Source of the DNA: Sminthopsis crassicaudata
Lineage: Eukaryota
Length of the DNA: 64,000 bases
Direction of reading: 5' to 3'
Assembly (NCBI RefSeq): GCF_048593235.1
Contig: NC_133622.1
Span: forward strand, 251,104,055-251,168,054
Shown: positions 1 through 64,000 of the stretch, piece by piece
Layout of the letters: each line of letters starts with the position of its first letter
Numbering within the stretch: the first letter of the stretch is position 1
Notes under the pieces: model-generated
Database searches by the model: none
Told to the model about the DNA's origin: nothing
Seen by the model: only the letters and a program-made list of their open reading frames with translations
Position numbers and translations under genes: made by a program

Positions 1-280
1 ACTATCCTGGTCTAAACAAATTATCTGTTGTTTCTTTCAAGAAATCTTTAATTGTTTTGGTAGATCCATGAGAGATGTACTGGATAAGAATCTCCAAGGT
101 GATGTTTGCTTTACCAATTCAAATGCCTTTTTAAAAGCAACATAAAAACACAACGGGATCTTATATTCTGGACAATTTTCAATCAATTCGCCATCTATAA
201 AGATATGGTCTATTATAGGCTATCACCTGCAAATGTCTGCTTAGTCCTCTACTAAAATGGACTTTAAAAGATGTAGGGAG
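1..280 (-). mobile_element. Degraded RTE-clade LINE fragment (reverse transcriptase region)
   Basis: Minus-strand conceptual translation ...DHIFIDGELIENCPEYKIPLCFYVAFKKAFELVKQ resembles the RTE RT motif (CREYKIPLCLLFVDYKKAFDSV) and contains stops. It runs off the window start. Confidence 0.65.
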
Positions 281-3200
281 ACCGTGTGATGGGCTGAGCA
301 GAGAGGGAGAAAGCTAAATGATATAAGCTGAGTGCTGACCCGATCTCCACCTATAAGAAGGTCCCCATTACTTTGGGTGGCTTTTTGGTGGCAGATTCAT
401 TAAAGACAAATAAGAATCACCCTGTTTGAGAAGGCTTGATGATCTGGGAGCCTTGCCCCGAGAGAGGTGTCATACATCAGTGAGATCACATGTTCATTGA
501 ATACTTGATTTTTTTTTTTCCGAGATGGCTTTCGATGGGAAGGTAGAAATATGGCGACAAATACTTCTAGTGATTTAGACCTCTTCTGTCGATGAGATCA
601 TCTGCCAAGAAAATCATTGACAGCAACAGCTGGGAACTTGAGGATAGTGGAGAGTTTAGCATACTCTAGGAGGAAATCGACAAGGGAGGACTAAAAAGAA
701 GGGGCAGAACATGGAAAGTTCATGAGAAGTAATAAATTCTGAAGGTCTGTCCTGATAACCCAAAGTGGGAAAATGAACAAAGACCCTTTCTGGCTGTCCT
801 GAGTGGGGGGAAAAGGCAAAAGGGCAGCATCTCAGAGGGAGCTGAATAGAAATCTTCAAGAGCATGCTTTCTGGCGATTTGCTCTGCACGAGCAGCTCCC
901 TCTTTCCAGGCATCCGAAGCACACTGGGTTTTTGACTGGCTATAGGCACAGGGCTCAGGGTAGAAGCAGAAGCAGTTCTCTTGTCTGGCCTGGATATATA
1001 ATAGGCCCCCAGGGAAGGGATGCAGTCTCTCTGCACCTCCTTGCAGAGAGATGCTGGGTCTAAGATGAAGGATGCGGTAGACATTTTTGGACATAAGACA
1101 ACATGGGAATGGTTTTCTGGACTATGGGTATTAACAATAAGGGTTTGGTTTTTCTTTTTAATTGGGAGTGGGAAGAAGTTAAATTAATTAAATGGATCTC
1201 AAATGAAGGAGAGTGACTATGAGGAATACTTTGGTTCTAAATCTCTGAGTTTCCTTTGACCCTGAGCCTTTTACAGATTGAAGTTGAAAAGGCGCAAATT
1301 CCCAAAAGATTTTGTTGGACGCAAAGGTTCACTGTCTGGAATTACATTTGTCAATTTCTTGCCATTTCTGAAATTCTTCCCCACACAGTTCTGAAAATGA
1401 CTTTCTGCTGAGATGCTAAGCAGAGAAAAGTATGGTGGGTAAAAATAGATGGGTTGGGGGGCTTGTTTTAACCTGGTCTCAGCACACAGACTGAAAGCCA
1501 AGCCTGTTCTAGTGCTCCCAGTGGGGGGCAGGAGCATTGTGGCTCAGAGTGTGTGGGGCCAGCCTGTGGTCCTCCAAAGGGAAGAGGGGGGCCCTCAGCC
1601 AAGCCTCCAGCTCAGGCTTTGCATCTGTCCGGTAATGGCGGAGTTTCAGGCTTCACAGTGTTCTCTAGTTGCCATCACCCCTCCTCCAGCAGGGGCCCGA
1701 ACTTGGTAGGGTTTTGTCCACTTCAGAATTCTCACCCCCCTGAGGGGGAGGGAGGAGAAAGCATGGTGGGCTCTTTCACGCCTCAATTAACATTTGCCTC
1801 TCCCACCTGAAAAAAAGCCAAGACTGGTAAGAGGTGGGGCAAAAAGCATTTCTTGCCTTGACAGAATTCACCCTCAACCAAAATTCAACCGCATATCGCT
1901 TGCCTTTCTTTCAATCAAAATAACTGAGGATGTGAACACATTTCCCCAAAATCATAAGATCAGGCAATGTCAGGCAATGAAACCTAATAAAACCAAATTA
2001 GAAAGAGACAAGGAGCCATGAGGTGTCTGATCTGAGACATCTCTAGGAATACAGGGCATATTGCTAGGATTTCTTCCCAAAGCCATCCAGCGCAGGAGGA
2101 CCCTCGCTGCATCTCAGGAGCCTGTGCAAGAGAGGGCAGACCGCCTGTCCTAAGCCGCCATCAAGAAGTCTTGCACACCGCCCTCCCGCAAGGCCCGTTT
2201 CATATTTGTGGCCTCCGAAGCCATGGAACTTCGTGGGACAGGTGTTCTTGCCCCCCCCATACAGGTCACAGCTTTTTGCTTTTTGGATCACTGGTCACAC
2301 TAACCAAGAACACCAGGACCTAGGTATTCAGCTCCAGAATTCCAGAATGTCAGAGAAGGGAGACTCTTTGGGGTCATGTGCTCCGAGCTTCTCATTCAGC
2401 AGAGAAAGAAACTGAAGCTTAGAGGAAGAAAAGTGACGTCTCCAAAGTCAAACAACTAACGAGGGACAAAGCAAGGTCCCGAATCCAAGTCTGGCAACTC
2501 CAGGTCAGCTTTTTCTTCTAAGTTCTAGGAAACTGTCTTGTACCAGTGGCTAGACTCCGCTGACGCTTAATTAGCTTAATTAATGTGATGATGAATGTGA
2601 GGTAAATCTTAATGTTTAACCAAAATCAGCTAGAATTTAAAGGCCAATGGATGAAATAATAAAGATAATTTTATATCATTGAGTATTACAGATTTAGAGC
2701 TGGAAGGAACTTTTAGGGGCCATGAAGTCCAAAGACCTCATTTAACAGAGGAGGACACTGAGGCCAGAGTGGGGCTGTGCTCTGCCTGAGTTCATAGAGA
2801 TACAAGGTAAGAGAGGGAAGATTTGAACTCAGGTCTTCTGAATCCAAAGCCAGGGTTTTCCCACTATGCCATAACTCTTGTCTAGTCCATCTGGAAACAA
2901 CCCGGGGCTGCCTAAGATCCTCCCAAAAGGGCAGGAAGCCACTGACACCAAACAGCCCGGCCTTCACCATGACTGTGCTCCTTTCCTATTTGGCCTGCTG
3001 TCTTTTACTGTGCTCCCTTTCCCAAGTAACCTTGTAATTGTAACCTTTTGTATTTTACTTCTTTATTTTTACACAGCAATTGGCTTAAGTGATTTGTACG
3101 GGGTCACGCTTGAACTCAGGTCTTCCTACTCCAGGGCCAGTGCTCTCTCTGTTTTACCCCAGAGTGCCTCTCTGTGCACTTGAAGAACTGCCCAAGGGGC

Positions 3201-4896
3201 CAGGACATGGCTGATTAAATCGGCGTCACTAGGACATAGAGATGGCACAAGCTTGACAAGTCCTGGGCTCTTGGAGCAGAACAATGAGGACTTGGAATCC
3301 AATTCCTTCATTTCAGAGAAGAGGAAACGGAGGCCCAGGGCCTGAAAGGTCACACATCATCCCAGAAGCAAAGCCGGGATTTGAACTCCAGACTCCTGAT
3401 TAGAGACTCTCAACTTTCTTTCCAACAGATTCCACTGCAAATGCCATATTCTGAATAATGTATTGGAATATGGAGAGGGCTTTAGAAGGGGCAGATTAAG
3501 TGCTGGCAATTGAGGAAAGTTCTACAAAAGGCAGTTTCCATTCAGACAATCCCAAGGACCAGAATCAAGCTATCCTCATCATTCCCACCCTGGGATAATG
3601 GTTCCAGCAGGGGGCAGCACCAAGGACCAATGTGGCTACTTAGGGGAACATTGGATGCACTTACAGGGCTTTGGCTGGAGGCTCCTTTCCCCTTGTGTGG
3701 CCTTCCTTTGCTGGGGTTACTCTGCCGATCATTGGACAATTGTAGGATGCTGGATTAGGCAGTTGGTAAATCAGAAAAGCAAAGCTTGATACTCCCTGGG
3801 GCCAGGGAATCTCAGAATGCTGGGCTGCCATCCCAGCAAGGCGGTGATCTGTGGAAAGGAGGAAAACAGTGTCTTTGGCATTTGTGTTTTTGAATTCTTG
3901 CTAATTAATGTTCAGTGAGCTTTTTGTCTATCTGGTGAGTGGTTTATGCCCACCTTCCTCTTGCCCCGCAGGACTGGAGAGGCAGCAGGGGACTGGAGTG
4001 CCCAGAAAGATGTGGATGGGGAACAGTAGGCACAAAAGTACGATCCAAAGGGAAGGAGAAAGAAGGCAAAAGGACCAAAAGATTTTGCAAAAGTGTATAT
4101 GGAAAACTATCTTTGCATGTATTTGGACCTATTAAAAAAAAAAAAAAAAAGAAAGAAAGAAGGCGAAAGGGACTAATGGCCAGCTTTGGTTTGATAAGGC
4201 ATGGAAGTATCAGGAGAAATCATCTTTTTATCAGATAAGGTCATGGGAAAATGGACCATTATCATTTTTTGTTGTTGTTGTTGAAAGAAGAGGGACTTAT
4301 TGGAAGAAAGAAGGGTGTTGAAAAGCATAGGTTAGGGAAGGTCTGTTGGGATCCCTGATGGCTCCTGGACCTGGCTAGGGATTTGTCTAAGCAGGCAGGT
4401 GCACTGGCAATGTGGGGGAGAGGAGGAGTCCCAAAGGGTAGCATTAGCTAGGGGAAGGTGGGAGGAGGCAGAGGAAGCTTCCTGATCCTCACCTTGCAGT
4501 TCTTTTATCACTTCATTCTTTCTCCTGAAGCATGCTTAGAGACATACCACCAGGCACTCCAGTCTGCAATCTTCCAGGTTTCTTCATTCTCCATTCTTTG
4601 CTTCTCTAGAATTTTCATCAGAACCTGCCTTCTCCAGGCCTGTTCTCCTTGCCCCTCATGATTCCCTTCGAAAGGCCTGGCAGATGGCATCTCCTTCCTT
4701 CTGTGTGGTCTCACTTTGGGGCACCTGTCAATAGTACTGCAGCCCCACTTTTCTGGGTCCTTTCTAGAGTCCCACATTTCCATCTTCTTCCCTTGCAAAG
4801 CCCCCATCAAGTCCATTCTTTCTAAGTTCCCCCACCCCTAATGGCTCGATGCCTTCCTTCATGCCACTGGTTGCTTCAGCCATAATCTCTCTCCCT

Positions 4897-7356
4897 CTAT
4901 CCCCCTTCAGGCTCCTTCTCCCCCTCTCCTCCTTCAGGCTCCTTCTCCCCCTCTCCTCCTTCAGGCTCCTTCTTCCCCTCTTCCCCTTCAGGCTCCTTCT
5001 CTCCCTCTCCCACTTTCTCCCCACCCTGGGGGACCTCCTTCTTTTCCTCAGCCCCTTGACCAGGCTGCTCCCCTTCCATCATTTCTTGGGCTTTTACAGG
5101 GCTCGTCTTCCTGCTGGCTTCCTCTCCTTCGCTGGCTATGTTGGCTGTGTTATCTGTGGCGTCCTCAAAGTTGGCTTCTGAGAATTGTGTCTCAATCTTT
5201 TTGGGAAGGTTACCTTCCTCAGCAGATACTGATTTCTTCTTTTCGTACTCTTCTGACCCTTCTTCTTTTGGAAGTCCCTCAGTCATTTCCTGGTCTTCGC
5301 TCTTTTGCTTGGCGACCCCTTCAATCACTAGCCATAAGGCCTGGCCATGGTCCAGGGGCTCATCGCCTTCAGGAGTCCTCACACCTAGAGTCTGCTCATC
5401 TTCTGTTGCCAGAAGCTGCTCAAGTTCTGTTCCTGAGGTCAGCTCGCCTTCTGTTCCTGAGGTCACCTGGCCTTCTAGCCCGGAGGTCAGCTCATCTTCT
5501 GCCCCTGGAGTCACCTGGCCTTCTGGGCCAGAGGTCAGCTCCTCTTCTGCTGCTGAGGCCTGCTGGCCTTCTGCCTCTGAGGTCAGTTCACCTTCTGCCG
5601 CTGAGGCCTGCTGGCCTTCTGCCTCTGAGATCAGCTCACCTTCTGGCCCTGAGATCCGCTCGCCTTCTGGCCCTGAGGTTGGACGGCCTTCTGCTTCTGA
5701 GGTCAGATCCTCTGCCTCTGAGGTCGGCTGCTCTTCTGCCTCTGAGGTTTGCGGGCCTTCTGGCCCTGAGGTCTCCTCCCCTTCTGCTCCTGAGATCTCC
5801 TTGCCTTGGGCCTCTAAGATCTCCTCATCTTGGACCTCTAAGATCTCCTCATCTTGGGCCTCTAAGATCTCTTCATCTTGGGCCTCTAAGATCTGCTTGC
5901 CTTCTGTCTCTGAGGTCTCCATTTCTACCCCTGAGGTCTGCTTGCTTTCTGACTCTGAGGTCTCCTCCTGTACCCCTGGAGTCTGCTGGCCTGACCTTGA
6001 AGACCGCCTGCTTTCTGCCCTTGAGGACCGCTTGCTTTCTGGCCCTGAGGACCGCTTGCTTTCTGTCCCTGAGGGCCGCCTACTTTCCACAAGTGAGGGC
6101 CTCCTGCTTTCCACAAGTGAGGGCCTCCTGCTTTCCACAAGCGAGGGCCTCCTGCTTTCCACAAGCGAGGGCCTCCTGCTTTCCACAACCGAGGACCTCC
6201 TGCTTTCCACAACTGAGGGCCTCCTGCTTTCCACAACCGAGGGCCTCCTGCTTTCCATAACCGAGGGCCTCCTGCTTTCCACAACTGAGGGCCGCTTGCT
6301 CTCTGAAACCGAGGGCCGCTTGCTCTCTGAAACCGAGGGCCGCCTGCTTGCTGCCCCCGAGGGCACCTTGCTTTCTACAGTGGAGGTATCCTCACTTTCA
6401 GGGGCGCCTTCTGTTCCCGAGGTCTGTTGGCCTACCCCCGGAGTCAGTTCTTCTGCAGCTGGGGTCTGCTCTCCTTGTACACTCGGGGCCTTGTCGAGTT
6501 CAGTGGCGGGGGTCTTCTCACTTTCTGACCTAGTAGCCTTCCGTGGATGCTCCACTTCTGCCTGGGCAGCTTCAGCCGTGGGAGGATGCTCTATTGGCCC
6601 GGCAGCTCCGGTCTCTGAGGGAAGATGCCCTTCTTCTGGCCAGGCAGCCATCGAAGGATGCTTCTCTTCAGCCATGGAGGGATGGGCTGTGACAGTTTCA
6701 GCCACAGAGGGATGCTTCTCTTCGGCCCTGGCAGCTCCAGCCACAGAGGGATGCTTCTCTTCGGCCCTGGCAGCTCCAGCCACAGAGGGATGCTTCTCTT
6801 CGGCCCTGGCAGCTCCAGCCACAGAGGGATGCTTCTCTTCGGCCCTGGCAGCCTGTGGTGTCTTGATTGGTTGTGGCTGGCCGCCGCTCTCCTCCCCGCT
6901 GAGCTCCCGTCCGGCGGGGCCTTCGGTGGACTCCTTGGAAGCAGGTGAGGGTGGTGGGGGTGGCGGGGCTGCTGGGTGGGCCGGCACCTTCGTTTGGGGC
7001 TTCAAGCTGTGGCCCCGCACCTGCAGCGGCTCCCAGCTGAACCACAGCTTCTCGTGCAGGATCTTCACGCATTTCCGGGACTTGGGACCCCTGCCCGGGG
7101 ATCTGGACTGGGGCTGGGTCGGGGACGGCGAGCGGGAGGGCAGCTTCTTGACCTGCAGGGTGTCCCGGATCCTGTCGGCCTCAGGGATGACGCTGGCCCA
7201 CGGCGGCAGCTTTGGCCGCGTCCGGCCCTGCTGTCGGCTCGCCAAGCGGCGGCCCTTCCCCTGCACCGGGAGGCGGCGGCGGAGGTAGCCACGGGCGCGC
7301 GTCGAGGGCCGCAGGCCCGGCCGTTTGGCTCCCCCGGCCCAGGGCGAGGGCTGCAT
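4897..7356 (-). CDS. Uncharacterised intronless acidic, repeat-rich protein of 819 aa from the ATG at 7356; the frame stays open to 7746
   Basis: The frame is stop-free for 2850 nt and ends in TAG at 4897-4899. All internal repeat periods are multiples of 3 (39, 24, 24 and 27 nt). Composition is E/S/G/A/P-rich after a basic non-repetitive N-terminus. The 5' end lies in a CpG island. Confidence 0.7.
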   Translation of the reverse strand: MQPSPWAGGAKRPGLRPSTRARGYLRRRLPVQGKGRRLASRQQGRTRPKLPPWASVIPEADRIRDTLQVKKLPSRSPSPTQPQSRSPGRGPKSRKCVKILHEKLWFSWEPLQVRGHSLKPQTKVPAHPAAPPPPPPSPASKESTEGPAGRELSGEESGGQPQPIKTPQAARAEEKHPSVAGAARAEEKHPSVAGAARAEEKHPSVAGAARAEEKHPSVAETVTAHPSMAEEKHPSMAAWPEEGHLPSETGAAGPIEHPPTAEAAQAEVEHPRKATRSESEKTPATELDKAPSVQGEQTPAAEELTPGVGQQTSGTEGAPESEDTSTVESKVPSGAASRRPSVSESKRPSVSESKRPSVVESRRPSVMESRRPSVVESRRPSVVESRRSSVVESRRPSLVESRRPSLVESRRPSLVESRRPSLVESRRPSGTESKRSSGPESKRSSRAESRRSSRSGQQTPGVQEETSESESKQTSGVEMETSETEGKQILEAQDEEILEAQDEEILEVQDEEILEAQGKEISGAEGEETSGPEGPQTSEAEEQPTSEAEDLTSEAEGRPTSGPEGERISGPEGELISEAEGQQASAAEGELTSEAEGQQASAAEEELTSGPEGQVTPGAEDELTSGLEGQVTSGTEGELTSGTELEQLLATEDEQTLGVRTPEGDEPLDHGQALWLVIEGVAKQKSEDQEMTEGLPKEEGSEEYEKKKSVSAEEGNLPKKIETQFSEANFEDATDNTANIASEGEEASRKTSPVKAQEMMEGEQPGQGAEEKKEVPQGGEKVGEGEKEPEGEEGKKEPEGGEGEKEPEGGEGEKEPEGG
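4904..5010 (-). repeat. 27-bp coding tandem repeat x4 (GEKEPEGGE)
   Basis: Unit ccttcaggctccttctccccctctcct starts at 4904, 4931, 4958 and 4985. Confidence 0.9.
5998..6348 (-). repeat. 24-bp coding tandem repeat x15 (ES[RK]R[PS]Sxx)
   Basis: The translation SRRPSVSESKRPSVSESKRPSVVESRRPSVME...ESRRSSR contains 11 RRxS and 4 KRxS motifs. Confidence 0.95.
6699..6852 (-). repeat. 39-bp coding tandem repeat x4 (AARAEEKHPSVAG)
   Basis: Near-identical units start at 6699, 6738, 6777 and 6816, with degenerate copies toward 6640. Confidence 0.95.
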
Positions 7357-8700
7357 CCACGGGTCGATGCTCCACCAGCTCTGAGGGGTCAAGCGCTCCT
7401 CTTCGGCCGCCAGCCTCCGGCCCCACACGGCCACGCCCCGCTGCCGGACCGAAGCGCGGCGGCTGTAGCCTTGGTGCCGGCAGCTGGGGCCCGTATCCCA
7501 GCGCCAGGTGCCCGCCTCCCCGCCCCAGGGCCACGGCCACACCCGCACCCAGGCCAGTCGCCCAGGCCTCCAGCCCAGGCACACCCTTATCCTCCACCCC
7601 GTCGTCTGCGCCCGCCCGCCCCGGCATCGGACCCGGCGACGCCCCCTCCCCCGCCCCAGCCCCAGCGCTCCCCCAGTCCCGCCCTCGCCCCGCCCCTGAT
7701 CCGCCCGCGGACCCGCCCCCGGCCTCCCTGCCCTCCGCCAGCCCAAAGGCGTGGGGCTGGAGGGCGGAGGGGCGGCGCAGGCGCAGCAGCTCGAGGCCCG
7801 CTGCGCGCCCCGCCCCTGCGCCGAGGGGAGGGGCTACGCCTGCGCACCAGCTGCTTGCTCTGGGCGCTCCGGGACAAAGGCGAGCGAAGGGGCGGGGCGA
7901 GAGATGGGCCCTGGGGGCCGGGGAGAGCCGGGACTGTTTTGTTATTCGCTGGGCGTCCCCAGAGCCTAGTAGCGTGCATGACCGTTAGCAGGTGCTTTAT
8001 TAAGTACTGTTCAATAATGCTCGTGCAATGATTGACGAGGAGGGGAGGAATGGGGTTGGGGCGCAAGAGAGGAGGGACGGAATGAAGGGGATGGGGACTT
8101 AGCGGAAAAGAGCCTTGAGGCGTGGGAACCGGCCTGCTCGGTGGGAGCTGCCCGACTAGCGCTTCGACTCCAGCCCCTCTCGGCCGTCTCCCCCGCTCTC
8201 TGAGACCCGCATTCTCCCTTAAGAGGCGGTGCCCGCTGCCGGGAAAGACGGACGGACAGGCCAATGAAAGCACGGAGGCCGGGCCCTCCGTCCATTCAGA
8301 GCGCACTAGGGGCGGAGCCTCGCGGTCTACGCCTCTCTCTAAACTACTCTCCCGAGGGCGCGGGTGGAAGACTGGGCCGGCGCGGTCCCTGCAGGCTCCA
8401 TTCATTCTTCATCTGGGCAGGGCGGGGGAGGAGGGCTGCAGGGGTGGCGAGCGTCTCCCAGGGCCGGGGAAGGGGTCGCGGCGGACGGAGCGCCCAGGCG
8501 GCGGGAAGCGAGCCCTCGTCCTCCCTTTCGTAGGAGCAGAAAAGTGGAGGTGCAAGAGGACCTGTGATGGAGGAGAATCCCGACCCTGGGGAGGAGCGCC
8601 AGGTAACGGGAGGGACGGATGGGGAAGAGGGACGGCCGGAGGGAGGGAGGGATGGGGAGAGAGGTTCATGGGGGGAGAGAGGGTGTGGGGCCGCCTCCTG
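6900..8700. promoter_or_regulatory. CpG island and divergent promoter region between the orphan ORF and SNX32
   Basis: Very high GC and CpG density, multiple GGGCGG boxes, and an NRF1-like GCGCAGGCGC near 7780. Confidence 0.7.
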
Positions 8701-11700
8701 CTAGCAGAGAATGGGAAGGGCCCTGAACAGGCAGAGCGTGAGGGCCGGGGCAGCTCTCTCCCAGGGAAGGGGGGGAGTCACGGAGGACCTCGGCCGTCCC
8801 TAGCCCAGGCTCAGTTTACAGATCAGGCTCGGAGAGTCGGTGTGCTCAAAGCCAGGCAAGAGGAAATCAGCAGAGCCACGCGTGGCCCCCACAGCTCTGG
8901 CTCCCGCTCTTTGCTCCTCCCTCCTCCTGAGTCACTCACAACCTGTGAGGGAAACCTGAGTGACCTATGGGACCCCCGGGATCCCACCCTCCCACCTCTG
9001 CTGCCTTCTCCTCAGGCCGCTCCCAGCTGTGTGTCCGTGGGTGTCCGTGGGTGTGTCCATGTGTGTGTCTGTGTGTCCGTCCATGTGTGTCCGTGTCAGT
9101 AATCCGTGTGTGTGTCCATGTATGTCCATCCCTGTGTGTCCGTGCGTGTCCGTGTGTGTGTCTGTGTGTCCGTCCATGTGTGTCCGTGTCCGTAATCTGT
9201 GTGTGTGTCCATGTATGTCCATCCCTGTGTGTCCGTGCGTGTCCGTGTGTGTCCGTGTGCGTGTCCGTGGGTGAGTGTCCATGCAGACAGGCAGAGCGCA
9301 GCGGCTGACAGCAGGCCTAGCTGGTCTCCAGGGACCTTGCCTTGTACTGACCGTCACAGAGAGAACAGACCGAGGGACACAGACGGAGGAGGGAGGTCAG
9401 GAGAGAGGCAATCTCCTGGTGGCTGGAGAAGTCAGAACCGTTCTCAGAACAGGAGCCAAAGTTGAGCCGACCAAGTCTCCCCAGAGCAGACAGACACACA
9501 GGGCCCTGGACGGGTCGCAAGACATGGAGAGCAATTGAAACCAGTCTGGTCCAACTAGAAGTTATTGATGGCCCACGTAGGCTGCCATTGGGGTGGGTCT
9601 TGGGGGCGCTGCCCCGGGTGTGTTTCTGTACGTGTGAAGAGGACTGGGCTCTCTAAGTTGCAGCACAGCCCCCTGGCTGAGTTTGGGGGGCGAGCCCCCC
9701 TTCTGCGGGCTGCTCTTTTCCATCCCTAATGAACACCTTGGCTGGTGGGATTCCTTAGTCTATCAGGGAGCATTCCTCAAACCCCTGCCCGCTGTGCCAA
9801 GGACTTCCCGTCCACGGACAAAGTGGAATCTTGTGTCCTTTGACAAGCTTTGAGGGGCTTGAAAAATGGGGAGGGGTTAGAGCTGGGAGGTCCAGCTTGA
9901 GGCCAGACAGGATCCACAGCGGCCTCCAGGTGAGAGGGAAGAGGCCAGTTGTTCCACCACAAAAGGTCACCCTTCCCCTTGGGCCAGGAGAGCTTCCCCC
10001 CTCCATGTCATGGTCTCTGTCATGGAGAGGGCTTCAAGGAAGAAGGAAGAATACCACCCATCTGTGTCCTCCGTTTTGATTGGAAACTTTCACAGACACA
10101 GATCTTTGTGGAAGCCTTCCTGGTGGGTCTCTGGCTAATCATACCCATTTCACAGATGAGAAGGCTGACAGATGTGGAAAGGGAACTGCCCTGGAAGGCT
10201 TGGCTCCTGACAGTGGGTCTTTATTTATATAGCTCTTTCAATATACTCTGAACTTTGACCTCCTATCTCCGGGGAGCCCCACTCAGTGGTGTAAGGTGAA
10301 TAATGCAGAGACCTCAGCTCCCCAAGCCAGCCTCTAGGATCCAGGTCTCCCCACCAGTTCCCTGCCGGAAAGCCAGCTTGACCCCGGACGGACAGCCGGC
10401 CTCCTGAGTGAGGGAAGGGGAGTCCTAGGAGCACGGACCGGTTTCGTGTTCATTTCTGAAGGAGGATGTTCTCGGGTCATTCTGGAGACTCGGGGCCACA
10501 TGAGTGATAGGGCAGGAGCAGTGAGGACACAGTAAGCTTGAGGAACACGAGTCCCAAAGTGGGACAGGATCCGAGGCCCCAGCCCAGCCCCACTGCTTTG
10601 GTGACTGTGGCCAAGGGCCTGAGAGGGCCTTTTTAGGGGCTTTGCTGGAAGGATTCTTAGGCGCGGGGGAGCGGTGGGCAAGGAGGCCAGGGGCCAACCC
10701 CGCTGTTTCCATGGGTCTGCAGGGAGATGGCGCCTTGCAGGTGGAGATCTCTGATGCCGTGAGTGAGAGGGACAAGGTGAAATTCACGGTTCACACCAAG
10801 GTGAGGTCGCCACTTCCCCAAATGGAGACTGGTTCCGAGGGTCAGGGGCCCGGACAAACAGATTCAGCCCCCACGTACTTTAGGAAACTCCTTCTCTAGC
10901 AGAGCCCTGTGTGGTTTCCAGCTTCCTGCAGTCTCCTCCAATCGCACCCTGGGTTCTGGCTCCCAGCCCCAAGCCCCATGGGATTGTGGGAAGCATCCCA
11001 GAGCAGAGCAGGGGGGAGGAGGATGTGTTGGGAGTCCGGCAGGGAGCGAGGTGGCCAGGGCGCCTCAGTGGGGAACCCTTCCTTTCAGAGCTGCCTCCCC
11101 CACTTCAGCCAGACTGAGTTCTCCGTCGTCAGGCAACACGAGGAGTTCATCTGGCTCCACGATGCTTACACCGACAACGAGGACTATGCGGGCATCATTG
11201 TGAGGCACTGGACTCGGACCCCGGGAGCTGGCAGGGATCCCCTGGAGGCCAAGTGCAGCTGGGAAGGGAGGAGGTGGACCGGGCTCCGGGAGCCCACTGG
11301 ATACGGCCTTCTTAGCTCCTTTCTGTTTTGAGCAGATCCCCCCGGCTCCTCCCAAACCAGACTTTGAGGCTTCAAGGGAAAAGCTGCAGAGGCTGGGGGA
11401 GGGGGACAGCTCAGTCACCAGGGAAGAGTTTGCCAAAATGAAGCAAGAACTAGAGGGGTAAGACACTCCCTCCCCTCCTTCATTCACCCCCTCACCCCTC
11501 AACTCCCCATTTCCAGGGGTGTGGTATAGTGATTGGGGAGGTCTGGCACCAGGAAGCCCCAAGTTCTAGTCTGCAGCGGTCACCAATCCTTTCTCCTCTC
11601 TGGCCTTTGACCTTTCTCACAGAGGGGCTAGCCAAGGCTCCTCCATCACAAAGCACTCGGGGAGTCCCTGAGGCCCGGGGAAGGCTCCCGTCCCACGGGA

Positions 11701-14603
11701 GATGGCTCTGCTCCTTTGAAAAGAAGTTGGGGCACACTGATTGACCCCTTGGGTTAACAGTGAAAGGAATGAGAGGAGACCTCTTCAGCACCTTGGGCAG
11801 CAGGGACAAAGCAGCAGGTGCTGTGGTGTTTAGAGCATCCAGCCAGGAGTTCAAATCTGGCCTCAGACACTCATTAGCTGTGGGACCCTAGGCAAGTCCC
11901 TCCCCCGTCCCACCCCCACCCCACCCCAGCCCGTCTGCCTCAATTTTCTCATCTGTGAAATGAGCTGGAAAAGGAAATGGCCTCACCCCATAGTCTGCTG
12001 AGAGAACCCCAAATGGGGTCCTGAGCTACCAAAAACCTCCGTTTTATGGCCCAACTAGTTTAAGGGACTTGAGCAGGTCAGGGAACAAGGGAGCAAGGCA
12101 GGTGGGCCTGCACCACTCGAGCTTCAGGCCTCCCTGGCGGCCCACCTGACCCCAGAGTGCAGGGAGTGGCGCCGTGGCTCCAAGTGGGGCAGCTGGTATG
12201 GGCAATGTTGGACCTGAGTTCCAATCTAGCCAGATACTGAGACCTTGGGCAGCTCACTAACCTTTGCTTCTACTACAAAATGGGGATAAATTCAGCACCT
12301 GCCTTCCCCAATGGTGACAAACAGGATTTGCAAAAGCACTCAGTATAGTGTACTCGTACAGTGCTTATACACACACTAAATGGGAATATTTGGCCACATT
12401 GCCTGGCACACAGTGGTGCTGTATAGATGGGACTATTTGGGCATAGTGCCCGGCATACAGTAGATGTTGTATAAATGCTTCTCTCAGGGACTGTCTGCCC
12501 TAGTGCCTGGCATGCAGTAGGTGCTGTATAAATGCTGCTCCTTCTCTCAGGGAGTACTTGGCCATCTTTAAGAAGACAGTAGCCATGCATGAGGTGTTCC
12601 TCCAGCGCCTGGCTGCCCATCCCACGCTGCGCCGGGACCACAACCTCTATGTCTTCTTGGAATACAGCCAAGATGTGAGTTGGGTCCAGACCCTCTGAGC
12701 AGTCCCGAGGGGACTGACCAAGGCTGACTCCACTTGTCTCTGTGGGAGGGGCTGACCAAGTCTGACCCCACCCCAGTCTCTGACTGAGGGGCCTGACCAA
12801 GGCTGACCCAGCCTGGTCTCTGTCCCAGCTGAGTGTTCGCGGGAAGAATAAGAAGGAGCTGTTTGGGGGGTTCATCAGGAACATTGTGAAGTCGGCAGAT
12901 GAAGCCCTCATTACTGGAGTGTCAGGACTGAAGGTGAGAGCCTGGGGGGGGCCCCGAGTAGGCCAATTTCCAGTCGGAATTCGGGCCTTTTCTGGCCTAG
13001 TCGATCCCAGAGACCCTCAACTCTGAATGGGAGGCTTCCCTAGTGGAGGCCCTAGGGCCTCGACCCCACCACCTTTGCCTGCTCCTAGGAGGTGGACAAG
13101 TTCTTCGAGCACGAGAGGACCTTCTTGCTGGAGTACCACACTCGAATCCGGGATGCCTGCCTGCGTGCCGACCGTGTCATGCGCTCCCACAAGTGTACGT
13201 AGGGACCCCCGGGGCCCCTCCTGAAGGCCCAAGCGGGTACAAGCCAAGGTGTGGTCTTTCCCCCCTTGCACACAGCCCCCCTGCCAGGCTCTGATGGCAG
13301 GCACGCCCTAACAGGCTTGGCTGAGGACTACATCCCCATCTCTGCGGCGCTGAGCAGCTTGGGCACCCAGGAAGTCAACCAGTTAAAGACGTGAGCTGGC
13401 CCTTGCCCCTTTTGCTTGTCACTGTCCCCTAGGCCACTAGGCCCCAGGTAATGGGGGGGAGGGGGGAGGGTCCAACAGCCTTGCCCACGCTGCCTCTGCC
13501 AGAGGAATGCCAGGGCACCCCCAAGCAAAGGCCTGCCACTCTTTTCCCAGGAGCTTTCTAAAACTGGCCGAACTCTTTGAACGTCTGAGGGTGAGAAGTC
13601 TTTCCTGCTTTTGGCTTGGTCCTGTCCGTGGGAGGGCAGGGTCCGGTTCACACCTTGGGGAGGTGGGGAGCAGGCACAGGGCCCAGAAATCCAAGTGGCT
13701 GCCTAGACCCTGGGGTGGGGACCCATGGGGGGGGCCGGGCCCCATGCTGCCCCAGCATCCCAGGGTGCGGAGTGGAGCCTTCCCCCAGGGCCAGGCCTCC
13801 CTCATCCGCCCCACAGAAGCTGGAGGGCCGGGTGGCCTCCGACGAGGACCTGAAACTCTCTGACATGCTCCACTACTACATGAGGGATGCCCAGGCAGCC
13901 AAGGTGAGAGGTCCTTCAGAGCGCTGCCCGGGCCCGGTGCCTGGCTCCAGCCTCGTTGTGGGGAGGGGGGCCTAGCCTCGCCCGGCTCCCGGTCTCCCTC
14001 CTCTCAGGATCTACTCTATCGGCGGCTGCGGGCGCTGGCCGACTACGAGAACGCCAACAAGGCCCTGGACAAAGCCCGGATGAGAAACCGTGAGGTACGG
14101 TCAGCGGAGACGCACCAGCAGCTGTGCTGCCGCCGCTTCGAGCGCCTCTCGGACTCGGCCAAGCAGGGTGAGTGAAGGGCCAGGCCCAACCCGACCCCCC
14201 CCCCCCACCAGAGTGGTCCAATGCAATCCCGTCTCCTGTCCCCTGTCCCCTTCTTTGGCTCAGAGCTCACTGACTTTAAGGCTCGCCGGGGCTCTGCTTT
14301 CCGAAAGAACCTCATTGAGTTGGCTGAACTGGAACTCAAACACGCCAAGGTAATGCTGCCCACTGGTGGGGGAGGTGGAGGACCATGCCCAAGGTGGTGG
14401 GCAAGGTCGGCCCCCTGGCTGAGGGAGGAGAACTGAGGCGCTCGCTCACTCTTCTCCCCGTCTGAGTAATGGGGACGGCTCATCTACCCCAAGTCATCCT
14501 GGGACCCTGCCTTCCCACCCAGAGTTCCCCCCCCTTCTTTCTTTCCCAGGCCAGTACGCTTCTTCTAAGAAACACCCTCATTGCCCTCAAGGGGGAACCC
14601 TAG
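8567..14603 (+). CDS. SNX32: Sorting nexin-32 (PX-BAR), 13 coding exons
   Basis: Exons: 8567-8602; exon 2 ends at 10800 and starts at 10723 (phase 0) or 10691 (see finding); 11089-11199; 11336-11457; 12551-12674; 12829-12933; 13089-13194; 13315-13390; 13551-13590; 13817-13903; 14008-14167; 14264-14349; 14550-14603 (TAG). Peptides [46 protein letters not shown] and the C-terminus [11 protein letters not shown] match SNX32. AATAAA at 14798-14803. Confidence 0.95.
9063..9251. repeat. GT-rich low-complexity tract with a 93-bp tandem duplication (SNX32 intron 1)
   Basis: ctgtgtgtccgtccatg recurs at 9069 and 9162; the flanks are (GT/GTCC)n-like. Confidence 0.8.
11810..12030 (+). mobile_element. 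Older CORE-SINE (MIR/MAR1-like)
   Basis: ggagttcaaatctggcctcagacac B-box/core followed by gaaatggc...aaccccaaatggggtc tail. Confidence 0.7.
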
Positions 14604-15742
14604 CATCCTCCCCTACCCCCCAATCCACAGCCTCCCCTACTCTACTCTGGACACGTGGACCACGAGGGGCCGCCGGGGGTGACAGGCATCCCTGACCTAG
14701 GAGCGGCCCTCAGCCAGGGGTGTCTGGAGAGTAACTGCCCCAGCCCTCCAGAGGTCAGACCCTTCCACACCAGTGTAAACTTTCCTTCACTAATGGAAAT
14801 AAAGGTTCCCACTCTGAATCTAGTGTGTCCTGTGCTCCCTTTGAGGCTGGCCACGAGGAGCTAGCCTCTGTCCCAGGGCTTCCCACCCCGGTTAACTGGG
14901 GCTCACTTGGCTGTTACTTCTGGTGCCCCTCCAAGGATCCCCACTCAGTAACTGGGGTGGGGGGCAGGCTCAAGAGAGCTCCTCCTCCCTCCAGGCAGGG
15001 CTGCAATCCCTGCCTCCTCTCCCTGGACACCCAGAACAGAGGGACTGAGCCCCAGGCCAAGCTGGGCTGGGCGGCCCAGGGCAGCTTCCTCTGCAGTTGC
15101 CACATGCCCAGGGGATGGCTCTGCAGGGCAGAGGGGCGAAGGCAGCTTGCTGTGCTTAGCCACCCCCTTCCCCTCCTCCTCCCGCCCATCCCAGGAAAAA
15201 AACAGCCTTTGAAGCAGCTCACCTTTTTATTTATTTGTCTTTTTTTTTTAATTGAACTTTCCTTTTTACTGGCGCTGTAACTTTCCTTTATACTGGCCAC
15301 ATGAGTAACTGGGGGGAGGGGAGCCGGCTGTGTTGGGGGAGGGGGTCTCCACAACATTCCATTTATACACAAAACTAAACAACAAGCACAAAGCCACTAT
15401 TGCAGTTAGAAGTTGGCAGCACCGGGGAAGGGGGAAAACTGGGGGCGTCAGTTAAAAAAAAATACTGGAAAATACTGGCCTCCCCCCCATCTGGGCGTCC
15501 GGGAGGGGCTTGGTCTGCTACAACTCAAGAGGAATGAGAATATCAAAGGCGGTTTGGGAAGGCCAGAGCCACTGGGGTGAAGTGGGGGAGGTCAGGGGTC
15601 GGGGGGCGGTTTGGCAAATGGGTGAAGGGATTGCCCTGCCCCTGCTGGGATCCCCCCAGCCCCTTGGGTCTGGCAGGAAGGGGGCAGCCCGCTCTCCTGC
15701 TGGGCTTGGCCAGCCCCAGCAGGGGAGCCGGAGGTGGGAGAC

Positions 15743-17948
15743 TCACAAGGGCTTCCCCTCCAGGGAAATCACGGCATTGCCCCCCAGTTTCTCGGCCAGG
15801 GTACAGCGGTCCTTCACTTCCTCGTAACAGTTGGCTTGTAATTCGTGTTTGATCCCTGTGAGAAGGAATGGGGGGGGGGGGTCAGAACCAAGGAAGGCTT
15901 AGACCCACCCCCGCTTTACAGATAAAAACCCAACCCCAAGCCTCAAAGGTCCCACCACAGTCAGAGTCAGGCTCCTCACCCAGTTCTTCAGACCCAACGA
16001 AATTCGGCCTTGCGCGCCAAAAGAGGATTACTCTATTGGAAATGCCATCGCTCACACACCCGCGCGCACACACACACCTGTCAGTTTCTTCTTGATGGCG
16101 TCCTTGGAGCTCGCATAGATCATTTTGCTCTTGAGGGGGGCACACTCGGGGGCCCTGGGAGGAGAGACGAGAGTTAGAAAGCTGGGGAGTGCGTCCTTGG
16201 CCCTGGGCCTGCCCCCTGACTAAGCCCTGTGCGCCCGGCCTCTCCAGGGGATCAGCGCACCCCCCCCCACTCACCAGAAGATGAACACGAGGTCCTCCTT
16301 CTTGCTCTCCTTGGTCTCATAGGTGGCGTCGTAGAGGGCGTAGCGGCAGTCCTTATCTGGAAGCATCTTGACAAAGGTGGTATAGGGGTCATCCACGGTC
16401 TCGCCCACGTCGCCCACGAGGATCTCCTTGCCCTCTTCCAGCACAATGTTCTTCTTGTCCTCACTCAGGCAGAACAACACGGCCTTCTTGCGCTTCTTCA
16501 CCTCCTCGGGTGTTGAGGACTTGCGAACCTTCATGTCGTTGAACACCTTAATCACTCCATCTGAGACAGCGACCCCAGAGGCCTGTGGGCACAGAGAGCC
16601 CAGTGAGGGAGATGGGACGCGCTTCCCTGAGCCCGCCCATGACTCAGAGAACAAGTGGCTGGCTTAGTAACAAAGGGGACTAGTGAGAAGAATACTTCCA
16701 GTGTTTTCTCATTAACAGAGGAAATAGTGGGTCCCATTTTACAAAAGCACAAACAGAGGCTTTTGCCCCAAAGCAAAAACCAGTCTCAAAAATCGCATGT
16801 GTCCTCAGGTCTGCCCAACTCCCAGGCCTGAGCTGCTTTCTCCCTAACCCTAGTACCTCAAAAACACAGAATGGGGACACAGACCAACTAGCAAGGCTTC
16901 ATTATTGGCTGAGATTTCCCAGCTCCTACCCCAGGCAAGGAGGTCTTGACCCTGAGAACCCTGGCCTGCCAGCTGGGAAATCCAGTTTGGATTTGGGACC
17001 CCAAGAACCCAGTTGGTACCAAGAGTCAGGGGGAACAGCAGCTGCCTTAAGGGGCGGCAGATTGGGGGCTGATGGGAAGCCAGGCCCGGAGGTCACTGAA
17101 TCACCAAGGAGACCTCCTCCCAAAAGGGATTTGGACTAAAGGGACAACATGACGGCCTTTCCAGGATAAGACCACGTGGACTGTGAGGCTCCACGGGGGT
17201 CCTGCTCCAGCGTCCCTTCCTGGGGGGTGGGGGGCAGGCTTTCAGCAGCTAAGCTGCTTCCTGAGTTCGACGGGAAGGAGCCTACCCGAGGAAGACAAGC
17301 ACAGCAATCATTCAGGAAGGGGAGGGTACGTCGGGCGGGGACTACCCCCCTTCCGGACCCACTTCCCCAAACTGGGCCCGGGTCTTGGAGGTCCCCCCCC
17401 AGCCTGGGGTCGTCAGACCGCCAGAGAGTAACATCACGAAAAGCCCATACCCCGCCCTCCTTCCAGCTGCTGGGCCGCGTGCTCAAGGCCTAGCATGAGT
17501 GCGCCCCCTCCCTTTCTCTCCCTTCCCCCCTCCCCAACTGTCCTTCGCTTCGCTTCAGCTCTCGAAGGAACGCGCATGCGCGACGCCCCCGGGTACAGGG
17601 GCCGCGCGCACCACTAACCCCCCCCTTTCCAAACACCACTTAACGGTTGGGGAGGGTCGCGCGCGCGGCCGCTTCGCCCAACAACCGTCAACGTCAAACG
17701 AGCGCGCGCAGGGAGAGGGGGCCCGTCGGCGCGCGCGCGCCCGCCCGGCCATCCGCCGGGCGCGCGAGCCCCTCCATCGCCGCTGGTCTCGCCCGCGGCG
17801 CCCCAGGAGGGGGAGGGGAAGGGATGGAGAGGATGGAGAGGAGGATGGAAAGGAGGATGAGGACACCGCCCCGCCCGCTGCACCGCCTCCACCACCCCCG
17901 CTCCCGGGCGCCGGTCCCCCGTGGAGCTCTCTGACCCGCGCTCACCAT
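15743..17948 (-). CDS. CFL1: Cofilin-1, 166 aa, 4 exons
   Basis: Exons: 17946-17948 (ATG only), 16275-16582, 16078-16154, 15743-15855 (TGA); total 501 nt. Protein [22 protein letters not shown]...SLEGKPL. AATAAA on the minus strand at 15226-15235. Confidence 0.99.
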
Positions 17949-20900
17949 GGTTCCGGAAAGGAGCGAGCGAGCGAGGGAGGGAGGGTGAGGGAGGAAACGA
18001 GGGCCACAGGAGAGGAGGGAGTCGCTCCTTCGCCGCTGCTGCCTGGAGCCGACTGAACGCGGCCTCTCCCGGCCCCTTCCGTTTAGTAGGAACCGCACAA
18101 TGAGAGGCGGGGCGAGCTTCCGGCGCTTCGGGGACGGGGCAGACGGGAAATGGAGTTCCGTCGCGCTGCGCCGCCCCGGGGCACGCCGGGAAGTGGAGTC
18201 TCCCCTTCTCCTCCGCAGCAGGTCTAGCTCCGGCGTTCGGCCCCTGCGGAGAGGGGCGGGGCCAGAAGCGCCGGGAGCGCTCCCCCATTGGTCTATATCT
18301 CGGCCTCCGCTGCCCTGCCGATGCCTGCTCGGGCTCCCGGGGCGAGAGACCTGGAGTCCAGAGGTCCTTGTCACAGCTCTAGGTCCCATTTTACAGAGAG
18401 GAAAGCGGAGGCCCAGAATGGCTGGGCTCCATATATGGCGGACGGAGAAACTGAGTCAGAGAAGCCGCAAACCCAAGAACTTGGGCTTCCACGTGAAGCC
18501 CTTTTCTTTTTCGAAGGGCCGGCAACTCCGCAAACCCGGACAGCCAGAGACCTAGGGGGCGCACTACGTTGGACGGGGTTGCCGTGGTGTGGGAGTGGGG
18601 GGGAAGGAGCAGGGGGGTTGTGTCCCCATCTCATTCCCTCGGATATGCGGATAGCTCAGGTTTGCAGAACTGTTAACGGAAGAAAGAGCCCCCCATTTTA
18701 CAGACGGCAAAACTGAGGCCCAACATAGGCAGTGATTTGACGCGGGTACCGTGCAGATGCAAACCTCAAAGCAAAGGCAAGGCCAAAGCAAGGTCGCCTC
18801 CGCCCCCGCGGCAGTTCTCCCCGCCCACTTCTAGCTAGGACCGAGCGCGCGACTCGAAGGGGCCAAGGAGAGCGGCGATTTCGCAGGCAAAGCCGGCCCC
18901 GAGCCTTCCCCGTGGGAGGGGAGGGGGCGCGGGTCTCGCGGTCGCCATGGAGACCAGCCCCCACCCACCAGCTAGCCTACAGCTTCGGGATGCCCCAGAT
19001 CGCCTTATTAGGGCAAGAGCCGTGAGGGGGCGGAGCCAGGGAGAACGCTCGTTCACCGCGCCTTATATGGAAACTGAGCCTTATTTGGAAACTGCGGGAG
19101 GTCCGGCCCTAGGTTAATGTGTGCTTGGGGGGGGCCTCGGCGGAGGGTGGGGGCGGGGAGGGGGGGCCAGATGGCCTGGCCGAGGCTCTGCTTGTCCTTG
19201 ACCCATCGACGAGACGCATGCCGGGGTTTCCTGCCCAGCTTCTCTCTGTATATATCCCGGGCTCTATCCGGGGAGTTTCCTCTGCGGATTTCCCAGGTTC
19301 TGTCGGTCTCTAAACATTTCCCGGGTACTATCCAGCCTTCTCCGGACATTTTCCAGTCCCCTCTGCGCATTTCTCGGGTTCTATCCAGAATACATTTCTC
19401 CCCCCCCCCCAAGTTCTATCCGGTCCTCTTTGTAGATCTCCCAGGCTCTATTCAGAATGCACATCCCCCAATTCTAGGCGGTTCCTTTTGCAGATCTCCC
19501 GGGCTTCAGCCAGTTCCCTCAGCACATCATTAGGGATGGGGTCCCCTCTGCGGGTCTTCCGGGATTCAATCCCCTTTGTGAATTCTCCAGGCTTTATCCC
19601 CCAAGCTCCAGTCCCCTAGGCTTTTCTAGGCTCAATCCCTTCTGCACACCCCCTGGAGGCAGATGCCCTTTCTTGCAAGTGCTCGGGCCTCTAGTTCTCT
19701 CTGCACGCCCCCTGGAGGCTCCTATCCTTCCTGCAGATGCCCAGGCCCATCCCGCTCAGTGCAGAACCAATGGAAGCCAGGTCAGAGCGGCTTTTTCTGC
19801 CCTCCGACCACAGGAGACGCTGCGGCCGTTTTCCCCACCCCCACGCAATACTCCTCGCTTCTTCCTTTTTCCTACGGCCAGAATGCGGAAGAGGTGGAGC
19901 CTCGACTCCGGAGTTCCCCAGTAGGAAGAGCCCAAATACTGACTGCCCGGGGGGGGGGGCGGCGTGAGAGCCTTTGTTCAGAAGCAACTATTCCTGGGTT
20001 GGGGGAGTAGCGTTACTCCCTCAACCCCGGCAAAGCCCGAGAGCCGGGGCGGGACCTCGGGGTCACGTGGGCCGCTCCCAGTCCGCTCCGGACTGCCCGG
20101 GCCTGGGCTGGATCATGGCTGCGACCGCGCCCCGCCTGGGCCGGAAGCGGCCCCTGCCTGCCTGTGCAAACCCGCTTTTCGTGCGGTGGCTCCGCGAATG
20201 GCGGGACGAGGCGGCCGAGCGGGGCCTGCGGACGCGCTTCGTGTACCAGAAGGTGGGCTGGAGGGGAGGGACGAGGGGCGGAGCCTGGAGTGGGGCGGGG
20301 CGAGCGGCCGCTTTTCGCAGGTGGGCGGGGTGTGACAGGGAAGGGGGCGGGATGCTTGGTCTGGGAAAGGGGGGGGCTCCCACTAGCTGGATGGCGGAGG
20401 GGGCGCGCCTGGGGTTTCGGGGAGCCCCCGGGGCAGATTCAGGGGCCCCCCCCCGCAGATCCAGCCGGTGGCCTTGCAGGCCTTGCGCTCCCTGCTGCGG
20501 TACCCCCTGCCCCTGAGGAGCGGCAAGGAAGCCAAGATCCTGCAGCACTTCGGGGATGCCCTGTGCGGGATGCTGGACCGGCGGCTGGAGCAGCACCGGG
20601 CGTGCGGCCCCGCGGAGCCCGGTGAGCGGCGGGCTCCGGCGGCCCCTCCCTCCCCATGCCCCCCATGTGTACACAAGCTGGCTCCTTGCGCAGGAAGCCT
20701 TGGGCTGGAGGGTCGGGTCGGGAGGTGAGGGGCGGGGCTTCAGGGGTCCGGGCGGGGCTTCGCCCCTGCCCCCACCGCAGCCCCGGCTGAGGCAGGGCTC
20801 TTTCTCCAGGCCCAGGCCGGCAGCCCGAAGCTGGGCTCCCGCCAGCAGAGTTGAGCACACCCCGCGAGGAGCCGGTGAGAAGGGCCCCCCAAGGCTCGCT
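17500..20900. promoter_or_regulatory. CpG island and head-to-head CFL1/MUS81 promoter region
   Basis: CpG-dense. NRF1 palindrome CGCGCATGCGCG at 17571-17582, GC boxes and ETS-like CCGGAAG motifs. Confidence 0.8.
18429..19088. promoter_or_regulatory. Four perfect CArG boxes (SRF sites)
   Basis: CCATATATGG 18429-18438, CCTTATTAGG 19003-19012, CCTTATATGG 19061-19070, CCTTATTTGG 19079-19088. Confidence 0.75.
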
Positions 20901-41525: not shown

Positions 41526-43528
41526 CAGGGGGAGAAAAAGTGTGTCAGAATTACATTTATTGGAAAGCCGGTTATTAAGCACTAAGTCAATCACTGAGGG
41601 GAACCCATCATTTTCCAGGGCAGTTCTGCTCCATTTCAGAATGATTCTGATTGGAACAAAGTCAGGAGATGGAAATCTGTCCTTTTGTAACTTCTGCTCA
41701 CAAAACTCATCCTTCTGTATCTCAGTTTCCTCATCTGTCAAATTGGCAGGTTGGATTCTGTGTCCTTTTGGGGCTCTTGCACCTCTAAATCTACAGTCCT
41801 GTCATGTGCCACGTGGGAGAAAGCGGTTGCACCTTCCCAGCTTTCTCTTCTGAGCCTAAAGGTCCCTTGTGCCTTCTGCCGTGCTCCCATGAGGGAGAAG
41901 CCCTCCTCTGACCTCTTCAGCCTGTCAGTGTCCTTCTGAAAAGGGCAATTCAGAGGGGGGCAGTACTTGGACTGTCCCAATACAGAATCTACAGCTCTTG
42001 GGGATCAGTGCTGGAGAGGTAAGGGGGTCTGGCAGCTGAGCATCCTAGCTGTGTGACTCTAAGTGGATCAGGCTTCAAAATTGGCCCCAAATGAGGGACT
42101 AGACAAGACTGGCCCCAAGGTCATCTCCGGGGCCACCGTTTCCATCCTGGCTCCACTCTCTCTTCTGCCTCTGATGGTTCATGTTCCATATCCTCAGGTC
42201 TTTGCAATCAGAAGAGCAAGTTCAACAAATACTTACTAAGAAAGGGAGAGCTGACCCTCCCTCCATGCGGCCCAGTCGGAGGAACATTTCCTTTGGAGAA
42301 GAAGCCCTTCACTTCTGTCCCATCCCTGTCGCCCACTGCCCACCCACCGCCACTAGCCGAGGACCACTGCCACACCTGAACGTTCCCCCCCACCGCCTGC
42401 TGGGGTAAATCTCGAGGAGGCCTGAGCGGAGCAGCTAAGCTTCCCTCACGCCCTCAGCAACCACAGCAACTAAGGGCTCTGAAGAGAAAATTCTCACCAC
42501 CAAAACCCTTGACATTTTCTTATGGCCATAAATGTTCGTCAAATGTTTTCTATCTTCCAAATGCTGGGGTGACAAGAGGAGGCAGCCCCTCTGCCCCCAG
42601 AACTCTCCCCACGCACAGTCCTTGCTTTCTGAGAGGCGCCTAATGAAGGCCACAACACGCAGAGAGTGCACAACCAAACTGTCAAGGAGACTCTCCGAGG
42701 GCAGACGCAGGAGGGGGAAGCCCTGCAGCCCGGTGGGCTTCTGGTACCTGAAGGAAGCCCAGGAGCCAGGGAGGAAAGGTGGGAGGAAGGAATTCCAGGG
42801 ACAAGGGTCTGCCACAGACAATCCTCACAGTGAGAAGAAGAATGCTAGTGGAGGCCATTTTCTTTCTTTCTTTTTTTTTTTAATTATTCTCTCTCTCTTT
42901 TTTTTTTTTTTATTATAGCTTTTTATTTACCTGATATATGCATGGGTAATTTTCCAGCACTGACAACTGCCAAACCTTTTGTTCCAATTTTTCCCCTCCT
43001 TCCCCCCACTCCCTCCCCCAGATGGCAGGTTGACCAGAACATGTAAAATAGTGGACGCCATTTTTGTTGGATGGAAGAGTACAGAAAGAGAATAAGGCAG
43101 GGAAAGATAAAAAGGGACAAATTGTGAATGACTGCAGGTAGTGGGGAGCTATGGAAGCTCAAAGGATGAGCGAATGTGGTCAGATCCGTGCAAAACCCTT
43201 GCCGTTGTCAGATGGTTCAGTGTCAGTGAAGGGAAATTAAGCCGCCGAGTCTGTCCATCTGACTCAGAGCTGAAGCTGCTGCTCCAGGCTTTCTCCGGCT
43301 ATTAGGAAGCGAGCTCTTTGAGAGCAGGGATCTTTGCGCTTGTCTATTTGTATTGCAACTCCAGGACAGTGCTTTGCTGATGGTGAGCTCTTAATCGAGG
43401 TTTTTTCATTCATATTATGTGTAAAATCCCATGCTAGGTAATATTCACCAGAAATATTTATTTATTATTATTTTTCACCATAAATATTTAATATGAACAA
43501 GAGTATCTTAAAGAGTTCACCAGCCATG

Positions 43529-43680
43529 GGGCAGCTGGGTGGTGTAATGGATAGTGCACCAGCCCTGTAGTCAGGAGGACCTGAGTTCAAATCTGGCCTC
43601 AGACACTTAACACTTCCTGGCTGTATGACCCTGGGCAAGTCACTTAACCGCAATTGCCTCAGCAAAAAAAAAAAAAAAGA
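43529..43680 (+). mobile_element. CORE-SINE (WSINE1-like) with A-tail
   Basis: ggggcagctgggtggtgtaatggatagtgcacc...cctcagcaaaaaaa. Confidence 0.85.
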
Positions 43681-45289
43681 GTCAACTAGGAGACCCAATT
43701 ACAAAAAGAATTATTGTCAAAAACGACGAGCTCATTCGCTTTCTGAGGTGCCTGAAAAATAGGGGAACCAGGACTTTGATCTCTTGATGCTCAGGAGAAG
43801 CAGTGTTTGGAGGCCCGCCTCAGGACACCCCCCCCTGGCAGGCTCCTCAGGGGCCTTTGTCCTGCCATGCCTGGAAATGCTCTCTGCCTCATTCCTTCTG
43901 GTAGAATTCACAGCTTCCTTTGCAGCTCAGCTCAAGAGGACCTGCTACCAGAAGCCTCTTCTGATGCCCTCAACTGCATGTGTGCCCCTTGACCCTGAAC
44001 TCACCTCATTTGATTTTGTATAAGTGAAATTAACAAAACTGTCTCTGATCCAATTAAGGAGTTTTCTGGAGAATCTGATAACAGAATCTAAGCCACCTGA
44101 TAACAGCCATGGCGACCCCTTGGCCTGGTGCCCTGTAAACAATCGTGGAGTTGACCTTTTAATTTTCCCTCATGTTTTTTATTTGCATTTTGTATTTTTT
44201 TGCTCCTCCGCCCTTAACCCCTGTGTGTGTCACCTAGCTCACCATGCTGGAGCACTGGGGGACAGAAACCGGCCTCCCTTTACACATAATTGCATCCTGT
44301 CAGACGAGCTAGAGAAGGAAATGGCTCAGATCTCTGAGAAAGTGAGTGAGAAACCACTGGGCCACAGCAGAAGCCGGCTTTCCGGCCCGGGATCATCACT
44401 TCAGCTTGTGGCCTTGACCAGGACAAGTGCTCCAGAGCCCGGGGGGGGGGGGGGGGTTCCTGAAAATAGAATGTGAAATGACAAGTTCTCCTTTCCCCCA
44501 GTGGGGGAAGAAGGGGAGGGGACAGGGAAGGAGGGGAGGCAGGTGCTTGTCAATTGGAGGGGGGTAGAAATGGTTGAAGAACTCTGACCCACTTACTGTC
44601 CCTTAAACATAACCCTGTTTCTGGAGGCCACACTTTTGCCCAGATGGCTCCCGTACCATGCATGCCCTCCCTTCTTAGTTTTTCCGCTTTTTTTCAAAGC
44701 TGGGATCCCATTCTCTGCTGGAGGTTTTCCCCCAGTCTCTCTAGCCACCAGAAACCAGCCCTCCCTTCTAAATTTCCATTTACTCCCCATGCATCCTCTA
44801 TGTTCCTGTGTATAAATAGGACGCATCTTCCAGGGGACTGTATGCTAATTGAAAGGCTGCGAGGCGTTCTGGGTCCTTTTCTGCTCCGTGTTCTGGACCC
44901 TCGGGGTCTGTCTCGGGCAGCCATCCCCATTTTCCACCCCCAACACTCTCTGGTTCTCTGAGCTACCCTTTCTTGCTCCCCCCATCCCCACACTCTGTGG
45001 CTTCTCACCACTGACTCACTGGTGCCTCCAGAGACGTGTGTCACCGCCATGAGGCAGCTGGAGGTGTGAGCAATAAACAGGAAGTCTCCCTCCTGTTCTG
45101 AGCCACCCTTCTTTCCCCTGCCACTTCCCAGCAGTATCACTTACTGGCCTGGACTGAATCGGAAGCAGCAAGACTCTTCAAATGGGAAGGACCCCGGAGA
45201 CCCTCGAGTCTAATCCCGACTTCACTATAACGTCCCAGAGAAATGGCCGTCCGGTTTTGGCTTAAGAGAAGGTCCCTCTATGGGATATG

Positions 45290-46375
45290 GGTAGAAGGGG
45301 TGATGTCATAGCAGGTTAGGAAAGGGGTAGTTTACCTCTCCGATTTCTGGAGAAGAAAGGAACTTATGACCAAAGAAGAAGCAGAAAGAGAAAATTATGA
45401 AAGGCAAAATGCACGATTTGGATGACAGTAATTAAAACATTTTTGCACAAATAAAACCAACAGAAACAAGATTAAAAGGAAAGGACAGAGCTGGGAAAAC
45501 TCTTTACAGGCAGCACTTCTGATACAAGTCTCATTTCTAAAATATATGAAGAACTCTTGTCAAATCTATAAGGATACAAGTCATTTCCCAGTTGATAAAT
45601 GGTCAAAGGAGATGAAGACATTTTTCAGATGATGAGATTAAAGCCCTCTACAGTCATATGAAAAATACTCTAAATCACTATTGATTAGAGAAATGCAAAT
45701 TAAAACAACACCTCTCAGATTGGCTAGGATGACAGGAATGTTGGAGGGGATGTGGGAAAACTGGGACACTGATACATGGTTGGTGGAATTGTGAAATGAT
45801 TCAACCATTCTGGAAAGTAATATGGAACAAAGGGCTCTTTTCATACCCACTGACCCGGCGGTGTCATTACTGGGTCTGTATCTCAAGGAAATCATAAAGA
45901 GGGAGAGGGCCCACAGGTGTAAAAATGTTTGTAGCAGTTCTTGTGGTATTAAAGAACTGAAAAATAAGTGGATGGTCATCAATGGGGAATGGCTGAACAA
46001 GTTTTAGTATACGAAAGTAATGGCCTATTATTATTCTATAAGAAATGATGAGGTGGCATAGGGGATAGAGCACCAGCCCTGAAGTCAGGAGGACCTGAGT
46101 TCAAATCTAGCCTCAGACACTTACTTCCTGACTGTGTGATCCTGGGCAAGTCGCTTAACCCCAATTGCCTTAGTTTAAAAAAAAAAAAAATTTGATGAGC
46201 AGCTGATTTCAGAAAAGCCTGGAAAGACTTACATGAACTGATACTGAATGCAGTGAACAGAACCAGGAAAACACTGTAGACAGCAACAAGTTGTGCAATG
46301 ATCAGTTATGGTAGACTTAGTTTTTCTCAGCAATTTAATGATCCGAGGCAATCCTAATAAACTAAAAGCAATGAA
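45290..46375 (+). mobile_element. Degraded L1 ORF2 3' region with a nested SINE (about 46055-46190)
   Basis: gaaatgcaaattaaaacaac and gatacatggttggtgga motifs of the L1 ORF2 C-terminus; the SINE has an A-tail. Confidence 0.75.
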
Positions 46376-47469
46376 TTAAAAAAGCAAAAGAAAAGGTCCC
46401 CTTCCTCCCCCAGCCTCAAGAATCCAGGCTTTCCCAAAAGGGGAGGGGAGGCAAGTTAACACAATTTTTCAGAGCGGAGACAAAGGTTTCCAGGACCCGG
46501 CACCTTAGATCAGTGGAGAAAGACATGGGGCCTCTAGAGCTCAAGGTCCCCGTGCTGATGATGAAGCCAGGAGTCTCATCCAGTTAGTTCTAAAGTCCTG
46601 GAACAAAAGACCTGGAAGGTGTTTCAGAGATTTTCACATCTAACCTCACTTTTTAATTTAATTTTTTTGTTTTGTTTTTCGGTCACTTTTACTTTCCGAT
46701 ATGTTCTCGTTCCCCAACCCAAGTACTAAACCTTTTGTAAGATATGAATATGTGGGTTGTCTAAATATCCATGTGGTTCACCGGTCATGTTGTCTCTTTA
46801 AGCTTTTTAGATCTTTCCACTGTCTCAGTTTGATCAAGGCAACACCCATTCACTAACTAAGGCTTGGTAAGAAACAAGGGAAAAAATGGGCTCTTTCATC
46901 AAGTCAAAAAAAAAAAAAAATCATATGGTGGGGGGGCAGGAAGACTGGAGTTTCTGGTCAAAACAGAAACAATTGTTATTTACCCTCACCCTGAGACAAT
47001 CAGAGCCCAAACACTGACCCACTGACCCAGTGGGGCTTGGGATCTACTATTGGCCCATCCACAAGGGCCAGAGTGAGTTGGGTTTAAGGAAAAAATCTAG
47101 CCTGTAAACTCCAGGTTTCAGTGATCAAAATTGATATTCCTGTGCATGTGAGAGTGTGATTACCTGTGTGGACAGAGGAAGAGGAGGGAGGCAGAGAGGG
47201 GAGGAAGGAAGGAGCTGTGCTGGCCAACTGGAACCTGTCAGAGGATCCCCAAGTGGGGCAGCAATTCCTGCTCACAAGCTGTCCTGAAAGAGGGCCAGAA
47301 GGTAATGTCTCTTCCGAAAGCCTAAAAAGCCAAACTGTCCAGGAAAAAGGAAAAAATAGCAAGGACTCGAAGCACGTGAATTACAAGACTGAAAATCGAA
47401 GCAGAGGAATCAGATGAGGGGGGGCGGGGGGAGAAGGGCTGGTGGTTCTGCAATCCTGCTCCCAAGAAG

Positions 47470-48210
47470 GAACAATAGTTATACATACTAAGAAGGGGAT
47501 AATACCCTCCAGAATCTCAAAAGAAATAAAAGGAAGAAGGACTAGAATAAAATGGGATAGGGGCTAAGGGGAGTGAGATATGGTGAGTAGATCAATGGTA
47601 GTGGGATAAAGAGGGAGGGGAAAGGTGGGGGGAGAAAATAAGAGAGGGATCCATGGGGCAGGGGCATTGGCAGGGAGGTTAGGTAATAGCGAGGCAAATC
47701 AACAGGTAGAAGTAAACTAAAAGAATTAGTAAGAATAGGAAATAAGAGCTAAGAACACAGTAACAGTGATCAGGAGTGGAGTTTATTAGAAAAAAAAAAA
47801 AAAGTATGGCCATCAATTGGGGAACGGCTGAACAAACTACAGTCCATGAAGGTGATAGAATATTACTGTTCTATAAAAAATGACAAACGAGCTGATTATA
47901 AAAAGGCCTGGAAAGTTTTACATGAACTGAGAGAACAAGCAGAACCAGGAAGACACTGTATACAGTGATAGCAGGAATGGACGATGAGCAGCTAAGAAAG
48001 GCTCAGTTCTTCTCAGTGGCTCCGTGATCTGAAGCAACCCCAATAGCCTCTGGATGGAAAATGCCATCTACATGCAGAGAATGTAAATCATCTCCTGCTA
48101 GATTCACTTCCTTTTTCTGTTTTTTTTTTTTTCCTCTCTCCCATAGATTTTCCCCTTTTGCTCTGATTTTTCTCTCCCGACATGATTCATAAAGCAACGT
48201 GTATCAAAAA
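47470..48210 (+). mobile_element. Degraded L1 fragment(s)
   Basis: L1-like 3' region (tattactgttctataa...gagcagctaagaaag...tgattcat). Confidence 0.55.
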
Positions 48211-48261
48211 ATAAAGAAAAGCAAAAAGAATCGAGGTAGTAATCACTGGTCTCAGGTAAAA

Positions 48262-49725
48262 AAATTTTTTTTCATTTCAGAAAGTTTATTTCCTCTAGTT
48301 CTGTTACTTTTTTTAAATTTTTAAAATTTTATTTAGAATTTTTTTTCACAGTATATATGCATGAGCAATTTTTCTCCACAACATTATCCCTAGTATTCAT
48401 CCCTCCAAATTATTCCCCCCCCTCTCCACTCCCTCCCCCCATGACAGGCAATCCCATACATTCTACATGTGTTACAATAAAACCTAGATACAATATATAT
48501 GTGCAAGTACCATTTTCTTGTTGCACATCAAGTACTAGACTCCGAAGGTATAAGTAACCTGGGTAGACAGACAGTAGTGTTAACAATTTACATTCACTTC
48601 CCAGTGTTCCTTCTCTGGGTGTAGTTGTTTCTGTCCATCATTGATCAACTGGAAGTGAGTTGGATCTTCTTTATGTTGAAGATTTCCACCTCCATCAGAA
48701 CACATCCTCATACAGCACTGAGGTGTACAGCAATCTTCTGGTTCTATTCATTTCACTCAGCATCAGTTGATTTAAGTCTCTCCAAACCACTCTGAATTCC
48801 TCCTGCTGGTCATTTCTTACAGAACAATAATATTCCATAACCTTCATATACCATCATTTACCCAACCATTCTCCAATTGATGGGCATCCATTCAACTTCC
48901 AGTTTCTAGCTACAACAATAAGAGCTGCCACAAACATTTTGGCACATATAGATCCCTTTCCCTTCTTTAGTAATTCTTTGGGATATAATCCCAATAGCAG
49001 CAATGCTGGGTCAAAGGGTATGCACAGTTTGATAACTTTTTGGGCATAATTCCAGATTGCTCTCCAGAATGGTTGGATTCTTTCACAACTCCACCAACAA
49101 TGTATCAGTGTCCCAGTTTTCCCACATCCCCTCCAACATTCATCATTATTTGTTCCTGTCATCTTAGCCAATCTGACAGGTGTGTAGTGGTATCTCAGAG
49201 TTGTCTTAATTTGCATTTCTCTGATCAGTAGTGATTTGGAACACTCATATGAGTGGATATAGTTTCTTTTTTTTTTTATAATTTTTTATTATTATATATA
49301 TTTTTTATAATATTATCCCTTGTATTCATTTTTCCAAATTATCCCCCCCTCCCTCTATTCCCTCCCCCCGATGACAGGCAATCCCATACATTTTACATGT
49401 GTTACAATATAGTCTAGGTACAATACATGTGTATAAATATCATTTTCTTGTTGCACAATAAACATTAGAATTCGAAGGTACATGTAACCTGGGCAGACAG
49501 ATATTAGTGCTAACAATTTACATTCACTTCCCAGTGTTTCTTCTCTGGGTGTAGCTACCTCTGTCCATCATTGATCAACTGGAAGTGAGTTGGATCTTCT
49601 GAGTGGATATAGTTTCAATTTTATCATCTGAGAATTGTCTGTTCATATCCTTTGGCCATTTATCAATTGGAGAATGGTTTGATTTCTTATAAATTAGGCT
49701 CAGTTCTCTATATATTTTGGAAATG
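48262..49725 (-). mobile_element. Relatively young 5'-truncated L1 with a nested same-family L1 tail
   Basis: ORF 48854-49216 encodes the L1 ORF2p Cys-rich C-terminus ([16 protein letters not shown]). Outer TSD tggtctcaggtaaaa at 48247-48261 and 49726-49740. Inner insert at 49267-49599 with TSD tgagtggatatagtttc (49250-49266 and 49600-49616). Confidence 0.9.
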
Positions 49726-50284
49726 TGGTCTCAGGTAAAATTAAACCTAAAAGATTCAGTTAAGAGACATCACATAGTTTTTCCAATGTCCCATTATTGT
49801 AATGCAACATGTATATAGTTTATATACATATATTATTATATATTATGTATATATATATAATATGTATATTTCATATTGTATAATTATTACAATATAGATA
49901 TTATTGTATAACGTAACATATTATTGGCTCCCTATACTGCTGAATGAAGTCCAAGCCACATTGAAAAGTCATCGGGAAATATTTAATAAAGTAAATAAAA
50001 ATATAATAAAAAAGAGACATCACATAAACCTTTTATGTTAGCCACCGTAATATTGTTTAAATGTATGTGTATGTATGTCTATATGTAGGTGTGTATGTGT
50101 GTATACAAACATATGTAATATACATAAATATATTCGTGCTTAACTTGTAACCTGTTTAGGGAAATGGGAAGGAGGAAAGGGAAAAAGAAGAAAGTAAAAA
50201 ATGCCCAGCAGAGAAACAAAGAAAAGGACAGTTATGAATTCATCTTCTATTATCATATATGCTTTCTTAAAAAGTAAATTTATT

Positions 50285-50430
50285 AGCTGGGTGGCGCAGT
50301 GGATAGAGCACTTGGCCCTGAAGTCAGGAGGACCTGAGTTTAAATCTGGCCTCAGACACTTAACACTTCCTGGCTGTGTGACCCTGGGCAAGTCACTTTA
50401 CCCGAATTCCCTCAGCAAAATAATAAAATA
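50285..50430 (+). mobile_element. CORE-SINE (WSINE1-like)
   Basis: agctgggtggcgcagtggatagagcac...ccctcagcaaaataataaaataaaa. Confidence 0.85.
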
Positions 50431-50454
50431 AAAATCAGAGAAATTCAACAGATT

Positions 50455-50715
50455 AGAAAAGGAGTCAGCAAAGTTTTTCTCTATAGACCAGATTTTAAAT
50501 ATTTTTTAAGGCGCAAAGTCTAAGATATTATGTAGGTAACAAGGGAGAAAACACATTTCCACAAATTTAAAAAAAATAAAATTCAAAATATAATAATAAC
50601 AATAATAATAAAGATCACTTTTTAAAATACAGGTTTGCTAATGAGAATGGAGTTTTTGGTGAAGATAACATTTTACCTAATTGGAGTTCAATGTTCATGT
50701 TCCCTATCATTAAAA
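50455..50715 (+). mobile_element. Probable ancient hAT DNA transposon remnant (MER58-like)
   Basis: ggagtcagcaaagtttttctctatagaccagattttaaatatttt resembles the MER58 terminus as recalled. Confidence 0.4.
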
Positions 50716-51130
50716 TGTCCTTCTTGACTTTTTCCTCTCCCGCCGAGCTCCCCTATTCACTGCTTCTCCCAGCCTCCCATGCAGCTCTGAAACAAGATTT
50801 TTTTCGAATTCACGCAAAGGAAAAAGGCAAAGCCAGAGAACAGGAGCCGCGTGGCCTAAAATGACGCACATGGGCTCAGTGTCTAACGCCAGCCAGACTT
50901 GGGGCCGGGATCAGTGGGAAGGCCCCAACTTGCCTCCCTTTGGTGGAGAGACGGGGAGCTGGGGCTGCAGAGCACTGCATTTCCTGTCATATCTGATCAC
51001 CCTGTCCGGGACAAAGGCTTGCCTTGGATACAGGAGAATGTAGGGTCCCCAAAGAGGACTTTTCCCGGCCCTTTTGTCTGTAGTGTCTGCTATGTGACAT
51101 ACAGGGGGTAGTTACTAAATGTTTGTTAAA

Positions 51131-51136
<6 letters not shown>

Positions 51137-51162
<26 letters not shown>

Positions 51163-51186
51163 ACAACAACAACAACAACAACAACA
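51137..51186. repeat. Compound (CA)n(CAA)n microsatellite
   Basis: acacacacacacacacacacacacacaacaacaacaacaacaacaacaacaa. Confidence 0.95.
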
Positions 51187-51664
51187 AGAAAGGGTAAGAG
51201 TTCGGGAGAAAGAGATGAGTGCATTCTATAGGAATCAAAGGGCTTTAAGCTACAAGTCACTTCAGAAGCCCGTACAGAACCTCAGCCTCCGAGGCTGTTG
51301 GACTGAACCAGACTTGAGGAGAAAGTCCCAGGGATCTGCTTGACCACAGCCGGACCGGAGGGCTCCCAACCTCTTGAGGCAGCCTCTTCCACTTTGGGAC
51401 CACTCTGATGCCTCAGTTTACCTCTTTATAACTTCCCTCTATTATGTCGGGTCCTGCCTTAGGTCAAGCACGACAGCTTTTTTCTTTTCCCCACAAAGAC
51501 CCTTATAATACCTGAATTCTATTCAACAAAAATGGGTAAAGTTGGCCAAGTTGCTCAATTGTGGTGGGCTGGAGATGAGAAGCTGGGGAGCATTCACTCT
51601 GCCCTCGAGGTAGTGAGGGGACCTAAGGAAAGTCTTTGAGTGAGAGTGGGGTGAATGTTTTTTA

Positions 51665-52030
51665 AATCTTTTCATTTTTTATTGAAGCTTTTTATTTTCT
51701 AGACATGCAAGAATAATTTTTTTTACCACTGACTCTTGCAAAACTTCCAATTTCCCCCCCTTCCCCATCTCCTCCCCTAGATGGCAAATAATCAATAGAT
51801 ATCAAACATGGTAAAAATATATGTAAATCCAATATAGACATCCATATTTCTACAATTCTCTTGTTGCACAAGAAAAATCAGATCAAAACGGGAAAAATGA
51901 GAAAGAAAATAAAATGCAAGCAAACAAGAAAAAAGAGTGAGAATGTTATGTTGTGATCCACACTCAGCTCCCACAGTCCTCTGGGTAGAGATGGCTCTCT
52001 CCAGCACAAGAGCATTGGAACTGGTGCTGA
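51665..52030 (-). mobile_element. L1 3' UTR fragment
   Basis: T-rich tail followed by ccccccttccccatctcctcccctagatggcaaat..., a marsupial L1 3' UTR pattern. Confidence 0.7.
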
Positions 52031-53392
52031 TTGTTTTTAATGGTTCACATAACAGGGTCATGGCGGCAGAAGCAAATAACTATAATTTGACAAGCCATGT
52101 GTGGTTTGGCAATAACTTGAGGGCTGTGAGGTGAAAGGAGTAGAGATAAGGAGGAGCAAGAGAGGAGGTGACTCTCTTCATTGTTCAGGAAGGGAAGGTC
52201 TGAATTAAGATGCAGCGGCCTGAGGGGAGAGAAAGGTTTGGATGGAAGAGCCTCTTGGAAGGGAGGATTGACAAGATTTGGTGACCAAGTGGGCAGAGCC
52301 AAGGGACAGCAGAGAGGACCGTGGAGACCGAGGGCCAAGATGGCGGGAGAGCACAAACGTTTGCTCCTGTGCGCCTTTGATTCTGAGGCTCATGGCTGAA
52401 GGGAATAGAAGCTGAGTTTGGGCGCACCTTGGGATGGGGGGATGCTCAGTGGGGCTCAAGACCAGACCAAAGAGAGTCCTCCTGACCTCTGACTCTCAGA
52501 GGACTAGGGTCTCTCGTAATTTTAAGACTGATGGGGAGGAGGAGGGACCGAGAATAACACTGTGGTTCTGAGCAGGAGTGACTAGGAGTTCAGTGGCAGA
52601 AATAGGGAAACTCGGGAGGGAGCCATGTTTGGCTGGAAAGGGACTGAGTCCCGCTTGGACATGTTGATTTGCGATGCCCAGTGGAACATCCGAGAGATCC
52701 AGATCAGGGCAATGGGATTGGAAATCAGGAGAGCCCAGTGCGGATCCATGGATCCTCTGCTCCTATGGTATGGATGCTCACTGAAGCTGTGGGAGCTGAT
52801 GAGGCCCCCCAAAGAAAGGAGAACAGCTCTGAGCACCCCCAAAGGGCTCTCCCAGTGCCCCGTATGCCCCGGGGTGGGGAGCTCCCCTTGGAGAAGGGTG
52901 CTGTTCCCTTCAGTCCAGTCTGGCCCTTTTCCTTCTCCTGCTCTCCTCTGAGTGCAGTAAGTGGCCAGATGGGCCGGACCGTGGGCCCATCTGCTCCCTC
53001 GTCAGGGGGATGGCAGCCTGAGATCCCACCCTTTCTCAGCTGTGGTCACATACCGGGACCCCTCCCTGACCTTGCTGCCCTAAGCAGTCGGGACTTTGCC
53101 CAGGAACCAGTGAGAATTTCCCCAGCTCACACTGGGAAAGCCGGCCTACTGCCCCTGCCTGCTCAGCCCCCCGAGGCTGTGGTCTGGCTGCCTCTGCTGC
53201 TCGGCCCCCCACCTTCCAGGAGCCAGGGGTCAGGGGAAGGAGCCTGGACCCTGGAGCTCTCACTCCCCCACCCTGCTTCCTTTGAAGGTGGGGCTCTGAC
53301 TGCCCCCTCGCAGGTGTCACTGGCTGGTTTCCTGGCCTTAGTCATATCCGATTGCTCTCGCCTCACCCCTCACTTGGCTCCCTGGCTTCGAG

Positions 53393-56300
53393 ATGCTCTC
53401 CTCTCAGCTCTTCTGCCTCCTGGGGCTGCTGGCCATGGGGAGCCTGGCCTGGAACACCTTCCCCCGACCGGGACAGGTAAGCCTGGCCCCCCCAGTCCAC
53501 TTTGATCAGAACCCCATTTTCTCTTTCCATTGTATCCCAACTTCAGTTCTGTCCCCTGTCCATCCCAGACTGCGAACCTCTCCCCTGGCCCTGGGGTCCT
53601 TCCCCTCAGTGTCTCGGTATCCCTCCCAGCCCCTCTGCCCTGTGTCCAGATCCAGTCCTACTATCTGGAGCCCCTTGCTCTCCTAACTTTCCAGCTCCCA
53701 CTCCTTCCCTTGGTTTTCCACCAGGGTCTGGAACAACATGGAGAAGACTCTGGGGACATCTCAGGAAGGTTAAAAGCCCTGGGTGGGATGCTGGGCCTGT
53801 GCCACCGACCAGTTAGGAAAGCCCCTCCTCTGCCCACGCCGCCACAACGAGATGAAGGCCCTTTGTAGTTTTTGAAGGCTTGCCCTGATTGGCGTCCCAA
53901 GCCCCTCAGCCCATTCCCTCTTCAGGGGCAGGTAGGGGTCTCCCTCCTCACCCTCTCTGCCCCCAGAGCTTCCACAGCCTGCTGCCAGTCACCCAGGACC
54001 TCAGGGAGCGATTCAAGGCCTTTCAGATCCAGTACAACAAGAGCTACCCAGATGCAGCAGGTGGGCCTCTGGCACCCTCCCCAATCTGTACATGTGGATG
54101 GCACAGTGTAGACCTCCCGCAGCCGTGGGTGGCACAAGCACTGCGCTCACACCTGCCTCCACTCGTTATGTGGGGGATTCTCCAGAGCCGTCACTTCCTT
54201 TGGTCCCCTTCGCTAGCACTGGCCAGGAAGCCAGGAGAACCACATCCTCTGGCTTTGGTTCTCTCTAAGAGGGGAGTTGGATTAGGTGGTGACTAAGGTG
54301 CCTCCCAGCTCCGACTTGTGGTCTTAAGTTCTAAGTCTTCCTGCCCCCAGCTGGGATTCTGGGTTCTGGGTAATAGGGTCCCTCCCGGCTCCAAGATTCA
54401 TGTTCAGAGGTTCTGTCTGGCTCCCAACATTCCTCTCGCACAGAACCTCTTGCTCTAGGGCCCCCTCCTGGCCCCTGGAGCCTCCCCTGCACACCCACAT
54501 CCCCTCAGAGAGATGGAGGGGGCTGGCCGTGTGAATGGCAAGGAGGGAATTTCTGTGCTTATGTGACCTCTGCCTCTCATCACTGGGGGCCCTTAGCTAA
54601 TGGGGAGACGCCCACGCCAGGCCCAGCAGGGATGCCCTCTCCCACTTGGGTAGGTATGCATTGGATAGATGGATGGGTGGATGGATGGATAGACAGATGG
54701 ACAGATGGATAGATAGATATAGATAAATAGATGGATAGATAGATGGACAGATGAACAGATAGATGGATAGAAAGATAGATAGATGGGTGGATAGATAGAC
54801 GGACAGATAGACAGATGGATAGATGGGTAGATGGATAAATAGATAGATGATGGATGAATAGATGGATAGATGGGTAAATAGATGGAAAGAAAGATAAATA
54901 GGACAGATGGACAGATAGAGAAACAGATAGATATAGATGGATGTTTGGATAGTTGATAGGTAGATGGATGAATAGATAGACAGATAGTCACTGGAATTTC
55001 CAAAGCTCTGTTAGGGAAGGTCTTTGGTGACAGGGTTCCCATGTAGATAGTTGACCAAATCTTACCAAAATGGCTATCACATGAATATTACCTCATTATT
55101 AACTCCATTTTACAGAGGAGCAAATGGATGGTCAGGGAAGTAATGCCCTTCCGACCCCACAGGAACAGATCAGAGAGGGCAATGGGAGCCGAGGGGAGAG
55201 AGTGAGCTATTGAGGGCTCTAACCCCTCTCACTTGGGCAGGGGTAGAAGGCACTGCAGATGGGTCCATAGGGACAGTGGTTCAGTGGCTCTGAAGGGGAC
55301 ACCTCAAGGCATCCCAGGTGGGAAAGGATGCAGAAACTTTCACTGGGGGCAGAGGAAGATCCAGTGCTTCTTCCTACCCAGTTGTCCCATAGGGCCCTCA
55401 AATCCCTCTCTAGAACAAGAACATCGTTTTAAGATCTTTGCTGACAACCTGGCTCGAGCCCAGCAGCTGACGGAGGAGCACCAGGGTTTGGCCCAGTTTG
55501 GGATGACCCAGTTCAGTGACCTCACAGGTAAGGGGGTCCCAATCAATTAGAACTAAAAAAATCGCCCCTTAGAATCAGGCTCTTGGGAATGGCCAGAGGC
55601 GTCACAGTCTGGAGATGAAGGTTGCCTAGACAGTGTCTGGGTCGCCCCATTTTACAGATAAGAAAACTGAGGCTTAGGGAGGTTGAGTAACTTGCCCATC
55701 ATCACATAATTCATAAATGTCAGGGAAGGAATTTGGACTGAAGTTTTCCTGTCTCCAAATCCAGTATTCTATCCAAGTCTTGGCTCTAGGGAGCTTCTGG
55801 TCTACTAGACCCACTTCCTGTTGTCTCTCTTTATCAGGGTTTTCAAGATTAAAGCCCCGACTCCTCCAGGGTTTGCTCTGATCTCCTGAGAGGCACATGA
55901 AGATTATTGTCCATGTTTTATAACTGAGAAAACAGAATCCCAGAAATGGAAAAGAACTTACCCAAGAGTAGTCAGGTTAGGGCAGCAAGATGGTGCAATA
56001 GATAGAGAGCTGGAGTCAGAAAGACCTGAGTTCAAATCTGAATCCAAATTTACCAGCTATATGACCTTGGATAAGTCACTTACCCCTCTTCACCTTAGTG
56101 TCCTCATCTTTAAATGAGCCAGAGAAGGAAATGGCCAACCATTCCAGGGTCTCTGCCGAGAAAACCCCAAATGGGGTCACAAAGAATTGGACATGACTGA
56201 ACCACCTGGGAGGTAGAGACAGCTATCCTTTCTTCCTGTCTGGTTCTCCCTCCCTTCCTCTCTTTCCTTTCATTCCTTCCTCCCTTTTCTTTCTCTGTCC

Positions 56301-59300
56301 CAAGCTCTGACAACACTCCTTGGCACAGTGTCTCAGTTGGCCAAACCTCCTCCTCATTACAATCAAGCTTCCTATCTAGACTTGAGATGAGAAAGAAGAG
56401 CCAGGAAGCAGCTTCCTGGGTAGCTGAACTCAGAGCCCAACCCGGCAGGTATTGGTCAGTTCTGCCTGCCTAACTTTGAGACCACAGAACCTATCTCTTG
56501 GTCTTAAGCTAGATCATGCTTATTTTGAGAAATAAACATAATGCTCCCAATTCTACAGTAAATTCTACAATTTAAATGTGCAGGAAGCAGTGGGATGCAG
56601 TGAAAAGAATGGTGAGCTTGGAATCATCACTTCCCTCCATGCCCCTCACTCTTCTCTTTAAAATGGAAAGATTGGATTTGATGGCTCCTAGATCTATGGG
56701 CATAGAAGTTAATTTTTTAGGATGAACCCTAAGGGCTCTTTCTAGGAGATCCTATTATTTGCTCTTTGGAAGCAGGGGATTTGGTAATGAAGAGGGTTTT
56801 GGATATTTGAGTCCTACAACTCTGGGGTCCTTATTGGGCCCAACTTTAGTGGATCCACCATCAAGTAAGCTGACTTCAAGCAAATCTTTCCCTCTCTGAA
56901 TACCAGCTTATGTAAAATTAGAGAAAAGTTGTTCCCTAAATGTTGGCATCCAAATTCCTCCTCTCGGAATCAGATAAATCTAACCATAAAATAAACAACA
57001 AAGAGACCAGGGAGGTTAATAGGATCCTAGAAAACCTAGGTATGATAGACATCCAGAGAAAACCGAATAGGGACAGAAAGGAATACACAGTTTTCTAGGC
57101 AGTACATGGTACCTACATAAAGACTGACCATGTATTAGGGCATAATCAAATCACAATCAAATGCAAAAAAGGCAGAAATAGTAAATCTTTCCTTTTCAGA
57201 CCACAATGTAATAAAAAGCCAAAGATTAGATTAAAAATCAATTGGAAATTAAATAATCTAATTCTAAAGAATGAGTGGATCATGGGATAGCTAGGTGGCC
57301 CAGTGGATGGAGCACCAGCCTTAAAGTCGGGAGGACCTTTGTTCAAATGTGGCCTCAGACACTTAACACTTCCTAGCTGTGTAACCCTGGGTGAGTCATT
57401 TAACCCCAATTGCTTCAGCAAAAAAAAGAAAAAAAAAAGTATGGGATGCAGCCAAAGCAGTTCTTAGGGGAAATTTTATATCTCCAAATAGCTTTGTAAA
57501 TAAAATTGAGAAAGAGATCATCAATGAATTAAGGATGCAACTAAAAAAGCTAGAAAGAGAACAAATTAACCATCCCCCAATTAAATACCAAATTAGATAT
57601 TCTGAAACTCAAAGGAGAGATTAATAGAGACTAAGAAAACGATTGAGCTCACAAACGTTAGCACGGTGACTAGAAATGGAAAAGAACTATGTCCACGGGC
57701 AGGGGCTTTGGGTCTAAGGCCACTGAGGCCCCCATTTGTCTGCACAGAGGAGGAATTTCGCTGGCTTTATCAACCATCCCGGCCCAGCTACTCAGAGCCC
57801 AGAGTGAAGACAGGAGGATACCCAAGACTGCAGAGGCTGAAGACTCGTTCCTGTGACTGGAGGAAGGCGGGAGTCCTGAATCCCGTGAGAGATCAGGTAC
57901 CAGTCACCAGCTTTCTTTCACCCCTCCTATCCCAGCTGGCTTTGTCCCGGCCAGACCACCTTACGAACCTGCTGTCCCCTAGCTCTTTCCTTAAGAACTC
58001 TCCTCTCCTTCCCTCCTGGATGGACAGAGGGAGGCAGAGAACAGGGAAACCAGCTATGGCAGAAAATGACTTCTTCCCACAGAAAAATTGCAACAGCTGT
58101 TGGGCCATTGCCGCTGTGGGCAATGTTGAAGCCTTATGGGCCATCAAGTACCAGCAGCACTTCAATCTCTCTGTGCAAGGTAGGGGGGACGCTGCTTGGG
58201 TAGGGGAGCATTGCTGGGGAAGGGGGTCTCCCGGAGCAGGGCCTCCCGAGGCCTTCGTGAGTAGGCATGTGGGAGCCTGCAGACCCTGCAACCCTGGCTT
58301 TCTCCTGAGTCTGTCCCGGGCCCCCTTCTCTTCCTCGTATGCAGTCAATCCCCAATTCTGTCCAGATAGTCCCGTTCTCTGTGTTCTGCTGCCCCTTCTC
58401 TCCTGATATCCGCCATCACTCCCTGCTCAGCGTTGCCCATGGTTGTCCCTCAAACCAAAGTCCTCTCCCTCCTCCACCTTCCCTTTTACCCTGGCCAGCC
58501 CTTTGCTCACCCAGCTCTGCAGCCTCAGAGCCGCCCGCGCTTTCCTTCTCCCTCACTCAGCATCCCCAAATGCTTGCTGAGTTTGATGTGTTCTAATTGA
58601 CCCATTAATAAGCACCTGCCCAGCGCCCCCCCCCCCCCACCCGGGGAGAGGAGAGAAGCAATAGAAATGTCTAGAAGTAATTAAATACTGAATGGATACA
58701 GATCCGCCCAGGAGATGGGGGCCAGGCCCCTGAGGGAAACAAAGAGTTCAGAACTAGCACTGAGGAAGTGTGGCCATCCTAGGCCGGGGGCACAGCCTCT
58801 GCAAAGGGGGGATTTTGTTTTTGATTAAGTGGTCTCCTTCCCCACATTGTCATGGACCAAGTCCCTCTGTGAGCTCGCAGAGGGCAGGCCCACTGTCTGT
58901 ACTTCTGTGAGTAGCACACAGTAGGTGTGTCCTTGTTTTTCTATGGGAACGTGGAATAAGGGGGGAAAGGCTGGGTCTGGCTTTGGGAAGTCTGGGTTTG
59001 GATCCTTGACCTCAACAGCTCACTCCATGTCTCACGGTGGCCATCTTGGCCCCACCACCTGCCTCGGGAGGTTAAGGTTGAGGTCCCTAGAAATGGGGGC
59101 TGTGAGGAGTCCCCGGGCAACCCAGTACTGCCTCTGGGGAACCCGAAACCCTAAGTAGAAAGTTCCCAAGTCAAACTGCCGGCACTTACTGAGGAGGTAA
59201 CCAGGGCCCACTGAAAGGATACAGCAAAGGAGCGTGGGAAGCCCACATGGTTGGCGAGTAGGGACATGACGGATCCTGGATTCTTCCTTGCGCCTGAACT

Positions 59301-60829
59301 ATGGTGAAGCGATGAGCCAGCAAGGCCGGCTTTGGGGATCCACACAGAAAACTGAGGCGCCCTCCCCCCATCCCCACAGAGCTGCTGGACTGCCGCTGCT
59401 GTGGACAGGGCTGTGAGGGTGGCTTCGTCTGGGATGCCTACACGACCATCCTTAAACAAAGTACGTGCATCCTGCTCCCCGCCCTCCCCCCGGGGGCCCC
59501 AGAGCTCCATCTCCCTGGGATGGACTCCCTGGCTGGGCCTTACATGGCCAGGGGCCTCTGAGTCCTCTCCCTCCCAAACAGGCGGCCTGGCCGAGGAGCA
59601 GGATTACCCCTACAGACCCCAGCTCTCCAATGGCTGCCAAAAGAAAATAAAAAAGGCCTGGATCCATGACTTCTTGATGCTGCTGAAGGAGGAGAATTGT
59701 GGGTGCCGGGGCCTGGATCTGAGGCCGGAACACGGGAAAGGAGGCGCTGGGCACCCACTGGGAAGGCCAGCTGCGGCTGCTAGCTAGCCCATTGAGCCCT
59801 GGATGACTCGGCTGTCCCATCTACAAAATGGAGACGCCCTCTCCAGCAAAGTTCTCATCCTATTGTACACACCCGGGGGGCTCAGTCCCAAACCTGGGGT
59901 GCTTACCAGTTAGCTGCTGCCTGATCTGGGGGTGCTCAGAGGTGGCAAAGGGAAAAAGCCCCCAGCTGCCCCCCATTAGTTAAAGTATTTGGGGGAGTAG
60001 ATAGGACAGGGCATCAGCCTGAACCAGCCCCAAGGCCCTGGAAAGGGAAGGAGCAAAGTGGGAACCTTAAGTCAGGGTGGGGCCTTAGGGATGGGTTCCT
60101 CTTGGGGGTGCAGGAACTCCCGATCCAAGAGCTGGGGCAGGTCTAAGATTTCCATTACCTGGGACACTCGTTCCCCTTGTGCAGAAATGGGGGGGCTTCT
60201 ACAGGCCCTTCTGCTCTCCCCTCCCCGTTCTAATAGCACACTCTTCCCTAGACATGGCCCAGTATTTGGCAGAAAATGGACCCATCACTGTCAGCATCAA
60301 CGCGGTCCTCTTGCAGGTGGGGCAAGAGCAGGGGGCGGGGAGCTGCCAGCTCCTAGACCCTTGACCCCCAAGGGCTCATGGTCTGTTCCCTCCCTCATCA
60401 GAGTTACACAAAAGGGGTGATCAAACCAGGGCACAACTGTGACCCTGAGTACGTGGACCACGTGGTGCAGCTGGTGGGCTTTGGCCAAAGTGAGTGCTCG
60501 GGAGATCTGGGGGGGCCTTGGCCAGAGCCATCACCCCAGCCGCCCCTCACGGCTTCCCGATCTCCCTTGCAGTCCACAACTTTACCTACTGGATCCTCAA
60601 GAACTCCTGGGGCAGCCACTGGGGAGAAAGGGTAAGTGAGGCTCCAGGGGAGCAGGGGAAGGAGGCAGCTGGGTCTGCCCCCTCCAGCTGCACCTAACCA
60701 GGACCCCCCCCCCCCCAGGGCTATTTCCGGTTGACACGGGGAAACAATGCCTGCGGCATCACAAAGTACCCACTGACTGCTGTGCTGAAGGGTAAAAGCC
60801 GGGCTCTCCAGATGCGATGCCCCAGTTGA
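53393..60829 (+). CDS. CTSW: Cathepsin W (papain family C1A), 352 aa, 11 coding exons
   Basis: Exons: 53393-53476, 53967-54060, 55414-55527, 57748-57896, 58083-58179, 59380-59460, 59582-59698, 60252-60316, 60402-60489, 60573-60631, 60719-60829; total 1059 nt. ERFNAQ-like propeptide ([17 protein letters not shown]) and catalytic Q (RDQ), C (NSCWA), H (DHV) and N (KNSWG). AATAAA at 60894-60899. Position between EFEMP2 and FIBP fits synteny. Confidence 0.93.
54655..54990. repeat. Complex (GATA/GGAT/GACA)n tetranucleotide microsatellite in CTSW intron 2
   Basis: gatagatggatgggtggatggatggatagacagatgg... Confidence 0.95.
55978..56205 (+). mobile_element. Older CORE-SINE (MAR1-like)
   Basis: gggcagcaagatggtgcaatagatagag...aaatggggtcacaaagaattggacatgactgaac. 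Confidence 0.75.
56990..57650 (+). mobile_element. L1 ORF2 (endonuclease/linker) fragment with a nested SINE (about 57285-57437)
   Basis: aagactgaccatgtattagggcat, tttcagaccacaatg and tatgggatgcagccaaagcagttcttagggg are L1 ORF2 motifs. Confidence 0.8.
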
Positions 60830-62441
60830 AGACTCCCCTAAGAGTCCCCTCCCCCCATGCTCATGGCCCACAAGGCATCCTGTACTTGAACTCAATAAAG
60901 CCGCTGGTCCATGGCTCTCAGTGTGCTGGCAAATGGAGGGTGGGAAAACTCCTGGAGAAAGGAGAAAGCAAGGAATTGTGGGAGCCGGGAAGGCCATTGC
61001 AGTCTATGGCCATCTGGTCCGGCTCCCACTGGAACAGCTTGCTGAGGGGTCACTGAGCCAGAGGGTGGGCATCTGAGGGGTCTCCCCCATCTTTATGGTG
61101 AGGAATACAGTGAGTGCATGTGTTCATGTGTGTGCAAGTGCAGCGGCCCAAGACTGGCCATATTCTACAGCTGGCAGTCCACTAAGACCCCCAGATCCTT
61201 TTCAGAACACATCTCCCCCGCCCTCCCCAGCTCTGCAGCCCTCCAAGTGTGGGGCCTCCTTGAATCAAGGGTTCAAATGGCATCTCCAACATTTACTAGC
61301 TGTGCGACCTTGAGCAGGTCACTTAACCTGTTTACTTGGGCTTCCTCTGCAGAAAAAAGTGGGAGACTAGCTCCTCCCTGAACCACGGTCACAGGGGTAG
61401 CATTTAGCCCGTCAGTGCCCAGGGCCTTCGCACAGACTCAGCGCTTGGGGCTCTCAAGCTCGCACAGGGTCGGTTCCCCTCTGCTGGATGAGCCGGCTGT
61501 CAGGGCCCATTCAGCACCGGGCCCAGAGTCGAGAGCAAGCTGCTGGAGACCCCAGCCGGGCAGACACCGGGCCCTGAAGGCCGCCTGAGTCTGGCCTAGT
61601 GCCCAGACCATCCTCCACCTGGCTTCTAAGTGAAGCCCACTGGGAATCTGAAGAGCAGAAAGCCGGCCTCTGAGAAGGGGCCCCTGGGGGCCACACACAC
61701 AGAGGCAGGAACCCCTGCTCCCATCCAGGCGCCCCCTCTGTCCCCAGGAGTTGCTTCCCAAAGAGCTCTGCCTGAGGCCAGGCACTGCTCGCTCTCCTCA
61801 GGGGTTTGGGGTGCCCCTAGTCCAGGACCCGAATGCAAATCCTGCCTTACTCTCTAGTTGGGTGACTCTGGGCAGCCTGTCTGCCTCAGTTCCCTCTGCT
61901 GTCAAATGAGCTGGGGTGACAGAGATAGCCCACAGGAAGTTGTGGGGAGTCAAAAGACAGAACCACATTTGAGAACATGAACATCAGACCTGGGGCTGGG
62001 GGGTTGGGGGGCCCAGAACAGCCTAAGGACCCAGGGCCCCAGCCTCCGAGCTCCAGGGGCCTCCTGCAGCCTGGGTCACCCTCCCTGCCCCCAGCTGCTC
62101 TGGGCCCGAGGATCCCCCTGGGGAGACCCCCTGGCCAGGCCTCGCCCCAGGTCTGCAATTTATTATCAGCACAAAGAGGCCTCAGGAGTGCCTGCGTGGG
62201 GGCTGGGCTTCCCTGCCGGCCCGGCTCCCTGTTCCTCCCCCACCCCGTTCCACAGGGCAGGAGGAGCCCAATGGGGGCCCAGGGAGCAGGTGTCCTGGGG
62301 CTGAGGCCCCCCAGGGCCCAGGTTCCCCGGCTGAGCGTGGAGGTGATGAGCAGGGCTGGCCAGGGGTCCCCTCCCCCCCTCCCCCTTTGGCAGCAGGGCC
62401 CAGCAGAGGGCGTGCTGGGCGGGCGTCCGGGCTTCGGGGCC

Positions 62442-63506
62442 TCAGTCGTGGTACATGCGCAGGAGGCAGCTGCGCAGCGTGACCATGTAGCGATCCCAGA
62501 GGGCCTGGTGCCTGCCAATGCAGAGAAGCTGCTCAGAGAGGGGCACACAGGGGTGGGGGGCAGGGGGCAGTGGGGCAGCAGGGGACCCTCACCGAAAGCC
62601 ATCCAGGGAGTGGACGGAGGCAGAATACTGGTTCAGGAAGAGCCGGACATCGTTCAGCGGCCACCGGTCCGAGCGGCACGGCTCTATAAACTTTAGGGAG
62701 ACAGGAGGCCTGATCTTTTCAGCCCAACAAGGCACAGTGGAGACCCCAACAGGCAGGAGGGGGGTGGCCCCAGCACCGGGAATCCCTACCTTTTCAACCA
62801 GATCCACAAACAGGTCTCGCACGTCCTTGGTGTGGGTGAGCTTGGAGGCGATGTTGACCAGCCCTCGGGACAGGTTCTGTGGGGCCGGGAAGCCAAGGTC
62901 TCGGGTCTGGCCTTCTCCCTCAGGACCCCAAAAGCCCCGGGTAGCACCCCCCCTCCCGAGGGGCTGCCAGGACCGCTGGGCCCCCTGCGGTGTGCACAGC
63001 CAAGCTGGCCACGGAGGTTTGGCAAAGGCCCCTGGTGCGCCGACCATGTGCGGGGAAAGCCGAGGAAAGCCGCTCCCCGAGCTGAGCCTCGGCTCACATG
63101 GGGAGCAGGAGCTTGGAGGGCTCCAGGGGGGTTGCGGCCCAGGGGACACACCTTGAAGTTAGCTTCCATCTCTGGAAAGACACTGAGCTTCCCTCGGAGA
63201 GCAGTGCACACCAAGCTGGGGGGAGGGAAGGAGGGGATGCTTCTGGGCCCTAGATTTCCCAACCCCTTCTTGAGCCCTGGACCTCCCCTCCCCAGTTCCG
63301 GATCCCCTCCCCTGAACCCTGGATCCCCCCTCCCCAGTCCTGGATCCCCTCCCCCAGTCCCCAGGACTTCAGATCCCCCTCCCACCGCCCCGGCCACCTC
63401 TTGTGCAGATCGAGCAGGTCCTTGTCGGCCACCAGCACCTTGAGCTCCTTCAGGTCCTGGAGAAACTCCTTGTCCAGGTCCACATCCATGTCGTCCACCT
63501 GAGAGT
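62442..63506 (-). CDS. FIBP: Acidic FGF intracellular-binding protein, last five exons (5' part beyond the window end)
   Basis: Exons: 63398-63506, 63152-63215, 62790-62876, 62593-62690, 62442-62511 (TGA). Peptides [54 protein letters not shown] and [28 protein letters not shown] on the minus strand at 62159-62164. Confidence 0.96.
63279..63380. repeat. About 21-bp degenerate C-rich tandem repeat x4 in a FIBP intron
   Basis: ggatcccctcccc(tgaac/cagt)cct units. Confidence 0.7.
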
Positions 63507-64000
63507 CTGCAGGGGGAGAGCTGGCTGAGGCCCAGGAGCCACCCATGAGCAGCCATGTCTGGCCAAAGCCCGCAAGGGGATGGGCCTCGGGCACCGAAAA
63601 GCAGCCTGGCTGGCTGGGAGGCAGGAGGCCCAGGTTCTGGGGCACAGTCATTTCCAGGTTCGAGTCGAGGTCTGGGTTCAAATCTTGCCTCAGACAATGA
63701 CTAGCAACATGCCTGGGCTTCAGATGGGAAAGGCTTCCCCTGATGTTCCTGGGACTCAGTTTCCCCCCAGGGAAGGACAGGACTGAAGCCTGGCTATTCC
63801 TGCTCCCTGTATTAGTCTGCCAGGCAAAGCCCACTGGGGTCCTGGGAGGGGAAGAGCAGGTGGGACTCAGAGCCAGGAGCCCTCTGTGGGGAGGGGGTCA
63901 GGAGGCTGCTTACCTGGGAGGGGAAGGAGGAGGGGGGCTGCTCACACACAGAGGGCCTGGTGGTCACCCATGGCGGGGGGGAGGGAAGGAAGTACAGGGG

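Follow-up and report, generated by a model that had tools for sequence, protein, structure and literature searches.

The locus examined here raises the question of whether a long, repeat-built reading frame, for which no relative was found, belongs to a gene and, if so, what that gene encodes. The frame lies on the minus strand of a 64,000-nt stretch of Sminthopsis crassicaudata DNA, hereafter the window. The interpretation that we favor, with moderate confidence, is a real, transcribed and spliced minus-strand gene that most likely encodes a disordered protein with 15 tandem putative kinase sites. A long minus-strand frame of in-frame repeats had been claimed from the sequence alone, and this claim is borne out: 949 codons are free of stops, and the first in-frame ATG, at 7356, which is also the first AUG on the observed transcript, gives an 819-aa product.

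4897–7746, minus strand: stop-free frame of 949 codons (ORF call)
4897–7356, minus strand: coding sequence of 819 aa plus the stop (TAG, 4897–4899), entirely within exon 1

RNA contigs from runs X5 and X6 span approximately 7604 to 4493 and define the structure of the transcript, with a word depth of 120–570 on the exons and zero on the intron at 3849–4492 and on the flanks. The joint 3848/4493, present in X5, X6, and X7, reads CT..AC on the plus strand, corresponding to GT..AG on the minus strand. Exons 3 and 2 are joined in one 1920-nt contig to 1.6 kb of exon 1, a stretch that contains the stop codon, and the same unitigs are found in four runs, each belonging to a different study.

7357–7604, minus strand: minimal 5′ UTR (X6 contig 6823–7604)
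4493–4896, minus strand: 3′ UTR portion of exon 1, ending at the donor AAG/GTGAGG
3849–4492, minus strand: intron 1, 644 nt, GT..AG (joint 3848/4493)
3665–3848, minus strand: exon 2, 184 nt, noncoding, followed by the donor CTG/GTAAGT
1–3664, minus strand: intron 2, extending at least to the window start (contig loose end at 3665 in X5 and X6)

The donor and acceptor sequences of intron 1 and the donor of exon 2 are canonical. The complete 819-aa ORF is contained in exon 1, which spans at least 3.1 kb. Exon 3, which measures at least 143 nt in the contigs, has no match in the window and thus lies outside it; this last exon seen is located toward the expected position of OVOL1. Minus-strand transcription, as proposed in the sequence-only reading, is confirmed by the splice sites and the high contig depth, and the minus-strand transcription unit is real, abundantly transcribed, and spliced. 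The description of the gene as intronless, on the other hand, fails. The mature transcript is not colinear with the genome, as intron 1 is spliced out and a further donor, at 3664, is active, giving at least three exons with at least two introns after the stop codon; only the ORF is uninterrupted. The 5′ UTR is 77–83% GC and contains no upstream AUG, and the nearest AUG further 5′ (7627) is out of frame and beyond the end of the RNA contig. No poly(A) signal was found in the 3′ UTR portion at 4493–4896, and intron 1 holds a high-copy repeat and a poly(T) tract. A further joint in X1, 4932/7886, was rejected as a splice on the basis of its noncanonical ends (TT..GC), a 21-nt side, and low-complexity sequence.

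The 5′ end of this transcript lies inside a CpG island that also contains the first exon of a plus-strand gene.

7200–8600: CpG island by composition, GC 0.68–0.83, CpG observed/expected 0.7–0.9, with GC boxes
7850–7991, plus strand: probable SNX32 noncoding exon 1; 3′ end at 7991 (CAG/GTGCTT) observed, 5′ end approximate
8534–8602, plus strand: probable SNX32 first coding exon, with the ATG at 8567 and the donor GTAACG

The plus-strand splice 7991/8534 was observed in run X6 (joint 7989/8532, cut +2). PX-domain matches are located on plus-strand exons at 10.7–12.7 kb, and SNX5/6/32-type motifs, followed by MUS81-like fragments, occur on the same strand. The neighbor is probably SNX32, which we take it to be, rather than SNX5 or SNX6, from synteny. 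With the orphan transcript extending to 7604 or beyond and the plus-strand exon terminating at 7991, the transcript starts at most approximately 400 bp from that exon, and the two 5′ ends are arranged head-to-head less than 1 kb apart. The island is a divergent promoter common to the orphan gene and its plus-strand neighbor, and the head-to-head arrangement with SNX32 proposed earlier holds for a SNX5/6/32-type PX gene in the same CpG island. Our literature search found no report on a bidirectional SNX32 promoter, and an Rfam search of window positions 1–10000 returned nothing.

The predicted protein comprises a basic head, a series of repeat arrays, and a long acidic tail, encoded as follows.

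6862–7356, minus strand: basic nonrepetitive N-terminal region, aa 1–165, pI 11.75, net charge approximately +22
6571–6861, minus strand: 39-nt (13-aa) array AARAEEKHPSVAG, four identical copies followed by degenerate EEKHPS-type copies
5992–6351, minus strand: 24-nt array of 15 units ES[RK]R[PS]Sxx (TRF 24/48/72 nt, 5991–6376)
5800–5898, minus strand: EILEAQDE sub-array of the 24-nt family, predicted as a single long helix
5392–5799, minus strand: acidic TS[GE]xEGxx sub-array of the 24-nt family, approximately 17 units (TRF)
5011–5391, minus strand: nonrepetitive acidic C-terminal region, holding the predicted helix aa 670–693
4900–5010, minus strand: 27-nt (9-aa) array GEGEKEPEG at the C-terminus (TRF 27 nt × 4.7, 4890–5015)

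TRF reports the array AARAEEKHPSVAG as 39 nt × 3.9 with 100% identity (6699–6852), and the EILEAQDE and TSxxEGxx arrays together as a 24-nt repeat (5390–5967). As claimed earlier, every repeat period within the ORF is a multiple of three; weak arrays 5′ of the ATG (7643–7719) have periods of 11, 16, and 22. The basic 8-aa, EILEAQDE, and TSxxEG arrays are 20/24 identical when aligned in the same codon phase (P<0.0005), and on this sequence evidence they are sub-families of one 24-nt unit. Because these three arrays have a common unit, the tract contains three repeat families; the arrays of the sequence-only reading are therefore confirmed by TRF, while their division into five independent modules is not. 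Where the register of the 24-nt tract shifts, it does so by whole codons. Across the 15 ES[RK]R[PS]Sxx units, the six motif codons carry five synonymous and two conservative changes, and the last two codons vary freely; the motif is kept by synonymous CGG/AGG, TCG/TCA, GAG/GAA, and AGC/AGT variants. In the transcript of the near-identical organism B, one GEGEKEPEG unit is absent, corresponding to an in-frame 27-nt deletion at 4904.

The structure predicted for the 819-aa protein has a mean pLDDT of 38.6 and two helices, one in the EILEAQDE block (aa 485–520, pLDDT ~55) and the other at aa 670–693, the only moderately confident one (pLDDT 65–76). The protein is thus predicted to be intrinsically disordered, and the earlier description of an acidic, repeat-built, disordered product is supported by both composition and predicted structure. 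The N-terminal region contains R/K clusters and SRSPSP motifs, and the tail (aa 420–819) has a net charge of −74. By motif, the protein carries an R-R-x-S/T consensus array of the PKA/AGC type, with 15 [RK]RxS, 11 RRxS, and 9 RRxS[VLIMF] occurrences, and the serines of the acidic sub-array lie in an S-x-x-E context.

How far the frame itself reflects coding was weighed against two alternatives that deny it a protein. In one of them, the locus has no transcript of its own, being either a minisatellite tract that evolves neutrally or an artefact of assembly, and the RNA signal comes from genomic DNA contamination or read-through. X1 and X7 ('RNA?') do cover the flanks and the intron evenly, like DNA or pre-mRNA, but the depth contrast between exons and noncoding sequence in X5 and X6, the two canonical minus-strand junctions, and the recurrence of the unitigs across studies already contradict this highly improbable explanation. 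The other is a divergent lncRNA of the SNX32 CpG island whose long ORF has no functional protein product, the frame being kept open by a T-poor sense strand and by recently expanded units that lack stops by chance. We regard it as rather unlikely, although several features fit it. The stop codon precedes the first exon junction by 404 nt, at least two introns follow it, and the later exons carry no ORF. This layout is not immune to nonsense-mediated decay; immunity would call for a stop in the terminal exon or no more than ~50 nt from the final junction. In the standard EJC model, a stop well before the junctions marks an mRNA for such decay, and this arrangement is common in lncRNAs. The start ATG sits in a weak Kozak context (T at −3, C at +4), and the next AUG (7072), in another frame, has a better one. 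All four SNPs in the ORF are nonsynonymous, which indicates weak constraint on individual residues, no homologue was found, and the sequence is absent from the protein collection searched, where it has apparently never been annotated as a protein. The antisense frame is open for 742 codons, so that composition contributes to the openness. A plus-strand ORF of 716 aa was rejected as a gene, since splicing uses minus-strand sites and its frame has five stops over the region; its openness simply mirrors the scarcity of T on the coding strand. Against the lncRNA explanation, the other two sense frames of the ORF region, of equal composition, contain 30 and 32 stops (1/30/32 for frames 0/+1/+2), and in 1000 dinucleotide-preserving shuffles the longest open frame averaged 255 codons and never exceeded 518, versus the 949 observed. 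The openness also exceeds composition with the repeats set aside, as three nonrepeat segments are each open in frame 0 (shuffle P = 0.075, 0.026, and 0.002; joint ~4e-6). The three independent repeat families with periods divisible by three, the whole-codon register shifts, the RRxS core preserved by synonymous variants, and an mRNA that is abundant and fully spliced likewise argue for coding. The 404 nt beyond the stop, by comparison, contain 8, 5, and 4 stops across the three frames and carry five SNPs and a 4-nt indel; the sole indel seen within the ORF is 27 nt long, and the SNP density of the ORF is approximately six times below that of this adjacent 3′ UTR (Fisher p = 0.009). A 102-aa ORF at 4508–4816 was rejected as a second cistron, having no Pfam family and no exact match in the protein collection.

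If the frame is coding, the gene could still be a fast-evolving orthologue or paralogue of a named mammalian gene, whose similarity has decayed past detection in a disordered, repeat-rich protein. The candidates are a small uncharacterised gene said in the sequence-only reading to lie near mouse Snx32 and an FSCB-like gene. The position beside SNX32 fits the presumed location of the former, 1700020D05Rik; literature naming it lists it only as 'Unknown', and no protein of any length matched the orphan N-terminus in phmmer. This exhaustive search, with the 159-aa nonrepeat N-terminus against 1.84 billion representatives, gave zero matches, the query itself included. Word-indexed homology searches with the full protein, aa 650–785, and a 300-aa C-terminal piece gave no matches, Pfam assigned no family to the 819-aa or 949-aa product, and neither the full product nor any of 10 guessed fragments of contig size had an exact match in a collection of 15 billion proteins. 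A metagenome scan for host-derived relatives yielded 246 pattern matches, none of them confirmed. Atlas feature searches with the whole protein, the N-terminus, and the C-terminus reached best scores of 0.65–0.70, which are below the trust level of the tool, within the noise range, and under a level that shuffled proteins often attain. Within this range, the top cluster for the whole protein and for aa 640–785 is labeled 'fibrous sheath CABYR-binding protein isoform X28', and the top label for aa 1–165 is Treacle (0.66). We take FSCB to lie at another locus in eutherians, in a chromosomal neighborhood that differs from that of the orphan gene. The two share an architecture of a single coding exon and a product of ~800–1000 aa that is acidic, rich in short repeats, and disordered, as predicted for the orphan. 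They differ in that the orphan transcript has 3′ UTR introns, that its putative kinase sites form a regular 15-unit array, and that no sequence similarity is detectable by Pfam, HMMER, or word search. The FSCB likeness noted in the sequence-only reading is one of composition only (Atlas cosine 0.70, under the trust level). FSCB is, like the orphan, encoded in one coding exon and is a reported PKA target (PMC7401351). Taken together, decayed orthology appears improbable, and the orphan status proposed earlier is upheld in the HMMER, word, Atlas, exact, and metagenome searches. The gene appears, from these comparisons, to be lineage-restricted.

Under the preferred interpretation of a spliced, protein-coding minus-strand gene, we are fairly confident that the ORF is translated into a disordered polyampholyte of ~87 kDa and that minisatellites expanding in frame gave rise to about 70% of the coding sequence, the basic, helical, and acidic arrays all descending from one 24-nt unit. 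The protein would then consist of the basic head (+22), the 15 ES[RK]R[PS]S units, the short helical EILEAQDE block, and the long acidic tail. How such a protein might work is more tentative. By motif matching, the RRxS[V/L] units may be phosphorylated by a basophilic, PKA/AGC-type kinase; the RRPS core also occurs at CREB Ser133. Each unit would have a net charge of +1 when unphosphorylated and approximately −1 with one phosphate, so that multisite phosphorylation would switch the middle block by ~30 charges. This switch could alter the pairing of the middle block with the acidic tail or with partners, and the protein might act as a phospho-regulated scaffold, comparable to the presumed role of FSCB in sperm.

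A possible, though doubtful, origin is that of a young coding gene that grew out of the RNA transcribed divergently from the SNX32 CpG-island promoter, in which in-frame minisatellite growth was followed by diversification of the 24-nt unit into three functionally different blocks, namely an array of 15 basophilic-kinase sites, one amphipathic helix, and a block of acidic repeats. Wu and Sharp reportedly proposed that new genes can emerge from the divergent RNAs of CpG-island promoters. The orphan transcript resembles such RNAs in its start close to an opposite-strand first exon within one island, in the ORF in a long first exon, in the lncRNA-like downstream structure, and in the lack of homologues found; it differs in that its ORF of 819 aa is far above typical young ORFs in length and was probably built mostly by in-frame minisatellite expansion. 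If this origin is correct, the locus would be a worked example of how tandem-repeat growth can produce a large, disordered, phospho-regulated protein from a promoter-upstream RNA, with an mRNA that still bears 3′ UTR introns from its noncoding past. Translation would make the product an unannotated 87-kDa protein without a relative among ~15 billion predicted proteins, and one whose origin is legible in the DNA, three minisatellite families having grown in frame in exon 1 of an RNA transcribed divergently from a promoter. The 15 PKA-type sites beside the acidic tail would then provide a clean natural test case for multisite charge switching, and the abundance of the mRNA despite its NMD-type layout would bear on decay escape by young genes. 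If the frame is untranslated, the locus instead cautions that repeat-rich lncRNA exons can mimic long genes.

Arrays of this type have a counterpart in Nopp140 (NOLC1) and Treacle, disordered proteins with arrays of short, Ser-rich charged units in which multisite phosphorylation sets the charge. The orphan protein is likewise predicted to be disordered, with short Ser-rich units in charged contexts, but shows no homology to them. Basic and acidic units alternate in Nopp140 and Treacle, whereas they occupy separate blocks in the orphan protein, whose central sites match both the RRxS consensus of basophilic kinases and S-x-x-E.

The minus strand is free of stop codons over 949 codons (window 4897–7746), and translation from the first in-frame ATG at 7356 to the TAG at 4897–4899 yields a product of 819 aa. 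The stop-free frame with repeat arrays described in the sequence-only reading is thereby confirmed, as Tandem Repeats Finder recovers the arrays:

Repeat arrays of the minus-strand open frame (Tandem Repeats Finder)
6699–6852, 39-nt unit, 3.9 copies at 100% identity, AARAEEKHPSVAG
5991–6376, 24/48/72-nt periodicity, ES[RK]R[PS]Sxx
5390–5967, 24-nt periodicity, EILEAQDE and TS[GE]xEGxx
4890–5015, 27-nt unit, 4.7 copies, GEGEKEPEG

Every array period within the ORF is a multiple of three, as that reading had also held, and weak arrays 5' of the ATG (7643–7719) have periods of 11, 16, and 22. The number of repeat modules, previously given as five, falls to three families. Within an 8-codon register, ESRRPSVV passes in a gradual series through ESKRSSGP, ETSETEGK, EILEAQDE, and EISGAEGE to TSGPEGEL, and ESKRSSGP shares 20 of 24 bases with the acidic unit EGERISGP in equal codon phase (P<0.0005). 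These transitions and this match indicate that the three 8-aa modules constitute a single diversified minisatellite family.

The transcript of this orphan gene was traced in sequencing runs labelled as RNA. Sampled words of 4700–8100 were present at 32–95% in 16 such runs from seven studies, and the contigs of four runs (X1, X5, X6, and X7) were aligned to 3001–9000. X1 and X7 show even cover of exons, intron, and flanks, as expected of DNA or unprocessed RNA, and are hence of little use. The informative runs are X5 (organism B) and X6 (organism A), in which the word depth is 120–570 from approximately 7604 to 4493 and zero at 4201–4400 and 3001–3600. A joint in both runs omits 3849–4492, reading CT..AC on the plus strand and hence GT..AG on the minus strand; beyond it, the cover continues over 3848–3665 and then for at least 143 letters outside the window. 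A single 1920-nt contig of X5 runs from the exon beyond the window through exon 2 into exon 1 (4493–6112) and thus spans the stop codon together with 1.2 kb of ORF. The genomic splice signals are canonical: a donor AAG|GTGAGG after 4493, a pyrimidine tract and CAG before 3848, and a donor CTG|GTAAGT after 3665. Since the start of exon 3 matches nowhere within the window, the gene extends past its left end. The transcript is minus-strand, spliced, and abundant. The gene is accordingly not intronless, contrary to the sequence-only reading: the intron at 3849–4492 is spliced out, a further donor follows 3665, and only the coding part is uninterrupted. Within intron 1, the region 4001–4200 reaches a word depth of about 900 in X1 and X7, versus about 15 around it, and contains a poly(T) tract at approximately 4130–4160; it is a high-copy interspersed repeat.

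With only 12% T in the sense strand, long open frames come easily, and one antisense frame is open over 742 codons. Three results argue against openness by chance. The two other sense frames, identical in composition to frame 0, contain 30 and 32 stops, compared with the single terminal stop of frame 0, and among 1000 dinucleotide-preserving shuffles the longest open frame had a mean of 255 codons and never exceeded 518. The non-repeat segments 7356–6853, 6698–6378, and 5392–5016 are all open in frame 0 (shuffle P of 0.075, 0.026, and 0.002, respectively) and contain 1–10 stops in their other frames, so the repeats do not account for the openness. Finally, the 404 nt directly 3' of the terminator contain 8, 5, and 4 stops per frame. 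As a gene, a 716-aa ATG ORF on the plus strand (5138–7288) finds no support in the splice orientation; it is a mirror of the T-poor coding strand, and the antisense frame has 5 stops over the region. On the minus strand, exon 1 also contains a 102-aa ATG ORF within its 3' UTR portion (4508–4816), whose end lies 15 nt short of the splice donor. This ORF matches no Pfam family, is absent from the protein collection, and probably arose by chance in purine-rich sequence.

Variation adds further signs of selection. The sole length difference within the ORF is a 27-nt deletion at 4904 that removes one C-terminal GEGEKEPEG unit from the transcript of organism B (X5), which is otherwise identical over the contigs compared. 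A length polymorphism in the 3' UTR at 4815 is a 4-nt insertion (plus-strand TTCT) in X1 and X7. The 404-nt UTR part contains 5 distinct SNPs, whereas the ORF has 4 over the roughly 2 kb covered (Fisher p = 0.009). However, all four in the ORF change the amino acid (K719E, I576M, T298I, and E256G), which implies weak constraint on single residues, a common trait of disordered proteins.

The ORF could also lie without a functional protein in a divergent lncRNA of the CpG island of the neighboring, probable SNX32 gene. The main argument for this non-coding reading is the layout: the stop codon is located 404 nt 5' of the first exon junction with at least two junctions downstream, as is typical of lncRNAs. 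Neither exon 2 nor the 3' portion of exon 1 contains a poly(A) signal, and inspection of exons 2 and 3 revealed no meaningful ORF. Under the exon-junction rule, an mRNA with such downstream junctions should be a target of NMD. Even so, the dominant, high-depth species in X5 and X6 is the spliced form. On the other side stands the basic array, of which 14 regular units (aa 344–455) were compared codon by codon. Their six motif codons carry 5 synonymous changes (GAG/GAA, AGC/AGT, CGG/AGG, TCG/TCA, and TCC/TCT) and 2 conservative ones (R/K and P/S), and the final two codons vary without restraint (V, L, G, R; S, V, M, T, P, A). Such codon-aware variation is hard to explain by a non-coding repeat. 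Furthermore, an X6 contig ends at 7604 and no AUG occurs from there to 7356, so the long ORF opens with the first AUG that the observed RNA contains; the next AUG upstream (7627) is out of frame and past the contig end. The start-codon context is weak, with T at −3 and C at +4. Considering these results, the non-coding reading appears unlikely, and translation of the ORF is quite probable. The fuller claim, in which a protein-coding gene restricted to its lineage encodes a disordered polyampholyte regulated by phosphorylation, is favored with less assurance.

The claim of orphan status stood. No relative was found by Pfam, by word-indexed homology searches (full length, aa 650–785, and a 300-aa piece admitting candidates of 165–525 aa), by an exhaustive phmmer search of 1.84 billion representatives with the N-terminal 159 aa as query, by exact look-ups of the product and ten contig-sized fragments, or by a metagenome scan. 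These blank searches do not prove that the gene is new to annotation. In the Atlas, a feature-similarity search of protein clusters, the top cluster for both the whole protein (0.70) and aa 640–785 (0.65) carried the automatic name 'fibrous sheath CABYR-binding protein isoform X28', and that for aa 1–165 (0.66) the name 'Treacle'; shuffled sequences routinely attain 0.65–0.70, and the likeness therefore reflects composition, not kinship. The mouse gene 1700020D05Rik, suggested in the sequence-only reading to lie near Snx32, is given only as 'Unknown' in two papers naming it.

The predicted protein (87.5 kDa, pI 4.86) is rich in E (17.7%), S (11.8%), P (9.8%), G (9.6%), and A (8.9%). Its repeat-free aa 1–165 are strongly basic (pI 11.75, +22), and aa 420–819 have a net charge of −74. 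The single-sequence AlphaFold model, itself weak evidence, has a mean pLDDT of 38.6 and is consistent with intrinsic disorder; its sole regular elements are a long helix at 485–520, formed by EILEAQDE units, and a helix at 670–693 (pLDDT 65–76). Between aa 336 and 455 lie 15 [RK]RxS motifs, including 11 of the form RRxS and nine with V or L at +1; the array serines are also in an S-x-x-E context. The classical PKA/AGC consensus is RRxS followed by V or L, and the context of CREB Ser133 is RRPSY. Judging from these motifs, the units may be PKA/AGC-type substrates. One phosphorylation would change a unit from about +1 to about −1, and 15 units together would shift the block between the basic head and the acidic tail by about 30 charges, possibly altering intramolecular pairing or partner binding. 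Such a phosphorylation "switch" is hypothetical.

By analogy, FSCB may be regarded as the nearest functional counterpart: its coding sequence occupies one exon, it has been reported as a PKA target, and mice lacking it are fertile (PMC7401351). The coding part of the orphan gene is likewise uninterrupted, but the searches above showed no sequence homology of its product to FSCB, and on that ground it falls outside the family. The gene probably belongs to the known kind of taxon-restricted, repeat-built disordered proteins. It goes beyond the ordinary in its readable origin from three in-frame minisatellites, its regular array of 15 putative kinase sites, and its abundant transcript with an NMD-type layout.

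A CpG island with many GC boxes (7200–8600; GC 0.68–0.83, CpG o/e 0.7–0.9) covers the 5' end of the gene, and a plus-strand GT..AG joint of X6 (7991 to 8534) marks the neighbor:

Probable first exons of the plus-strand neighbor
7850–7991, plus strand, probable non-coding exon 1 of SNX32, 3' end at the X6 splice joint
8534–8602, plus strand, probable first coding exon of SNX32, ATG at 8567, donor GTAACG

Two further plus-strand open segments match the Pfam PX domain. The proposed head-to-head arrangement with this probable SNX32 holds, with 5' ends at most about 400 bp apart; synteny is the basis for naming the neighbor SNX32 over SNX5 or SNX6. The window fits the eutherian gene order, SNX32–CFL1–MUS81–EFEMP2–CTSW, and peptides in plus-strand open segments at 19968–23800 (20–24 kb) are presumably MUS81-like. 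The SNX32 candidate is almost silent in X5 and X6, where the minus-strand gene is abundant, and the pair is thus not co-expressed there. A GT-rich compound minisatellite at 9028–9285 (93-nt unit, 2.3 copies, 94%; sub-periods of 10–24) sits 3' of the first coding exon of probable SNX32 and yields spurious Cys/Val-rich ORFs. A run of 303 N at 30738–31040 is an assembly gap or a masked stretch.

Follow-up and report, generated by a model that had tools for sequence, protein, structure and literature searches.

A probable lineage-specific coding minisatellite of PKA-like octapeptides in a marsupial gene beside SNX32

Does a tandem run of kinase-consensus sites in a marsupial reading frame constitute a dedicated phosphorylation switch, or does it reflect the expansion of a single repeat unit? 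The question arises in a 64,000-nucleotide window of the Sminthopsis crassicaudata (dunnart) genome, by which we mean the whole stretch of DNA that was analyzed. A sequence-only reading of this window had described an array of PKA-like octapeptides and interpreted it as a cAMP sensor in sperm. The observation of the array is confirmed, and the interpretation placed on it is partly supported. The account that we consider probable is that the array is a lineage-specific coding minisatellite in exon 1 of a fast-evolving orphan gene, so far known only from marsupials, that is oriented divergently from the SNX32 promoter.

The octapeptide array

5989-6348, minus strand: PKA-like array, 15 units of 24 bp in frame with the consensus S-[R/K]-R-[P/S]-S-x-x-E; spans residues 337-456 in the predicted 819-aa product

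When 5998-6348 is reverse-complemented and translated in frame 0, it gives the 15 consecutive units of eight amino acids reported earlier, with RRxS in 11/15 and KRxS in 4/15. The array lies where it was described, but its unit boundaries actually run from 5989 to 6348 (15 x 24 bp). Position -2 is R in all 15 units; at position -3, 11 units have R and 4 have K. The +1 residue is V in seven units and L in four, which agrees with the eleven hydrophobic residues counted before, and the remaining G (two units) and R (two units) are confined to four units at the 3' edge of the array. A second serine stands four residues ahead of the acceptor serine in 15/15 units, as had been stated, but the glutamate said to occur in every unit is found at the end of only 14/15, the last unit ending in G. 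The resemblance to the classical PKA motif also holds, as that consensus has R at -3 and -2 and a large hydrophobic residue at +1 (PMC1783638), and the units have basic residues at -3/-2 throughout and V or L at +1 in 11/15. Each unit equally fits S-x-x-E and S-x-x-x-S spacing.

Tandem Repeats Finder assigns this region a period of 24, with higher-order periods of 48 and 72, and a span of 5991-6376. A period that is a multiple of 3, repeated over 15 units in frame inside exon 1, is the configuration of a coding minisatellite. The predicted 819-aa product has 15 [RK]RxS motifs inside the array and 0 elsewhere, although its composition leads one to expect 0.9 and the maximum over 2000 shuffles is 5. 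This excess exists because one unit was amplified, and it therefore counts as roughly one event rather than 15.

Of the 120 array residues, 32 are K/R and 37 are S; the net charge is +18, and the blocks on either side carry -50 to -80. The earlier description of the array as the sole basic island within a long acidic region is correct only in part. The C-terminal half is indeed at about -80, but the ~100 residues that follow the first ATG form another strongly basic stretch, at about +20. The predicted product of ~819 aa would be a largely disordered series of charge blocks, with a basic N-terminus, a mildly acidic middle, the basic serine-rich array and a very acidic half. In a single-sequence AlphaFold2 model the mean pLDDT is 38.6, falling to about 30-36 across residues 337-456, and the array has no secondary structure. 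This model weakly suggests that the array is disordered and that its sites would be accessible.

Reading frame and transcript

4897-7356, minus strand: 819-codon open reading frame without internal stops; begins at 7356, the first ATG in the transcript as observed, and closes with TAG at 4899-4897
4493-7604, minus strand: exon 1, from RNA-like contigs of runs X5 and X6; 5' end approximate (contigs stop at 7534 and 7604), splice donor after 4493 (caag/gtgagg)
3849-4492, minus strand: GT..AG intron of 644 bp, located past the stop codon and without cover in RNA-like runs
3665-3848, minus strand: exon 2 of 184 bp, with a GT donor after it

RNA-like contigs from two studies (X5 and X6) join 4493 to 3848 on the minus strand and cover neither the intron nor the sequence upstream of 7604. 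Their run type is the tool's guess ('RNA?'), and no run is recorded as RNA. In runs X1 and X7 the cover is even over intron and intergenic DNA, and these runs were treated as DNA-like and excluded as expression evidence. Contigs of the gene are present in runs of at least five studies. The minus-strand GT..AG joint in RNA-like contigs indicates a spliced transcript whose coding frame is uninterrupted, with splicing downstream of the stop codon. A 30-mer from the exon that follows exon 2 was sought across the window and is absent from it. A plus-strand Ser/Pro/Leu-rich frame of 716 aa (5138-7288) is excluded as the coding frame by the minus-strand GT..AG sites and by the alignment of the wombat protein, described below, to the minus-strand product.

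Transcription and processing thus take place on the strand of the 819-codon frame, insofar as the inferred run type is correct, and the frame is both kept in wombat and open beyond what its composition would give. It has 0 stops where about 25 are expected. We judge it unlikely that the transcript is instead a non-coding or barely translated RNA from a divergent promoter, in which purine-rich, T-poor repeats hold the frame open and the array has no function at the protein level. The base composition is of the kind that this alternative needs, with 12% T on the sense strand and one antisense frame open for 742 codons; the same composition nevertheless leaves 28 and 32 stops in the other two sense frames. 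In its favor, 404 nt separate the stop codon from a splice junction downstream, at least two further exons follow, and a search between the stop codon and the exon junction found no poly(A) signal. Protein output is therefore uncertain, and a transcript arranged in this way has the form of a non-coding RNA or a target of nonsense-mediated decay. The sequence context is weak at both start codons, which also counts against coding, and the within-species SNPs in the frame (4/4 nonsynonymous) point the same way.

Locus and wombat orthologue

7605-7989, no strand assigned: presumed bidirectional promoter shared with SNX32, GC-rich, between the 5' end of the transcript and the end of the plus-strand first exon

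The plus-strand first exon ends at 7989 and is joined to 8532 by a GT..AG intron (7989->8532). The minus-strand transcript is presumed to be made divergently from this CpG-island promoter of SNX32. Exons of SNX32 and MUS81 are found in the window, in the expected synteny.

The sole orthologue found is a 591-aa protein of Vombatus ursinus (XP_027711924.1, here P0005), which RefSeq names 'retinitis pigmentosa 1-like 1 protein'. Its gene lies head-to-head beside a PX/Vps5 (SNX32) gene and cofilin, as in dunnart, and the genes of both species are next to SNX32, CFL1 and MUS81. The two products align collinearly at 33-43% identity from the 'SWWS..PW' and 'SWEPL' motifs to a C-terminal 'EKEPEGG'. 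We estimate that this identity is about what near-neutral drift would leave, which counts against the coding case. The wombat protein shares with the dunnart product an 8-aa repeat core, the N-terminal motifs and the C-terminal end, and the retention of the frame, these motifs and the exact C-terminus in a different marsupial order argues against a non-coding transcript. However, its octapeptides are only acidic or neutral (GAEGEKTP, GTEGEQTR), and it lacks the RRxS array and the 39-bp repeat described below. The two proteins also have no ATG in common, a further point against coding. Conservation of the RRxS motifs among orthologues, which the PKA interpretation had anticipated, fails in this only orthologue obtained, where acidic repeats stand in the place of the array.

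The RefSeq name of the wombat protein is rejected here as a low-complexity artefact, given the wrong locus and the lack of any doublecortin (DCX) or other Pfam domain, none being precomputed for P0005. RP1L1 is located elsewhere in the human genome. As a point of annotation, the name 'RP1L1' is wrong for the dunnart/wombat gene family.

Other searches returned little. Pfam gave no family for the dunnart 949-codon frame at E<=1, and Rfam gave nothing across the window. A word-indexed homology search found nothing with the whole dunnart frame or with its unique C-terminal residues 655-790; the same search with the wombat protein found only itself, as low-complexity words saturate the candidate list. 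An ESM Atlas feature search yielded no usable match, and an exact look-up of four start variants of the protein in a collection of 15 billion proteins found none of them. A phmmer search over 1.84 billion representatives gave 313 matches at E-values up to 0.001; by local BLAST of the unique regions against 150 listed of these 313, only P0005 is related, the others matching in the repeat and nowhere else. It appears that the protein collections searched do not contain the dunnart gene. A missing exact protein, the lack of a Pfam family and a homologue in one species only are all in keeping with a non-coding RNA.

Origin of the array

5433-5967, minus strand: acidic 24-bp (8-aa) repeat family with units TSEAEGxx, SGPEGExx and ILEAQDEE
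6699-6852, minus strand: 39-bp repeat, 3.9 copies at 100% identity, encoding AGAARAEEKHPSV
4890-5015, minus strand: 27-bp repeat at the C-terminus, GEGEKEPEG

The tandem-repeat families inside the reading frame all have periods that are multiples of 3 (6/6), and in run X5 one unit of the 27-bp repeat is missing, in frame. Both observations speak against the non-coding alternative. When the basic and acidic 24-mers are compared at rotation 6, an in-frame offset, 17/24 bases are the same, and 0/5000 shuffles score as high. This match in the same codon phase indicates that the array is a lineage-specific expansion of one mutated unit and not a set of 15 independent sites. The central units are 93% identical, compared with an average of 76% over all units.

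In the minisatellite account, one acidic octapeptide unit would have gained K/R through a few single-base changes and would then have been amplified to 15 copies. The source may have resembled the dunnart unit SGPEGERI or the wombat unit SGPESEKT, leading to the edge unit SGPESKRS, and the 15 'sites' would be copies of one invention. Ancestor-like units are still visible beside the array and in wombat. Should the array prove to be translated and phosphorylated, it would be a case of a multisite phosphorylation module arising in one lineage by mutation of a unit in an existing coding repeat and subsequent amplification, and would then matter to work on how disordered regions and orphan genes evolve. 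As it stands, the array is one among many lineage-specific low-complexity expansions, a finding that is real but fairly ordinary.

Within the array, three residues never change, namely the first S, the acceptor S and the R at position -2; their codons vary only synonymously, and the spacer residues vary. Motif codons have pS 0.46 and pN 0.05, and spacer codons have pS 0.33 and pN 0.44, in a pattern that comes from only about 4-5 independent mutations. The earlier proposal that the motif is kept while the spacers vary holds for these residues among the dunnart units but does not extend to wombat, which has no array. As S and E are conserved in the acidic units as well, their constancy does not single out a kinase motif. 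Retention of an S, R, S, E skeleton despite codon change hints at some selection or constraint, and purely synonymous variation at the invariant residues is a further argument against a non-coding array. In 4/4 runs the contigs end at identical positions within the array, so its copies cannot be counted.

Possible functions of the array

Provided that the protein is made, its exposed RRxS serines would be plausible targets of basophilic kinases, of which PKA is one of several. Phosphorylation would shift the block from +18 to about -12 and would do away with any electrostatic pairing between it and the acidic blocks or nucleic acid. The charge reversal proposed earlier for full phosphorylation agrees with this figure as a matter of arithmetic, with 15 phosphates added. 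An extended version of this mechanism is a phospho-switch specific to the dunnart lineage, in which an acidic unit became S-K-R-S, expanded 15-fold, came under selection for its skeleton, and now acts as a basophilic-kinase charge switch controlling pairing with the protein's own acidic repeats. We regard this version as quite unlikely; if it is true, the array would be a phospho-switch created by repeat expansion whose origin could be dated.

The sequence-only reading went further and cast the array as a dedicated multisite PKA substrate, a cAMP-driven charge switch in sperm with an ultrasensitive or rheostat-like response and a gain set by copy number. The fit of 15/15 units to R/K-R-x-S, 11 of them with V/L at +1, to the classical motif (PMC1783638) is what such a substrate would have, and the charge arithmetic, the predicted disorder of the array and the synonymous codon variation at the invariant R (-2) and acceptor S are compatible with it. 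A precedent also exists in the CFTR R region, a disordered regulator with multiple PKA sites (PMC4160016, PMC8240754). RRxS is, however, a generic motif common to many basophilic kinases, the wombat orthologue does without the array, and the predicted protein has no recognizable folded or effector domain on which a switch could act. No result ties the gene to sperm, testis or cAMP; its CpG-island promoter is shared with SNX32, and its contigs come from at least five studies. No variation in copy number was seen, in contigs unable to resolve it. The sperm/cAMP story has no support from these results, and we consider the dedicated PKA switch highly improbable.

A third possibility is that the array acts through its basic charge or Arg-Ser character. 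It might be RS-like or bind nucleic acid, direct the protein to the nucleus or nucleolus, or serve as a cationic partner of the acidic blocks in a condensate former, with any phosphorylation performed by SRPK/CLK, CK2 or GSK3-type kinases. The density of K/R and S between strongly acidic flanks would suit this role, as would the S-x-x-E and S-x-x-x-S spacing in each unit, and the skeleton S and E are inherited from the acidic family and are older than RR. This possibility is nonetheless very unlikely, as the array has no runs of alternating RS dipeptides and Pfam finds no RRM or other RNA-binding domain.

Comparison with known systems

The nearest example of the proposed PKA switch is the CFTR R region, which is disordered, carries many dibasic PKA sites, and has interactions tuned by graded phosphorylation (PMC4160016, PMC8240754). 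Its sites are non-repetitive, conserved among vertebrates and tethered to a channel, whereas those of the array are tandem, lineage-specific and lack a recognizable effector domain.

Most array units contain SRRPS, which is identical to Ser129-Ser133 of CREB (S-R-R-P-S-Y in the kinase-inducible domain of CREB/CREM/ATF1). In CREB, PKA phosphorylates the second serine and thereby primes GSK3 for the first. The likeness is limited to this short motif, and the array has neither the KIX-binding hydrophobics nor the bZIP domain of CREB, nor any homology to it. The RS domains of SR proteins and the KSP repeats of neurofilaments are also low-complexity, serine-rich and multiply phosphorylated, with a charge set by kinases. 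RS domains consist of alternating R and S in runs beside RRMs, and the sites of KSP repeats are proline-directed. The array shows neither pattern; it has S-R-R and R-x-S but no RS runs and no RRM.

Closer in form are five octapeptide arrays among the phmmer matches: P0082 (NRRPSVDQ), P0050 (DDRRPSYN), P0130 (RRNSDADQ), P0140 (KRGSIAES) and P0118 (KRPSVQAS). Each consists of tandem 8-residue units with a basophilic-kinase consensus in every unit. These proteins are unrelated to the dunnart product outside the repeat, and none is named or of known function. The existence of such unrelated RRxS arrays suggests that they arise repeatedly.

Octapeptide array

The array is probably a lineage-specific expansion of a coding repeat in a marsupial orphan gene that is transcribed and evolves fast. 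Its setting on the minus strand comprises four features.

7746-4897, minus strand: stop-free open frame containing the array
7356-4897, minus strand: predicted coding sequence from the first ATG, 819 codons, with a TAG stop at 4899-4897
5989-6348, minus strand: basic array, 15 units of 24 bp in register
5433-5967, minus strand: acidic 24-mer repeat family (Tandem Repeats Finder consensus)

The reverse complement of 5998-6348, read in frame 0, runs from SRRPSVSE, SKRPSVSE, SKRPSVVE and SRRPSVME to SKRSSRAE and SRRSS. In-frame translation returns the 11 RRxS and 4 KRxS motifs that the sequence-only reading had counted in 15 units, and likewise its V or L at +1 in 11 units (seven V and four L; the remainder are two G and two R). 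The second serine claimed for each unit occurs at -4 in 15/15, but the accompanying E closes only 14/15. Tandem Repeats Finder reports period 24 across 5991-6376, and 48 and 72 as higher-order periods. All 15 [RK]RxS motifs of the 819-aa product fall within the array, compared with 0.9 expected from composition and a maximum of 5 in 2000 shuffles. This excess is real, yet it is the footprint of amplification: the units are so similar (93% identity for central units 3-10, mean 76% over all units) that they represent a single invention copied, not 15 independent sites.

Conservation of R-R-x-S beside varying spacers, which had been proposed as a check, is present among the units. Across 105 unit pairs S1, R3 and S5 differ only synonymously (AGC/AGT, CGG/AGG, TCG/TCA), and the five skeleton codons have pS 0.46 and pN 0.05, against 0.33 and 0.44 at positions 4, 6 and 7. 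The number of independent mutations behind the pattern is perhaps four or five, since TCG/TCA tracks the 72-bp higher-order repeat, and its chance probability is roughly estimated at 0.01-0.02. It is equally marked at S -4 and E +3, neither of which PKA needs.

Transcript and coding strand

Over 7356-4897 the frame has no internal stop, against 28 and 32 in the remaining two sense frames and ~25 predicted from base composition. Repeat periods inside the frame are all multiples of 3 (27, 24, 45, 117, 72/48 and 39). The sole indel seen is also in frame: sequencing run X5, labelled as another organism and otherwise identical in sequence, lacks 27 bp at 4904 (4904-4930), a copy-number variant with one GEGEKEPEG C-terminal unit fewer. 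One antisense frame is nearly open as well (742 codons), because T makes up only 12% of the sense strand, and independent evidence is therefore required to decide the strand.

Contigs from X5 and X6, runs of two different studies, cover 4493-7604, with none upstream of ~7604 and, except for one repeat, none in 3885-4475. Their joint from 4493 to 3848 omits 644 bp and reads CT..AC on the plus strand, that is GT..AG on the minus strand, with caag/gtgagg and tttccacag/atc at the splice sites; another GT donor follows beyond 3665. No run is recorded as RNA, and X5 and X6 are presumed to be RNA because RNA is expected to give a canonical splice joint and no cover of the intron; runs X1 and X7 have even, DNA-like cover everywhere. 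The gene is a spliced minus-strand transcript whose ~3.1-kb exon 1 holds the entire frame. At least two exons lie downstream, and exon 3 sequence is absent from the 64-kb window. Exon 2 (3665-3848, minus strand) has one frame open throughout its 61 codons, which include an internal ATG (MAAQHSEIPW...), and a downstream reading frame may run from it into exon 3.

On the plus strand, 5138-7288 holds a Ser/Pro/Leu-rich open frame of 716 codons, with a second frame open over 357 codons. A second gene here is ruled out, as splicing and the orthologue match the minus strand; the T-poor sense strand accounts for both frames.

Wombat orthologue

Pfam, two word-indexed searches and Atlas found no relatives of the dunnart frame. 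A phmmer search of 1.84 billion representatives (E-value <=0.001) gave 313 matches. Among the 150 listed, nearly all align to the repeat alone (residues ~330-440), while P0005 additionally matches residues 522-791; when the unique N- and C-terminal regions were compared with these 150 by local BLAST, P0005 alone proved related. P0005 is wombat (Vombatus ursinus) XP_027711924.1, 591 aa, annotated automatically as 'retinitis pigmentosa 1-like 1 protein'. We reject an RP1L1 identity, since DCX domains are missing from the protein and the locus is wrong; Glu-rich low-complexity repeats drove the naming. A wombat RefSeq model of this gene family thus exists already under a wrong name.

The wombat gene is arranged head-to-head with a PX/Vps5 gene and adjoins cofilin, the same synteny as in dunnart. 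BLASTP alignment is collinear at 33-43% identity, with common N-terminal motifs (QSWWS(I/V)(D/E)PW, KGRRL, SWEPL.V.G.SL, PPPPPPS and PAGREL, then repeats) and C-terminal motifs (KS.S.E.GNL, EMM.GEQ..QGAEE and a terminal EKEPEGG), which identifies P0005 as the orthologue. It carries ~16 octapeptides that are acidic or neutral (GAEGEKTP, GTEGEQTR), and over its full length has no basic array and only 3 scattered [RK]Rx[ST] motifs. The sequence-only reading had taken free loss of RRxS in orthologues as evidence against a switch, and in the sole orthologue obtained the array is missing. By this comparison the array would either be a dunnart-lineage feature or have been lost on the wombat branch.

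To our knowledge the human OVOL1-SNX32 interval has no protein-coding gene, just an antisense lncRNA that may be the positional counterpart, and a narrow, targeted literature search found no paper on the gene family. Five unrelated, unnamed proteins among the phmmer matches (P0082, P0050, P0130, P0140 and P0118) have octapeptide arrays with RRxS, as in dunnart, so such an array is not unique in kind.

Origin of the basic units

The acidic 24-mer and basic array consensus sequences agree at 17/24 bases at rotation 6, in equal codon phase; shuffles average 11.5 and reached 17 in 0/5000. Single-base changes in six codons separate the acidic unit S-E-A-E-G-Q-Q-A (TCA GAG GCA GAA GGC CAG CAG GCC) from the edge unit S-G-T-E-S-K-R-S; SGPEGERI and SGPESKRS differ at 4/24 bases, and wombat SGPESEKTP aligns opposite dunnart SGPESKRSS. 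In the simplest history, an acidic unit would have gained K/R by a few point mutations and then been amplified, its central units drifting to S-R-R-P-S-[V/L]-V-E. On this account the older repeat skeleton would have supplied both the acceptor serine and the +3 E.

Charge and candidate kinases

The array has a net charge of +18 (32 K/R, 14 E and 37 S among its 120 residues), with a mildly acidic region on one side and a C-terminal half of ~-80 on the other; the dunnart N-terminus is basic too (~+20). Single-sequence AlphaFold2 (mean pLDDT 38.6) gives the array no structure and predicts helices only at 485-520 (ILEAQDEE repeats) and 670-693. SRRPS is the pentapeptide spanning Ser129-Ser133 of CREB. 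Spacing within the units is also CK2-like (S-x-x-E) and GSK3-priming (S-x-x-x-S), which makes PKA one among several candidate kinases. The classical PKA motif has R at -3 and -2 and a large hydrophobic residue at +1 (PMC1783638), and the CFTR R region exemplifies a disordered regulator with many PKA sites (PMC4160016, PMC8240754). If translated, the predicted RRxS serines should make good substrates for basophilic kinases as a class; the addition of fifteen phosphates would flip the array's charge and could free electrostatic contacts with the acidic blocks. Motif chemistry suits the PKA switch first proposed, but nothing points to sperm, testis, cAMP or ultrasensitivity.

Protein output

Protein output is in doubt. 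Between the TAG stop (4899-4897) and the exon junction 404 nt downstream of it there is neither AATAAA nor ATTAAA, an arrangement seen in nonsense-mediated-decay targets. The ATG at 7356 has a weak context, and the exact dunnart protein has no match in a 15-billion-protein collection. All four X7 SNPs in the frame (5202, K>E; 5629, I>M; 6464, T>I; 6590, E>G) are nonsynonymous, which points to weak constraint in the unique regions. Wombat protein similarity extends upstream of the dunnart ATG (7357-7480, minus strand; QSWWSIDPW versus QSWWSVEPW) with no ATG in common, so that either the start codon placement is uncertain or a 5'UTR or promoter element may be conserved.

Neighboring gene and promoter

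A plus-strand joint from 7989 to 8532 (GT..AG) marks the end of the neighboring gene's first exon; its later exons are of SNX5/6/32-type PX, with MUS81 exons beyond. Because the two transcripts diverge across a GC-rich interval (68%, a few hundred bases wide), the array gene and this SNX32-like neighbor presumably have a common bidirectional promoter. X1 contig depth is ~108 over the CpG island (6823-8800) and 15-30 elsewhere, a profile that resembles a chromatin-enrichment library with its peak on an active common promoter. In the SNX32-like first intron, a TG/CA-rich repeat (8960-9360) has frames open on both strands (CVSVCP... and HTDTHG...) that look like a simple-sequence artefact.

Follow-up and report, generated by a model that had tools for sequence, protein, structure and literature searches.

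Likely exonisation of an ancestral intron as the source of the His-Asn loop of placental cathepsin W

The 1997 paper on the cloning of cathepsin W (CTSW) reportedly described a segment of about 21 residues, inserted between catalytic His and catalytic Asn, as a hallmark of the protein. A CTSW gene that has an intron at this place and no such insertion is found in the marsupial Sminthopsis crassicaudata (the fat-tailed dunnart, here the dunnart), in a stretch of 64,000 nt (NC_133622.1, positions 251,104,055 to 251,168,054, forward strand) that is called the window here. The locus raises the question of where the placental loop came from. A preliminary description proposed that the marsupial keeps an ancestral intron and that the eutherian loop arose by its in-frame retention. 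We put the probability that intron 9 was exonised in stem placentals, the placental loop being the former intron, at about 80%.

The dunnart gene and intron 9 across tetrapods

The CTSW coding region lies at positions 53393..60829 of the window on the plus strand. It has 11 coding exons, which were placed by exact mapping of the public protein P0011 (NCBI 'cathepsin W [Sminthopsis crassicaudata]', 352 aa); the public annotation already splices intron 9. Exons 1-4 are at 53393-53476, 53967-54060, 55414-55527, and 57748-57896, exons 5-8 at 58083-58179, 59380-59460, 59582-59698, and 60252-60316, and exons 9-11 at 60402-60489, 60573-60631, and 60719-60829 (including the stop codon), all on the plus strand. 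A tblastn search of P0011 against the window covered the whole protein, with 100% identity per exon where there was no intron overrun. Exon 9 (60402..60489, 88 nt) contains the codon of catalytic His287 (60459-61), codes for 29 residues plus one base, and ends in phase 1 after VGFGQ. Exon 10 (60573..60631, 59 nt) resumes with (I), contains the codon of catalytic Asn307 (60602-04), and ends at 60631 and not, as first described, at 60632. Exon 11 (60719..60829) encodes a C-terminal extension that ends in RCPS before the stop codon, and an AATAAA is located downstream of the stop at 60894-60899.

Intron 9 (60490..60572, plus strand) is an 83-nt phase-1 intron with the sequence GTGAGT...CCCTTGCAG. 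It has a GTGAGT donor, a run of seven G, a pyrimidine-rich 3' part, and a CAG acceptor. Read in the exon-9 frame it contains no stop codon and gives the same read-through peptide as was quoted previously; its length is 3n+2, so the downstream frame is lost on read-through. His287 and Asn307 are 20 residues apart in the spliced product, and both this distance and the count of 11 exons agree with the preliminary description.

Several features identify the gene in the window as orthologous to cathepsin W of other species. P0011 has precomputed Pfam matches to PF00112 (peptidase C1) and PF08246 (I29 propeptide), and its best solved-structure relatives are papain-family enzymes. In an alignment of 69 CTSW proteins, Q147, H287, and N307 are invariant; at least 90% of the sequences, the dunnart one included, have C153. 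The C-terminal Cys-Pro-x motif is also retained, C350 being invariant and P351 near-invariant across tetrapod CTSW. An open reading frame with an FIBP exon (63250..63834, minus strand; Pfam PF05427, 38.4 bits, cut-off 21) identifies the tail-to-tail downstream neighbor, which is the same in dunnart, elephant, sheep, tamandua, and hare. Placental cathepsin W, or lymphopain (papain family C1A), thus shares with the dunnart protein the FIBP neighbor, the I29 propeptide, the C1 domain, the catalytic Gln/Cys/His/Asn, and the C-terminal extension ending in Cys-Pro-x, and 9 of the 10 dunnart introns are common to both in position and phase. The dunnart gene differs from its placental counterparts in having 11 coding exons instead of 10 and in being without the insertion of roughly 20 residues. 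Mouse CTSW is about 51% identical to the dunnart protein, with 37 residues from His to Asn compared to 20. The corresponding distance in human CTSW is 39 (His291, Asn330), and the human gene has 11 exons, 10 of them coding, and a Cys153, His291, Asn330 triad (review PMC11171618).

Each public CTSW protein was mapped exactly on its own genomic locus with a small script, which gave gene structures for nine genes. Five of these have 11 coding exons and a phase-1 intron 9. Exon 9, intron 9, and exon 10 measure 88, 83, and 59 nt in the dunnart, 88, 97, and 59 nt in platypus, 91, 124, and 59 nt in softshell turtle, 91, 1606, and 59 nt in Xenopus laevis, and 91, 292, and 77 nt in rattlesnake. The other four genes have 10 coding exons and no intron 9, with exon 10 fused to exon 9. 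The fused exon is 210 nt (91+60+59) in elephant (Afrotheria), sheep (Laurasiatheria), and hare (Euarchontoglires), and 198 nt (91+48+59) in tamandua (Xenarthra). All other CTSW introns, including the short neighbors 8 and 10, are kept in position and phase in 9/9 genes. Because frog, turtle, snake, platypus, and dunnart share the position and phase of intron 9, the intron is ancestral to tetrapod CTSW, as had been proposed, and is retained in the marsupial. By comparison of these gene structures, intron 9 was lost once, before the placental radiation; the placental DNA comes from four species, one per superorder, that share ancestry, and the marsupial intron DNA from the dunnart alone.

CTSW has additional copies in some lineages. 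Several 'cathepsin W-like' paralogues occur on one chromosome in platypus (L001; P0110, P0128) and echidna (P0124, P0126). The platypus gene mapped above belongs to this set and so may not be a strict one-to-one orthologue of therian CTSW. Frogs have tandem CTSW duplicates, seen as pairs of entries that share a contig in Xenopus laevis (P0154/P0189), Rana, Discoglossus, and Spea, and P0130 (Engystomops, 612 aa) is a predicted fusion of two CTSW copies with a short loop in each.

Length and structure of the His-Asn loop

Loop length was compared between the conserved GFG and W. The loop has 5-11 residues (median 7) in 27 amphibian proteins, 7 in three turtle proteins, 7 in three monotreme proteins, and 7-8 in 14 marsupial proteins from eleven species. 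Squamates have 13 residues in 14 of 15 proteins and 14 in the remaining one. In 121 placental protein clusters, the loop ranges from 10 to 29 residues, with a median of 25 and a mode of 27. The non-placental range is therefore 5-14 residues across 62 proteins, with 7 in the dunnart, and the expectation that outgroups would be without the long insertion was borne out. On this protein comparison, the long loop is new in placentals rather than a general feature of cathepsin W. Since the long insertion is confined to placental CTSW, its absence in the dunnart is no argument against orthology.

The dunnart loop resembles that of cathepsin F (1m6d), which is the named cathepsin most similar to dunnart CTSW among solved structures. 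The two align without gaps across the His-Asn hairpin and so share the 7-residue loop, which confirms the CTSF-like loop that had been suggested for the dunnart enzyme. Cathepsin F differs in being a separate gene and in being without the CTSW C-terminal extension. The preliminary description also supposed that the marsupial enzyme, with its short loop, might display an activity that has proved difficult to show for human CTSW; this is a speculative but reasonable idea.

AlphaFold models were built on the 69-sequence alignment. In the dunnart model, the hairpin is tight, with strands at residues 287-297 and 300-306 (pLDDT 93-97), and intron 9 splits codon 297, beside the two-residue turn at 298-299. 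The mouse model has strands at 289-299 and 319-325, and the approximately 20 residues between them are coil with a pLDDT of 51-67. Pairwise identity among 38 placentals is 0.31 in the loop versus 0.73 in the rest of the mature domain. In the papain fold, the tip of the His-Asn hairpin is far from the active-site cleft. These models and identities fit an insert that is a tolerated, weakly constrained, and probably disordered extension at a surface turn.

The loop has also changed length in other ways. Several placentals have shortened it again, to 10 residues in hedgehog, Etruscan shrew, and Rousettus, 13 in gundi, and 17-18 in moles and tree shrew (shortened-loop proteins P0095, P0143, P0020, P0151, P0037, P0090, P0050, and P0085). 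As the loop has been cut back to 10-18 residues in several placental lineages, its full length is dispensable there. In squamates, the same hairpin tip has grown; this case differs from the placental one in that intron 9 is kept and 6 residues were added. Rattlesnake exon 10 (L009 12343-12419) is 77 nt compared to 59 nt elsewhere, which places the growth on the 3' side of intron 9. The squamate growth is independent and may have come about by an acceptor shift or by an insertion within the exon.

A number of public non-placental models have a false 'placental-like' loop of 21-39 residues in which all or part of intron 9 is read through. These include platypus P0131, P0133, P0125, P0129, and P0127, softshell turtle P0185, and corroboree frog P0181. 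They are UniRef/Ensembl-type or metaclust entries, and NCBI models from the same species splice intron 9. They are either annotation artefacts or real retention isoforms. A 1.8-billion-protein representative set was also searched with a 57-residue query made of dunnart exon 9 and the intron read-through. This search returned one true relative, P0003, and three unrelated matches; P0003 matched exon 9 only, and no protein in the set aligned to the intron-encoded part of the query. P0003 is a predicted sugar glider isoform X2 of 285 aa in which exons 6 and 7 are skipped, so that the mature domain is 67 residues shorter.

Origin of the placental insert and splicing of intron 9

The sequence of the placental insert was compared directly to intron 9. 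Local alignments of the four placental inserts with intron 9 of dunnart, platypus, and turtle did not score above dinucleotide shuffles under two scoring schemes. Short introns that are truly homologous (intron 8, and intron 10 with placental intron 9) also fail between placentals and dunnart, so the local test is near-powerless at this distance. Global collinear alignment of insert and intron 9 gave z values of about 0-2.4, and values against unrelated short introns were equally high, which indicates generic intron-likeness only. A match seen by eye between dunnart GGCCAGAGCC..CCCCAG and elephant/tamandua GGCAGAG.CACCCCAG was dropped, the local alignment being non-significant. The 'W...PQPP' pattern that the preliminary description saw in both the dunnart read-through and the human insertion did not hold up either: a langur sequence is without the W, PQPP-like strings are limited to primates among the placentals seen, and the alignment does not exceed shuffles. 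The other placental orders seen carry Arg/His/Pro/Ser mixes in the insert.

Features of a former intron can be seen in the insert itself. The junction at its start reads G|GCAAGT in elephant, A|GCAAGG in tamandua, A|CCAAGT in sheep, and A|GCACGG in hare. The intron 9 donor is GTGAGT in dunnart, platypus, and turtle (A|GTGAGT in dunnart and platypus) and GTAAGC in frog and snake. In 4/4 placentals, the insert start corresponds to the donor consensus with C for T at +2, and 3-5 of the six positions match. The elephant start matches GTRAGT at 5/6 positions, and of 952 windows across the elephant CDS, 3 do as well. Purines, and G in particular, are abundant in the body of the insert, whereas pyrimidines make up 65-85% of the final 20 bases. 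A donor-like start, purine-rich body, and pyrimidine-rich end occurred together in 0 of about 950 CDS windows per species, and a collinear alignment to 31 short introns as good as that of the inserts was reached by 5 of 548 CDS windows; the criteria for intron-likeness were picked after data inspection and the four species are non-independent, so these frequencies are support and not proof. No vestige of an acceptor AG was visible at the 3' border of the insert in the four placentals. Intron 9 is open in the exon-9 frame in dunnart and also in platypus. The case for exonisation is built on position, timing, and these vestigial intron features, and the alignments gave no specific homology between insert and intron. 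The proposal of in-frame retention is supported at its core by the ancestral site, the placental loss, the extra 60 (48) nt at the junction, and the short loop of the outgroups; its claim of a specific resemblance was not demonstrated.

We infer the descent of the insert from intron 9, and likewise the order of the mutations, as follows. In the dunnart, intron 9 is a short intron of the ordinary kind that is spliced efficiently and goes back to the tetrapod ancestor, and it lies at what the models place as the tip of the beta-hairpin that links the strand of the catalytic His to the strand of the catalytic Asn. In stem placentals, its splicing would have ceased and its sequence would have been fixed as coding (exonisation, or 'imprecise intron loss'). 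Exons 9 and 10 would thereby have been fused, with about 60 nt of former intron yielding an insertion of roughly 20 residues. What probably disabled splicing was a T>C change at +2 of the donor (GT to GC), with the acceptor AG lost at that time or later. Retention would have been tolerable because the intron was short, GC-rich, and stop-free in the exon-9 frame and lay in a surface turn. Present-day introns 9 are 83-1606 nt long, none is a multiple of three, and all exceed 60 nt, so at least one indel has to be assumed. We consider it probable that the insertion that defines CTSW is in this sense a fossil intron, short, GC-rich, and free of stops, whose donor changed from GT to GC in a stem placental and which has since been translated as a disordered and fast-evolving loop. 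A single process of this kind is the most economical account.

The main alternative is that intron 9 was lost precisely, by recombination with reverse-transcribed mRNA, and that an unrelated in-frame insertion of about 60 nt arose later in the same loop. Mammalian introns are most often lost precisely, and this counts in favor of the alternative, as do the absence of a specific insert-intron homology and the tolerance of the loop for indels (13 residues in squamates and 11 in some amphibians). Protein alignment locates the insertion no more finely than within the 7-residue loop, and this loop is prone to indels (squamates +6 residues). The alternative nevertheless needs two rare events on one branch and in the same 7-residue loop, and it leaves the donor-like start and intron-like polarity of the insert unexplained. 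Both short introns next to it, 8 and 10, are still in place, and no duplication source for the insert was found. Self-matches of the insert within its own locus were weak (p 0.02-0.14) and fell at non-corresponding places in each species; internal duplication was rejected as its origin for want of a source that is consistent across species. We regard precise loss followed by insertion as unlikely.

Much less probable still is a long loop that is ancestral and was intronised or deleted in non-placentals. The formal symmetry of the comparison would allow it, and several parallel events would be required. Amphibians, turtle, squamate, monotreme, and marsupial share both the place and phase of the intron and the short loop, and the short loop recurs in the paralogue cathepsin F.

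Intron 9 is spliced in dunnart RNA. Four public runs (X1, X5, X10, and X13) were compared as contigs with positions 59300-60900. Contigs from X5 (study P2) and X13 (study P5) join 60489>60573, skipping 83 nt with GT..AG borders, as the preliminary description had predicted. The contig with this junction also splices introns 8 and 10, and other contigs splice introns 6 and 7. Exons 6-11 are covered by spliced RNA contigs, which reach 60900, the end of the stretch examined. Intron 9 was not covered by any contig in X5 and X13; contigs give presence and not levels, so a rare form that retains intron 9 may still exist. In X1 and X10, the contigs represent unspliced material (DNA or pre-mRNA) and span intron 9 with zero indels, so the run of seven G and the length of 83 nt stand, X1 being possibly the sample behind the assembly itself. 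The extra G that would have made the segment 84 nt long, a concern raised at the outset, is absent. It is scarcely credible that intron 9 is a model artefact and that dunnart mRNA keeps the segment, for instance because the assembly is one G short: the segment has no stop when read on from exon 9 and would need one more base to be a multiple of three, but the exact junction occurs in spliced contigs of two studies, the G run has no indel in unspliced contigs of two further runs, and 14 marsupial proteins from eleven species have a loop of 7-8 residues.

Two other observations were made in the same RNA contigs. In the poly-C tract of intron 10 (about 60697-60708), the X1 contig is one C shorter at 60704, the only length difference found. 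Either the length is polymorphic or the homopolymer was misread; as the site is in an intron, the protein is unaffected. In both RNA runs, an unspliced contig from 59669 to 60281 spans intron 7 (59699-60251) with roughly half as much depth as the spliced contigs have and coexists with the spliced joint 59698>60252. Read-through of intron 7 adds 29 residues before a stop, and a comparable read-through of intron 7 forms the end of P0018, 'isoform X2' of the wombat. These contigs point to substantial retention of intron 7, or to pre-mRNA.

Relation to known cases and significance

Imprecise intron loss, in which a whole intron is exonised (de-intronisation), has been described in plants (PMC4443532). 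The CTSW case matches it: one clade lacks an ancestral intron, the exons on either side are joined, and extra in-frame sequence lies at the junction. It differs from the known imprecise losses in being old, as it would predate the placental radiation, and at this age sequence homology between insert and intron is no longer detectable. A related case is that of exitrons, intron-like segments inside coding exons with a length that is a multiple of three (PMC4484396). No evidence of exitron-like alternative splicing of the placental segment was seen. Our literature search, which did not reach the gene-structure papers of 1998-2000, found no earlier statement of an intron origin for the CTSW loop. 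Exonisation is thus a known kind of event, and the CTSW instance is apparently unreported within the literature searched.

The fixed conversion of a whole intron to coding sequence is a recognized route with few well-documented mammalian cases. For CTSW, the 'before' and 'after' states are both living and annotated, and the event would date to the placental stem. Its product is a feature that defines a human protease that matters to immunology and to antiviral research; CTSW serves influenza A as an entry factor (PMC9431242). For annotators, the non-placental models that read through intron 9 are a warning, as several of them mimic the placental loop. The textbook account needs correction, because the His-Asn insertion belongs to placentals and does not characterize cathepsin W in general. 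For enzymologists, there is a rationale for loop-deleted CTSW constructs. Marsupials, monotremes, reptiles, and amphibians provide natural loop-less orthologues with which to probe any role of the loop in folding, ER retention, or activity.
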